A stretch of 64,000 nucleotides of DNA from Tricharina praecox (GCF_024521635.1 NW_026250443.1:1-64000); one strand, 5' to 3'. Positions 1 to 64,000 are shown, counted from the stretch's first letter. A program made the numbers and translations. Notes: a model not told the origin generated them from the sequence alone.

Positions 1-199
1 ATGTATGTATTTGGCTATAGCTACAAATGCCCTTTTAATGCCGCGGAAAATACATAATATTAGATTTTGTCCGTAAGAGCAGGAAGCAGTCTGTTTCTGA
101 CATTATCGTGAATTGCATTTTGAAAAGAAAAAGAATGTTCTGAAGTAAAAGAATTGCAAGAAGTGCAGAAAAAAACGAAGTACAATGCGGGAAATATGT

Positions 200-1550
200 G
201 GTACAAATGCAACCATCAGTGACCAAAATGCAAGTGAATTCCCAGTAGCATTCCAAAAAGCATTTCTCTGTGCAAAAGGGCCCTCTCGAGTACGATGGAG
301 AGCAATCTGGGTGAATACAACTGGCTGTCCATTCTTCCAGTTGTTGGCGCCTGCAGCATCGATTCAAATAAAGAAGTCACAAAGCTGGTTCGATGCAGCA
401 TGATTGGGCATCTCCATTTTGACATTTCGAGGGTCTAGATAGTAGCCAGCCCAGTGAAGTGGTTTCAGTTGTCATTCCTGCCGTTCGATGAGATACTGAA
501 GTATAAAGGCTGCAGGGACTCAGGTGCTCAGGCTACGTGTTGTTGAAGATGTGTACAGATGGCACCCCAACATGGAATGACATGGCCAACATGGCTAATC
601 TCTGCCTCCAAAGCGTTCTGTCCCTCACAAATAAGTTGTAGAATATCGAGGGACTGCGACAAGTTGTTCCAAAACAGACGGCTGTGTACCAGTTGTACGA
701 TATCGTTTGGGGGACCGCTACGGTTATCAAAAACATAGCTCTGTAGCGGTTGCTGTGATCCCAAGACTGACGAAGCCGAGTTGTGTTGTGATCCCCATCG
801 TGTGATGACTGAAGCAAGAAGCGAAAGATGTTTGCTGTAATGATGTAGTTGATGGCCTCGAAGAATCGCAGACTGAAGATATGCACCGCGGAAGTAAGAC
901 ACAGTCTTTCTCACTCCCTGACTGACGATCTGAAACCAGAGAATCTTCACAACCACGTCTTTGATTAAGAGTTGCAGACCATGTGAATCACATGGAACAC
1001 ATAGTATCCGAATATCTGAAAACGGCTGTTCGAAATCCTCTCCAAGTAGCCTCCATACAGAGAACATCGTAGAGCAGGTATCAGTGGCAACAGAATTGAT
1101 CCGGTGGTAGTCTCCGCCGGTAATAACTCTCGACGGCGCTAGGATCCAATTGGTGTAATTGCGTGCAATAAGGTTACAACTGCCAACATCTTCTACCCTG
1201 TGAAAAAAGGGCGTATGGCTGGTATTGGCACTCATGCTAATGAGACGGTGCTTTGTAATGTCGGTGCTTTCGTGTGTGATGGTGTACATGCCTCATCCGT
1301 ATTGCTTTTCTCCCACGCCGCCGCGAGTTCGTCTGTACTCAGCGTGAAGAAATGTTCTGGCCAACGTAGTTCTGCCGGTAGGTACGTATGAGCGGTTGAG
1401 GTCTTCGAGAAACTGCTTCACGTAATAGTTGTTGAGGAGGTTGAACGGTAGGTTGGCGGTGAACATGACTAGTGCTAATGCCTGGTCGATTTCCTTCTTC
1501 TCGGCCGAAGATAGGACTTTGATGAGTGTAATCGCGTCTTCATATTATCG
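200..1550 (-). mobile_element. Degenerate hAT-superfamily transposase remnant
   Basis: Minus-strand translation gives hAT-type motifs: ANLPFNLLNNYY, CDSHGLQLLIKD, SVITRWGS and LHWAGYYLDPRN (~430-465), interrupted by stops and frameshifts. No TIRs recognised; boundaries approximate. Confidence 0.8.
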
Positions 1551-4486
1551 GGTTGCCATCCACACCACCGCTTGAACGTCTTTAACGTGACGATCTGAAA
1601 AGACTTCAAAACCTTGCCCAATTGGGCTTAATAATCCGAACGTCCGGCCCCCATCCCCTCACAGCCCAGACGCTTCCACACGTCCGTCCGGAGACGAAAT
1701 ATGTGTAGATCTTCTCTAGTGATAAGATCAACGTTTGGAGCTCCATTCGTTTGAATGTCGCCTCTCTCTGGCCGCTCATCTGGGGGAGGGCCATCAGTGC
1801 CTTCAGCTCCGACAACCTCTGGCGCGCATTCGCAAGCACGACCGGCACGGCATCCCGTAATTGTGGAACCTAAGGGGCCCCCACCACCTCAGGCTCCTGG
1901 AGCCATCTGCTGCAGTCGTCTCTCCATGTCCGGCTAACTCCTCTGAGCTTTGGCCGAAACCGGGGAATCCGCTTGCGCTGAACGGCCGCCACGGTGGGTT
2001 GAATGTTCCCTCCGTTAGTCACCTCGCTCATGTCCGCTTCGCTGACCACCAGCGCATCGGCAACGACAGAACGAGGTGACGTCGAGAGGGTAACACCAAG
2101 CCGTTTCCGTGGCGGCTCGTCCTCGTCCTCCCGGCGCTTGCGCTTTGGCACGCCGTTGGTAGCAGTAATTCGGGTTGGGCCGGATGCAAGTGAAGGGCGC
2201 ATAGAGGACGAACCTCCGTCAGGCAACTCGATACCTTTCGGTTCCAAGACCGCCGGCTTCACTCTTCTTGCCTGGCCCAATCCGGGCTGTACACAATCAG
2301 CGCGCGAGCCTGACACCTCACTTTGGAGGAGCTGGAGCTGCAACCATAATTAGTAAATCAGTCGGACTTCTCATGCCAAAAGGTTTTCAGTACTCCACCC
2401 ACCCCTTCAATCACATCTTGGCTTTGGGTCTCAAGCCCCTGTTTATAATCTTCATCGATTATTTGCTCAGCGAGCTCAAGGCCACGGCGCTTGCGCGAGA
2501 TAAGCTCTGCGACCATGTTGGGAGCGTCAACCGGCTCCCCGTTGGGCATGAACGCGATTGACGCCAGTATGGCGCTAAGAGATCGACGCTCAGCGCTCGG
2601 AGGGACGGATTGCTCTGTAAGAATGCGACGATATCAGCTCAACTCTTTTGCTAATTCTCTGATACTGCAGGCTGTGCGTCTCCGATGGATGGAAAACGTA
2701 CGTGTGGAGATGTGGACGGTCTTGGTTTTCTTCAATACCTGGTTTACCAGGGCATTGTCTGCGGTGGCGTGGCCTGCCTTTCGTTTCGTCGTGAGATTTG
2801 TTTGGTTGATTTGGTTGGATCCGGTTGTTTCACGGATGTTGCAGTATGCTGAGTTTCGAAGATGGCAAAGTCTTGAAGGTTGGCTGTTTGCAATGTCGTG
2901 ATGTGTAGAGGAGTAAAAGGAACACGGTGGAATATATAAGAGTGTGGTTGAGCTAGTGCAGCAAACATGGACAATCATGTGACGCAGCTCTAGCGACGTG
3001 AGCTCAACATTCCCGATTGACGTTCGCACAGCTCTTCTGTGTAGAATCCAGCTAGCGCTCAGCCTGAGTGGATTAACCACAAACATACTGGTAAAGTTTG
3101 ATGTCATTTGCCTGGATTTGCAGCAAACAGCACATGCTCACTGAAGCATACTGGATACTTGACCGGATCTAGCAGAAATATGCAGGCTCCATTACACCTG
3201 CTTGATCACAGATACTAATACGTATTTCGGCAGCATTAAAAGAGCATTTGTACATAAGCTACAGCTAAATAATAGATGACAAATTTCGATGACGCCGCCA
3301 ATTACTGATAATGTGCGCTTGTTTAGTAAGGCGAAAAGGTACTGTTTCCCGCCTTCCATTTTGACTCCATCAGGTGGTAACAGTAGCTCAGCTAAAGATA
3401 CAGATCACTGCACGCGTTAGCATGCTACCATGTGAGGTCATTCAGAAACAACAGTATCTGTAGGTTTGCCGGGCCTGCCACAACCACTTCGCTGTGTATG
3501 AAAGCACGGCAATGACCAGCTGAGAGAAAACAAATTCACAGCAAAACCTATCGGCTTGAATACCGATGTGCGGGTTTACATAATAGAGATACCCCAACGG
3601 TTCATCAACGCTGCGGTCAAACACCACTGGTTGTTTGGCTTTACAAAAGAACGAAGCTCACCACCTTCATCCAACAGTTAACATCATCCAAAAAAAGAGC
3701 AATGTGAACTAGTAGGCCGTGTAAACATCTCCATGCTCTTCATCATCCGCGCCGCATTCGTACATGATACTGTCACTCGCCTTTTTACCGGTATGCATCT
3801 GTTGCAGTGAACACGGCGGCAGCGTTCTTGCCACCGTTCACGAGCGGCCCAATCTTCACCGCCAGAAGAATGCATGTCCGCATACATCAGCGTCTGGTGT
3901 GAGCAGGTATACGAGAGCGAACTACTGCTTGGCATTTCGATGGTGCTAGGTACTGCTGCTTTCCTTGGAATGTAGGTACTATATACCTATTGTCTTGGGC
4001 AAAACCATTGGCCGCCCAATAACTTTCATGCTTCCAAACTGCCTCCCCGGGTCATCTTGGGCTATCTAAGGCTCGACCTGGTTGGAGTACTGGACAGACT
4101 GTCCATTCCAGAAGAATGCTGTAGTTAAACTCGTTATCATTCCTATAATCACCTCCGTGCGGTCCGGGTGGCGACCCAGCGCTGAGCCTGCCCCTGACGG
4201 CCTGGCGGAGGCGCGCACGAAAACCGACGTCGTCCGTGTAGACTGCCGGTAGTTATCCTAGCCGCACATCATTTGGCGGGGATAATGATTGACTGTACTC
4301 TACTCTACCTTGCTCGCGCTACGCACTTTTCCGAGATCTAGAGTATCTAACCTTGCTTCTCGGAGATCTGCAGCTCACGGTCCTAGATATCGGGCCCAAC
4401 CGCTCCGCGCTTTCGGCTTACGCGAAAACTGCGCGCTGTGGGTCTCCTACTACAAGGTATCCAGCCGATCGGGTTGGCGATGCCCA

Positions 4487-4570
4487 TCCGGACGCCTTCT
4501 CCGAACACACGGAGGTAGGTTACCGTCGGCCCTGCCATAGACTGTCAGTGGCCGGGGTTCAGATCCTCCG
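4487..4570 (+). promoter_or_regulatory. Conserved upstream motif pair of secreted paralog 1
   Basis: TCCGGACGCCTTCTCCGA (4487) and GCCGGGGTTCAGATCCTCCG (4551), also present upstream of paralogs 2 and 3; TATAAA-like box near 4732. Confidence 0.6.
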
Positions 4571-4851
4571 GAGCTACTCGTGGGTAACCACCATGCGAGC
4601 TCCCCGATTGCGGAGAGCGGGTTATCATCGGGGGATCGGTTGGTTGGGGGTGTCTACGTAGGAGGCGGGCAGAGTGTGGGACGAGAGCAAGAGCTTGGCG
4701 AAGAGGTTCCTCTCGACACGGAGAGCGTGGATATAAATGTTCTCAAACGCCGCTTTCAGAGCGTATTCCACATCCACCAGCTCGCACATTACTCCTACCA
4801 GATCTTGATACTCCTTTGCACAACTCCTCAATATTCTACACAGCCGTCAAC

Positions 4852-5419
4852 ATGCAGCTGTCGCTCTTCTCCACCATCACCCTGTGGCTTGCGGTCACCG
4901 CCATTGCCGCCCCTATCACCGAGCATGGCAAAACTACGCAGCTATGTAAGTTCGTGTGCGATGAAGCCGCTGCCAGTACCAACTCGGCCACCGAGGATGG
5001 CGAAACTACGCAGCTATGTACGCTACCCCACTGAACCGCACTTCCTTCATCTTCGCCGGTATGTTGAGTAGAAGGAATATTCACTGACCCAAGCTAAAGC
5101 CACGGCCGGCAACGGAGAAAGCCTGTCCCACGAGTCAGCGTGCACTATAGGCGATGAGGAAATCATGCACGGGAACGCCGACCACGAATTCAAAACAATG
5201 TGCGAAGAACAAGGCGGAAAGCTGTGACAGGAGTGCTTCCTCAACGGCGACGAGTTCGTTCCCTTAGCCACAGATTTGATCCCCGACGAGTGCGCGTGGA
5301 CTTGCTACAGGGAGGGTGGGACGCTGCAGGACGTCGTGCCCAGTGCTCCGGCCGTCGGGAAGCGCCAGATCCGCTTTGGCGACCCAGAGTGTTTGCTTTT
5401 GGCGTGTTTCGGACAGTAG
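4852..5419 (+). pseudogene. Secreted Cys-module paralog 1 (one module plus short C-terminal peptide), in-frame TGA at 5225
   Basis: Signal peptide MQLSLFSTITLWLAVTAIAAP; GT donors at 4946/5018, acceptor ~5093-5099. Exon 2 reads ...ESACTIGDEEIMHGNADHEFKTMCEEQGGKL*QECFLNGD...WTCYREGGTLQDVVPSAPAVGKR|QIRFGDPECLLLACFGQ*, homologous to paralogs 2 and 3. Confidence 0.75.
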
Positions 5420-6328
5420 CAGAGGAGGTGTGGATCTGTGGCAGTTTTGTGTGTTTAGTTTGTACAATATCAATGTACTTTGTTTGAACTTTGTACAGAA
5501 TAGCTGAATGGGAATAATGTGGATTCGAATGCGTTTGCCCAGACTAATCAATGGATGCCCGGCTCGTGTTGTTCTCCGATGGTCTATTCCGAACTACGGG
5601 CAAGAATTAGTATGTCAAACCTTTGCCGCCGCACCCTTAGTTGACCAAAGTTTTTCAACAGAGTCCGCGATCAGGTGAGTTCCATACCGCGTAGCTCAGC
5701 GATAGTCTCCGTCATCACGGCAGTGGGATTTGTTCCTGCAGCTGTGCGACATAGCTGTGGTGATACTTCGCGTTATAATGCTCGGAGGTTTGAGGAAAAT
5801 GGGTTAAACACAGACAAAAAACCACCGGCACGACTGCATTGCGTAGGTAGATACTCTAAGACACTCCTTCCCACAGCACACCGTCCCCGAACTGTAGCGC
5901 GAGCACCCGGTTTCAGTCGAAGTCGCGAATTTACCTTGCCATCATCGATATCGTCATCGGCTGGTAAACGCGGTTTACCCATTGAGCACTGCTCGAACAC
6001 TGCTCCGTGTACGTCTAGTGTAATAGTTAGTCCCCGGAATCTCTATCGATCGGGATAACTTACAGTTCCCTGATCGCGCTGTCTCTCCGGCGAGATCCCA
6101 CTAGTCATCGCATCTCCGAAATCTTCAGCCCACGCCAGTATCCCTGCATTGATTAGTGTACCATAGTCGTGTTAGTGTTCCGAAGCTATCCCATCTCCCA
6201 CGTGCCACCGCGGGGGCCAACCTCGCAGTCCATCAGCGCACACGCAAGGAGCAACAAGCGATATCTGTCATGTGCTTCCGCTGTGCGGATTCCCAAGTTG
6301 ATTGAGGCGGTCGGCGGCGCCGCTCCGC

Positions 6329-6412
6329 TCCGGACGCCTCCTCCGAGAAACACCATGTCGGCGCCGGTGCCGGCAACCCTTGCAATCGGCTTGCCGGGGT
6401 TCGGATTCTCCG
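6329..6412 (+). promoter_or_regulatory. Conserved upstream motif pair of secreted paralog 2
   Basis: TCCGGACGCCTCCTCCGA (6329) and GCCGGGGTTCGGATTCTCCG (6393); TATAAG near 6586. Confidence 0.6.
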
Positions 6413-6702
6413 AGGCTTATCGTAATATCCGGCCCCAGAAGGAGGACTGGTCCAGGTCTAGGTGATCGGCTTGTCGTCGAGTAGAGGTGATTTTGGCCAA
6501 GTATCTAGGTGGGAAGCAAACAACATGCAGGGAGAGGGTGAAGAGCTCGGTGAAGAAGCGACTCAGGCCGCGAAGGGGGTGGACATATAAGATAATCTTT
6601 CGCGCCGACTGCAGAAAATATTCCCCATCCAACATCTCGCACACTCCACTCCTACAACGATCCCAATACTCCTCCTCGATACTTACATACACCTCCATCA
6701 AG

Positions 6703-7161
6703 ATGCAATTCTCACTCTACTCCCTCGCCGCCATCTTCTTTGCGGTCAATGCAATTGCCGCGCCGCTCGCCGACCACGCTGAATCAATGCAGCCAGGTAA
6801 GTCACTCCCCGTCTTCTCCGCCACCGTCCCTTTCACCATCGGTGGCTGCGGGAAGAAGCAATTACTAATTCGTGACCCAGCCGTCGACAAGCGACAAGCA
6901 ACGGACCGTGTCCGGGTAGTCTGCGATTTGGGCCATAACTCGAGGGGGGAGAACCTGCCGGCGACCCAGCGTTACAAAAAGTACTGCGAGGACCGGGGCG
7001 GAAGACTGCGCCAGGAGTGCTTCCACGACGGCGTAAACATCGAGCGCGATCTGATGCCCGAGTTCAATAGATTCCCTGAGCTCCACGTCGAAGACTGCCG
7101 GAGACATGGCGGCGAGTTGCGCGACGTCGCGCTCAGTGGCCCGGCTGTTGCGAAAAGGTAG
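6703..7161 (+). CDS. Secreted Kex2-processed Cys-module protein, paralog 2 (single module, intact)
   Basis: Signal peptide MQFSLYSLAAIFFAVNAIAAP; intron 6797-6880 (GTAAGT...ACTAAT...CAG); propeptide ends AVDKR|Q; module C-x20-C-x10-C-x25-C ending GPAVAKR-stop. Confidence 0.85.
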   Translation: MQFSLYSLAAIFFAVNAIAAPLADHAESMQPGKSLPVFSATVPFTIGGCGKKQLLIRDPAVDKRQATDRVRVVCDLGHNSRGENLPATQRYKKYCEDRGGRLRQECFHDGVNIERDLMPEFNRFPELHVEDCRRHGGELRDVALSGPAVAKR

Positions 7162-8003
7162 GTGGACGAGGCGGAAGGAAAGGTGGAAGAAGGGAAGGGC
7201 TGGGCGGAGGAGAAGATTAATGTATGAATGGTCGAGAGCTGAATAGCTGGGGAATGTTTCTTTCCGAAGTGGTCGTACATATTTCACTTTGTTCAATACC
7301 TACTTACTTTGTAATTGTTTGCGGAAATGGATTTGGATGGCAATGTGAATTCGAGTCCTTTCGTCTTGGTGTCTCGCTTCCACCGGTTCCGGACAGACGA
7401 TTACTTGGTCCGTGTCCGTCTACGACACGGTCTGATACTGTAAGTCGGAGGCGGGTCTCGGGTAGCAAGCTACAATGTATGTAGTGGGTGACGGAGAGGT
7501 TCCACCCAGGTGAGACCGACCGTGATGTTGGAGGAGACGTCATCTCTGTCATGTACTCGGCTATTATTTATCTCATGATTCCACTAGTATTACTGCCGGA
7601 CGGATTGCTTCCTCTCCTCAGTATGTATCGAAGGTCATGGGGAGGTTCAGGTTGGCGAAACCGCCGAATATATCGTAGGTATCGTTGGTGGTACATACCT
7701 GGACTAGTAGTTAAGAAGAAGCAGAGACTGCCGGTGACCAACACGCGCCTTCCAGCAGTGCTGCGTCACGATCCTCAGGAACTGAGTGGCAGCTAGGTTG
7801 TGAGCTCCTGGAGACATGTCTCAGGATTCAGCTCATCCCGTCCCTGTACTCTCTGGATCGGCAAGACCATCCCATCACAGCGCATCCTTCCGCACGCACG
7901 AAAGCAGCGCCAGCGCCGTCCCCGTCTTTTCTTATATTTGAGCCTCCATACATCCGTGGTGCGGCGGCGATCATGTATTATCCGAGCGGTTTACCGGTCC
8001 CGC

Positions 8004-8048
8004 TCCGGACGCCCGCCTCCGAAACCGTGCCGGGGTTCGGGTCCTCCG
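8004..8048 (+). promoter_or_regulatory. Conserved upstream motif pair of secreted paralog 3
   Basis: TCCGGACGCCCGCCTCCGA (8004) and GCCGGGGTTCGGGTCCTCCG (8029); TATATAAG near 8250. Confidence 0.6.
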
Positions 8049-8397
8049 AAGCTAGCCAGATAACTGAACATTGCGTCCGAGCGCCTACGGGACGGCTGGG
8101 CTCGATCTGGGAGCACGTTAATCGTTGGGGTCGGTTGTGTGAATGTAGCTAAGTCACTCGGTGTGCGTAGGAAGCAGGATGAAGACCGTGGGAAAGCGGA
8201 GTGGTCGGTGAAGAGACGGCTCTGGTCGCCAACGGGCTGGAGATGTCGGTATATAAGACGTCCTCTCCCGCTCCCTTCAGTGTATTCCTCATCCAGCCAC
8301 TCGCACACGCTTCTCTCCACGGTCTCCAGGCTCCTGCAGGATCTCAATACTCGATTCTCTCGCACCCTTCGGTCCACAACACAACACATCAGTCAAG

Positions 8398-9331
8398 ATG
8401 CAGACCTCATTCTCCACCCTCATCACGCTGTGCCTCGCCGCCAGCGCCATCGCCGCCCCAGCGCACCTCTGTAAGCTTCCCTCCAGTGCAACCAGTCATT
8501 ACCCCAAGCTAACTCCCTCCCCCAGTCACGAAGCGCCAATCCGTACCTGCAGCATTCTGCGACCTCGCGCCCGGCATCAGCATACCCGGGCCTGCGACAC
8601 GGGAGTTCCAGCAGGGGTGCACATCACGCGGGGGCATGCTTCGCTAGGAGTGCTTCAGCGGCGACAGATTTGTCCCCTTACCCTTCCCAACGAATGTGCC
8701 ACAACCTCCGCACGATGTGCGAGAGTCGGTCTGTCGCAATGCCGGCGGCGAGCTGCGGGATGTCCTCGGCCCCGCCGTGGAGAAGCGGCAATCCGAAGGG
8801 CTTCCTGCATTCTGCACATTCGGGACGCCGATCGACACGGCCGGGCCTGTGACGCGGCAGTTCCAGCAAGATTGCACCTCGCGCGGGGGCACACTGCGCC
8901 AGGAGTGTTTCCGGGACGGCGGACGCGTGTTCTTTGCCAACCCGTTTGGGCGACAGCTCCCGCGTAAGCAGCGAGAGGAGGAATGCCGCAACAACGGCGG
9001 CGAGATGCGGGATGTCCTAGGCCCCGCCGTGGCGAAGCGGCAAATCGAAGAGCCTATTGCAATCTACAGAACCTCGTCGGGAATCGACTCGCACGGGCCT
9101 GTGACGCGGGAGTTCGAACAGGTGTGCGAGGAGCGCGGGGGCATGCTTCGCTGGGAGTGCTTCGCCGACGGCAAAGTCGTGTACTTTGGCTCCCCGTTTG
9201 GGCCACACCTCCCGGACAACCTGCGAGATGAGCAATGCCGCAACAGCGGCGGCGAGATGCGGGATGTCCTCGACTCCGCCGTGGAGAAGCGACAAGACGA
9301 TGATATGACGGATGAGGGGGAGGACAGTTAG
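8398..9331 (+). CDS. Secreted Kex2-processed repeat polyprotein, paralog 3 (three 84-aa modules plus acidic tail), in-frame TAG at 8645
   Basis: Signal peptide MQTSFSTLITLCLAASAIAAP; intron 8471-8525 (GTAAGC...GCTAAC...CAG). KR|Q junctions with Q codons at 8537, 8789, 9041, 9293 (exact 252-bp period); tail QDDDMTDEGEDS*. May be a pseudogene or an edited gene. Confidence 0.85.
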
Positions 9332-11269
9332 GAGGAGGATGCGTAGGCGGTGGAGCTGGCTTGGGTTCATGAATTGTACACACATGTTTTTTCTCTTTCG
9401 TTTCAATGAATATCCAAGTACTTTGCAACTGTTTGGCAGAGCGAAGTCGGATTGTAATCGATGGTGCGAAGTAATTCTTTCGGCTTAGTGATGTCCGAAC
9501 GCCTGCCGCTCGATCCGTATCCTCCACCCGCCTCCAAGCCAATCTGATACTGCGAAAATGCAGCGCGTCATGCTGGTCTATAGTATCAGCGCAGCGACGA
9601 AGAGGATCCAACGACGGGTTGCACCAGCTCATTCCGCATACCTCAACCACGCGCATGTACCGCCTCTAAATACCACTACCTTTCCCATGTTACAGTAGCA
9701 GTTGCGACATTTGAATCAGGGTCATTGGGGGCCGTCGAGGTTGAGATCTACGATGCCGGGATCAATGCTGTCTAACTGGGGTTCGCCGTCGCTGTCCACG
9801 TCTTCAGGATTCTCTTCGCTTCAATCTCCCTCACTCCCATCCACCACTACCACCACCACAATCTCCACCTCTTCAAACGCCTGGGATTTCGATCCGGGAC
9901 TGATGCACTCGACTACCGGCATAGTTCCGATGCAGGAAATCATCTACCGGTACTTCTGCTCTGCCCGGCATCAGAGTCGTCGGCGGCGAGAAATGCCAGT
10001 CCAAAACCGAGCGCCCACTCACGGCGAATCCTTCGGCATCGGCGAAGCGATCGAGGTCCGTACGGTACCGTATGTAGACTACTAGTCATGGCCGTTGTCC
10101 ACCGTTGTAACTTGTCCACCGTTGTCCACTCTCCACCATCATCTCTACTTTACATCTTAACCATCTTCCAAATACCACTCTCGAATTCGGATCGTATTTT
10201 AATAATTGAATCACAATATTTCTGTGCTGCCTTACAAGACGTTCTCTTTCCTTGCCTTGAATTCTCCTCCGCGGCACATGGTGAAGTGTGACTTTTGCGA
10301 ACAACTGTAGGTACCATAGCAGTCACCGTCGCCGTCTCCGACCCACTGTGCTTCCAAACATCTTCGAGAAGAAGAAGCCTGCAAAGCGCGGGTTGATCTC
10401 TGCCTCGCTCCTGCTGTTGGTTTTATCGACAGAGCGCTACGACGCGCTGTCGCTGGTATCATTGTCGGCCTGAGAGCGCTTGATGTGCTCATGTCTGTGG
10501 CTCGTGAACCAACTTCCTTCCACCGCCCATCGTATCTCACCCGTGAACACTGAATAGGTGCTTACGTTGCGGTAACTGAAAGCAAGTATCTAGATTTGAT
10601 TTAACTAAGAATGAGCCTTCGGCCACGCTTAGAAGAGATGAATGGGCGGCTTCCTTCTGAAGTTCTCTGCTTGACAAAAAGTCCACTAGTCCCTGAGTCC
10701 GGTCTGTTGCGATGCGCATTGCCCTGAACCTCAAGCATTCGCAGACGCTTCAGAGTGGCGGAAACGTCCAGAGCAAAAATGTGAATGGAGGGGGGCTAAT
10801 GTTGCGGCCTATCTTCTGCTATACAGGTTATCTGCCAGCCCTCCGCGGTAGCAGTGGCAGTGAGGAAGAACGCATGCGTTCTCTGCAGGCGTGGCTCCAA
10901 AGATGAGGACGAGAAATCCTTGAGCCACTCCGTGAGGGCCTCAAGTTCTTTCTCAGAAAATCATGTTAAGCTCTGTCGTGCTAGGGATAGAGCATTGCAA
11001 TTATTGCTCTTCAACGAGAAATTTCTAGTAAGCGCGGTGGGGGGGGGGGTTTGCTTCCGAATTTGCGTTACGATTGACGAGTTCGATTGATCTGACATGG
11101 CCCACATATGCAGCTGCCACCCGGGCCCTAACCTAAAAAAAAGCAGCGCCGAGCAGCGAGCAGCGAGCAGCAGCAGCAGCAGCAGCAGCGAGCAGCAAAG
11201 CAGGCGGGCAGATGATGCGGGAAAAGTAGAATGGGACGTTACGGTTGGCAAATAACTCATGTTTTACGG

Positions 11270-11350
11270 ATGGCTTCGGGATGGCGAGAAACCATGGCAA
11301 CACATCTCGGTCGACTTTGTCACTGGCCTACCGCCCTCGAAGGAGTTTGA
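11270..11350 (+). mobile_element. Ty3/gypsy integrase fragment
   Basis: EKPWQHISVDFVTGLPPSKEFD matches the PW..IS.DF.T.LP.S start of the gypsy integrase core. Confidence 0.75.
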
Positions 11351-11455
11351 CGGTCCTCCCATACCGATTATGGGCAAACCACGACCGGCGAAGAACCCAC
11401 AGCCAATCGGCATTGACAGATCTAACATCCAATTACGTGTCCAGATGAAACACTA

Positions 11456-11865
11456 TTGAAGCAGACCAACCAGCAACCATCCACAATAGACCTCGCCTTC
11501 GCCTCGCCACCCATTGAACACGAAGCCAACAACTGGGCCATTGACGATGATGCTGCCACCGGATGGGATCATGCTACCATCAGATTCCAGCTAGTATCCA
11601 ACAGCACCCACCTTCCCCAACCATCAGCCCCTCCACGGCACAACTGGAACACAGCCAGTTGGGACCTCTTCAGCGAACACCTCCGAACCAGAGTTGCCGA
11701 GACGTACCAAACCTGGTGCCTCCTGCACCAGAACCCCTCACACCAAAACCTGGACAGCTCAGCAGAGTTCCTGCGAGACCTCATCATCGAAGCTGTACAA
11801 AATCAGTGCCCCCAATCAACATCTACCCCCAGTCGAAGCGATGGTGGAACCCAGCCCTCCTTGCA
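11456..11865 (+). mobile_element. Non-LTR (LINE, Tad-like) ORF2 fragment: end of APE endonuclease plus linker
   Basis: STIDLAFAS...ATGWDHATIRF (TGSDH motif), RHNWNTASWDLF, and SKRWWNPAL after a frameshift. Confidence 0.8.
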
Positions 11866-11960
11866 TCGGTGAAGCACAGGCCTGGGAATAGTCTTTGTCG
11901 GGCCCGGAATATCAAGGACTGCAGGAGGTATTGTAGGTAGTAGCCGAGCCTGGGCGAGGA

Positions 11961-12495
11961 TTGAACCTACCCCCCCACATCGCCTCGTGCATCAATCGCA
12001 ACCTCCACCTGTCGCTCACACACTCGATCTCCATCACCCGTGCCCTCGTAGAACGGCAATTCCAGCCGCCAAACTACAAGCCGTTCAACAACCTCTCCCC
12101 GGTCGTGTCAGTGCAGCAGAATTTCGATTCCCTCGGGTTCCCCTCCGACTACCCGGGCCACAGCAGGACGGATACGTACTACATCAACCGTGAGACGGTG
12201 CTGCGCACACATACGTCCGCGCACCAGGCGGCCAGCTTTTCTGCGGGCGAAGAGGGGTTTACCATCAGCGCGGATGTGTACCGGCGTGATGCAATCGACC
12301 GAACCCATTACCCCGTGTTCCACCAGATGGAGGGAGCGCGGATGTGGTCGCGCAAGGACGGGGACGTGGCAAAGATGGTCAGGGAGGATATCGAGCGGCT
12401 ACCGAAGCATAATCTAAAAGTGGACGATAGCGGGCCGGTTTTCTATGCGGGAAACCCGCTACAATCTGAGCATAGCACAGAGGAGGCTGTTGGTG
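11961..12495 (+). pseudogene. MSF1: Internal fragment of mitochondrial phenylalanyl-tRNA synthetase
   Basis: QNFDSLGFP..YPGHSRTDTYYIN..VLRTHTSAHQ and ADVYRRDAIDRTHYPVFHQMEG. No ATG or presequence, no C-terminal half; conserved HPGR reads YPGH. Confidence 0.88.
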
Positions 12496-13279
12496 GAGGC
12501 CTAGGAAGCTACTTCAGTCTGTCGCGGCAACCGTCGAGTGGAAGTCGTCCGCTGTGTACGGACTTCGGACGTTTCCCGAGTGAGCGCTTGTGGAGCAGAC
12601 TTTTTGCCATGAATGTTCAAAAGACCCACAGCCGAACGCTCAGGGGAAGACTGCAGTACCTCTTCAAGTGGAGGGATCTCCGGCACCGGTCAACGCACAA
12701 TGCTAACATAACAATTCACCAAAGGAAACCGACAGTATTGAAGTCCTCAACGACATCCGCTACTACGACTCGACAGCGAAATGTAACAAGAGAGAGGGAG
12801 CATGCACGTGGCAAACAGTGATGTGATAGTACCCCGCGTTCTGAAGCCAACATCAGACGAGATCTAGACTCGTTTTCTCTCCTCCTTCTCTGGCAGCTGC
12901 TGTACCGTCGACGGGAGGACGGCCAAATCTCCACCTACTCACGGAGAATACGGTGACCCGGATCCAGAGCTGAGCTTTGAGCTCAATTCAGAGGAAACTT
13001 AATGTCAGACGACGCACACGCCGAGCTCCCCACGACACGGTACGGGACTACTGCTGTTGGCTTTTCCGCACCCAGACTCCCCGGATCCCCTCCCGCTCAG
13101 AGCCATCTCTACACCAGCAGCCGCACTCCACACCGCCCCCCTCCCTGTCATCCCCAAGTCCACACACATGCGCGAGCCCGCTCAGTGGAGATGGAACAAT
13201 GCAACCAAGAAGCTTCATATCGTGATCAGCCTGGTTTTTGAGTCATTGCCAAAGCAATAACACAGACTCATTCCAGACT

Positions 13280-13440
13280 GACACCCACCGATATCCAGCA
13301 CGTCGAACACGCCAGTCTCGTCGATCCCCTTCTCCTTCAACGCGCGCCGCAACCGCTCCGGGGGTTCCATAACGGGCTCGTCAGTGAGCACCCAAGTTCC
13401 CTGTCACACACACACACTATCAACAACCATCAGCAACCAA
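13280..13440 (-). pseudogene. Isolated last exon (with intron remnant) of NAPE-PLD/Fmp30-like metallo-beta-lactamase
   Basis: GCTGAT branch...CAG acceptor at 13403-13401, then [38 protein letters not shown], the segment following HW in the fungal NAPE-PLD HWGT motif; no upstream exons found. Confidence 0.7.
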
Positions 13441-13664
13441 AAAGTCTACATTGGCGGGTATATATCATCTACCCTTTTCACACACAAGCCCCCCGGGCCC
13501 CCCCATGATGTGTTATGCATCCGCTCATCCGGATGGCCCGTTTTTTCTCGTGAGTCGGAAAAGTCGGCGTCAGTGACGGGATATGCCTCTTCGCGCGTTG
13601 TCGGGATCAACCCCTTGCAAACGAAAAGCTGGTGCCCGGCTGGTATTTCGTGTGTGAACTGTGC

Positions 13665-13980
13665 GGACAATGTGTGTGATAATATTTTCCTTTGTAAAAT
13701 TAGTTGGTAGGCAACGGCGCAGGGACGGGCTTTGGCGGTAGAGATTTTCTTCTACCTCCGTCGAACTGGTAGGAAAACTCGGGTTTGTGGACAGTAGAAA
13801 TGCGACAGCTACTAATGGTGCTGGCTGGCGGGTTCATGAGTCCTCCGCTCAATCCCTTGTACCAAAAAAACCCCAGTGGCCCTGTTGGCTATGTCGCCGC
13901 TCGGCGCGTGAAGTCATCGGTTCGACTTCCGGGGTTTTCAAACTACCCACACCTGGGTGATGACGGTTTTTTAATTTTAT
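13665..13980 (+). repeat. Repeat copy A: putative LINE 3' UTR, A-run and tRNA-like segment
   Basis: Aligns by eye with 14910-15180; contains GTACCAAAAAAA, GGTTCGACTTCC (13919) and a downstream T-run. Confidence 0.7.
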
Positions 13981-14289
13981 TTTTCCGGTTTTGTAAGAGT
14001 GATGCATGCGGAATCACTCGGTCAAAGAGTGGCAGTCCAAGTTGCGATTCTCACTCGATACGCCACATCACTAAGCCACATCTTCACGCCTTCGAAGAAG
14101 CTGCACATTGGTCATCTTGATATTGCTTGTACGTTCCTAGAATCCTTTATATTCATACTTGCTTCTCCTTCTGTCTGGTATTCCTAGCGGGTCATCCGCT
14201 CTGTTTTGAACATCAATCGCAGAAAAAAGCTCACCATTTTTATTTCTACTCTTCAACAGTCAAAAATTGTGAAGGATTCTACAGACAAT

Positions 14290-14860
14290 ACAACGAGACG
14301 GCAACGTTTTAGCCGGACAGGCGACGAATGGCCCGGAATTGTTCCGGCACCTCAAAAAATACGGAAGGCGGAAATTCCCTCTGCCGGTAAGTATCGCTCA
14401 CACACCTCAAGAGACGGATAAGTGACGAAAAATGGAAAGAAGCCAGGGAATGGTCAGAATCGAGCATTGGTGCAAAACCACCAGTGAACATCAAGACGGC
14501 AGTCGATCCGACCCTAGGGACAGCGGCGATACGCTTAGCCGCCCGATACTAGTACCAGCTAAACTCACGGTGACCCATCTGTAGAGAATCTATCACCAAT
14601 GCTGCTGGTGCAACTAGTCCGGGTAGATACGGGGACACCTGTTCACGAAATTCAACAGGTTTCAAGCCAACAGGAAGCGCAATGGGAGAAAATCGGAAAG
14701 GAGGCGGGAAAGGACCTAAGAAACGACTAAATGGAGCGTGGCAGACCTGTTTGCAGACAAGCGCTGCTCGGAAGCAGTGGAAAAGTACAGGACTACGGAC
14801 GTGAGGAAGAAAATCCCACCAACTAGAAGAGGCTGAGGTCGAGGAGGGGAACCATTTCCC
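14290..14860 (+). mobile_element. Degenerate 3' end of LINE-like ORF2 (post-RNase H region, Cys motif, C-terminus)
   Basis: Fragments RRISDEKWKEAREW, DPTLGTAAIRLAARY*YQL, CCWC, GHLF and KWSVADLFADKRCSEAVEKYRTTDVRKK in shifting frames resemble fungal non-LTR ORF2 C-termini (recognised from memory). Confidence 0.6.
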
Positions 14861-14909
14861 TGAAGCCGAACAGGAGTGTCTAGTAGGGTATTGCGTGTAT
14901 GGCCTGCTT

Positions 14910-15180
14910 GGACAATAAGTGTAATCGTGTTTTCCTTTGCAAGATCGGTTGGTAGGCATCGGCGCATCAATAGCTTTTAGTGGCGCTGGCTAATAGTGCT
15001 AGCTGGCGGCGCTGACACGCGGGTTCATGAGTCCTCCTCTCAATCCCCAGTACCAAAAAACCGCCAGTAGCCTTGTAGTCGAAACCACCACTCGGCGCGG
15101 GGGAGTCATAGGTTCGACTCCTGGGGCTTCCAAGCCACCCACATCCCCTGGGTGGTGACGGTTTTTGTTTTTTGTTTTTT
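14910..15180 (+). repeat. Repeat copy B: putative LINE 3' UTR, A-run and tRNA-like segment
   Basis: Paralog of 13665-13980; GTACCAAAAAA, TAGCCTTGTAG (A-box-like), GGTTCGACTCC (15111, canonical B-box), TTTTTGTTTTTT. Confidence 0.7.
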
Positions 15181-16038
15181 GGTGGCTCTCGCCGAAGATG
15201 ATACCTATGAAGCGGGGTTCTGTTTTTTTTGGGTGAAATCATTGGTTGCAGACGATCTGTCTAGACCATGGAAGTATCCACCCCAGCCACACACTCCTAC
15301 CGTTTTCACGTCACGACTTTCATCGATCGGCGAAGACGCGTTGTGTCGGATATACGCATGACTTATCACTCAGTGGAGGAGTGAGGGTCTATGATTTTGC
15401 AACACGCAAAGTCAGCAGATCCTTGCGACTCATCCCCCTCCCCCGGCAACCCAGTCGTGCCACAAAGTTCAAACAAAAAAATGCGGAAATAATCGATACT
15501 TCTCTCTCAATGCGTTCGAGATCCTGCCACCAACTAGAGATTAAGTTGTACTTATCTGCGGAGATCTACCCCCGGTCACACTCCCGAAGCCCACTACCGC
15601 CATGATTTGATAAGGTCGAATACTACGGCGATGAAACAAAAACACTCCCGAAACCCAGAAACCCAGAACGCGAAACAGGGCAAGCGCCTACAGGCTGGTT
15701 GCGCCTACCACCAGTCGCCAACCACACCTCGCCAAAGCGCCTACAGGGGTGTGCGGGAGCTGGCGCCGTCACCATGCATCGTCCGGACTCCGCAGGGGGG
15801 TGGGGTGTTTGACAGGTGGGGCTAAAAATCTGAGCCGTATGAGTGCATACAAGAGTATAAGAGCAAGCAATAGCCCGACCCGGCGGAGAAGGGGTTTTGG
15901 CAATTTACGGTATTTGCTTCGCTTCGCTTTCTCTTCGCTTTCTTTTCTTTCTTGTCTCGCTCCCGCGGGCTCGGGGTTTCTTTCTTTTCTTTACTTTCTT
16001 TCTTTCTTTGTATGTTTGTTTGTTTTCGTTTCGTCGAG

Positions 16039-16605
16039 ATGCGTTTCCTCTCCTCGAGCTCGGTGTCGATATTGCTCTCGGTGCTGCTACTGCTACTCCG
16101 GGCCGCAGCGTCACCGGTCGCCACGGACCGCGCACTGCTAGCCAGCGCGGCGAGCGATCAACCTTGCGATCCACCGAGCACGAGCACGAGCACCGCCGCA
16201 GTCATCACGCTTACAACATTCAATCCGGGCGCGGCAAGTACAGCCTCAACGTCGACATCGCTGCGGTGGGTAGATCTCGTTCCCGCGCCCGTCACCCTAC
16301 AACCGACGACGATGACGACGGTGGTGCGAGAGGAGGTCACAGTTACTTTGATAGCGACAACTACGGCGACAGCTACGGTTATGGCTACCGCCACAGTCAC
16401 GGAAACGGTAGCGGTCAGGTTGGGAGAGCTGGAGTTTCCGAAGTCGGGGTATGCGGGCACAGTTGTCATCACCATACCCGCTGTAGCGACTACAAAAGTG
16501 TTTGGCGGGGAGGGAACTGGAGGGGAGGGCCTGCGCACGGAAGGAACAGATATCTATGGCGACGGCGGGGACGTGGTCGGGTTCGTGCCGGCTGCACGGG
16601 GGTAG
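16039..16605 (+). CDS. Putative secreted Ser/Thr-rich protein
   Basis: Hydrophobic N-terminus MRFLSSSSVSILLSVLLLLLRAAASP followed by Thr/Val-rich tracts; splicing uncertain. Confidence 0.5.
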   Translation: MRFLSSSSVSILLSVLLLLLRAAASPVATDRALLASAASDQPCDPPSTSTSTAAVITLTTFNPGAASTASTSTSLRWVDLVPAPVTLQPTTMTTVVREEVTVTLIATTTATATVMATATVTETVAVRLGELEFPKSGYAGTVVITIPAVATTKVFGGEGTGGEGLRTEGTDIYGDGGDVVGFVPAARG

Positions 16606-16738
16606 TGTACTATATAAAGGAATGGATGTGGGGGAGGTGGACAGTGTAAATTACGGATCCGGTGTATACGGACGCGGTGGAGATGGACAGTGTACGATAG
16701 ATTATGGCTCCATCTGCTAGCCAAGTATCTAGCTACCT

Positions 16739-18553
16739 CTACAGTAGGCGCTCAGTGAACACGCAGCGAATCTCCCCCATCTCCAACGTGAATGTGTCGA
16801 TAGTTTTTGCGAACGCGGCGTCCCTGTCACCGACGAGGGATATGTCAAAGCGTCGAGCTACCGCTGCGCCAACGCTGTGGAGCTCCGCCAGTGCTAGCGG
16901 TCGGCCGACGCATTGGTAGCGGCCTATCCAGAAGGGCTGGAAGACTGCCTTCATCTCCGCGAGTTTCTCCGGGGTGGAGATGAGCCACTTGAGGGGATGT
17001 CAGTGGTGGTGAGGGGGGGTGGAGGGTCAATCGGAGAAGGGGGACGAACTCGCTCGGGACAAAACTCCTCCGGATTATCGAACCATCGCTCATCCCGCAT
17101 CGCCACCCACAGTGGGAAGTACACATTGACCCCGCCCGGAAGGAAGGTTCCATCGTCGAGGGTGACTCCTTCCGGCGGGATGTAACGTGACACACCACTC
17201 GGGACAGCGGTGTTGAGGCGAAGCGCCTCGTTGATGCATGCCGACAGGTATGGCGATTCGGTGCTGTCGGCGGGGAGGGAGTCGAGTTCGGCTTGGAGCT
17301 TGGAGAGTGTCTCGGGGGAGGAGCCGAGGTATGTGAACAGCGCGATGAGGGTGGCGGCGGTAGTGTCGCTTGGTTCCGTCAGCATGCAATCGGAGCGAGA
17401 GGGAGAGAAATACTACCTCCCAGCGACAATAGCGGTCCTCGAATCGCCTCTCAACGGGACGTGGTGGGGACCTATGTTCTTTGGTTCCGCCTCCAACAAC
17501 ACCTCAAAGAGATCACTACCCATCTCCCCCATGCCCCTCCTCTTCCTATCGTCGACGCGCTCCTTACACCATTCCAAGAACTTCATATGCTCCTTCCCTG
17601 CGGCGCCCAACATCTCCATGAGCAGCAGCAGCCACGGCGTATGTCCCAGCAGCGCGATGCTCCTCATGCTCGCGTGCGTCATTCGCAGAAAGTAATCGCT
17701 TCCGTCCCTGCCGCCTTTCTCCAGCATACCAAAGTCTCTACCGAAGGTAAACGCGCCCATCACGTCAAAAGTGTAGTAACTAAACCACGCAGTAATATCC
17801 TTCTCCCTCTCCCCCTCCGCCAGTTTCTCAAGCAGCATATCCGTATAGTGCTTCACTCGCGGCGCATACGCCTTCACCGCGTCCGGCGTGAACGCCTTAT
17901 CCCATACCCTCCGCCGCACCGAGTGCGTCTCCCGATCCTTCACTAGCTGTATCGACGAGTTTCGGTTGCCGTTGTTGTACCACGAGCCTTTCGCGGCCTT
18001 GCCGAGGACCGGGAGGAGCTCCGGACGCAGAACGATCAGCTCGTTTGGGCCGCTGCGAACGATGTCGCCGTACTGGGCGTGCCACCGTTGCTGTACGCGG
18101 AAGTATTGTCCCCGTGCTTGCGTGTAGGCGTGAATGTAGTAGAGTTTTGAGAGGCGGGTGGGGCTGGGCCCGGGGAAGCGCGAGACTGGGAGAGGTTAGG
18201 AGGTGTGTGTATGCACTGGGGCGAGCGGGAGGTATCATACGTGGGTGAAAGTAGAGACGGTAGACAAAGATGCTCGCCGCCATTGCGGAGAGGAACGATG
18301 TCGTTGCGAGGGTAACGGTGGAGACTGTGTGCGACAACCCGGCAGCGGTCGATAGGTAGAGGAGAGCAGCGAGCATGGATGGAGTGCCTAACAGCACCAG
18401 GAAGTAGGTCCACACATGGGCGTCCCGCTCGCCGTGGATGAAGTAGGCGTGATGCGATATCAGTCCGAGCACGGCTGCCCCGAGGCAGAGCTGCGATGCT
18501 GGCAGCTCGGACACGAAGGACCCGAGAGTGTGCAAGGCGGCAGTGAACGACAT
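16739..18553 (-). CDS. Cytochrome P450 monooxygenase (multi-exon)
   Basis: N-terminal TM, FHPLSRFPGP, YGDIVRSGPNEL, RRRVWDKAF, I-helix IVAG|SDTT across an intron, EALRL, PER, heme motif PFWIGRYQCVG. Confidence 0.95.
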
Positions 18554-19582
18554 TGGATCCAGAATGCCGTATTTTTCTTTCGCGGGTACATGTCCCTCCT
18601 TATATTTACACACAACATACACAGCAGGCGTTCGCTTGTCGGATGGACGAGCACGTTCCGATCGTCTTACTGTACACACGGTAATAGTTCATCTCGTACA
18701 TATCATCCACAACCAACCTAAATTCTCGCCGGGGATAACCTCCGGGTCCTCTGTTCTTGTATGTGCTGTACACAGTACTCCGCTCCAGTGACGGCTGGGA
18801 CGGTGACATTGAGAGCTATATAGTAACCATGTCGATAACTCCGCAACCCTGTCCCACTGCCGCTTCCCGTATTATACTATAGTAGTATTATTTGCGTAGA
18901 GTTATCACACAGGCCCTGCACAACTCCCTTATCCGACGTTAGAGTTCGAACCCCGGGTGCACAGATATCCCCCAAACGGGAATTGTGTGGGTGAACACGA
19001 ATCCTACGGGCCTATATTAGTAGTTGCGGGGTGATCGCAGATTCTGATGACGTGAGATGTCTGTTTCTTGACATTGCCGGTATCATAGGCCGTAAGCACT
19101 CAATGTATCTACCGCGGCTGACTGGGTGCGGTCAAGAGTTGTACCGACGCAATACAGTGCAGAACGGCGGGATCCACTGATCAGCAGCACGCACCACCAA
19201 CCCGGGAAAACTAGGGAGCTACTGCGTCTTCTCTCCAAGATTCTACCTTATCGATCGATATGGATAACTCGGCAGTGCGCCGGCATGGTTAGGAACGGTG
19301 GTCTCCAGACACAGGTCATCACTCGAGGCGCACATTTGCCGGCCGGTTCACAGGAGGCGGCAGTTTGATCGACTTGTACCATGATGATGAAATAGAAAGA
19401 GATAAAAGGCAGTTTTATCGGTGTGGTTACACGCAATGGAATAGATGACCGCCCCCCCCCACCCTCGCCCTCCCACCTCCCCGCACCCGGCAGTTCGATC
19501 GGTCTCCCCTAGAAGGTAGACTCCGTAGAGAGAAAAGTCCGAAATCCACCTTGCCCTCCCGTTTCCGTTCTCGCCACCGACA

Positions 19583-20929
19583 TCAAATACCATCCACGGT
19601 ACGGGTGGTGGTGAGCAACGTCGGCATTCCCCCCGGCGGCCCAGTCGGGAATCCGCCAGGCGGAAACGTCATCCCCGACGGCGGCCCGGACGACCCGCTC
19701 CCCCACATGTTGCTGATGTTGTAGCTTGCCTTGAGATTTATCCCGACGGAGATGGACGCGAGAATCCCGTCCTCCATCTCGTCGCCTAGCATCTGGATCT
19801 CGCTCACGGCGTTGTACCCCGTGTTCTCCTGATGGTAGATGAAGTCGTCGTCGTTGCGCACGCGCTCCTTCAGCTTGTTCTTGGTGTATGGCAGGCGCTG
19901 GTCGATCTGCGTAAGGAGCGATTCGGGGAAGAACAGTTGGCCTGGATTCGAGCTGTGAGCACAGCACGAGGGAATGCCGAGAAGGAGAAGGTAAGTAGGT
20001 ACGTACCGATATGCGTGACATGGCCGCCTTGGTAGATCCTCTTCTTGCGGTCCACTTTTCCGCCGATGTGGACTCCCATCTGGAAAACGACGGTTAGCGA
20101 GGGGTTATCATGATGAATTGGCACCGAGGATGACTTGCGTGGATGTGCGTCGCCCGCATGTCGTACCACCCCGGAAAGCTGGTGATCATGTGCATAATTC
20201 CGCGGCGATCCGTGGGCTGCAGGCCACGGTTGAAGTGCTCTCCCTGCCAGAAACCAGAAGACATCAGTTCGTGTTCTCGTGGATATCAAAGAGCGTAGTA
20301 TGCTGTCATAACATACCGTAGTCTTCTCGCTCGCAAAGCCCGAGTACAACCCGGTAGTCTATTTCTCTGTTAGCCGGCATTGGATCGCCGAGTTGACCGC
20401 ATGTACCCACATTGCAATGCCACAGATCGATCATCGCGTTGGTGACGGGCTCACAGGTATCGAAATCGACGAACTGCAGATCTAGCAGCAGCGGCACACC
20501 GCGCTCACCCTCTCCCTTACGTATATCCTTCCTGATCAACTCCTCCTTAACATCTATTCCCATCAGCCACCACCTTCCCCGGCTCGCAGAAGCGCACTCA
20601 CAATATGGCCCAACCATGACCTCCGGGGTGAGCACGCAGGCTCCGGTATTATTCCCAGGGGGCGTCACCGGCGGCATCGGGATCCACTGGCGCTTCTCGA
20701 CACGCCGCTTCTCGAGGTGGGACTCCACCAGCTCTGCGCGGCGAGCCACCCGGTGCGCGATCACGTCGCGGCTCTGGAGCTTGCCGGAGCACTTTGCGAA
20801 CGCTGCGCGCGCTTGGTGCAGGTGCGCCGAGCGAACCGCAATACCCGAGGCTAAGGTGTCGTGCGCAAAAACGGACGGGACAGAGAGCAAAGTGGCAAGG
20901 AATAACGCGATCAGAGTGAGTGGGACCAT
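19583..20929 (-). CDS. Secreted intradiol ring-cleavage dioxygenase-like protein (multi-exon)
   Basis: Signal peptide; CVLTPEVMVGPY, LDLQFVDFDTCEP, DLWHCN, PGWYDMRATHIH, GQLFF, RNDDDFIY. The 3' end may include one more exon. Confidence 0.9.
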
Positions 20930-21819
20930 CGTAATGGGAATGTGCAAGAGGGTAATGACTGGATGGATGGTGGAGGTAGCTGGGCTGCTGGATCGATCTG
21001 TTCATTCATACTTGCGCGGAGAAGAGGGGGGTTTTAAACCCTCCGCTATTCCCGAGTACGATCACTTTCAGAGGAGCCATCCAAATCGCTGTACTCTACT
21101 ACGGGCTGGCAGGTCGTCCGGAGCGCCGTCTCGTATTCCGCGGTTGAGGCTGAGGATGTGGTCGAAAGTAAATATCCTACATACTCGTCGGCCATAGTGT
21201 ATAGCGGTGGACGATAAGGACGACCACGAATAACCACCGCCGGATCATGTATGCATTCGGAGATGCCGGTTGTGAGGCAAGCGATTGGGTAGAGAAGTCC
21301 TCTATTCACTCCCAAAGTCCTCAGGAACATACATACCAGAGCACTACCGGCCAGAATCACTGGAGGTACTATAATAACGGCGGGACACCGGACCGTCGCC
21401 GCGGTCGAAGACTCGAAGCAAACTTCGGTGGTGGTGGTGGTGGTGGTAGTGGTGGCGACGGCTCGGCCAACCCCCGGCCCCACGGACCCCCGGTATCTAT
21501 ATCCCGCGTAAAGGCTGCCGACCCGATGGCTCCACTTCCGACCACCGGCAACAGGATCTGCAGGCCGAGGCACGTCGCCGAGAACTGTGCATAAGTGGTT
21601 ACTGATTTTAGTCTCCGAACGCGTTGATTAACGTCAACCAAGCTTCCGGCTTGTAGTTAGACTAAGGGATGTCGCGTAATCTTGGACAAGGAGTCAGGGA
21701 CTGGGCGTCCATATACGGTATTTGGCACTAACAGCCTACTAGTTACTGACGAGTCGCTACGGTACCTAGTTTGCCCCGCATTGTTTGGTTGTTTAACTAC
21801 CTGCCCAGATACTATGTAA

Positions 21820-23090
21820 TCACCCAGCGAAGTAGAGTCTAGATGAGCTACCTGGTAGATGTTTTAAATAAACTACCCCATGTGTACATTTATATAGAAG
21901 AATATGGATCATTTGTGCCCTCGACATAGCATCCACGCATGAGCGATTGGTTTCGAAAACAGTCTCGCCGCAGGAGTCGACTTCCACTCCCCGGAGGCGT
22001 TGTGCTATGTAATACCCGCACGAGAAACGAGACGAAAGATCAAAATGTAAAGCGCCAGTAGTTTTTATTATCCCCCCTTCACTCTTTTCTTCCTCACTGC
22101 TGTCACTAGACTGATAGAGCTCTGGCGGTAAGGAAGCAAGTGCAATCTCTTCTAGATGGCGACCGATGTGACTTTGTAGAGACGCTCGGGTTTCCCTCAC
22201 TTTCTCTGTGCAGAGGGGACAGACAGTCTGCTGATGCGACGGAGGTGCTTTGGCGTTTCGGCACTTGCTACTCATGCCTTTGAGATCCAGTGTTCCCACG
22301 GTGTGCTGGACGCGCAGATGTGAATGAAAAGCGGTCTCTTGATCGAATGTTTGGCCACATCCCTTGATGCATACCTACTCGGCGACAAAGCGGTGGCAGC
22401 TGAATTTGTGAGCCAGCCACTCTTTGCGGGTGCCGTACGACTGCTTGGCGGCACTATAGTTGGTGAATGAGCAGCTATACGGTCGAATATCCCGTATTAT
22501 GTGTTTTCTAGTCGTCGTGAGCATATAGTCTGAATCGCCGCCCAAAATAGTGACTTGCCTCCACTTGAGCTTAGAATCGATTCCCTCCAGCATTTGATAG
22601 CAGACTTTGCACCTAAATTTCTCTGTGTCTAGTCCAAGCTTGACCGGTGGTGGGGGATATCGTGCCCTCCCAACTTCTTCAGCATTTGTCGTGGCGCCAA
22701 ACGACGACGAGCTGAGGACGGATTTTGCATACGGAGCGGGGTTCCTAAACGACATGGTTTCATAGCCACTGTCAACAGCGGTAGGTGGCTGTATGATGCT
22801 TTCATCGTGATGGTCAATCTGTTTGATTTGTTGCTGGCTAACCTCCCAGCGATCTCTCATGTCGCGGATCGATTTGTGCCTGAACCAGTTGACTTCCGCA
22901 AGATGCTTCACCAAGCCTTCACTAGTATCGGGAAATTTGTCTCGCACATTCCCAAGTACAGGGAATATTCATCCGATACTCCTTCATCACACGCTGCGCG
23001 GTATCCGTTGTCGCCCTGTGTACCAGGGAATCGACAAACTCTTCAGCACGATCTCCGAAGTGAGGAATTATCATGCACAGCTCAGACAAC
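21820..23090 (-). pseudogene. C2H2 zinc-finger protein of the fungal AcuF-like family, 5'-truncated and disrupted
   Basis: VRDKFP..LVKHLAEVNWFR, FRCKVC, KHIIRDIRPYSCSF, E*VCIKGCGQTF..HLRVQH, CPLC..HIGRHLEEIALASLP; TAG at 22377-22375, frameshift near 22950. Confidence 0.75.
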
Positions 23091-23096
23091 TGGTTT

Positions 23097-24997
23097 GAAA
23101 TTCTCACCCAGAAGACCAAGCTCAGCAACGAATATGTGCTTCTCTTCGGCAAAGACAGCGGGTTCGACCGCGAGGAGATCAAAGCTATGCCGAAGAGCTG
23201 CGATCATCCCAACTGGAAGGACCGGGATTTCCAGTAAAAGTTCGCGGAGCATCTCGGGAAGGCTTTTGAACAGGACGATCTCACTACAACATTTCAGTGC
23301 AGCCTCGCACTATTCGAACTCATTTGATCGACGGTGGAAGAGCTGGAAAAGGAGCTACGCAGGTTCACGTCAGCGGTTCCGGAGCAGGTATGTACATACC
23401 GATCCCGCCTTCTCAATTGTGACTTCCCACTATGTAGTATTGACCGTGACATAGTGCAACGTCGTGCCAATGGCGAAACCATCGACAAAACCATCCATCA
23501 GTGCCACCTGTAAGACGAAGGCATCTCACGTCGCCACGGGATTCGCTTGGTCGATGATCAAACCAAAACTCCAAGATCTCCAGCGCCAGCTTAGGGATCG
23601 GATCAACAACCTTATTCAATTGCGGGAGCAAAGGGACAAGCTCAATAAATTCCGAGTTCCGAAACCGCGAAGCAATTCCACGGCCAATATAAAAGAGGAG
23701 ACCCCGCTCTCTACCATCCTGGAAGTCCGAGCCTCCTCGAGACGACTCTATCAGGCTGTCAGTGCCCTCCAGAACTGACCTTGTCATTCCATCGTTCTTC
23801 AACTGCCCCACACCGCTTCGCCTGGTCCCAGCAGTAAAACTGCCACGATTTCCGAGTTAGGATCTTTCAGTACAAGGTTTAATCTGCTCGTCGCACCACT
23901 GGTGGACAAAACATCATATACATGTATAATGGTGCTCCCCGAAAGGACTCTCTCGGCGGCCAACCTGTCGGCGACGACGACTACTCCCGCGTCATCCGCT
24001 CAGCAATCAAGACCAAGCGCCATGAAGCGAACACTCGAGTTTGACGTCCATCAGCAGACGATTACTACCGCACCGTCCACTCGGCAGCCAGAACCAAGCG
24101 CCATAAAGCGAACTCTCGACTCGGAGTCCGTCAGCTGACTCGGGAGACAGTGCGTGTCCGGTTTGAACCCCGGATCAGGTGATGGTGGATGCACACAGCA
24201 TCATCACATCCGCTCACACCACCGTCGATAATTCACAGCCATCAAAACAGGTGATGTATGGGATCTTGCAATCATGGTGCTCTTTAACATCTATCAAGCT
24301 GCGAATCAACTGCACACTCCCAAATCCAGCGATGTCATACCTCGGAATTCTCCCCTACGTCGACAGCCACCGCCATGTCCTCCAGCAGGCCGATGAGCTG
24401 CCTTCAGGTTCCCGCATGCCGCTTCGCGAAGTGATCGCATTGGCGAATTCGTCGCCGCGGAAGAAGGTCTTTTCCTGGCCCGACAAGCGGCGATACGAAC
24501 TCGCCTACCTCCTCGCCTTCTGTCTTCTCCACTGTTCGGACTGCTGGTTCAAGCCCGGCTGGCGAAGCGGGGACATCAACTTCCTCATCCCAACGAACCA
24601 ACAGATCGGCGACGAAACCATGAAATTCCCCTATGTCGCCTCGCCACGACTGAGCCCTCCCACCCAACCGGGCACCGAACTAGTCAAAAACGAACACTTC
24701 TCCTCGCTCGCCATCGCCCTGATCGAGATAGGCTACGGCGACAGCTTGCACAATCTGTGCACGAAACTCGGGCAGGCCTCGCAGCCAGACGTGTATCTCA
24801 AGGAGTTCCTCGGTGCGAAGCGGCTGGCCAACGAGATCAAGTGGGAGATGGGCACGCGATATGCGCGCGTTGTGCTGCGATGTCTGGAACGCAATTTTGG
24901 TCTCGACGATGATGACCTCGAGAATAGGGAAATGCAGGAGGACTTTTACAGGCAAGTCATTTGCGAATTGCGGGAGTGCTTGCTGTTATTTCGGTAG
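23097..24997 (+). pseudogene. Uncharacterised fungal protein with kinase-C-lobe-like C-terminal domain (DUF7580-like), 5'-truncated and disrupted
   Basis: HPNWKDRDFQ*KFAEHLG (TAA 23235), LYQAVSALQN*PCH (TGA 23776), RYELAYLLA..CWFKPGWRSGDINF, SLAIALIEIGYG, MGTRYARVVLRCL..FYRQVICEL. Family assignment from memory. Confidence 0.65.
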
Positions 24998-25372
24998 CAA
25001 TTGTACCGGTAGTGGACTCTGGAGGGGCGGGTGGATTACATGATGGCGATGGAGCTTTGCACGGACATGTGATGGTAATGCTTTCGAGTTCCACGATTGA
25101 AGATAAGAAGATGTATGTTATTACCTAGGGAGAGTAGTGTGCTCGCTGATAGTGAAGCCAAATATTGCATCTGCGGGTTCCCTCCAAACATGAGTAAAAG
25201 GCGGCGCTTCTTGATGCGCGGCTGTGCCCATTCTTGCGCGCGATAATTCAAACAATTCAGCATGCTGAAACTCATAGCACATCACGGAAAGCTTTCGGTC
25301 AATTCCCCTTCCCTATTAAACAAGCTTTTAACGATCTTTCCAAAATCTGTATTCTAAACCACCAATCTATCG

Positions 25373-25943
25373 CTACACAAGATTCCCTCGCACCCCGGCC
25401 GTCACCCCCCTTTTCAGCACAACACTCTTGGCCTCTGTCCACACGGTGTAGGAACAATCTTCACCCCCTCCAACACAGCCCCAGGCTCATCCAGACTCCC
25501 GGCAGCAATCAGCACGCTCGCTTCACCCTCCCGCCTGATGAGCACCGACGCACCACACCACGTACAAAACCCTCTTGCAGTCCCAACTGCATCGATGCGT
25601 TCCTTATACGTTGTACCACCATAGCTCGGCGGCTGCTCCTCGGCGGAGTCCAGGTGCTGTTCCCGCGTCGCCCAGATTATGCTCGCTGGCGGGACGGAAA
25701 CGTAGGTTGCTTGCAGGCCGGCGGAGAATTTGCGGCAGTTGGTACAGGAACTGTCGGCGTGTCGGTTATCGAGAGTCTCACCGGTAGAGTTGAAGGAAGA
25801 GGCATGTGTACATACCAGTGTATCGCGGTCACCGTGTTCTGCCCACCGGTGCTGGTGACGATTTCGATGCGGTAGCGCAGGTGCGTGCACAGACATCCGC
25901 CGTAGAAGACCATGTGTGTTGCTGCCGGATCCAAACTCATCAT
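25373..25943 (-). CDS. GFA/CENP-V (Mss4-like) zinc protein, possible 3' frameshift
   Basis: YGGCLC..LRY, intron 25815-25751 joining HC-SCTNCRK, RGFCTWCGAS, AAGSLDEP. Confidence 0.8.
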
Positions 25944-27200
25944 ATCTTAGCTGTGTTCTGCGAACTCTGCTGTTCGCTCGCCCGCCACGAACCGGATTAT
26001 AAGGAGCCTTCGTGGTATCTAGAGCGGCGAGCTAGTTGTAGTAGCTATGACTCACGCATATGCTGTCACTCACTCACATCACCTCCACGCTAGCGCGCCG
26101 AAACTCCGAAACCATGCATCGCTGCTCCCAATCACCAGATTCGGCTGAGCACTTCATTTGGCGGGGAACCGAGGGTGACCTGTCCGGCTACGTATTTGAA
26201 TATATCGGCTCAGCACCGACTGGATACGCAAGTTGCAGGCTGCATGGAAGCCTTCTCTGCATATACGCATTGCGCACTTCAGTGCGGACGGCATAGGTGC
26301 TGTCATCGTATCCCACGAATATACTCCGATTGGGTGATGGATGTCGATTCTCGTATCGAAATACCTGCACCGGCGGTGACATCCTGCGCAGTGCTCACCC
26401 ACCCCCACTCGGGAGGCCGGGATGACTGGCATTGTCGTTCGGTACAATGTGTCCTCCGCGACGTGCTGGATTTACAAATGGGCATTGGGCAGTGGAAGCG
26501 CTTGGAAGCTATGACGGAGTGAGGTAATCGTCTACTCGTAGATACGCGGCGATTGGTACATACTCTATCACAGTACAAGCTATTGCGAGCCTACCTAGTC
26601 CGTATCAGTGAGTCACATACGGGATCACACGAGATCACTCGGCTGCCGATCTCTAACGCGCGGTGTGACGTCCCCCCAGTGGTACCTATCCGGCGATGCT
26701 TCTGCCATCTACTATACGCCAATTCTCAATCGGTAATCTCATGTCGTTGGTATCTCCAACGGATCGACTGGGACAGCAGACCTTGAATGACACGACGCAT
26801 CGCCCATATAGGTAGTACACGCAGTAGCAGTTGGTGCTAATCCTCAGTGCTTAATGCTTCTCCATAAACGTGGAGCATTCTTGCCTAATCGGTTGGTTTT
26901 CGTTTGTTTCTCTATACGTTCGCGAAGCTGGCGATAAAGAGTACCTACCGGTATTCCATCAGGACACTATATGACTCATGAGATATGGCTCGTTGCGTGA
27001 ACTTGAGGAATCGCTTTCCGCTCAACAGTTCACCGAAAGCCAAGAAACAATAATATAGGACCGTAGGCACTCAAATTCCAGTCCAAAATTCCAATCTACT
27101 AGTTACTGCTGCAACTTCTACAAAAGCCCTGTCGGGTATCGAATCAAATCAAACGCTCCATAAGCCATCTACAAGCCATCTATATCCGCTCCATAACCAC

Positions 27201-29602
27201 TTAAACGACCCAGCTCCTGATCATCTCCGCCCAGCCCACCTTCTCCTCCTCCTCCCTCCTGGCCTCAAGCACGACTCCCACCATCGCGCCAACCGGCAGT
27301 CCCGCCGCATGGACGAGCCTCATCGACTGGCTACCGCACTCCCACTTCCACCGTACCGCAGCGACGGCATCGCCCTCCAAAAAGTCCCACTTGAGCAGGA
27401 CCTCCTCGGCCCTAACGCCCTTGTCCTTAGTGCGGACCCAGAACTTGGCGAGCACCTTGCGGCCCCAGAAGTGGTAGGCGGGGATGAAGATGTCGGTGGT
27501 CCTCTCGTCCACCGATCCCGCGGCGCGCAGGACGCGGTACTCCAGTTCGAAGCGGCAGATTTCGAGCGAGAACTCGGACTTTACGATTGCGCCGGCGGTG
27601 GCGAAGGGGTACGGGCGGAGGAACGCGGGGGCGCAGCGGAGCCCGCGGTATAGATCGCCGAAGTGCGCGGCGCGCTGCAGCGGGATGCCGCGGTCGTGCG
27701 GACGGATGCCCGTGTCGGTGTAGTTTTGTAGGGGTAGCTCGGTGGTGCTCGGGTCCGACGAGACGATAGAGAAGTCCTCCGAGTTCCACGCGTCGCCGCT
27801 CTGAAACGGGGACGAGGTCTCGTTGTGAACGGCTGACGGTGTGCCTAATGTGCTGTGCGACAGCGTCAGGTTCCAGAAGGTCCAGTTCAAAGCGCCCGAT
27901 TGCTCCATTGCGTGCAGGATCGCGTCGGTCATGGTCAGTTGGTGGTGGATGTCGCCGGTGTTGTAGGCGGATTGCATGTTCATGTCCCAGGGGACACCGG
28001 TCTCGCCGATCAGGATCGGCGTGGGAGTGCCGGTGCCCGCGCGAAACGTGTCGAGATGATTCCAGAAGCGGCGGAAGTTGGCCGCATAGTTCTTGGTCAG
28101 GCCCGGTCGTCCAAAGTACGAGTGCGCCAACATGTTCCGAGAGCCATTGGCGAGGGAGAGGACGTCGAACGAGACGGTGTACGAGAGTCCCTTCTCGTAT
28201 AGCGCGCGGATGTCGTACCAATGCGGAGAGTAGCAGATGAAGTCGTCCTCGCCTTTGATTGCCGGGGATCGCGGAGATGTCCACGTCGGCGGACCGAGAT
28301 TGGGCACGGGTTCCACAAACAGCCATGTCCCGGCCTTTCCTCCGACGACAGCATCGATGACGGCACGGTGGAACGAACGGATGAACGGAACGTAGAAGTC
28401 ACTCTCGAAATCGACCGCAGCGCCGGTGGTGGGATGGTTCAGGAAGTACGAGAGGCCCTTAGGACCCAACTCTGCGTTTCCAGACGGCGAGATGGTGAAC
28501 ACGCGTTCATCCTGCCAGATATCCGATGCTCCGGGGAGCCATGCGGTAATACTGTCTTGGTTCAGGATATCGTTGCGGGTGATCTTGGAAGGGTGTGGCC
28601 AGCTGCGAGAGAAGTACGGGACGCTGGTGGGCACACCCGCGGCCAGCGTCATCGAGCTCAGAGCATTCGGCATGTACCCCAAGTGCAGATCCGTGGTCTC
28701 GTTGAAGTAGTGCAACGACGGAAGACCGATATACCCGGGATGCGGCTCATTCATCGGATCCACGCCGAGAACGTTGGGGAAATCCTTCAACTCCTCCATC
28801 AGGCGTGCGTACGCACGGATATACGAAGTACGCAAGACGTATCCAATGTTTTTCCCGAAGAACTCCGCATTCGACCCGGAGTACAGTGCTTTCGGCGCAA
28901 ACACCTCGCCGGCAAAGAACAGCGTGAACATGGTGGCGACCGCGAACTTGGAGTAGTTTGTCGGCCACAGCCTTCCGGAGGGCGTCGACAGCTTGCTACT
29001 TTCCTTCGGCGTATCGAGGGCGGCAGCACATATATGCGAGAACTTGGTCGGGTCGAGTCCGGCGAGATGAAACGTCCACAGCGGCGCACCGGAACCACCC
29101 GTGAACCGCGACCACTAGCCACCACGCCGTCAGTCGCCATCCCCTCGACACTGGGGAGCCCAGGGTGCACACGCATACACACCACATCCTGATGCCCATC
29201 TATAAACACGCGCAATCCCGCCTCATCCGCCTTTCGCACAAGCATACGGAGGTAGACCAGATACTCATCGTCGTAAACGCCCATTTCCCTTGGCTCGAGA
29301 GCCTCCCAGCAGACGACGAGCCTCACGACGCCGATGCCCCAGCTGCGCAGGCGAGCCCACCATTGCCCCGCCTCTTGCTCGCCGACAAACGGCTTGCCCG
29401 TGTACGAAACATTGCTCACGTCGTAGAACTCAGGGGTTCCCGCCAGCGCGTTGGAAACGGGGTACTTCGCGTCGCCGGAAACGTTGAGCCCGCGCAGGAG
29501 CAGCGTGCGCCCGTGCGCGTCGCTGAAGGCATTGAGGGTTGAGTGCGGTAAGACGGTGTCGAACGTAACGCGCGACGATATCGACGACGAGGTGGAGGTC
29601 AT
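27201..29602 (-). CDS. Glycoside hydrolase family 5, endoglycoceramidase-related protein (glucosylceramidase/steryl-glucosidase type)
   Basis: DAHGRTLLLRGLNVSG, WEALEP, IDGHQDV|WSRFTGGSGAP (intron), WPTNY..TMFTLFFAG, acid/base MNEPH, YSPHWYD, nucleophile IGETGVP, RPYP. Confidence 0.95.
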
Positions 29603-30407
29603 CCTGACGTGCTTGCTGTACTGGTGCTCAAGGTAACTTTGACGGTGAGGACAGCTTGGAGCTTTGGAAGGAGCCGCAACGGAACTTGCCGCCGGATGGG
29701 ACCTGCCGAGTTCCGAGATGACTAGGTCGCATGGGAGCAAACACAAACAGATTCCAGAATGAGACCACCCTCTATAAACCCTCGCTTGCGATCAACAAGA
29801 GCACTTGAAATTATCCATAGTGAATTATAAGCTTAACACGACATTACTCCCGACTCCATGCTCCATCCACTGTCAGTGAACCCACACCAGTGATCCGAGT
29901 GATACGGAGCACGCTCACGAAATAGTATGCGGGAAAATTCAACAGGTAGGTAGCTGGAGAGTACCGCAGGCTTTGCACGCGTACCCGATATTGTCGCTGA
30001 GTACAAGTTGACCACAGGGTACCCGCCTATGCCCAGACGTCCATTGTGTTCCAACGGCAAAAGTGCCAGTATGGCTTGGTGAAAGGCTGGTATGCATACT
30101 CTAAGCGAGTACTGTACCACCTATATATTTTACTTGCAATGCTTTTTGTGCCTCTCAATTCTCAATCTCGCTGGTGCAGGCATGCAGTTGGATCGATGTT
30201 CCAACGGTGCAACCAATACCGGTATCTACATGTTTATCTCTCGCGGATCTCATCACCAACAACTATTGCCGTCGCTTATTGGAAAGACCAGAGTGTTAGA
30301 GTGTTACGGGCTCAATTATTATTAATGATTAAGTAACTATCCACGGCCGCGTACCTACCAAAAATTCCCCATCCAAGCATACATACACATTAACGATTAC
30401 CCCCTCC

Positions 30408-31859
30408 CTACCCAGAGTACCCCCAGTACTTCCTCAACTTCCTCAGCACAACCCTAAGCCTGGTACGATCCACTCTAAGGGTATACCCATCATCCGGCTC
30501 AGCACCGGCCAAATCCTCCGGATCACCATCCTCATCGCTACTCATCCCCTCATCGCGATCAACAAACAGGGGTCCCAGATCGATCTTTGGCGGCAGGATC
30601 TCCGTGCACCGCGTGAGCCGACTGCGGTCCACGCCGAGAAGACTCATCTGCTCGTGGGCGACGGCGTAGTCCTCGTCCCAGTCGTCTTGGTCGTCGACGA
30701 AGCGCTCGAAATCGCGACGCGTCACCGGGTGGTGCGCGAATGCTACGTCGGAGGCGAACTTGAATACCCCGTCGGGCGTCGTGTCGTTGAGGGTTTCGCC
30801 GTAGAACTACGGCGGGGGGTTAGTATGTGGTTGGTGGGGTGGGAAGGGCGGGGGGGAAGTACCTTGACGTCCCAGATATCGGGCGTAGAGTCCTGCGAGA
30901 AGCCCGCTTGCGAGGGGTCGACAAAGCGCTGGGTGGCGGTCGAGTGAGCGCCAATGAGCGCCATGAGGTGGCGCACGCTGATGCCCATGTCAGCGAAGCG
31001 CGCGACCATCTTCTCGACGGAGTCGTTGACGTCCGGGAGCAGGCCCGTGGGGTTCTTGTTGCGCGCGTCGCGGCGGCCGACGTACGTCTCGATCGGTGGG
31101 CCGCCGGGACAGATGATCACACCGAGGATGCCGGAGACCTATTCACCCAGGAGTCAGCAGGTGCACAGGCTGCATGGGATGGGATGGGATGGGATTGGGG
31201 GGGGGGGGGGGGGGGGGGGAACTCACGTGGAGGATATCCGCGTTCGACACGCCGAACTGACTCGCGAGCGGCCTTAGCTGCGCAACGATGTCCTGCAGGC
31301 CGGCGTTGTCGGGCCGATCGATCTCGTCGGGATCGACGAGCATGGAGCCGTCGGCGCCGCCATTGCGCCTGCCTTGTCGCTTGAGCTTCAGCGAGAACGT
31401 GCCGGCATCGTGGAATGCGAGCCTGACTGCTGCACGCGCGCTGTCGCCACACTCGCCTGGAAGGAAAAAGCAAAAAATCAGTCGTGCCCTGGCCAACCAA
31501 CCAACCAATCATACCACAGCAGGTCTGCATGTGCATATGCATGGAAAAAGGGGAAAGGGAAAGGATGGTAACGTACCGTGAAAGACCTCCCTGAGTATAT
31601 GATCACGAATGCCGTACCACTTCTTGCACACCCTGTTCTGCACGCGGTCGCCCCTATTGATGCCCTTCCCGCTATTTGTATCTGGAAAGTGGAGATCCCG
31701 TCTGACAGTGACGGCCCTTTTGGCCTTGTGGTGGTTGCCATCGTTCGGAGCGCGGCCGTTTACGTACTCGCCCGTCTGGCCCGGACATGCGCTGACGATC
31801 TGGACGAGCAGCAGGCTGAGCACCAGGACCGAGATGGTCCATCGTAGTGTGGAAAACAT
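30408..31859 (-). CDS. Secreted class II heme peroxidase (ascomycete generic type), multi-exon
   Basis: Signal peptide; CGDSARAAVRLAFHDAG (distal R/H), GGADGSML, GRRDA, LIGAHS (proximal H), DSTPDIWD, SD, MSLLG, CTEILP. Confidence 0.93.
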
Positions 31860-32266
31860 TATGAGGTCGTAAATGTGAGGGGTGTGTGTCGATAAACAAA
31901 CAAACAAACGACCGATTGACCGATGGACCGATGGACCGAATGACCGATGGGGAGAAGCGACTGAATGCTAGCCGGCCAGTAAGTCCTGTGGGTGCGTCCT
32001 GTGTATGGAGTGGCGGGGGAGATCATGGACGGCCGTGTGTGCATCTTATATACCACATCCCCTCTCCCTCTCACCGCGCGGTTGTCACTTGGGGCTGGGG
32101 GAGATGATCTAACCCAGGTGCTCTAGTCTCTCCATAGGTGTGTGTACTCCATCTGTGTATGTGGGGGAGAGGGGGTGGAATAACTTTCAGCCTTGGAGAG
32201 AGACGTTTTTGGCTCTTTTTCCAGCATCAACCAAGTTCCAACAGGAGTCAGGACCGGGCACCGGTG

Positions 32267-32333
<67 letters not shown>
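32267..32333. repeat. (GCTT)n microsatellite
   Basis: Perfect tetranucleotide run seen directly. Confidence 0.97.
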
Positions 32334-33730
32334 GGATCTATCTGCTGTATCTATCTAGAGTGACTAGAGTGACTAGAGTAGCTAACGGGGTTGACTCTGG
32401 AGTCTGCTCACTGCTCACTCAACGCAACGCTAACTAAGGGTGAAAAATAGATGGCGAGAAGCCCGGCACTCAATGAATGAATCTACAGGGGGATATAGTT
32501 AGTTAGTTTAGTTACTCTAGTCCCCCGATCGGGGACCGGTCGACGTTGGCCCCCCTAGATGCGGGAGGGGCTGGCCCTGCCTGCGGGATTTCGATTCAGC
32601 TGTGGATTCTAGCAGTAGTCAGTGGTGGTAGTGGTAGTAGTAGTAGTAGTAGTAGTAACCCGCCTCCAGCGACTGGTCGAAACATGCGAGCCTAAACCGT
32701 ACTATAGTTACACGCTCGGTTCGAATACCGTATTGCCATCCATCCGTCCATCGATCCATCCATCGCGACACGATAACGGCGAAGAAAGCAGGTGCCATCC
32801 GCTGGCTGGCTGGTTGGCGAACGTGCCCACCTCCCTCCCTTCCCCCCTCACTCCCGACTGACGGAGTCCATGTGATGTCGCGGTGGTGCACCGCAGCGCC
32901 ATGCCATGCCATGCCATCGTGCCATGCCCACATAGTCATCGGGCCGACGCTGCGCGCACTGCAGGGACGGACGAAGGGTACCGGATGTACATCACCGCCG
33001 AGCGGCTGGCAAGGCCAGCGGGAAAGACAACTGTAGAGTCTACATAGATACATAACATCGACAGTTCCCGCGCGTTAAAGAATACTAGCACAGAGAAAGA
33101 TGAGCGACAATGGATCTTCAGGCGGCCGCCGCTTAGCTTCTTCTTTTAAGTACTCTAGATATCCAGGTATCCAAGTATCTACTGGCGACTAGGAACATGC
33201 TAGTTGCAAGATCGCCGGCACCCATGGTAGAGTACGAGGGTGGCTTATTTTCGTGTTGTTCTCCGTGATTTCGAGCCAGCCGAAACGGGCCATAGGGGGG
33301 GACGGGGGGGGGGAGGCGGGGGGCTTGGACATTGCACACTTGCAGACTTGCGACTTGCAGAAGTCGTTGCAGTCAGCATCATCATGCGCACGAGCGTAGA
33401 ATTCCGTCGTGGCTGCAGCTGCCAAAACCGCACTCTCTGGTATGCATCTACCTATGTAGAAGAGCACACTAGTAATGTGCTCATGAGAAGTTTGCATTCG
33501 GGCTTTCCTCTCCACTGGCGACGGTTTTGTGTACATAAGTCAGTAAGTAGAGTACATACGGCTTGACGGTGGCGGCGGTGGCGGCGGCGGTGGGCGGCGG
33601 ACGGATATCTTCACCGCTGCGCTGGCATCGGGATGTCGCTTTTCCGTCTCCCTCTGTCTCGCTCTTCTCCATGGTGGTGTTCTCTCCGGAGCGTGAACAC
33701 AGGATCAAAGGGTGTGGGATCTCACTCCCC

Positions 33731-34046
33731 TGATTCACTTGCTTCACCTGCTTCACGTGCTTCACCTGCTTCACCTGCTTCACCTGCTTCACGTGCTTCA
33801 CGTGCTTCACTTGCTTCACTTGCTTCACTTGCTTCACTTGCTTCACTTGCTTCACTTGCTTCACTTGCTTCACTTGCTTCACTTGCTTCACTTGCTTCAC
33901 TTGCTTCACTTGCTTCACTTGCTTCACTTGCTTCACTTGCTTCACTTGCTTCACCTGCTTCACTATCTTCACCTGCTTCACTATCTTCACCTGCTTCACT
34001 ATCTTCACCTGCTTCACTTCACCTGCTTCACTATCGTCACCTGCTC
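33731..34046. repeat. 9-bp minisatellite (TGCTTCAC[T/C/G])n, about 35 units
   Basis: Seen directly; explains the spurious VKQ/LLH/ASL-repeat ORFs. Confidence 0.97.
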
Positions 34047-35789
34047 CACTCACGCAGCAACACGCATGAGATGCAGTGTCTCGGTTCCTTCCTGGTGCAT
34101 TGCCACCCTGGGTGCTTGGCTCCCCTATAATTGCCCGAAGTGGCAGCGAAAGTCGCAAATCCAGCACAGCCAGAAAAACGAGCAAAAGCAGAGTCGCAGG
34201 ACTCCCGATACTCCCGATACGGCAGGGTTGCTGCCGGATACGGCGACAGGAATAGGTTCTATGCTATGCATATCACATCACCTCTCGCCTCTTGTGTGCG
34301 TTGCGTTGTGTTGCGACGGCACCTTCCGCCAGGGCCGTGGCCATGTCCAGGCCAGATGTAGAGTAGGCTGCCCATGCAGGTCCCGTGTCCCGTGCCTAAT
34401 CCTGCTTCTGATCCTGCTTCTGCTTCCGATCTGCACTCGCTGCGCAAATCCCACAAATCCCACAAATCCCCAAAAACCCCACCGCCAAAAAAATCCCCAA
34501 AAACTCGAGCCCCCAGAAGTTCGCATCCCCCACACATCCGCCTAGGTGGCCCAGCCGCGCCGTCGTCGCTCGACGCTCGCTCTTTTCGTCCGCGCGCATG
34601 TTTGGAGGGGGAGTGCAATCTCTCTCGCCGCCTCTCTTTTGGGAAGGGAAGAAGGAACAGGAGAGGTTCCCGGATGGCACCCGGATGGGAACGGCAACGG
34701 CAACGGCAACGGCAACTGGGGCTGGGGCTTGGTGTTCGTTGGTGGTAGGTGAAGATGTAGGTACGGCAACCATCCACTGCGATTCCTTCCATCTATCTAC
34801 AGGCTCTACTCGTATGCTCTATGTGTGACTGTGCAACGCGACCTGCGATGTCGCTGCTGTGGATCTGTGTATACATGCTAATAGTAGATATAGCACTCTA
34901 CGGTGCTCGAGAGTCTAGAATCTATGTAGAATCGCGAGTCCATGACTCCATGATATGTATGTCGAGTACTCTAGGTGCTCTGACCAGTTACCATGTCCAT
35001 GATACATACCACCCGTACACAGGCCAGTAACTAGGCGAGCGAAGCGGAACCTCAACCAGGTCAACTTTCCAGGTCCAGGATTGGCCGCTATTATTAGCCC
35101 CCTAGTTAGTTACCAGTAGTAGACTAGCAGTTAGCCCCCGGCCCTTAAGCCCTGCCCGTTCCCAGCGCGTTCCCAGCGCCAGCCCCGGGCCCCTGCGTGG
35201 ATTGGATAGGATTGGATTGGATTGGATACGGAGAGCTTAACTTCGCGTAGCGTGCGCTGCTTTGGTTCTCGACCTTTTCTCTTCTCCTCTCTGGTCTTCA
35301 CTTCCTTCTCTTCGCTTCAGGCGAAAGTCCCCAAGCCAAAGCCAAAGCCCACGCCCCCCGATTTAAAGCACCTGAACCTGCACCAGAACTGAACCTGCAC
35401 CAGAACTGAACCTGCACCTGCCACCACTGCACTGGATCATGTCTACATATGTAAGAAGTGTGTACATGAACACCTAGGAAAACGTCGGAAGTGCAACCAC
35501 CACCTCTCGTTACCACCAGCAGCGCCGCCACCGCGCTGCCCCGCCACGTAGAGTACATGGAGCATGACAGGCTCTTTTCTTTCATCTCGTGTCCGCCGCC
35601 GCCGCTGGTACGCTACGAAATCGAATGATTTGTGTATGTATGTAGGTAATCGAAACGTATGCGAAATGGTTTGCTGGCGATTGGTCGATTGCTCGATGGT
35701 CTGGTCGTGGGTCGTGGGTCGATGGTCTGGCCGTGGGTCGTGGGTCGTGGGCTGCGGTAAGCGTGCGCGATAGATACATATGATAGGGG

Positions 35790-35792
35790 GTG

Positions 35793-35827
<35 letters not shown>

Positions 35828-35842
35828 GGGGGTCGGGGTCAG
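35790..35842. repeat. (GGGGTC)n hexanucleotide repeat
   Basis: Seen directly. Confidence 0.9.
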
Positions 35843-38800
35843 TGGGTGGGACGGTGGGAGCCTTATGCACGCCATGCAACCACCGGTTAGTTTTGCAAAT
35901 TGATGTCGGTAACGACATCACTGCCTGGAGTACTTTGTATGCAGATGTGTGTGTACTCTATGTGCTCTGGACTCTGGAGAGAGGCCTAGAGGATGAAAGA
36001 CCGGTGTAGATACAGGCAGGTGTAGAAGAGCGAGAAGGTGCAGCATTCTCTACACCACCTACCCACCTACCGACTCTACTATGGATCATCGCCTTACGAG
36101 CTTGTTAGGCTTGTGCATAAGGCTTGTGGCAAGACTCCCCGAGCTGAACGAGCTGAAGATCATGCAACTTGCAAGTCAACGTGCAATGTGCAAAGACACG
36201 TCGCTGGGAGGACCGCTAGTATCTAGTATACACAGACTAGTATACGCGAAGCTGAAGCCTGGGTGACTTGTGCTCTAAGTTGTCGCCGGATAAGAATCCA
36301 CCGGCGTGCTTTGCGCCTATCTACACATCTGTCTATCGTGGTGCTCTAGGTGCTCGACAAGTCGCGCAGTAGTTGGTTTGCGCCTTAGATACTTGGCGGA
36401 TTGACGTTTGTAGTCTGTTGTGCATACTCTCCACTAATCTAGAGCAGAGTGTGAAGGCTTTCCATGAAGAGGATCACGATTTACTGCGCGAGTAAGTCTG
36501 GGCAGTCAACAGTGGACAGTGGACAGCGGACAAGCGAGCGAAACGATGCCCGTTTTCATCGCTGGGACCATACAATCACTACTACTATTACTACAAGTTA
36601 CTATGGTTGGTACCCACGAGTCGCGCGCACTCGTTCATCCAGTCAGTCGGTCAGCCAGTCATCCAGCCAGTAGGTCATCCAGTCAGTCGGTCAGCCAGTC
36701 ATCCAGTAGGTCATCCAGCCAGTCAATCATCCGCCAGCCGGGTAGAGTATTATCCCATTACCCAGTGACCGGAAAACCCCCAGGCGGCCGCACGGGGTCT
36801 AGAATATTGGTCTATTGGGGCCGAGTGAGCCCGCGTGAGCTCGCGTGACGACCCGTGTCGCCCCCCCCCTCGCTCATCCCGGCTCCGGAGACCCGAGTGG
36901 GAAGGTTGATGCGCTCTATTCACCTCCTACATACCTCCTGCTGCCATTGAGTGCCGGTATGCAAGTCTCCAGAGTAGAGCAGAGTGCATACGCGGCCGCC
37001 GTGTCATCGCAATTTCGGTATCTCTGTACTCTCTGTAGAGCTGACCGTAGAGCTGCCCGTGGGGTTCATGAATTAGTGCGTGAATGGGTGCGTGCGGGAC
37101 CTACATACTCTACATACCGTCCGCCTTCCCTTCAGGAGTAACGGAACCTAGAGTGCCCCAACTGTGTTCGGGACCATTGTTTTTCCGCCGTGAGGTCGTG
37201 GGGTCGTGGGCGGCAGGGAGATTTGGATGGGGGCGCTGTACTCTATGTAGAATACGGGGGGTGGTGATGTGGGCTGACCGTGGTCGGTGATGCCGGTGAT
37301 GTCGGCTGCAGGTTCTTTCAGCCGCACCGTACTACCGTGTAACAGTACATACGTGTCACGGTGCGTGAGTGTGGAACTTGAAAGAATGGAATTTGGCGGA
37401 ACGTGACGTGGGATGCGGATGTTGGTATTCTAGGTAGAGGAGACACGTAGGGAGGGAGGTAGGTAGGAAAATACTCTAGGGAGGAAGGAAGGGAGACATG
37501 AAGCGACGTTGAGCAGACTTGCGGACTTGCGACCCCGTCTCCTGTTGCGACTCGGCGACTCCGGGGTTCTGGGACTCAGCGTGGCAAATCGTGAGTTTAT
37601 GTTGCCCTTCAGGCTTGGACTACTGTATACTACCCTCAATATATATACTCCAATAGACACCTCGATCCGGTCAAAAGATCGGCGAAGATCGGCAGCGCGA
37701 GTGATTCGTTGTGAATCGTGATACGTACCGTCGGTGACCACTGGCTGCAACCAGCATCAGCAGCAGCCTCGTGTGATGATTCGTAGCGCCAGTTCACCAC
37801 GTCTGTACAGGTAGAGAGACAGCCCCACCGCCCGTTCCATCAAGCCCAACAAATTGACATCCGCAGACAGACAGAAAGACAGCCAGCCCACCGCCTCATT
37901 CCACCGCACACGGTACCATAGTCATCTATTAATCTCCACAAGTGCAATACCGTCACAAACCTAGCGGACCCATCAGCCGACCCGAGCCGACCCTTCAGCC
38001 CGCCATCAGCCCGTCCATCAGCCCGCCCACCATCACGGTACACAGTAAACGGTGTAACGAGCCAACGACCTCGCACTAACTATATACTACATATATAGAC
38101 ATTGTCGTATCCGGCGCCACCTGCCCCCCACTCCAATAAACCAAACAAACGGCGAAGAATTCCCCGCGCCAGCGGCCGAACCGAACCCGCCCGTCCCGTC
38201 CTGTACCGTCCAGTCCCATCCGCAGACTGGGAGCATCTCCATCGCACCCTCCATCGTGCTGGCCGCAGTGCAGGCAAAAAGGCAAGCAGTAGCGTGACGG
38301 CGCCATTCAACGTCCCTCAGGCCCAATCACCTGGCGATGGCATACCCACATGTGTACCGTACAGTGTTTTGATAGGTAGATGTTTACATGTGTAGCGGCA
38401 TCGGTACACATCGCACCGCAAAGTTCGTGCGTGAAGCGTCTGCAGGTGGAGAGGCCGCTGTACGGTCATACGGTACGTTCCGGTGGCGTTTCAGCCGCTG
38501 CTGATGCTGCTGCTGCCGATGATGCTGCTGCGGATGCTACTGGTGCGATCTGCTGGTGCCATCTGCTGGCGAGGCTGATGCTGCGAGGTACTCTACTGCT
38601 GCGAGGTACAATACGTACTGCTGCGAGGTGTCACCCGGATTTGGGGCGGTGTCTCACCCCCACCAGGACCCCACCAATTGGCGGCGAGACTGCGGGATTG
38701 GGGTGGGATTGGTGCGGGATAGGTGCGGTGTTGTACCGGTTATTGGCTATACTGGCTATACGGCCTATATGCATACTATCTATACCACCTATTACGGTGA

Positions 38801-39948
38801 AATAGTAATGCGGTGGCGTCTCCCGCTCGACTGCGCAGTGAGCGCGATGGATCCGCTGTATGTATAGTAGAGTACCTGCGCCGGTGGGTCGTTACGCATG
38901 AATGCATGCACTGCCTACCCGACCAATAGCTGTGCACAAACAAACCGCTCCAACGCTCGATAGCCAGTCGTCCAACAGCTGCAGGGACTTTCGGGTTGAA
39001 AAACGCCACTTGGAGGTGGTGTTCTAACTATTACTGATTGTTACAGCATGTTATCACAGCGCATCACTCACTCCACGGAATCTCATCTGAAGATTCCTAG
39101 GATTTGCAGACGGGAACTCGGTCACGGAGGATAATGTCTCACGTCTACAGTTTTCTTTCGAAGTCGAGGGCTGAATGCGGCCCATGAAGTGACTGTTGGA
39201 GGTGAGCCCCTGCCGCGCCCTAGAGGGCTGCGAACCTACGGTGATGCGGCCGACCTGCTCGAGTGGACGTTTGTGGGAGGGGCTGAGGTAGAGTACGTAG
39301 ATCTGCCGTCTCTGAGAGCGGTACGGAACTTACCCGAGTGCTTGCCCCCTCGCCGAGCTGATGCACTGGTACTCTACTTGAAGGCGAAGCGGAATCTGCC
39401 GAACACAATCGCCCAACAACTCATCGGTGTCCAGCCGAGCGTGTGATGCACGGGAATTCCCAGCCGAGAGTCGTCAATGCGGCAGTTGCCGCAAGACAGA
39501 GGACGGAGGACAGAACGCCCTCCTCTCTCGCCTACATACGCACACCCATATTCTGCAACGTAAGTCTTACACTGCAGGCTTCGGTTCGTGTGAGTGCTCG
39601 CCAGTGATGCAAATGATCGGAAGTACATTCCGTAGCCGGTTGGGGGCGCACCAGGTTGGGAACGGTCCGGCTGGCACATAGTAAAAGAGAGGAAATCAAG
39701 TCGTGAATGAGATCAAGTCGTGAGTGAGATCTTGGAAATAACTATAAGCTCCAACTCATCACCTCCACCATTCTGACGACGCAAGCACTCGGTCTCACTA
39801 CTGTAACCACAACGATGCTGTATATTCTATCCCCCTTGGACTGTACGGCAACGCGATCTAGGTACCATTGGAAGAATTCCACCCCAAGTCGAAACCCAAA
39901 ACAATCAGAAAGCAGAATACACTCTGAACAAGAAATCCCAACACACAG

Positions 39949-40791
39949 CTACACAAGCTCCCACTCATCGCCGCCACCACCGGGCATGTACGTCACGAGC
40001 GGTACCTCGGACTCCCAGGTTGCGTCTGAACAAGTGTCCCACATGACACCGACAACCTTGTTTACGAGCGTGCCGAATTCCCAATGCGTATCTTTGGCGC
40101 TCATTTCCAGATGGTTAGTTGGCCGCTCCGAGACGGAGACGTACTTGCGGTTGTCTGGGTTGATAGCCCCGGGGGTGAGCGTCTCTGCAACCGCGCGAAC
40201 GCTGACCTTGTCCAGCCTGACCAGCACCACTGGCGCGCGGTCGGCGTCCGAGAAAGTCCCGGTTCTCGTGATGCAGAACTTTGTGCGGCGCGAGACGGAG
40301 GTGCGGATCTGATTGGCCCAGACGTACCAGTAGAGATTTGGCTGCCGGCGGTTGCGGATGAAGTACTCGCCGCCGCTGATCCAGTCCGGGCCCAGCTCGG
40401 GGTTCTGGATGATCGGCCACGTCGAATTGCCGTCGCCGTTCGGTAGCAGCTGCGTCATGAACGTGTTCTTGAACTGTGGCAGGTCGTTGCGCATCTGGAA
40501 CCGGAGGATCGACTCCCACGACTCTGCATGTGCACGGTAAGTAATGCGATCGAAGCATGGGCTGGTAATGATGGACATACCGGGCGAATCGTAGCACCAG
40601 AATTGCGCCGACGTGCGAATCAACACCGGAAACAGATGGCGATTCCCGCTCTGCAAATCTTTTAGGTCGCGAAACAGTTCGTCGGCTTCGTATCTGGAGC
40701 TGAAAGTGAGGAGATAGCGACCGTGTTTGGCAGAAGCGTTGTTATCGGCGGCTTTCGTCCACTTCAGGAACACATAGAAGAGGCCAGACAT
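39949..40791 (-). CDS. Uncharacterised protein (~260 aa after one intron)
   Basis: Long ORF with coding-like composition; in-frame intron 40580-40524 (GTATGT...CAG); Trp-rich C-terminal half ending GDEWELV. Confidence 0.75.
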   Translation of the reverse strand: MSGLFYVFLKWTKAADNNASAKHGRYLLTFSSRYEADELFRDLKDLQSGNRHLFPVLIRTSAQFWCYDSPGMSIITSPCFDRITYRAHAESWESILRFQMRNDLPQFKNTFMTQLLPNGDGNSTWPIIQNPELGPDWISGGEYFIRNRRQPNLYWYVWANQIRTSVSRRTKFCITRTGTFSDADRAPVVLVRLDKVSVRAVAETLTPGAINPDNRKYVSVSERPTNHLEMSAKDTHWEFGTLVNKVVGVMWDTCSDATWESEVPLVTYMPGGGGDEWELV

Positions 40792-42253
40792 TTTCGCTGG
40801 GCCGAGTGGGCGAGGCTGATACAGGCTTACTACACGACGGTGAAGAGTAAAGGGCCGAAGAGAAACGTTGAACTTGAAGAAAGTGGGGTAGATAATAGTT
40901 AGTTGATTAGGTTTCCCTCCCCGCTATGTTCTCATGTACGAGGTACATGAACTACTCTCGTGCCAAGAGGCTCGGTGAAGCCTGATTGGATGGCTGTCGT
41001 ACCAAGCTGCGAAACCAATCAACAAAGAGTGGATCGATGATCGCCAAAAGAAAAAGGTTTGTATCACAATTACCGAGCATCGCGAATGGAATAAATCTTC
41101 TTAAGCTGGAGAGTTGCTGTATGAGCGATCAGAGGGTTGCGTGTAACCTTTCAGAGGACTCAGGAGTACTACTGACGTATCGTTGAAGGAATCTGGCGAA
41201 AATGAAAGATGATGAAGAAATTGAGGTTGTATTCAACTTCGAAGAGCCATCTAATATGGCTCACCTCCACTGCCTACGACGTTCGGTGTCACTCCATCCG
41301 TCATGCGACCTGTCTAGATCATGACACTGTCTACCCATACACCTCCCCGCCCCCCGGTTTCCTCGCCACTGTCCAACTCGACTTTCACCGAGCGGTCCGA
41401 TGTGGCTTCCCCTGCCCTCAGCCCCGGCCTGTCTCTATCCTATGTATTGTACCTGCCGAAATCACGCGATTAACAAACGTTCACGCGACGAGCCATATCT
41501 CATGACTCACCTACGGTCCTGATCGAATAGGTACTCTTTACCGCCAGCTCCACGAACATAGAAACTAAATGGAACCAACCGGTTAGGCGGAAGCTTTACG
41601 ATCATAGAGAAGTATCGAGCACTGCACATTAGTACCAACTGCTGCTGCGTGTATGGGCGATGCGGCGAGGAATTCAAGGTCTGCTATGTCCGTCGTCCCG
41701 TCGGAGATGCCAATGACATGAGATTACCGATTGAGCAAAGATTTATAGTAGATAGCAGAAAAATCAGTGAATAGGTACCACTTCTTCCTGCCGGGTAATG
41801 ATATCGTTGGTACAGATACACACGGCTCCTTCGTCGCCACGTTGCTTTGTGGGCGAGTCGAGTCATATCACATGAACCGCCGGCCGGGTGGATATGAGTG
41901 AACGTCCCGGATGATCGTAGAGATAGTCTGAGACTCGTCTTGATATTGCGTATACCGGTATCCAACAGTTGTCCGTACGCACGGCGTCTGCTGCGACTTC
42001 CTCGCCCGTTCCGCTCATCACCGGCCGCATTTCCCCAGCCGCGTTTCTGTATGCACAAGCCCTTGCCCCGATGCGCCATGTCCACATCACGGCCGGTCCA
42101 CAATCGGAGACCGTGGGCTCGGCAGCATGTTGCCACCACTACCACTGTATTGCATCCTCCACTCTCTCTTCTCCTTTCTACTCCTTCACCTTTGAATACG
42201 AACTCCCGTCACACAGCAACTTACCGCCAACACCTAAACAGCAACCGCGCGAG

Positions 42254-43695
42254 ATGGCCGAACAGACTTTAAGCAAACCTCTCGGTGAGTATGCGCACCA
42301 GCCTTCGGCCCCCGCCGGTTGTCAGCTTCTGCCCCCGAACGACAAAGGTCTTTCTAAGCTGGACAGCCTCAATGTCAACATACACCGTTAGATCGTCAAG
42401 CATCTTCCGCTGGTTTCCACCCACCCTCAAGTTGGGTAGTGCATCCAAGTGGTTCAAGGAGCTGGCCGACAGGGAGTGCAAGAGTCAGCTGTATCTGGAA
42501 CCGCCTGTTGATGACCTTCCTCCTTATGGGGGGGGATGATGGTGCCGACATAAGCGCGGACATGGTTGAGGATGATATCGACTGCATCCATCCCGTCTTC
42601 TCCCGAATTGTGATTAAGCTAATGGCCCCGTTCCTGAGTGTCATCATTCCGGGTGTGGGTGAGCATAGCACACCCTTGTTTGGGCTTGAAGTGCAGCATG
42701 CCTTCGCCACTCGGCCGGCGGTCAAGTCGCTCAAGATTCGGATTCTCGCCACGGGTCATATGGGAAAGCACTATGAGGTGTAATGCGAGATCGTACACAG
42801 CCAGGCAATCACCATCAGCAGTCTTCTTCAGCAGCTGATCGTGTTATAAGTATCACTTCGCTGCGTGGGCAACTTGAAAGTCATGCTGATTCGTGACATA
42901 GCTTGAATCAACATGCGTTCCCGTCCATCTCGTATGCCGAGTGGTTCGGAGAAGACGTCTGTGCCACCCATGGGCTCATGCCGAAGAAGGCCATACTCAA
43001 TAGCGAGCTACTCAGAGAGGAGTATGTCGCCTTCTCATCGCCTCGCTTGCTGCACCTTGGTTGACAGGAATGATAGGCTCCCCCGTGTCTGGTTCGTAAA
43101 TCCGGATAACCGTCGCGAGATCCACATCGATCTCAACCTCGACAGGTGCTTGAACGACAGCATGCCGGAGACGGAACCAGAGCCCCGCGTTGCCTCCGGT
43201 AGAGTCCCTCTCCCAAGCGAGCTCAGCACCGAGAACAGATTGGACATCACCGACGACGTCCGGGGAACCATCCCACCTAGCACTCCAGCTAGCCTTCCTA
43301 TTTTTCTCCCTCTCACGATTATCCACCGCCGCTCGCCCTGTATCGTGCATTACAGCTCCCCCAACGTCGCCAGAAACCTCTTCATAGAGCTCAAAACAAG
43401 AACTACTACGTACAGATGGGACATCACCGACGCCGTCCCCTCTAGCCTTTTTCCTGACAGCATCACGCGTGTCGGCGCCCCCTCGCCCGCTGTACTCGCT
43501 CATGGGAGATCCCCCGACATCTTCAGAAACCCGTTCATCGATTTCGGCACAGGAAATAATACTAGCTACAGATGGTACATCATCGACGAGGTCCCGGTAT
43601 CCATCCGACCTAACCCTCCCGCTAGCCTTCCTCTTGACAGGATCACGCTTGTCTGCGCCCCCTCGCCCGCTGTACTCGCTCATGACAGCTCCTGA
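42254..43695 (+). pseudogene. Possible disrupted gene of unknown function with C-terminal ~55-60-aa repeats
   Basis: ATG 42254 plus GTGAGT donor, broken ORFs 42439-42783 and 42913-43695; three related blocks starting (R)WDITD / RWYIID. Confidence 0.4.
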
Positions 43696-44299
43696 CACCC
43701 TCGACACTTCCAGCAACGGAAGCGATACCGAGAACGAATGATGGGGGAATAGAGATGATGATGATGATGATGGTTTTCTGTCTTTCTGTGTTTAGATTGG
43801 CTGGAGCATAGAATAGAATAAAAGCGTCAGAGGGGATAACGGAAATTCGATACCTGCTATTGTGACTGTGACTTTGACTATAGTATCCCGCTTCGTTTGA
43901 ATGTTCACGTGCGTAGGTGTAGGTTTTGCGGAAGTTGATGTGCATACCTATTCGTTATGCCCCAGTACTAGTGTGGTGGTGGGGCAAGAGAACGATATCT
44001 CGACCACTTTATAGATACCTAATGTAGCCGCCACACGACCGAATACGCGTGATATAATGTACACTAGAATCCGAATTCAAAAAATTATAATATTCTACCA
44101 AGAACTGGTGCTCGTTATATTTATAATACAGTAGAGTTCTCGAATCTCGAGAACCAACCGCCGGAGGATTTCGTGTCGCGGCAGGGGGAGCAGCGGGGAG
44201 CAAGCGGGCGAGATACCGTTGGGCGGATTCAGTGGCCGTGACGACTTTGTACCGGTCACTACACTGGGGACGGGACTGGGGCGGGACGTAAATTGTAAT

Positions 44300-46120
44300 T
44301 GGCGGGGCAGTGGGATCATGGCGTATCACTCGACAGTGCTGCCACTTTGTCGATAGGACGATAGGACGATGGCCTGACTGCCCTTTGTAAACTTGTTGTT
44401 TCTTGTCACGATCCAGCTACTATTGGGTCTGCCTTGCTTGCGTGCCGAAGGTATGCATCGATACTCCGTGTACCGCTGGGCAGTGGGGCGGCAGATCATG
44501 AGATATCACTAGACAGCACTGGGACTTTGTCGATGGGACGATGGAACAAACACCTGACTGCCAGTTGTAGACTTATTGTATCTTACCACGATCTAGCTAA
44601 TGCATTGTAGCCCGCATGGAATCAATGATTAAACACAAAAAGCCTGTTGCTAGAGTATCTCGTCGGAATTCTGGCGCAATCCTCTCGGAATTATCTCGCA
44701 ATTCCCCCGCTATGGCTAGTCACTGGTAGGATAGATTATGGACTCTGGAGGTCTGCGTAGCTCGACTCTCGAGCGCTAAAGGTGCAGTGGCAAAATGGGG
44801 CGTTTATCGGGACAGGAGTGTTACTAGACTTGTGTAATTTCAGCATCGCTTCGGTATTCCGATAGAATACCGAGCTCAACGGAATGCGGATTCATACGAA
44901 TGGGCCGTGCGTGAAATCCTGTCGTCTTACTAGAGTTGTGACAGTGCAACGTTTTTACAATGCACATATTTCTGAAATACCCGTGACAGATGCCTGATCG
45001 TATGACTCCGTGAACCTTCCTAAATGCTGCGTTTGTAGGTAGGCTTATGTACCTACTTTAGGTGGTGCCGTATTGTTTCAGCAACGATCCGTCACTGTTC
45101 CATTGTGACGACGACGTGTTTTGCGAGACCACCGGTTCCCAATACAACGTTGTGAATACCATACCAACACTTTCGGGCCTCGGCCACAGAAATGCAGTCT
45201 TAGCTGCAGTTGGCACCCGCCTAACTACCGACCGGTTTCAACGCAGAAGCCGGATTCTACATACAGAACTTCGGTTTAGTACGGTACCTTCTACTACTAC
45301 TGCTCCTTGCATTGCTCGACTCGCCGCGGATAGCGTTTCTTCTACTGCCCCCCCATACCTGGTACTCCGTGAACCGCTCTGAGCGGCCGATCATGAAGTA
45401 TCACTAAACAGCACTTGCACTTTGTCTGTTGAAAATATGAGTGAGAGATTATTCAGTTGCTTTATTCATTCGCAGAACATAGGGGATGACTAGATAGACA
45501 TACTAGACAGAAGCAGAAGAAGAAGCAAGTATGAGAATAAACAGGATTCTGGAGGCGCACTCGACTTGGCGCATATGACCATTATGACAAATGTGCAATA
45601 TCTTGGACGAGTGACGACGGTGGCTTTTCAACCAGAATGAGAAACGCAACATTGTCGATGGGACGATGGGACAATGGGAGGATGGTCTGGCTGCCCGTTG
45701 CAGTCTCTTGTCTCGACCTAGCTACTAGTAGGTCTACCTGGTTTGCGCGCTGACGGTGTGCATTGGGAGGGGTAAATCATGAGATATCACCACACAGAAC
45801 TCACACTTGTCGATGAGGCGATGGCCTGGGTGGTAGCTATCCGTTGTTTTCTCTTGCCATGATCTAGCCACTAGTAGGTCTACCTAGCTCGAGCGCTGAA
45901 GTATACTCCGTGTATAGCTGGGAGTGGCAAATCATGCGATATCACTCACAGAACTGGCACTTTGTCGATTGGACGATGGCCTGGCTGCCTATTCTTAGTG
46001 TATCTTGTCGGATATCTCACAATTCTCACAGTTCTCTCGCTCAGGCTGGTCAGGTCATTGGTGGGATGGATCATGTGGCATGGAGGTCTGCCCGGCCGAC
46101 TCTCGAGCGCTGAAGGTATC
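44300..46120. repeat. Degenerate non-coding repeat array, ~155-180-bp unit, about 6 copies
   Basis: Core ATCATG.GATATCAC...ACTTTGTCGAT.GGACGATGG at 44315, 44495, 45390 (partial), ~45652 (partial), 45776, 45931. Confidence 0.85.
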
Positions 46121-46281
46121 TACTTCCTGGCCATGCAGATAAACATGCTTTTCCTTTCCTTTATACGGAGACTGCATGATAGTTATCTACCCCGAGTCAG
46201 GTCGGAAGCAGAATCCAGAGTCCAGACGCTTTCGATTGCTACACCATGACGACGACGACCACCACCACCGCCCGTTCCCTG

Positions 46282-46412
46282 CCTCCAAGCCTCCAAGCCT
46301 CCAAGCCTCCAAGACTCCAAGACTCCAAGACGTTGAGACTTCAAGACCCCAAGACTTCCTAACTCTAGAACTTTAAGCCTCCAAGACTCCAAGACTCCAA
46401 GACTCCAAGACT
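46282..46412. repeat. (CTCCAAG[A/C])n-type short tandem repeat
   Basis: Seen directly, two interrupted runs. Confidence 0.85.
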
Positions 46413-49400
46413 TTGAGATAAGCATCGCCATTAAGCATCCCCTCTGCCCACTGCCGACTACCACCAGCACTAACAAGTAAAAAGTAAAAAGTAGAAAGTC
46501 CCACGTTCGAGATAGCCTATGTAGATAGAGATAGCGACGTCACCAGCCGAAAATACTCGTTGAGACATTGGCGGAAGGCCCCTGTAAGCCTGATCGGATC
46601 GCTCCAGGCAGCGAAGAGGAGGGGGGTCGGACGGTGGGGAGCACCATTCACGACGATCAATCGGTACATACATACACTCCAGCCGGCTACTCAGCGGTGG
46701 AGTACAAGCCAGCGAACCCACCTAGCCCAGCGCCCAGCGCCCAGCCGCCGCGTGCGCAACTACTAGCCGCCATATCTATGTTCGCCAGCCGCCCGCCGCC
46801 GCCCGGAGTCTCGGCGGCGCACGTGGGTCAACGCCGAGCTCAGGTACGGGACGATGACGGCAGGCGATGCTCTACTAGTGCTATATACACGCAGCAGCAC
46901 TCGCGCCACAGCCACGTGGGTACTCTAATCGACTGCCGCGCGGTGCGGAAGCCACCTGCTCCATCACTGGCTAGATGTGTATTTACCTAACTATCGCAGG
47001 ATTCGGCGGTCTGGATGCCATGGCGTGTATGTAAGGTGGTTTTGCCTACATACCGTACTGGTTCCGCGTTCAGTGTTCACGGGTCACTCGTCTTGCTCAA
47101 CGCTCGACGCTCGTTCCGTAACTTCTGTTAGCGACTCGTGAGGGTCCCGTGTTTGGGACGTGGGAGTGTCGTGCTGTTTCTGCTGTCCCCAGTGTCCTGT
47201 CCTCTCTTCTCCATGTATGCCACGAGTACCGGTAACCGTAGGCGGGGTGGGAACTTGGAAGGCGGGGAGGCGGCTGATGGCGGGATTTCTTTTCTTATCT
47301 CACTGCAGTGGCGTACCTACAGGCTACTACTCGACCACTAGTACGCGGGGATTGTCCCGTAGCGGAATTTGCCTCCCATCGCTCGTCTTCCCCACTCGTC
47401 AGTTCCCCGCTCGTCTTTCCCGCTGCCCATGCCTCGAGTCGCTGGCGTCGTTTGAACTTGAGCTTGCGGACGCCGGATTCACGCGGACGCCGGAATCACG
47501 TGGCCACGCCGCCACGCAAATGGCTCGGCTTCCCCGCTCCCCGCTCTTCGCTCCGCCTGCGGACCTTCATAGAGCAGTCTAGTTTAGTCTAGTCTAGTCT
47601 AGAGTACATAGAGTAGGCAGTGGGGTGGCGGCGATTCCAGATTCCAACGCGACGAAGAGAACGCCGCCATGTGGTGTTGTATGGCCATAGTTGAAGCTGC
47701 AATCGACCGCGACGAAGGAGCAGATCATCGCATCCGTGTGAAAGATCTCGTCGCCACCTGTGTATGCACCATACCCACCACCGACCGACCACCGCCGCAT
47801 CGTGAAGAAAGAAAAAATCCCCGCAAAAAATAATAAGAATGAGCTTCCAGCAGCCAGCTTCCCCGCCCCGCCGCACCCCCGCTCTTCGGCCGCCCGTGTG
47901 GGGGCTGGACTCTCGACTCTGGAGCCCGCCCCCCGACTCCGCACGCGGCACAGCCCACCTTCCTTGCACCTGGCACCAGCGGCCAAATCCCAGACCCCAG
48001 AGCTCTTACATACTCTAGTCTTGGAGGCTTGGCTCAGCCCCTCAGATAGTTACGGTCGCACTCGTATCCCCCTCCCCCGTGTCGCCGGGATGTTGTATTA
48101 CCTACTCTACACCCACATACCCACATGCCCACATACCCAGTGCCCACATACGAGCGGCAGTAGACGTACGTGGAGGGATGAAGGATGAGGGATCATATTA
48201 CTCTGCGGTATGGTATATAGAGTGCCGCACATACGAGGATGGGGATGAATGGATAAACTGTGTTGTGTTCCTGGCATTAGCGAGCTGCGATGAGGTGGTG
48301 GGTGTGCGGGGAAAAAGTGGGTAGGTTTGGTCGGCGAGGGAGGTATCTACTCTAGGTACTCTGGAGAGAAAGAGAGAGAAGCGGTGATGTGTGTTCTTTC
48401 TTTGTCGGGGGATGGAGGAATACATAGAGGACGGGATGGCGAGGAATTCGAGAGGGGGCGGAGAGGGCGAGAGAGAGCGAGGGAGGGGCCGGGTCGACGT
48501 TTAGACCGTTCTGTTCGGATCTCCTCCGTCAATTGCCTCCCGCTACGCCTATCCTCGTTGTGCCTGCCGGTTTGGGACAGGGCTGTGCTGGAGGGAGGAC
48601 TTTGGAGTCTGGAATTTTATTTACGAATTCTTTTTGTTTTGTTTCAGTATCTCATTCTGGTTTTATTCTTCAGCTTTTATTTCGTTTCGAACATTCTCCT
48701 CTGCAGATGCGAGGACGCGCCGGCGTCGCCAGCTTACGGGCTCATTCATTCCTCCATTCTTTCCTTGTTGCGGCTGGGGCTGAGGGGGCTGAGACAGTCA
48801 AGCCGGGAGATTACGTTATCGCTTCGTCTCTCGTTTTGTCTTGTCTGTTGTCTCTCGTCTCTCCTCTCGTCTTGTCTCGCATCTCACGTCTCTACGCTCG
48901 CCTCCCGGTGCCCGGTTTCCGGTGTCCGGCATCCGGCCTCCGGCCTCCGGGGTAGCGGTCGAGCGCTCGGAACCACCGCTCTCGGCGCCCAGCCGGAGGT
49001 GGAAACGCGTCCGTGCACTGGCCAACGCGCGAGGCGAGACGAGACAACGAGGCTTGGATCGCGAGCGACGGGAGAGCCACAGCTCAGGCAGTTCAGCCAC
49101 AGACCGAGCCGCTGGCAACTTGTAAGGAGATGCGCTGCTGATGCTGGCGGTGGGGGCAATTGGGCAACTCGGGGGCCAGAACACTCTAGGTACTCTATTG
49201 CGGAGTGGCTGGGCCATCTTCCCGGCCCCTCTCTGTAGAGTACAGATGTATGCAGAGTGTGCAGAGTACTCTACAGTGTACCGTAGATACAGTGTGCTCT
49301 ATTTTATATTCACATAGGAGGTGTCTGGGTACGGGCTGAAGCCTGGACTTTGAAGCCTGAAGCGCGTGAGGAATCTTTCTTTGTTCGTCTCTCCTGAAGG

Positions 49401-50936
49401 CCCACGCTCTGCCGACACGACCGATTGACGTCCCTGAAGAAGTGGAGCAGTAGTGAAGCTTGGTTTCCCGGCAGATGCTCGATCCGCCCCACGTATCTAG
49501 ACACGCGTAATTCGGTAGGTAATTGATTCCCAGATCCCAATCCCAATTCCCAATTCCCAATCGCGCGAAGCCATCGCGCGAAACCACCGTCCGCAACAGC
49601 AGCAGCAGCACGGACCAACTTCAGCACCGTCCGACTCCGAGCCTCAGACTCCTCAGACTCCGTCCAACTCCGCCGCACACACAGCACACACAGCACACAC
49701 ACAGCACACACACGGACGTCCGACACACACGCACACACACACGATACATACGCGTGGACTCCGCTAAGGGTTAGTGAGTCTAGTGGGATTGCTATGGAGA
49801 TATCCCAGCACAGCACCGCTCTGTGTAGAGTATGCTCCAAGGAGATAGTTCCATCGCCAGCAGCAGCGGGCGGGTGGCCAACCAGCCAGCCAACGAACGA
49901 TGCTCACTGCTGATGCTGCGGCGCCTGCTCCGCCGCATCCAGATGCTGTGAGGAATATTTATTTTTTGTGGCTGTTGTGCTGAGGATTCGCGTGTAGAGT
50001 ACAGAGAATATGCGGATGAATGGGATGGAATGTGATATGATAGGTATCATACAACGTATTGTACTTACGCAGGTGTGATGCGATGGTGTTGCTTCGCTAG
50101 TTGTAGATACCGTAGCTTTGCCTGCTTGCTGGCTCATGCTTCTCTATTCGGTATTCGCTGTACTGCCTGCTTCTTCCTGCTCCTCCTAATCCTCCTCATC
50201 CTCATCCTCCTCGCCTCGTCTGCTGCTTGGCCTGTCTTCAGTTTAGCCCACATCTCGATAACTAGCTCTGCTCTATCTACGAGTACTCCGTGGTACCGGT
50301 CCCCCCAATCCCCCCATCCCCTCCCCCCCCTTCCACCCATCCACCACCCCTTCCCCAACCCCCAATCCCGCCGCCTCCGCTGCATACATACCAAGAAAAG
50401 TACCAGCCAATCCCACCATCCCCCAACCGGTCAGTGGTCCCCACAAAACTAAAAAAACCCCCTTCCTGCCAACCCCTTCGTGCTCGCTCGCTCCTACCCC
50501 TTCCTTCCTTCCTTCTTCCTTCCCCTTCATCTTCTCTCTCCCTTCACATCTCCTCCAACCCCCAACAATCAATCCTTCTTCCTTCTTCTCTTCTGTTTCT
50601 TTCCCCCTTCCATCTTCAACTCCTACATCCCACTCCAGTTCGTTCCAATTGAGTGGTCTTCTTAATTCTCAATTCCCCGACAGCCATCTACCGCAACCTC
50701 ATCCCGACATCACCATCTAGCTCAGCTCGATCCTGTCGCGTGTTCTATCCTGACACCTAAACACACTACGATCCGAGAAACTCAATTCTACCCCTATCCT
50801 CCTCCGACTGCGATAACCGCGACTTCCATCCGCTGTGAACGCGGCGCGCCCTCCCCCCAGCTACAGAAGAACGGGCAATCCCACTTGACCCCCCTAGCGT
50901 AACCGCGAATCGCGCATCGCTCACTACACAAACGCA

Positions 50937-52799
50937 ATGGCCGCCTTCTTTTCCGGCGCACAAGCCGGAGAGAAGCTCCTGGATGCTTTCCCATCTGCCG
51001 CTACGCTGGTCGAATTGAAGGACGACAAGCTTGACGACCGGCCAAAGACGAAGACCAAGACCAAAACCTCAAAGGCGCCTGCGAACGGCAAGACGGCCAA
51101 GAATGCCACCAAAGAGGTCAAACTCAACAAGGAGCAGAGGGAGAGCGCTCAGACTACTACTCCGACAATCGCGGCGGGCAAGGTCGGTCCCGAGTGGGGA
51201 CGGTTCAACGGCGGAACGTGGCTCGGTGCTCTCGGCTGCGGTGGAATCATCCTCATCTGCCCCGTGCTCGTGATCCTGCTCCAGATCGCCTTGTTCTACT
51301 TCAACGGCTCGATCCTGAACGTGTTCCTGTCGCTGTACGAGCTCGGCCCCGTTGAGTTCACGGTTCGCTACGCGCCGAGATACTCGCAGACCGCCACCTT
51401 GGGATACGTCGCGTGGCTACTGTTCCAGGGCTTCCTCTACATGTGCCTTCCGTCCAAGATCTGCTACGGCCAGCAGACCCCCGCCGGCCACCTCCTGCCC
51501 TACCACATCAACGGACTCTACGCGTGGGCCGTCACCCACATCGCGTACTTCGCCGGCTCGTACTTTGGCCTGTTGGACCCTGCCATCATCGCCAAGAACT
51601 GGGAGGGTTTGATCATCGCGTTCAACATGTACGGTTACATCCTGCCGCTGATCGCCTACATCAAGGCGCATCTCGCGCCCACCCACAAGGATGACATCAA
51701 GTTCTCAGGATCCATGATTTACGACTACTACATGGGCATCGAGTTCAACCCCCGCATCGGTGCTTGGTTCGATTTCAAGCTCTTCCACAATGGCCGTCCC
51801 GGAATCGTGATGTGGACTTTGATGTAAGTTGTCACTTTTTTCTCTCTTTCGTTTTCCATTTTTTGCACGCGTTAGCGTCGCGGTTGAAATCGCTTGTTCG
51901 CGACGGAGTGAGATCGGATCTCGCATCTGGTTCCGTAGTTTGTTCCTAGGGAGATCTCGCGTCGTGGTGGGGGTGGGTGTAGGTTTCGTATGGATTTGGG
52001 CTGACAGGGGGCAATGTCAGCGATCTCTCGTTCGCCGCGTACCAGTATCAGCTCCACGGATTCGTCAGCAACTCGATGATCGTCGTCAACATCCTGCACG
52101 CGTTCTACGTCGTGGACTTCTTCATCAATGAGGACTGGTAACTTTCTCCGCTCTCTCGCTCGCTAGCATGGCCGCTGACAGTTTTCAAGGTACCTCCGCA
52201 CCATCGACATCTGCCACGACCACTACGGTTTCTACCTTGCCTGGGGATCCATGGTCTGGCTGCCCACCGTCTACACCCTCCAGGCTCAGTACCTCGCGTA
52301 CAACCCGTACTCGCTGTCGAACTACGCCGCCGCCGGCCTTCTCGCCACCGGAGTCTCGGGCTACGCCCTCTTCCGCGCCGTCAACTACCAGAAGGACCTG
52401 ACACGCCGCACCAAGGGCGAGTGCAACATTTGGGGCAAGAAGGCGGAGGTGATCAAAGCGAAGTACACTACCGCGGACGGCAAGGAGCACGAGACGATCC
52501 TGTTGTGCTCCGGCTGGTGGGGCGTCTGCCGCCACGCCAACTACCTCGGCGACCTCGTCCTGAGCTTCTCGGTGTGCGCTGCTTCGGGACTCGCCACCCT
52601 CGGCACCGGCGTCGATGGTCTCGATATCTGGCAGAAGGGCGGGTTCATGCTACTCCCTTGGACCTACGCCATCTTCATGACTATCCTCCTCATTCAGCGC
52701 TGCATTCGCGACGAGGAGCGCTGCAGTGGCAAGTATGGAAAGACTTGGGAGGAGTACTGCAATAAGGTCCGGTGGAGGTTGATTCCTGGCGTGTTTTAA
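50937..52799 (+). CDS. DHCR7: ERG4/ERG24-family sterol reductase of the 7-dehydrocholesterol reductase (delta7-reductase) type
   Basis: MGIEFNPRIG.WFDFKLFHNGRPGIV.WTL, YLRTIDICHDHYGFYLAWG..VWLP..YTLQ, LLCSGWWG..RH.NYLGD, RC.RDEERCSGKYG..WEEYC..V.WRLIPGVF; introns 51824-52020 and 52138-52189. Confidence 0.9.
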
Positions 52800-54092
52800 G
52801 CGTCTGGTGGCGGGTGTTGGGGATGGGCGGGCGAAGGGGACGGATGTGGGACAGATGGACGGTGTATGGTGTACAAAGGGTGAAAACCAGTGGTTGTCTG
52901 TCGGTCTGTCTGTCGGTCTGTCTGTTGGTCTGTCTGTCTGGCAATTCTGAATTCTGTCTTGGTCTTTGTTCGGTCTTTTTCGCAGTCTTAGAGCGGACGA
53001 TAGAGTTTTCATAGTGACTTTTATTATACGTCTTTTTTCCTTTCATTTTATTTTAGAGAGGATAGAGGTGAGAAGGGGGTTTGTTGGTGTGTGTTATGTG
53101 TATTCCGTCCTAATGGTTTCTTCTGTTTGGCTATGGTGGTAGGGTTCGGTCTTTGGTTTTTTGTTATGTTTGTGTTGTCTGTTTTGCCTATCTCTTGAAT
53201 TGGCTGCCCGTGAGGGCGGGTGTGAAAACCGCAATACGATTGCGATGTGTCGAAGGGTAATGCAAAAGTTCTTTGACTGTCACTGTGCAATGGCGAGAGG
53301 TGTGGGGGTGATGTGACGTGAATGTGACGACCTAGATGTGATGCTTCCCTATACAAGTACTTATGAAGGTCCATCTCGATAGGTAGTCTGATTGTATTTG
53401 CTATAGATACGGCCTGTACACACAGTAGGTACGTATCGCTCAACTCTTGGTCTCACCACTTTACCAGAGACGGGCTACCAAGACAATGTACATAGAGGGA
53501 TATTCATGAGATCTCACGCACAGCCCAGCCGCCTACCTAAGGATGCACGTATCAGAGATTCAGAGTAGCAGGCCGTGCCCACTGCCGTATAGCGGGAAGC
53601 ACTTCTCGCAATCAAATGATTACATACGCCAGTGGCCACTCAATCACCGGAATTAGATCTTTCACGTTTCAACGGTTGTCACCCGGGTCACGTCATCGTC
53701 GTGCAACACATGGGCCGAACCGTGTGCCACCCGCTTCCCGAACCGGGCACAGGTACAGGTACACGCGGAGGTACGGCCGGAGGCGCAGGAACAGGCACGG
53801 ACACGGGCATTGGCATGGCATTGGCACGATAACTAACCCACCCTCCCTTCTATATAGGCCGGCAGGCGATATCGATAAGGGACATACTTGCAGTGGGTCA
53901 GCAGTAGTAGCAGTGGCAGTGGCAGTGGCACGCAACATTGAATACCCCGCGGTGTCCAGCTCCCAGCTACACCCAGCTACACCGAGCTCCTAGCCGTTCA
54001 CTGTCTACTGTCCACTGTCCGCACCCTTCCCACACCCTTCCCCACCCATCCCTTCTTCATATCCTCACTGCCCACAACTCCCAAGTCCAAAG

Positions 54093-55857
54093 ATGTCAGC
54101 CTCAGCCTCCTCCACACCCCGCAAGCTACCGATGTCTCCCACCGATGACGACGAACACTCCTCGCCACCAGCCTCCTCCCAGTCCCTCGCCAGCGACGTC
54201 CCACCCCTCGGCGCAATCCCCGACACCTCCGTCGACCCCATCTACGCGGCCAAGGCACACGCTCTCAACGCCGCGATCCAAGAGATCGGCATGGGACGGT
54301 ACCAGTGGGGCCTGTTCTGCGTGGCGGGGTTTGGGTGGTTCGTTGATAACGTGAGCTACTCCCGTCCTGGAGGGGGGATGGAGGGTATGGTGGGGAGGCG
54401 AAAGTGGGGGAAGTGGCTGATGTGCGAGAGGGGGACTGTAGCTGTGGCCGCAAGCTACCGCGCTTATTCTGCCGGCGATTATTGCGGAGATGAGGCCGCA
54501 TAGGAAGGAGATGCTTGCGTTGGCGCAGAATTGTATGTTGTCCTTGGTTTGACAGGGGTGGGGTTAGTGGTGTGGCGGGGCTGGCTGACGGTGGTGGTAT
54601 GTGTGCAGTGGGCCTCATGATCGGTGCTTCGTTCTGGGGTGTCGGCGCGGACATCATCGGCCGGCGGTGGGCGTTCAACCTGACGCTGCTGATTGCGGGG
54701 GTATTCGGTGCGGTTGCGGGGGGTTCGTCGAGCTACACGGGGGTGGCGGTGTTTGCGGCGCTGTGGAGTGTGGGCGTCGGCGGGAATCTGCCGGTCGATT
54801 CTGCGGTGCTGCTCGAGTTCCTGCCGGGAAGTCATCAGTGGGTGCTCACCGCTATGAGCCTGTGGTGGGGGATGGGGCAGATCGGTTCGTGATCCGTGCA
54901 TGTCCACGTGGGTGCGTGCTGATGGGTGGGCGTGATGGCTGATGATGAATAGTCGCGAGTGCCGTCGCGTGGCCGCTGCTCACCCGCTTCTCGTGTCCGT
55001 CGACCGGCCGCTGTGATGCTTCGCAGAACATGGGCTGGCGGTACCTCCTCTTCACCTTGGCTGGACTGACCCTCACCATGGCCCTCCTCCGCGTCCTTTT
55101 CTTCCGTCTGTACGAGTCCCCGAAGTACCTCATGGGCCGCGGTAACGACCCCGCCGCCGCCAGTGTCATCGCCAAACTCTCGGACTACAACGGGCACCCG
55201 ACAACCTTCACCGCGGAAGCCCTGACCCGCCTCGGAACGTACCACCCTTCCTCGTCCACCTCTCACATCCGCGCCCTTTTCAGCACGCCCATGCTCTCCG
55301 CCAGCACGTCGACGATAATCCTCCTCTGGTTTCTAATCGGCACGGCCTTCCCTTTGTATAACTGCTTCCTACCCTACTTCCTCTCGCGAGTCTCAGGCAG
55401 CACCTCACAAGTCTACCGGAACTACCTAATAATCGGTGTGTGCTCTTTACCGGGCTCGCTGCTCGGTGCAACAATGATCGAGCTGCCCTCTCTCGGCCGC
55501 AAGGGAGCAATGTCTTTGTTCACGCTCGCTACAGGCGCATTCCTGTTCGCCGCGACCACTGCTCGCACGGGGACACAGCTCCTCGCCTTCAACGCCGCGT
55601 ACGCGGTCACGAGCTCCGCTATGTACGCCGTCCTGTACGCCTACACACCAGAGGTCTTTCCGACTAAGGATAGGGGCACGGGAAGCGGCCTCGCGGCGAC
55701 GGCGAATAGGATCGGGGGCGTGCTCGCCCCGCTGCTGGCTATGGCTGCAGACCTGGATACACCTGTGCCCGTGTATGTCTCCGGTTCGATGTTTTTGTGT
55801 GCCGGCGTGGTTATGTTGTGGTTGCCGTTTGAGAGTAGGGGGAAGACGAGTTTGTGA
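54093..55857 (+). CDS. MFS transporter (SV2/SVOP-like sugar-transporter clan), multi-exon
   Basis: IGMGRYQWGLF, ADIIGRRWAFN, GGNLPVD..LLEFLP, GWRYL, ESPKYL, YTPEVFPTKDRGTG, LPFESRG. Confidence 0.95.
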
Positions 55858-56684
55858 GGTGGATTGAGGGAGGGTTTGTGCGTGCGGGTACTTGCTTGAA
55901 TATGATTGTTGTATAATACCATGAAATGGCAGAGGATTGTGGATGTGGCATAACTAGGCGGGAAGTAGGCGGGATGAAGTGAATGGATGGGATCATGCGA
56001 TGGCACTCGCTTGTATCCATCTTCTACTGGATTTGTATTCGAGGTTTGTCGGATCGCTCTATGCTATGACAATAGCACGAAATGGCGTATCTCAGGAAGA
56101 GGATCTCGGACACAAGAAGTGACCGCAGCCCAGCTCTTGTGCGAGCGGAGACAGTTCGCCATGTACCTGAATTTGTACATACTACGGAGGAGGAAGGCTA
56201 CATACGGGAAACCTAACCCAGCCCAGCGACGACCACCCGCTGCCTACGAGTATCTACTATCACCAGCTACTCCGACCACGCCCTCACCAGCGAACGACTA
56301 TACTGGACCACGTACGTAACCGCTGACTGACATAAACAGAGCATCACGGAACTCTAAGTCGATCGATCGAGTGATGTAGTACCTACCTAATGAATACGCT
56401 TCACCTCCACCGCCGTGTCTGTCTGTCTGTCGATATTACTATATAATTCGTCCCTACTTACTCAGTAACGCGCAGGCGTCTGATCTGATCGGACACTTCC
56501 GCAAAGCAGCAGCTAGGTGGGTAGGTAGACTAGGTATTGAGAACATCTGCAAATCTTCGATCTCGATTCTCGAGGGATCCACTGCAGTGCAGCCTCACAC
56601 TGCACCCGTTTCCGCGTCGTGGTGTAAGTTGTAAGTATTCCCTGAATAATGTAATTTAATGGGGAACCGGCACTGCATGGTACG

Positions 56685-56766
<82 letters not shown>
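56685..56766. repeat. (TAC)n microsatellite
   Basis: Perfect trinucleotide run seen directly. Confidence 0.97.
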
Positions 56767-56767
<1 letters not shown>

Positions 56768-57729
56768 GTAGCCTTGGGCATCTATCTGGTACGTTACGTC
56801 ACTGGGATGCGTCGCGACGAGGTTGAAATGATTCAGTGTCATTGCGGATGTACATATTGTTTATTATTTGTTATTTCTGATAAATTGAAAGAGAAAAAGA
56901 ATGAAGAAAAAAACAACAGCGATCGGAAACCTTAAGACTCCTACGGCGGTCGAAAGTGAGTATTTTGCATCTCCATAAAACTGGAAAGAAAAGAAAAACA
57001 TATTCGCGATAAAAGTGAAAAAGGAAAACAGCCCCTCAGCCTTAAGATTGCTCCTCGTCCTCCCTCAGATTTCTCATCTCCATCCTCGCATTTCTCATCT
57101 CCATCTCCATCCTCGTCCATCTCCTCTACTCGCCATAAATGATAAAAAAGGAAAGAAAAGAGAAACATATCATGACAATATCACCCCGTCTGGCCCCCGA
57201 TTTCAAGCCTCTGTCCCACGCGACTTGCATCGTGCGGCCGATGTACGATTCTCTGCCCTCGCCGTGCCCTGTCCCGACAATATATGCGCTCGCCAAAGAA
57301 ATAAAGCTACGGAAGAACAGTTCACTCCTCACTGCCCCCTGCCTCTTCAACAGGTGATACCATGAAAGAAAGTGTGGGAAGGAACAGCGGGTGTGACCTC
57401 GGCTCGTCAACCTCAGCATCCTCCTCTTGTCTCAGCATCCTCCTCTTGCCTCCTCCTCCTCCTCTTGCCTCCTCTTCCTCTTGTCTCCTCCTCTTCTTGT
57501 CTCCTCCTCCCCTTTGAAAAGGTGCTGTGGGACGCAGCTGGAACTGACGTCTTGCCGACAGTTTTCGATCGATCCTTGGCTGCGGACCTTGGACGGGCTC
57601 GTTGCCAATATGTTAGGACTAGGTGTCGGGTGCGACTCTGTTCAGCCTTGCTTGTTTTGCCTGCACACTTTTACTTTGTTTTGATCGTTCCTGTTCGCTT
57701 GGGCGGTGTTTTGACGGTCGATTGCGCTA

Positions 57730-58262
57730 GGGTCACCGCATAAGACCTCCACTTGCAGGCCACTCATAAACTCGTGGACTCGAGGGCCAACGTAGTTCAT
57801 GAGATTGAGCATCTTTGACTGGGCTGAGTCCGCTGGATCCGTACAGAGTGACTGTTCCCTCTTGGAAACGAAGTTAATGGTGTTGATGAATGGTCGAATG
57901 TTCTCTCCCTTCATTCCCCCGAAGACAGGAATGACCGGAGGAGTGATCATATTCGACATTACCGTGGACACTGGTGGATTGGTCGTGGTGAGTGGGGTGG
58001 CCATCTCTGTCGATTTATGTACTGTCAACTTGGCTGATATCCTCGCCGTCGACGATTCCCGACAATCGGCGGTGTCGCCGATGCAGTATTTGATAATCTA
58101 TTTCGTAGCCAGCCAGTGCTTTATTCAATTTATCGTATCTGTCTTGAGACGGTGCCGTCTCGATGAGCGGTGGGAAGTGTGGCTCGTCGCCGAGATCGTC
58201 GCCGAGACCGCTGACTGAACTGCAGACTGGATGGAGGAAGAGTGCTTATATTGTCATACATG
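57730..58262 (-). mobile_element. Possible LTR-retrotransposon gag N-terminal remnant with LTR-like upstream segment
   Basis: IPVFGGMKGENIRPFI resembles the gag P.F.G...E...F motif; upstream minus strand has TATAAG and AATAAA. No pol seen. Confidence 0.4.
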
Positions 58263-58355
58263 TCTTCATAAATCAATGATGAAACCAAAACAGCCGATTT
58301 TGTTGTCTACGGAATACTCCCAGTTCGAATAGGCGGCCATTGGCACATAATCCGT

Positions 58356-59267
58356 CTACTTATCATCCACCCCTCCATTCCGCCCAAACCTCCCTGCCTC
58401 CTCCGCCATTACCCCCTCCCTCCACCTGAGGACGTTCTCGACCTGCTCCTGCTCCTCCTTGCTCAGGCGCTCCAGCTCCCCTGCCAACATCCCCGCCTTC
58501 GCATCCGCCACATCGACCGATCTCTTCGCCAGCTGCACGACCTGCAGCCGTCCATCCTTCAACTGGTCCACACATCTCTCGAAGGTATCATCATACCCGC
58601 CCTTCCCATCATCCCCCCAATTCTCCCCCTTCCCAGCCTTCCCCCCCTCCTCAAATTTCCCACCCTTCCCATCCTTCCCGCCCTTCTCATCATTTTCCCC
58701 CTCCTCCCATTTCCCCGCTTTCTCCTCCCTCCCTTCCCACCACCTCCCCACCCCCCTCCTTCCCTCCTTCCACCCCCCACCTCTCCGCACCCTATCCCCA
58801 GCCCCAGCGGCCCTCCACACCCCCGCCAAAACCCCCGCTACCTCCTCGCGCATCACTTCATGGCGCCTATACACCTGCGCGGCATGCGCGTGCAGTAACC
58901 TTCGGTCCTCGTCCAGCGCCGCGAGGTAGCTCTCCACCTCTGACGGGACCTCGGCGTGCAGGCTTGCGACGCGCGCAGTGATGCCGGCGTGGAGCTCTGC
59001 GCGTAAACGGTGGAGGGCGGACTGGTCGGCTAGGATTTGCCGCGAGAGGTGGTGGAGGTGTGTGGGCGGGATGGGATCCGAGGGGGTGGCGATGGGATCT
59101 AAGGGGGTTGTGGGGGAGATGGTGGTGGGGGAGGAGGAAGTGCGGGTGCGGGTGCGGGTGCGCGGGAGGAGGATGAGGGGGATGGGGGCACCGGAGATGG
59201 GGGCAGGGAGGGGGACGAGGATGGGGGAGGTGGCGTGTGGCTTGTGTGGTTTGTGGTGCTTCGGCAT
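58356..59267 (-). CDS. Hypothetical protein (coiled-coil-like segments, Gly/Lys/Glu-rich linker)
   Basis: 303-aa ATG ORF with helical, charged composition; no recognised domain. Confidence 0.5.
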   Translation of the reverse strand: MPKHHKPHKPHATSPILVPLPAPISGAPIPLILLPRTRTRTRTSSSPTTISPTTPLDPIATPSDPIPPTHLHHLSRQILADQSALHRLRAELHAGITARVASLHAEVPSEVESYLAALDEDRRLLHAHAAQVYRRHEVMREEVAGVLAGVWRAAGAGDRVRRGGGWKEGRRGVGRWWEGREEKAGKWEEGENDEKGGKDGKGGKFEEGGKAGKGENWGDDGKGGYDDTFERCVDQLKDGRLQVVQLAKRSVDVADAKAGMLAGELERLSKEEQEQVENVLRWREGVMAEEAGRFGRNGGVDDK

Positions 59268-61134
59268 GTTGCGTGTCGTGGAGGCGCGGTGGAGGTGAGG
59301 TGGGGTGGAGGCGCGATGTGGGATGAGGGAAGGGCGTGGGGTATAGGTGTACTATCAGCCGGCCGGTCAGCTTGATGTCAGCCTGCATCTTGATCATGCA
59401 TCTCGATGGGCAGATGGTGCTGCAGCCTGCAGGGGCTTGTGGAATCCTGGGGATGCAGGTTGCATGTTGCATGTTCTCCCAGGGGTCTGGCAAGTGGTGG
59501 AAGGTGCATGAGAGCGGGAGGAATCGTGGAGAATTATTGTGGAGAATTTATGCTGCTGTATTAGTGGCATATAAAGGTCACTTTGAAGCTTCGAAGGCGG
59601 AGGGTGCAGTGGGCATGATTCGTCCCGGTGATGAGTGGTGACGGGAGGGTGCAGTGTCGAATGACGGAAACGTGCATGGAACGAACAAAAACCCGGATTG
59701 AAGAATATAAAACCTCGACCACGGTCCACAGCTCGGCTGTATCCCACGTGTCGTAACGCTGGAGTTCCAAAACCGCCTCCGAAATGGCCACTCCTCGACG
59801 CACGCAGTCGCACCAGCAACACCGCGGATTGGGACTGTGACCACAATTCACATAGATAGAGTTGTTTTTTTAGCTACCAATAAACAGTTTCAATTCTATT
59901 ACGGTGGTTGTGAATCGGAATGATGGTTTACGGCACACATTCCACGCGCAAGTGCAAATCCGCGTGATTTTCACAGCTTTCCACGAGCATACTGGCCCAC
60001 CACCAGATAGAATCTTGCCCTCAACCCATACGATTCATAGGGACATGATGCAGCCGGTCTTGAAATTGCTGTCACGTAGCGGCGTCCTCCAGACCGTACG
60101 CGATCAGTGGGTTTGGGGCGCAAATGGCGACTACTCGAGGCTTTGGATTTTGAGAAGAATCTAGACACCTGGATCGGTTCAATGACTTCCCGTGACAGGG
60201 AAGTGGGCGAGGTGAAGGTCGGGATGCGATAGAGCAGTGCCGTAAAGCAAGACGGGTGAAATCTCGGCTTTCGGAACTTGTTTTGAGACGGCAGAGATGT
60301 GATTTTGGTGTCGGCCAGGTTTAAGCGAGTGATATGCCGTGTGGTGGGATTTATTCATCAGTGCGTTGTCTTTTGGAGAGTTGGTGACCATACAACGGCT
60401 TCGCCTGTGAGGTGGCAATGTGTAGATGACGATTTCCGTGCTGAACGAGGCAGATTTATATCTGGAATTTCGGCTTGCCAAAAGATGAGATCTCTTATGC
60501 CTCTTCTCGTTTATAACCTCGACCACAAGCCTGAAAACTTTCTAGAATTCACTGAATTGTAGCCAGGGGTCGAGAGAACAACACTCTCCGCGTCACTCTT
60601 TGGACTTATATCGCCTACTTTTGGAGATGTTCCAGGTTGAGTAGACTCGTGTAGTCATTTTGGAACTCAACGTCTAACTTACGATCCATGAGATAGCCTA
60701 GATTCTTCCCTGGCTCAAGGAATCCCCTGGGTTTGGCGTTGTGTGTCCAGCCGCCAGTGACGTGCTTCCAGTGATGTCCCGTGATATCATGCGGCCTCCC
60801 GTATCTGTATTTTATGCCCGCCGAGCCTCACTCGCATCTTTCCTCTTCTGGGTGTACTTGCTCGCGGCTGGACCATTTTCCGCCGAGACTGCTCTCCCTC
60901 CCTCCCTCACCTCTTCCACTCTCTCTTCACCTCTCCCACCCCGCTCCTCTCCCACTCTCTCTTCACCTCTCCTACTCCGCTCCTCTCCCACTCTCTCTTC
61001 ACCTCTCATACTCCGCTCCGCCCTCGGCCCCCTTCGCCCCCTCCCCTCTCTAATTCCCACCTTCGCTCTTTCAAGTACAGCCCGCACGACCGCTCTCCTC
61101 AAACCAAACTTCAACCGGAACATTTACCGTCAAG

Positions 61135-63122
61135 ATGTCTGGCTGGGAAGATTCTGCGGCCGTTGAGGATGGTCAGTTTTCTCCTCTCCCTCCTGCTACT
61201 CCAACCCCAGCAGTATCAATCATCGGTGTTGTTTACTCTTTGCGTCTCCCTCATCTCGCTGGATGCGCTGAGATGAGCCACTGTCGCCCTCGACTTTTCT
61301 TTGCCCGTCGCTGCTGACTCTCACTCGTTCTGCAGCTTGGGCCACGCCCTCTTCTCCTGGAGGCGACTTTAACCCTGGTCCCCCTCCCTGTGCCGGCTTC
61401 GATGCTGGCTCCCCTCCCAAAGGCGATAATAGGTCCGGTGGCTTCCGTAGCTTCGGTGACGACGACGCCGCCGCTGGAGCTGGCGGTGCCGCTGAAGGTG
61501 ACAATACCTGCCGCTAGTACGTTATCTCTCCACTTCGAACCGCATCACCGTTTGCTGACTCGCAGCAGCTGCAAGTTGGAGGGCCACATCGTCCGTGACT
61601 GTCCCACCAAGCCCGCCACCGACGGCTCCTGCTTCAACTGCGGTGAGCAGGGTCACTCCAAGGTGGACTGCACAAACCCCAAGAAGTTCACCGGTACCTG
61701 CCGTATCTGCTCCAAGGAAGGCCACGCCGGCAGGGACTGCCCTAAGAGGGGTCCTCTCATGTGCCGCAACTGCCTGGGTGATGGTATGTTCTGCCCTTCA
61801 ACCCTGTGTTCGAAGCTTTCGCTGATTAGCTCCTTGTTTAGGCCACACCGCGGTCGAGTGCACCAAGCCGAGAATGCCTAGCTACCTAGCTCATATCAAG
61901 GAGCGCGACTTGGAGGAGGCGTGGGATCTCATGAAGCAAGCGAATGACGACGATGACTTCGATGAGTTCAAGATGCACATGCTCGAGTACATCAAGGCTA
62001 GCCCTAACTTGACTCTCGACGAGCTGGAGTCGGCTTTCCGCACCCAGGAATTCCGCTACTACCTGTACGCCTTGACCATGGACGTCACCTACGACAAGTG
62101 CCTGGTCGGTATTCACGGTCAGAAGGATGCCAAGTACCTCTGGTCTCTGAACAAGAGTGCTCGCCCCCGTCGGTCCAAGGCCATCGCTCACCGCTTGGCT
62201 GCGACTCCCGAGGAGAATCTCGAGCGCCTCAAGTACGCCGGTACTCTTGAGGATGAGGTCGGACCTTTCTGTCACCAGTGCAAGGGTATGAATACTTCGG
62301 TGCCTGCCATCGATGGATTAAGACTGACCCGTGAACAGAGAAGGGCCACTGGCGTACCGCCTGCGCGGCCGAAGTTCCCGAGGACGCAATGACGAAGAAA
62401 CAGGTTATTCTCCAGTGTACTAACTGCCTGGGTCTCGATCACCGCCTGCGTGACTGCCCACTGCCTCGCAAGAACTGGGATGCTTGCAGGAACTGCGGAC
62501 AGGAGGGTCACCGCTCTACCGAGTGCGAGAACCCCCGTGTTGCCAGCGCGGATACCGAGTGTCGTTCGTGCGGCGGCAAGGGTCATTTCTCCAAGGAGTG
62601 CCCTACCCGTGCTCCCCAGGAGTGCTTCAACTGCGGGTGAGTGACGTTGTTTACGTTCTGGTGGAAGCATTCCATTCGCTGACGATTTGACAGACAGGAG
62701 GGTCACCGCAACACCGACTGCACGAACGAGAAGGTCATTAAGTGCAGGAACTGCGACGAGCGTGGTCACCACGCCAAGGAGTGCCCTAAGCCCAAAGACG
62801 TCACTCGCATCAAGTGCAACAACTGCAACGAGAGTGAGTATCGCCTACTCCGTTGCGATGGAACGATCGTTCGCTGACATTTACAGTGGGTCACTTCTCT
62901 CGCAACTGCACCAATCCGCCCGCGCCGGAGCCTGAGCCCGAAGCTGAGGAGGTCGTTTACGGTGCCCCCAAGACTTCGTCCTCCAGCGTCGAGCCGGTGC
63001 CCGTGGCTGCTTGGGACTCTGCCAAACCCGCTGCTCCTGCCGCTTCTTGGGACTCTACCGAACCCGCTGCTCCTGCCGCTGCCGGTTGGGGTGCTGAGGA
63101 GGCGACCTCCAGCGTCTGGTAA
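61135..63122 (+). CDS. Multi-CCHC zinc-knuckle nucleic-acid-binding protein (CnjB-like), multi-exon
   Basis: Many C-x2-C-x4-H-x4-C knuckles (CFNCGEQGHSKVDC, CRNCGQEGHRSTEC, CRSCGGKGHFSKEC) flanking a helical EEAWDLMKQA...DFDEFK domain; canonical introns. Confidence 0.93.
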
Positions 63123-64000
63123 ACAGCGCAAAAATCGTCAACTGTCAATTGTCAGAACACCCTTCTCCACGCAAAGGTAGCGAGCATGTGTTGTTTTCTT
63201 TGTTTTCGTCAAGTTTGGGAACGGTGTTTTGATTTGGGTTCGGTTTAAAATAAATGGGGGGTGTCATGCGATCATGCGAGCACTTTAGTTTCTTCATTTC
63301 TGAACATAGATGGTGTATTACTTTTCGAATAGACTGTTGATCTCTTCGAATACCCTCGTAGACTGTTGGGAGATGATCTTGATGGTGATTGTACGTCTTT
63401 GTAGTGCGCGAGGGTGACTTGATCAATGGCTCCGGCAATGTAGGCAGAGATCAACCACCATAACGGATCAATTACTGGATGCCACTGGATTTATCGCCAG
63501 TCCGTCCGTCAAATGTCATGTCCACTCACTCGTGCCCAATCGCTCTGCCAAGACTGGTAACGGTCTCCGAATCTTAATTTTATTACGTAACACGACCGCA
63601 TTCTTACTGCCCAGCTGTCACTGCCAGTCAGTACTTTTTTCCATTCAAATCCAAGAACCTTCGCTTCCCAGGCTCAAGCCACACTTCCTCGCCACAATTA
63701 GTCAGGTCCATTCAGACTCTTGAGTCTTAGCGCTTATCCCACATGAGCGACTACTTTGTATAAGATACGGTAGCCGAGCTCATGATCTGACATAGGTAAA
63801 TTCGATGGTGTCAGGAGGGGTGCAACCACCACTTTAATTAACACCCCTACACGACGACGAGGCGGTCAACGACCGACCGAACGACCGACCGACCGACCGA
63901 CCGACCGCTAACCAACTGCTCCCCCGCCCCTCGCCCCCACCAACGTTCACCACGCCACCGCGCAACCCACAAAAACCCACGACTCCAGTTCACCCCACGG

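What the first reader, a model, noticed from the sequence alone, without database searches (positions are those of the whole stretch)
4852..9331. Tandem family of secreted Kex2-processed four-cysteine module genes (1+1+3 modules)
Seen: three same-strand paralogs, each with a signal peptide ending AIAAP, a phase-1 intron at an equivalent position, and five copies in total of a ~84-88-aa module C-x19/20-C-xxx-GG-x-L-R-x-E-C-F-x21/25-C-xxx-GG-x-[LM]-x-D-V...AVxKR. Paralog 3 is a polyprotein with an exact 252-bp period and KR|Q junctions. Established: KR is the Kex2 site and an exposed N-terminal Gln can cyclise to pyroglutamate. Many fungal Kex2-processed repeat proteins release short peptides. 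Inference: here each unit is a folded disulfide mini-protein with a conserved scaffold and hypervariable loops, released as a cocktail, as expected of effectors, antimicrobials or toxins. I do not recognise the domain.
Basis: partly seen in the sequence, partly recalled or inferred. Interest (0 to 1): 0.85.

Follow-up and report, generated by a model that had tools for sequence, protein, structure and literature searches.

The report
Orphan secreted Kex2-module genes, two broken
Three neighbouring genes of the post-fire cup fungus Tricharina praecox encode secreted, cysteine-containing modules of about 9 kDa bounded by Kex2 cleavage sites and unlike any known protein, but in this strain two of the three genes are interrupted by stop codons.

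Summary
The repeat architecture is real: three same-strand paralogs, five homologous 84-90-codon modules, and an exact 252-bp period in paralog 3. Spliced RNA contigs confirm all three introns and show that the genes are transcribed.

Module 3 also has Tyr in place of the first Cys. Only paralog 2 is intact.

These are real alleles, not assembly errors. The stops are present in the RNA contigs. Another soil haplotype reads CAG (Gln) at 8645 but has lost the paralog 1 start codon and 276 bp at the 3' end of paralog 3. Two other runs read Cys at 9066.

The public model of paralog 3 skips its TAG; the RNA contig is continuous there.

No Pfam family, no homologue outside this locus among 1.84 billion representatives, and no fold match.

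Best reading: a lineage-restricted, fast-evolving family of the Kex2-processed type, gaining and losing copies. Stop correction by sexual-stage A-to-I editing is untested.

The parts
4551..4581 (+). Upstream element shared by the three paralogs (GCCGGGGTTCrGAT.CTCCG..GCT), paralog 1 copy. The other copies lie at 6393-6423 and 8029-8059.
   Evidence: Direct-repeat family D11; alignment of the three upstream regions. That it binds a regulator is inference.
4732..4737 (+). TATA-like box of paralog 1 (TATAAA). The equivalents are 6586-6591 for paralog 2 and 8250-8257 for paralog 3.
   Evidence: Read. It lies in a block aligned among all three promoters. RNA contigs begin downstream at 4781, 6635 and 8308.
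4852..5017 (+). Paralog 1 exon 1: the signal-peptide-like leader (…AVTAIA|AP) followed by a 72-nt tandem duplication (4883-4948 and 4955-5020) that duplicates the splice donor.
   Evidence: (family D5). RNA contigs of X2 and X3 join 5017 to 5100.
5018..5099 (+). Paralog 1 intron (82 nt, GT..AG, phase 1).
   Evidence: Joint seen in X2 and X3 contigs (table 5).
5100..5419 (+). Paralog 1 exon 2: one module (to 5365, ending AVGKR), a 17-residue tail and the stop at 5417-5419. It is interrupted by an in-frame TGA at 5225-5227.
   Evidence: The TGA is unchanged in the X1 DNA contig and the X2 RNA contig (0 other letters).
5225..5227 (+). In-frame TGA at the Arg position of GGxLRQECF in paralog 1.
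   Evidence: (family D4 alignment).
6703..6796 (+). Paralog 2 exon 1: the leader (…AVNAIA|AP) and the start of the pro-peptide.
   Evidence: Identical to the annotated protein P0001.
6797..6880 (+). Paralog 2 intron (84 nt, phase 1).
   Evidence: Joint in X2 and X3 contigs, read with the cut 4 places to the right.
6881..7161 (+). Paralog 2 exon 2: the end of the pro-peptide (PAVDKR), one intact 88-residue module (6895-7158, ending AVAKR) and the stop at 7159-7161. This is the only uninterrupted gene of the three.
   Evidence: None of the 4 runs laid shows a coding difference here.
8398..8470 (+). Paralog 3 exon 1: the leader (…AASAIA|AP).
8471..8525 (+). Paralog 3 intron (55 nt, phase 1).
   Evidence: Joint in an X2 contig. 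One X3 contig retains the intron.
8537..8788 (+). Paralog 3 module 1 (84 codons), interrupted by TAG at 8645-8647.
   Evidence: TAG is present in the window, X1, X2 and X3; X4 reads CAG.
8645..8647 (+). In-frame TAG at the Gln position of GGxLRQECF. It is a segregating nonsense allele. The annotated model P0002 hides it in an intron for which no RNA contig shows a joint.
8789..9040 (+). Paralog 3 module 2 (84 codons, 4 Cys, intact).
   Evidence: AlphaFold2 model with pLDDT 74.0.
9041..9292 (+). Paralog 3 module 3 (84 codons). Cys1 is replaced by Tyr (TAC 9065-9067) in this strain; X1 and X3 read TGC (Cys).
9293..9331 (+). Acidic 12-residue tail (QDDDMTDEGEDS) and the stop of paralog 3.
9276..9551 (+). 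A 276-bp stretch missing from one X4 contig. It removes the end of module 3, the tail, the stop and part of the 3' UTR.
   Evidence: The loose end behind 9275 (table 7) matches the window at 9552-9581 exactly.

Best explanation
This is a tandem family of three transcribed genes restricted, as far as the searches reach, to Tricharina praecox (Pezizomycetes, Pyronemataceae).

Inferred mechanism. Each gene encodes a pre-pro-protein for the secretory pathway.
- Signal peptidase would cut after the leader …AIA.
- The Golgi protease Kex2 would cut after each (A/V)-x-K-R.
- Carboxypeptidase would trim the K-R.
- The new N-terminal Gln could cyclise to pyroglutamate.
- The released units would be alpha/beta mini-proteins of 8.6-9.9 kDa with four cysteines, probably forming two disulfides.

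The family therefore belongs to the Kex2-processed class: paralog 2 is the pro-domain type and paralog 3 the repeat type. Its domain has no detectable relative and no recognised fold.

Evolution. The family looks like it is gaining and losing copies while diversifying fast. In the sequenced strain only paralog 2 can make a full module. Paralog 1 (TGA) and paralog 3 (TAG in module 1, Cys-to-Tyr in module 3) carry disabling alleles. Other haplotypes in soil carry different disabling alleles.

Shown: repeats, introns, transcription, the stops in DNA and RNA contigs, allelic variation, and the absence of detectable relatives. Inferred: secretion, Kex2 cleavage, pyroglutamate, disulfides, and an extracellular role in competition or interaction.
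For: Architecture.
- Repeat families and the 252-bp period.
- Module alignment with 17 invariant columns.
- tblastn between modules gives E 1e-8 to 1e-26, and no other copy exists in the 64 kb.

Transcription and splicing.
- X2 contigs show all three GT..AG joints; X3 contigs show the joints of paralogs 1 and 2.
- Contigs cover 4781-5513, 6635-7339 and 8308-9418.

The stops are real.
- TGA 5225-5227 lies inside an X1 DNA contig and an X2 RNA contig with 0 other letters.
- TAG 8645-8647 is present in X1, X2 and X3.

Allelic disabling variation.
- X4 reads CAG(Gln) at 8645.
- X4 also reads ATG>ATA, Leu>Pro and His>Tyr in paralog 1, and lacks 9276-9551.
- X1 and X3 read TGC(Cys) at 9065-9067.
- Paralog 2 has no coding difference in any of the 4 runs.

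Constraint and diversification.
- dN/dS is 0.27-0.78 for 8 of 10 module pairs. One pair is saturated at synonymous sites.
- Modules 2 and 3 give 1.73. The bootstrap 95% interval of dN-dS is -0.018 to 0.299, with 4.3% of resamples at or below 0.
- That pair differs by 23 transitions and 40 transversions.

Orphan status.
- Pfam gives nothing above threshold.
- The word-indexed search returns only the protein itself.
- The profile search of 1.84 billion representatives returns 4 hits at E<=0.001. Two are this locus's own proteins and two are unrelated repeat proteins.
- Two metagenome scans return none.

Fold.
- The module 2 model has pLDDT 74.0, the order strand-strand-helix-strand-strand-helix-strand, the four Cys at residues 9, 29, 40 and 66 each inside a strand or helix, and a tail below pLDDT 50.

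Class definitions were read in PMC6339444 and bioRxiv 10.1101/2020.05.27.120113.
Against: - No signal-peptide predictor, protease assay or proteomics was available. Secretion and cleavage rest on reading the sequence and on general knowledge of Kex2.
- Two of three genes cannot give the proposed products in this strain, so much of the 'family' may be dying rather than working.
- Both nonsense codons fall in adjacent codons of the most conserved motif. Simple decay does not predict this, and it could point to recoding.
- dN/dS above 1 for modules 2 and 3 is only marginal and could also reflect relaxed constraint.
- The models rest on a 5-sequence alignment and have modest confidence (pLDDT 62.3 and 74.0).
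- Orphan status refers to predicted proteins and JGI metagenome contigs. Unannotated DNA of related Pyronemataceae genomes could not be searched.
Confidence: 0.6

Rival explanations
1. Stop correction by RNA editing. The UAG at 8645-8647 would be an A-to-I editing site of the kind that corrects premature stops during sexual development. In fruiting bodies UAG would become UGG (Trp), and the three-module polyprotein would be made only then. Vegetative hyphae would make the truncated fragment or nothing.
For: - A-to-I mRNA editing during sexual development is reported in Pyronema confluens, of the same family. It includes stop-loss events and stops hidden in wrongly annotated introns (PMC5381528, passages).
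- Fungal editing prefers U at -1 and hairpin loops, and often hits UAG (PMC11156358, abstract in the listing). Premature-stop correction is described in PMC10776026.
- Here the target A has U at -1 and G at +1.
- The public model P0002 hides the stop in an intron that no RNA contig shows.
- Module 3 has TGG (Trp) at the same codon, inside a 30-nt stretch otherwise identical to module 1 (8627-8656 versus 9134-9163, family D4). The edited product would therefore match a residue the fold already tolerates.
- In a 51-nt fold, A8646 lies in a 4-nt loop.
- The TAG allele occurs in the window and in 3 of the 4 runs laid.
Against: - The RNA contigs of X2 and X3 keep TAG. Contigs drop rare variants and the tissue is unknown, so this is weak.
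- The hairpin is not better than shuffles (z -1.37; 22 of 200 shuffles fold as well), and it changes in an 81-nt context.
- An intact CAG allele segregates. The same gene also carries a Cys loss and, in another haplotype, a deletion. This looks like decay.
- The paralog 1 stop is UGA with G at -1, a poor editing context, so editing would not rescue paralog 1.
Confidence: 0.12
2. The whole locus is decaying. It would be a young, lineage-specific family with no present function, still transcribed from intact promoters while mutations accumulate.
For: - Two nonsense codons, a Cys loss, a start-codon loss, a Leu>Pro change in the leader and a 276-bp deletion were found among only a handful of haplotypes.
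- No relatives were found anywhere.
- dN/dS is near or above 1 for the youngest pair.
Against: - Paralog 2 is intact and shows no coding change in 4 runs.
- Older pairs give dN/dS of 0.27-0.78.
- 17 invariant columns persist across paralogs whose synonymous sites are near saturation.
- Promoter blocks are conserved.
- The 252-bp modules have no frameshifts.
Confidence: 0.15
3. The modules are divergent members of the KP6 killer-toxin / KP6-fold effector superfamily: small alpha/beta sandwiches with two helix-to-sheet disulfides. They would act as antifungal proteins, and like the viral KP6 preprotoxin would be cut by Kex2 into units of about 80 residues.
For: - In the wide structural search with the paralog 2 model, 3 of the 9 chains with Z>=2 were KP6-type: Zt-KP6-1 (6qpk_A, Z 2.6, rmsd 2.4, 41 aligned), KP6 alpha (1kp6_A, Z 2.4) and KP6 beta (4gvb_B, Z 2.2).
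- Size (about 9 kDa), two helices and Cys residues placed in a strand, helix 1, a strand and helix 2 resemble the description of the KP6 fold (PMC12382754, section 2.1; model).
- A Kex2-cut two-domain precursor is the KP6 architecture.
Against: - All Z values are far below the level the tool calls meaningful.
- The better model (pLDDT 74.0) gave 4 chains with Z>=2 and none was KP6-type.
- Foldseek gave no match at E<=0.001 for either model.
- In Zt-KP6-1 the third Cys is in beta-3, whereas here it lies in the first strand after helix 1.
- No sequence similarity was found.
Confidence: 0.08
4. The genes are precursors of small modified peptides (RiPP type, as for ustiloxin). Only short cores would be excised from each repeat.
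For: The layout fits: signal peptide plus repeats ending in KR. Kex2-processed repeat proteins include such precursors (PMC6339444, passages; PMC7329392, abstract in the listing).
Against: - The units are 84-88 residues, with predicted secondary structure and four conserved cysteines spread over the unit.
- KR occurs only at module ends.
- The neighbouring ORFs scanned gave only a tRNA-synthetase core and a cytochrome P450 some 7.6 kb downstream. No tailoring-enzyme family was found next to the genes.
Confidence: 0.03

Closest known systems
Kex2-processed repeat proteins (KEPs; Le Marquer et al. 2019, PMC6339444)
   Same: A signal peptide, at least three tandem repeats separated by KR, and repeats filling most of the protein, as in paralog 3. 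That survey lists motif sizes from 3 to 352 aa and includes a class above 51 aa.
   Different: Most characterised KEPs release peptides of 9-24 aa. Here the units are 84 aa, cysteine-containing and predicted to fold. The reading frame is broken by TAG in this strain. The repeat sequence matches none found in the searches.
Kex2-processed pro-domain (K2PP) effectors (SnTox3, ToxA, SIX1/4/6; bioRxiv 10.1101/2020.05.27.120113)
   Same: Paralog 2 has a leader, a short pro-peptide ending in an aliphatic P4 residue plus KR (PAVDKR), and then a cysteine-containing mature domain that makes up most of the protein.
   Different: The organism is not a known plant pathogen. The mature domain is unrelated in sequence, and cleavage is untested. 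Paralog 2 also ends in a second, C-terminal KR.
UmV-KP6 preprotoxin and KP6-fold fungal effectors (PMC12382754)
   Same: A Kex2-cut precursor yielding alpha/beta units of about 80 residues stabilised by disulfides. There are weak structural matches for one model.
   Different: The matches have Z of 2.2-2.6 only and were not reproduced with the better model. Cysteine placement differs and there is no sequence relation.
Premature-stop-codon genes corrected by sexual-stage A-to-I editing (Fusarium, Neurospora; PMC10776026, PMC5381528)
   Same: A UAG inside an otherwise conserved, transcribed ORF, hidden by annotators in a false intron, in a fungal family where such editing has been reported.
   Different: No edited read has been seen. 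An intact CAG allele coexists. The gene carries other disabling changes, and the second stop (UGA) is in a poor editing context.

Membership tests
KEP (Kex2-processed repeat protein) | N-terminal signal peptide | tested here: met
   Read directly: M-Q-x, a hydrophobic run of about 14 residues, then A-I-A|A-P with small residues at -3 and -1, in all three genes. No predictor was available.
KEP (Kex2-processed repeat protein) | At least three similar repeats separated by KR, RR or KK (pipeline rule) | tested here: met
   Paralog 3 has three 84-codon modules with KR after each and one KR before the first. Paralogs 1 and 2 have one module each and do not meet this rule.
KEP (Kex2-processed repeat protein) | Repeats make up at least 15% of the protein | tested here: met
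   252 of about 292 codons of paralog 3.
KEP (Kex2-processed repeat protein) | An uninterrupted reading frame through the repeats | tested here: not met
   TAG at 8645-8647 in the window, X1, X2 and X3. The X4 allele reads CAG.
KEP (Kex2-processed repeat protein) | Actual cleavage by Kex2 and release of the units | not testable with these tools
   Needs proteomics, a kex2 mutant or an in vitro digest.
K2PP effector | A pro-peptide of more than 4 residues between the signal peptide and an LxxR/KR/RR site, with the part after the site more than half of the secreted protein | tested here: met
   In paralog 2, about 16 residues ending PAVDKR precede an 88-residue module.
K2PP effector | Effector role in a host | not testable with these tools
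   No host or assay data.
KP6 fold | A four-stranded antiparallel sheet with two antiparallel helices on one side and two split beta-alpha-beta crossovers | tested here: inconclusive
   The models have two helices and 4-5 strands in the order (b)b-a-bb-a-b. Strand order in the sheet could not be read from the tool output.
KP6 fold | Two disulfides tying the helices to the sheet | tested here: inconclusive
   Cys 9, 29, 40 and 66 of module 2 lie in a strand, helix 1, a strand and helix 2. The pairing is unknown.
KP6 fold | Significant structural similarity to KP6 alpha/beta or Zt-KP6-1 | tested here: inconclusive
   Z of 2.2-2.6 with model 1. No such chain was listed for model 2. Foldseek found nothing at E<=0.001.
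Premature-stop-correction editing target | An in-frame UAG in a transcribed, otherwise conserved ORF, with U at -1 | tested here: met
Premature-stop-correction editing target | Target A in a hairpin loop | tested here: inconclusive
   It is in a loop in the 51-nt fold, but z is -1.37, and it is not in a loop in the 81-nt fold.
Premature-stop-correction editing target | A-to-G change in RNA of the sexual stage, absent from DNA | not testable with these tools
   Only assembled contigs of unknown tissue were available. They read A.

The most novel reading that the evidence does not exclude
The UAG in module 1 of paralog 3 would be a programmed switch. A-to-I editing in apothecia would turn it into UGG (Trp), the residue that module 3 encodes at the same codon within an otherwise identical 30-nt stretch. 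A three-module polyprotein of novel-fold mini-proteins would then be secreted only during sexual development. This would be the first premature-stop-correction target in Pezizomycetes and the first for a Kex2-processed secreted repeat protein.
Probability: 0.1. Interest if true: 0.65.

Novelty: new member of a known kind. Interest (0 to 1): 0.35.

Why it matters
- It adds an orphan, apparently species-restricted domain to the class of fungal Kex2-processed secreted proteins. It is a case where the released units are predicted folded mini-proteins of about 9 kDa rather than short peptides.
- The locus shows copy gain and loss in progress. One intact copy sits beside two transcribed copies that carry different disabling alleles in different haplotypes.
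- It corrects a public gene model that skips a stop codon by means of an intron for which no RNA contig shows a joint.
- The UAG offers a simple, testable candidate for stop-correcting RNA editing in an early-diverging lineage of filamentous ascomycetes.
- No function is established, so the wider importance is modest.

Tried and rejected
- Whole genome of the window: none is held, so other copies elsewhere in the genome could be sought only through predicted proteins.
- Pfam: the only row was DUF2321 at E 0.088, 12.9 bits against a cut-off of 24. Rejected as chance.
- Profile search hits P0003 (1054 aa) and P0004 (245 aa) are repetitive proteins matching 41-44 profile positions. Rejected as unrelated after reading them.
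- Metagenome loci: one search failed because the alignment had no conserved stretch. Paralog 2 alone gave 595 pattern matches and 0 confirmed. The alignment of paralog 3 modules gave 367 pattern matches and 0 confirmed.
- ESM Atlas: the best feature score was 0.79, below the level at which shuffled proteins often score. The structural rows had TM of 0.45-0.53 to assorted bacterial alpha/beta domains. Not used.
- Fold searches: Foldseek against the PDB gave no match at E<=0.001 for either model. The wide search gave a best Z of 2.9 (hydrophobin HFBII) and 2.7 (lambda Ea22 C-terminal domain). The KP6 lead from model 1 did not recur with model 2.
- Internal duplication of the module: profile-profile comparison of the N and C halves aligned only 15 columns around C-x3-GG-x-L-R (probability 21%, E 0.001). 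Suggestive, not established.
- RIP as the source of the stops: the locus indices are TpA/ApT 0.72 and (CpA+TpG)/(ApC+GpT) 1.08, the same as the whole window, and modules 2 and 3 differ by more transversions than transitions. Rejected.
- Selenocysteine at the TGA: rejected. The position aligns with Arg, not Cys, and, from recall, Dikarya lack the machinery.
- Sequencing runs: no listed holder is on record as RNA. X2 and X3 were treated as RNA because their contigs are spliced. X4 does not cover 5018-5494, so the TGA could not be checked in that haplotype. Depths were not used to rank genes.
- Earlier findings of this scan: nothing for this genome or for look-alike sequences.
- Literature: 0 papers hold the locus-tag prefix. 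One unrelated paper holds Kex2 + polyprotein + cysteine-rich + fungal + tandem.
- Supplementary tables of the KEP surveys were not opened.
- No complex prediction was run, because no binding claim is made.

Full report
**Source.** The intact middle gene is identical to a 124-residue hypothetical protein of Tricharina praecox (P0001). This species belongs to the Pyronemataceae, Pezizomycetes. No whole genome is held for the window.

**Anatomy.**
- Reading the region and translating it gives three same-strand genes.
- Paralog 1: ATG 4852, stop 5417-5419. Paralog 2: ATG 6703, stop 7159-7161. Paralog 3: ATG 8398, stop 9329-9331.
- Each begins with a hydrophobic leader ending AIA|AP.
- The repeat finders recover the five module copies. 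In paralog 3 they give a 252-bp period with 78% matches and no indels.
- The five modules align with 17 invariant columns: the cysteines, two GG pairs, L, ECF, DV and the AVxKR tail.
- tblastn of each module against the whole 64 kb finds the other four at E 1e-8 to 1e-26 and nothing else better than E 0.03.
- KR|Q stands at each module boundary of paralog 3 and before the paralog 2 module. Paralog 1 has KR only after its module.
- The three promoters share aligned blocks: an element about 300 bp upstream of each ATG, a TATA-like box, and a block where the RNA contigs begin.

- Paralog 1 reads GGKL-TGA-QECF (5225-5227).
- Module 1 of paralog 3 reads GGMLR-TAG-ECF (8645-8647).
- Module 3 has Tyr where the other four modules have the first Cys.
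- Only paralog 2 is uninterrupted.

**Expression and alleles.** One search for public runs gave five holders and four were laid.
- X2 and X3 hold spliced contigs. X2 joins 5017|5100, 6796|6881 and 8470|8526, each skipping a GT..AG stretch. X3 shows the first two joints, and one X3 contig retains the third intron. The genes are therefore transcribed and the introns are real.
- In paralog 1 the donor used is the second copy of a 72-nt tandem duplication.
- The X2 contigs cover both stop codons with no differing letter. X1, an unspliced DNA-like soil contig set, also covers both. The stops are therefore genomic and are carried into mRNA.
- X4, another soil run about 99% identical, reads C at 8645, giving CAG (Gln).
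- X4 also reads ATG>ATA at the paralog 1 start, plus Leu>Pro and His>Tyr in its leader region.
- One X4 contig leaves the window at 9275 and resumes at 9552. This is a 276-bp deletion of the end of paralog 3.
- X1 and X3 read G at 9066, giving TGC (Cys) in module 3. Four cysteines are thus shared by all five modules when the X1 and X3 alleles are counted, and the Tyr belongs to the window's haplotype.
- Paralog 2 shows no coding difference in any run.
- X4 does not cover the TGA.

**Annotation.** The profile search returned the public model of paralog 3 (P0002, 275 aa). That model joins …EFQQG directly to FVPLPF…, skipping the stretch that holds the TAG. The X2 contig is continuous from 8526 to 8703, so no RNA contig shows such a joint.

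**Relatives.**
- Pfam gives nothing above threshold.
- The word-indexed search of 5.8 billion clusters finds only the protein itself.
- A profile of the five modules, run against 1.84 billion representatives, gives 4 hits at E<=0.001. Two are this locus's own proteins and two are unrelated repetitive proteins.
- Two scans of JGI metagenome contigs confirm none.
- The Atlas gives no score above 0.79.
- At the level of predicted proteins the family is confined to this locus. Raw DNA of related fungi could not be searched.

**Structure.**
- AlphaFold2 with the five-row alignment gives pLDDT 62.3 for the paralog 2 module and 74.0 (pTM 0.56) for module 2 of paralog 3.
- The better model has strands 7-10 and 16-19, helix 23-31, strands 38-42 and 45-47, helix 59-68 and strand 72-75. 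The last six residues fall below pLDDT 50.
- The cysteines at 9, 29, 40 and 66 fall in a strand, helix 1, a strand and helix 2.
- The two halves share C-x3-GG-x-L-R, but profile comparison is weak.
- Foldseek finds no PDB match at E<=0.001 for either model.
- The wide search gives only 9 and 4 chains with Z>=2, with best values of 2.9 and 2.7.
- Three KP6-type chains appear for the weaker model (Z 2.2-2.6) and none for the better one.
- The KP6 fold as described in PMC12382754 is therefore a lead only.

**Evolution.**
- Nei-Gojobori estimates give dN/dS of 0.27-0.78 for 8 of 10 pairs. One pair is saturated at synonymous sites.
- Modules 2 and 3, the youngest pair (dS 0.20), give 1.73. The bootstrap interval is -0.018 to 0.299, and the pair differs by 23 transitions against 40 transversions.
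- This fits diversification on a fixed scaffold but is marginal.
- RIP indices are negative.
- The module products would be 8.6-9.9 kDa with pI 4.2-7.9, so they are not uniformly cationic.

**Comparison with known kinds.**
- Paralog 3 meets the operational rules for Kex2-processed repeat proteins, except for its broken frame. That class already spans motifs of 3-352 aa (PMC6339444).
- Paralog 2 meets the sequence rule for Kex2-processed pro-domain proteins (bioRxiv 10.1101/2020.05.27.120113).
- The neighbouring ORFs scanned gave only a tRNA-synthetase core and a cytochrome P450, so nothing suggests a peptide-modification cluster.

**The stops.**
- Both are C-to-T-type changes in adjacent codons of the most conserved motif.
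- The simplest reading is segregating loss-of-function alleles in a dispensable, fast-evolving family.
- The alternative is correction of the UAG by sexual-stage A-to-I editing. It is kept open for four reasons. Such editing is reported in Pyronema confluens (PMC5381528). UAG is a favoured target. The stop was hidden in a false intron. Module 3 carries TGG at the same codon within an otherwise identical 30-nt stretch.
- The local hairpin is not significant and no edited contig was seen.
- I give this alternative about one chance in ten.

**Verdict.** The thing is a new, orphan member of the Kex2-processed secreted-protein class with one working copy in this strain. Its function is unknown and is inferred to be extracellular.

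Noticed in passing
window 8612-8668 (relative to protein P0002): The public gene model of paralog 3 skips the stretch that holds the TAG by means of an intron. No RNA contig shows a joint there, and the X2 contig is continuous from 8526 to 8703.
   Followed up: yes
window 4883-5020: A 72-nt tandem duplication in exon 1 of paralog 1 duplicates the splice donor. Transcripts use the downstream copy (GTACGC at 5018) although the upstream copy (GTAAGT at 4946) looks stronger.
   Followed up: partly
window 8627-8656 and 9134-9163: Modules 1 and 3 share a 30-nt stretch that is identical except for A versus G in the TAG/TGG codon. Module 2 and the X4 allele have CAG there. CAG>TAG>TGG, or a short gene-conversion tract, could link the three states.
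   Followed up: no
window 4551-4581, 6393-6423, 8029-8059: A conserved upstream element (GCCGGGGTTCrGAT.CTCCG..GCT) with CGG/CCG triplets lies about 300 bp before each ATG. It may be a shared regulator site.
   Followed up: no
window 9276-9551: One soil haplotype (X4) lacks 276 bp, with ACT at both edges. This replaces the last residues of module 3, the acidic tail and the stop.
   Followed up: partly
window 528-1292, minus strand: An open frame of 254 codons with no Pfam match. Its nature was not examined.
   Followed up: no
window 11937-12821 (+) and 16951-18195 (-): These are fragments of a class II tRNA-synthetase (phenylalanine-type core) gene and a cytochrome P450 gene. They are ordinary neighbours, not obviously linked to the family.
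   Followed up: partly
window 5869-6014: A short X2 contig (155 nt, depth 3.8) lies between paralogs 1 and 2, where no gene was modelled.
   Followed up: no
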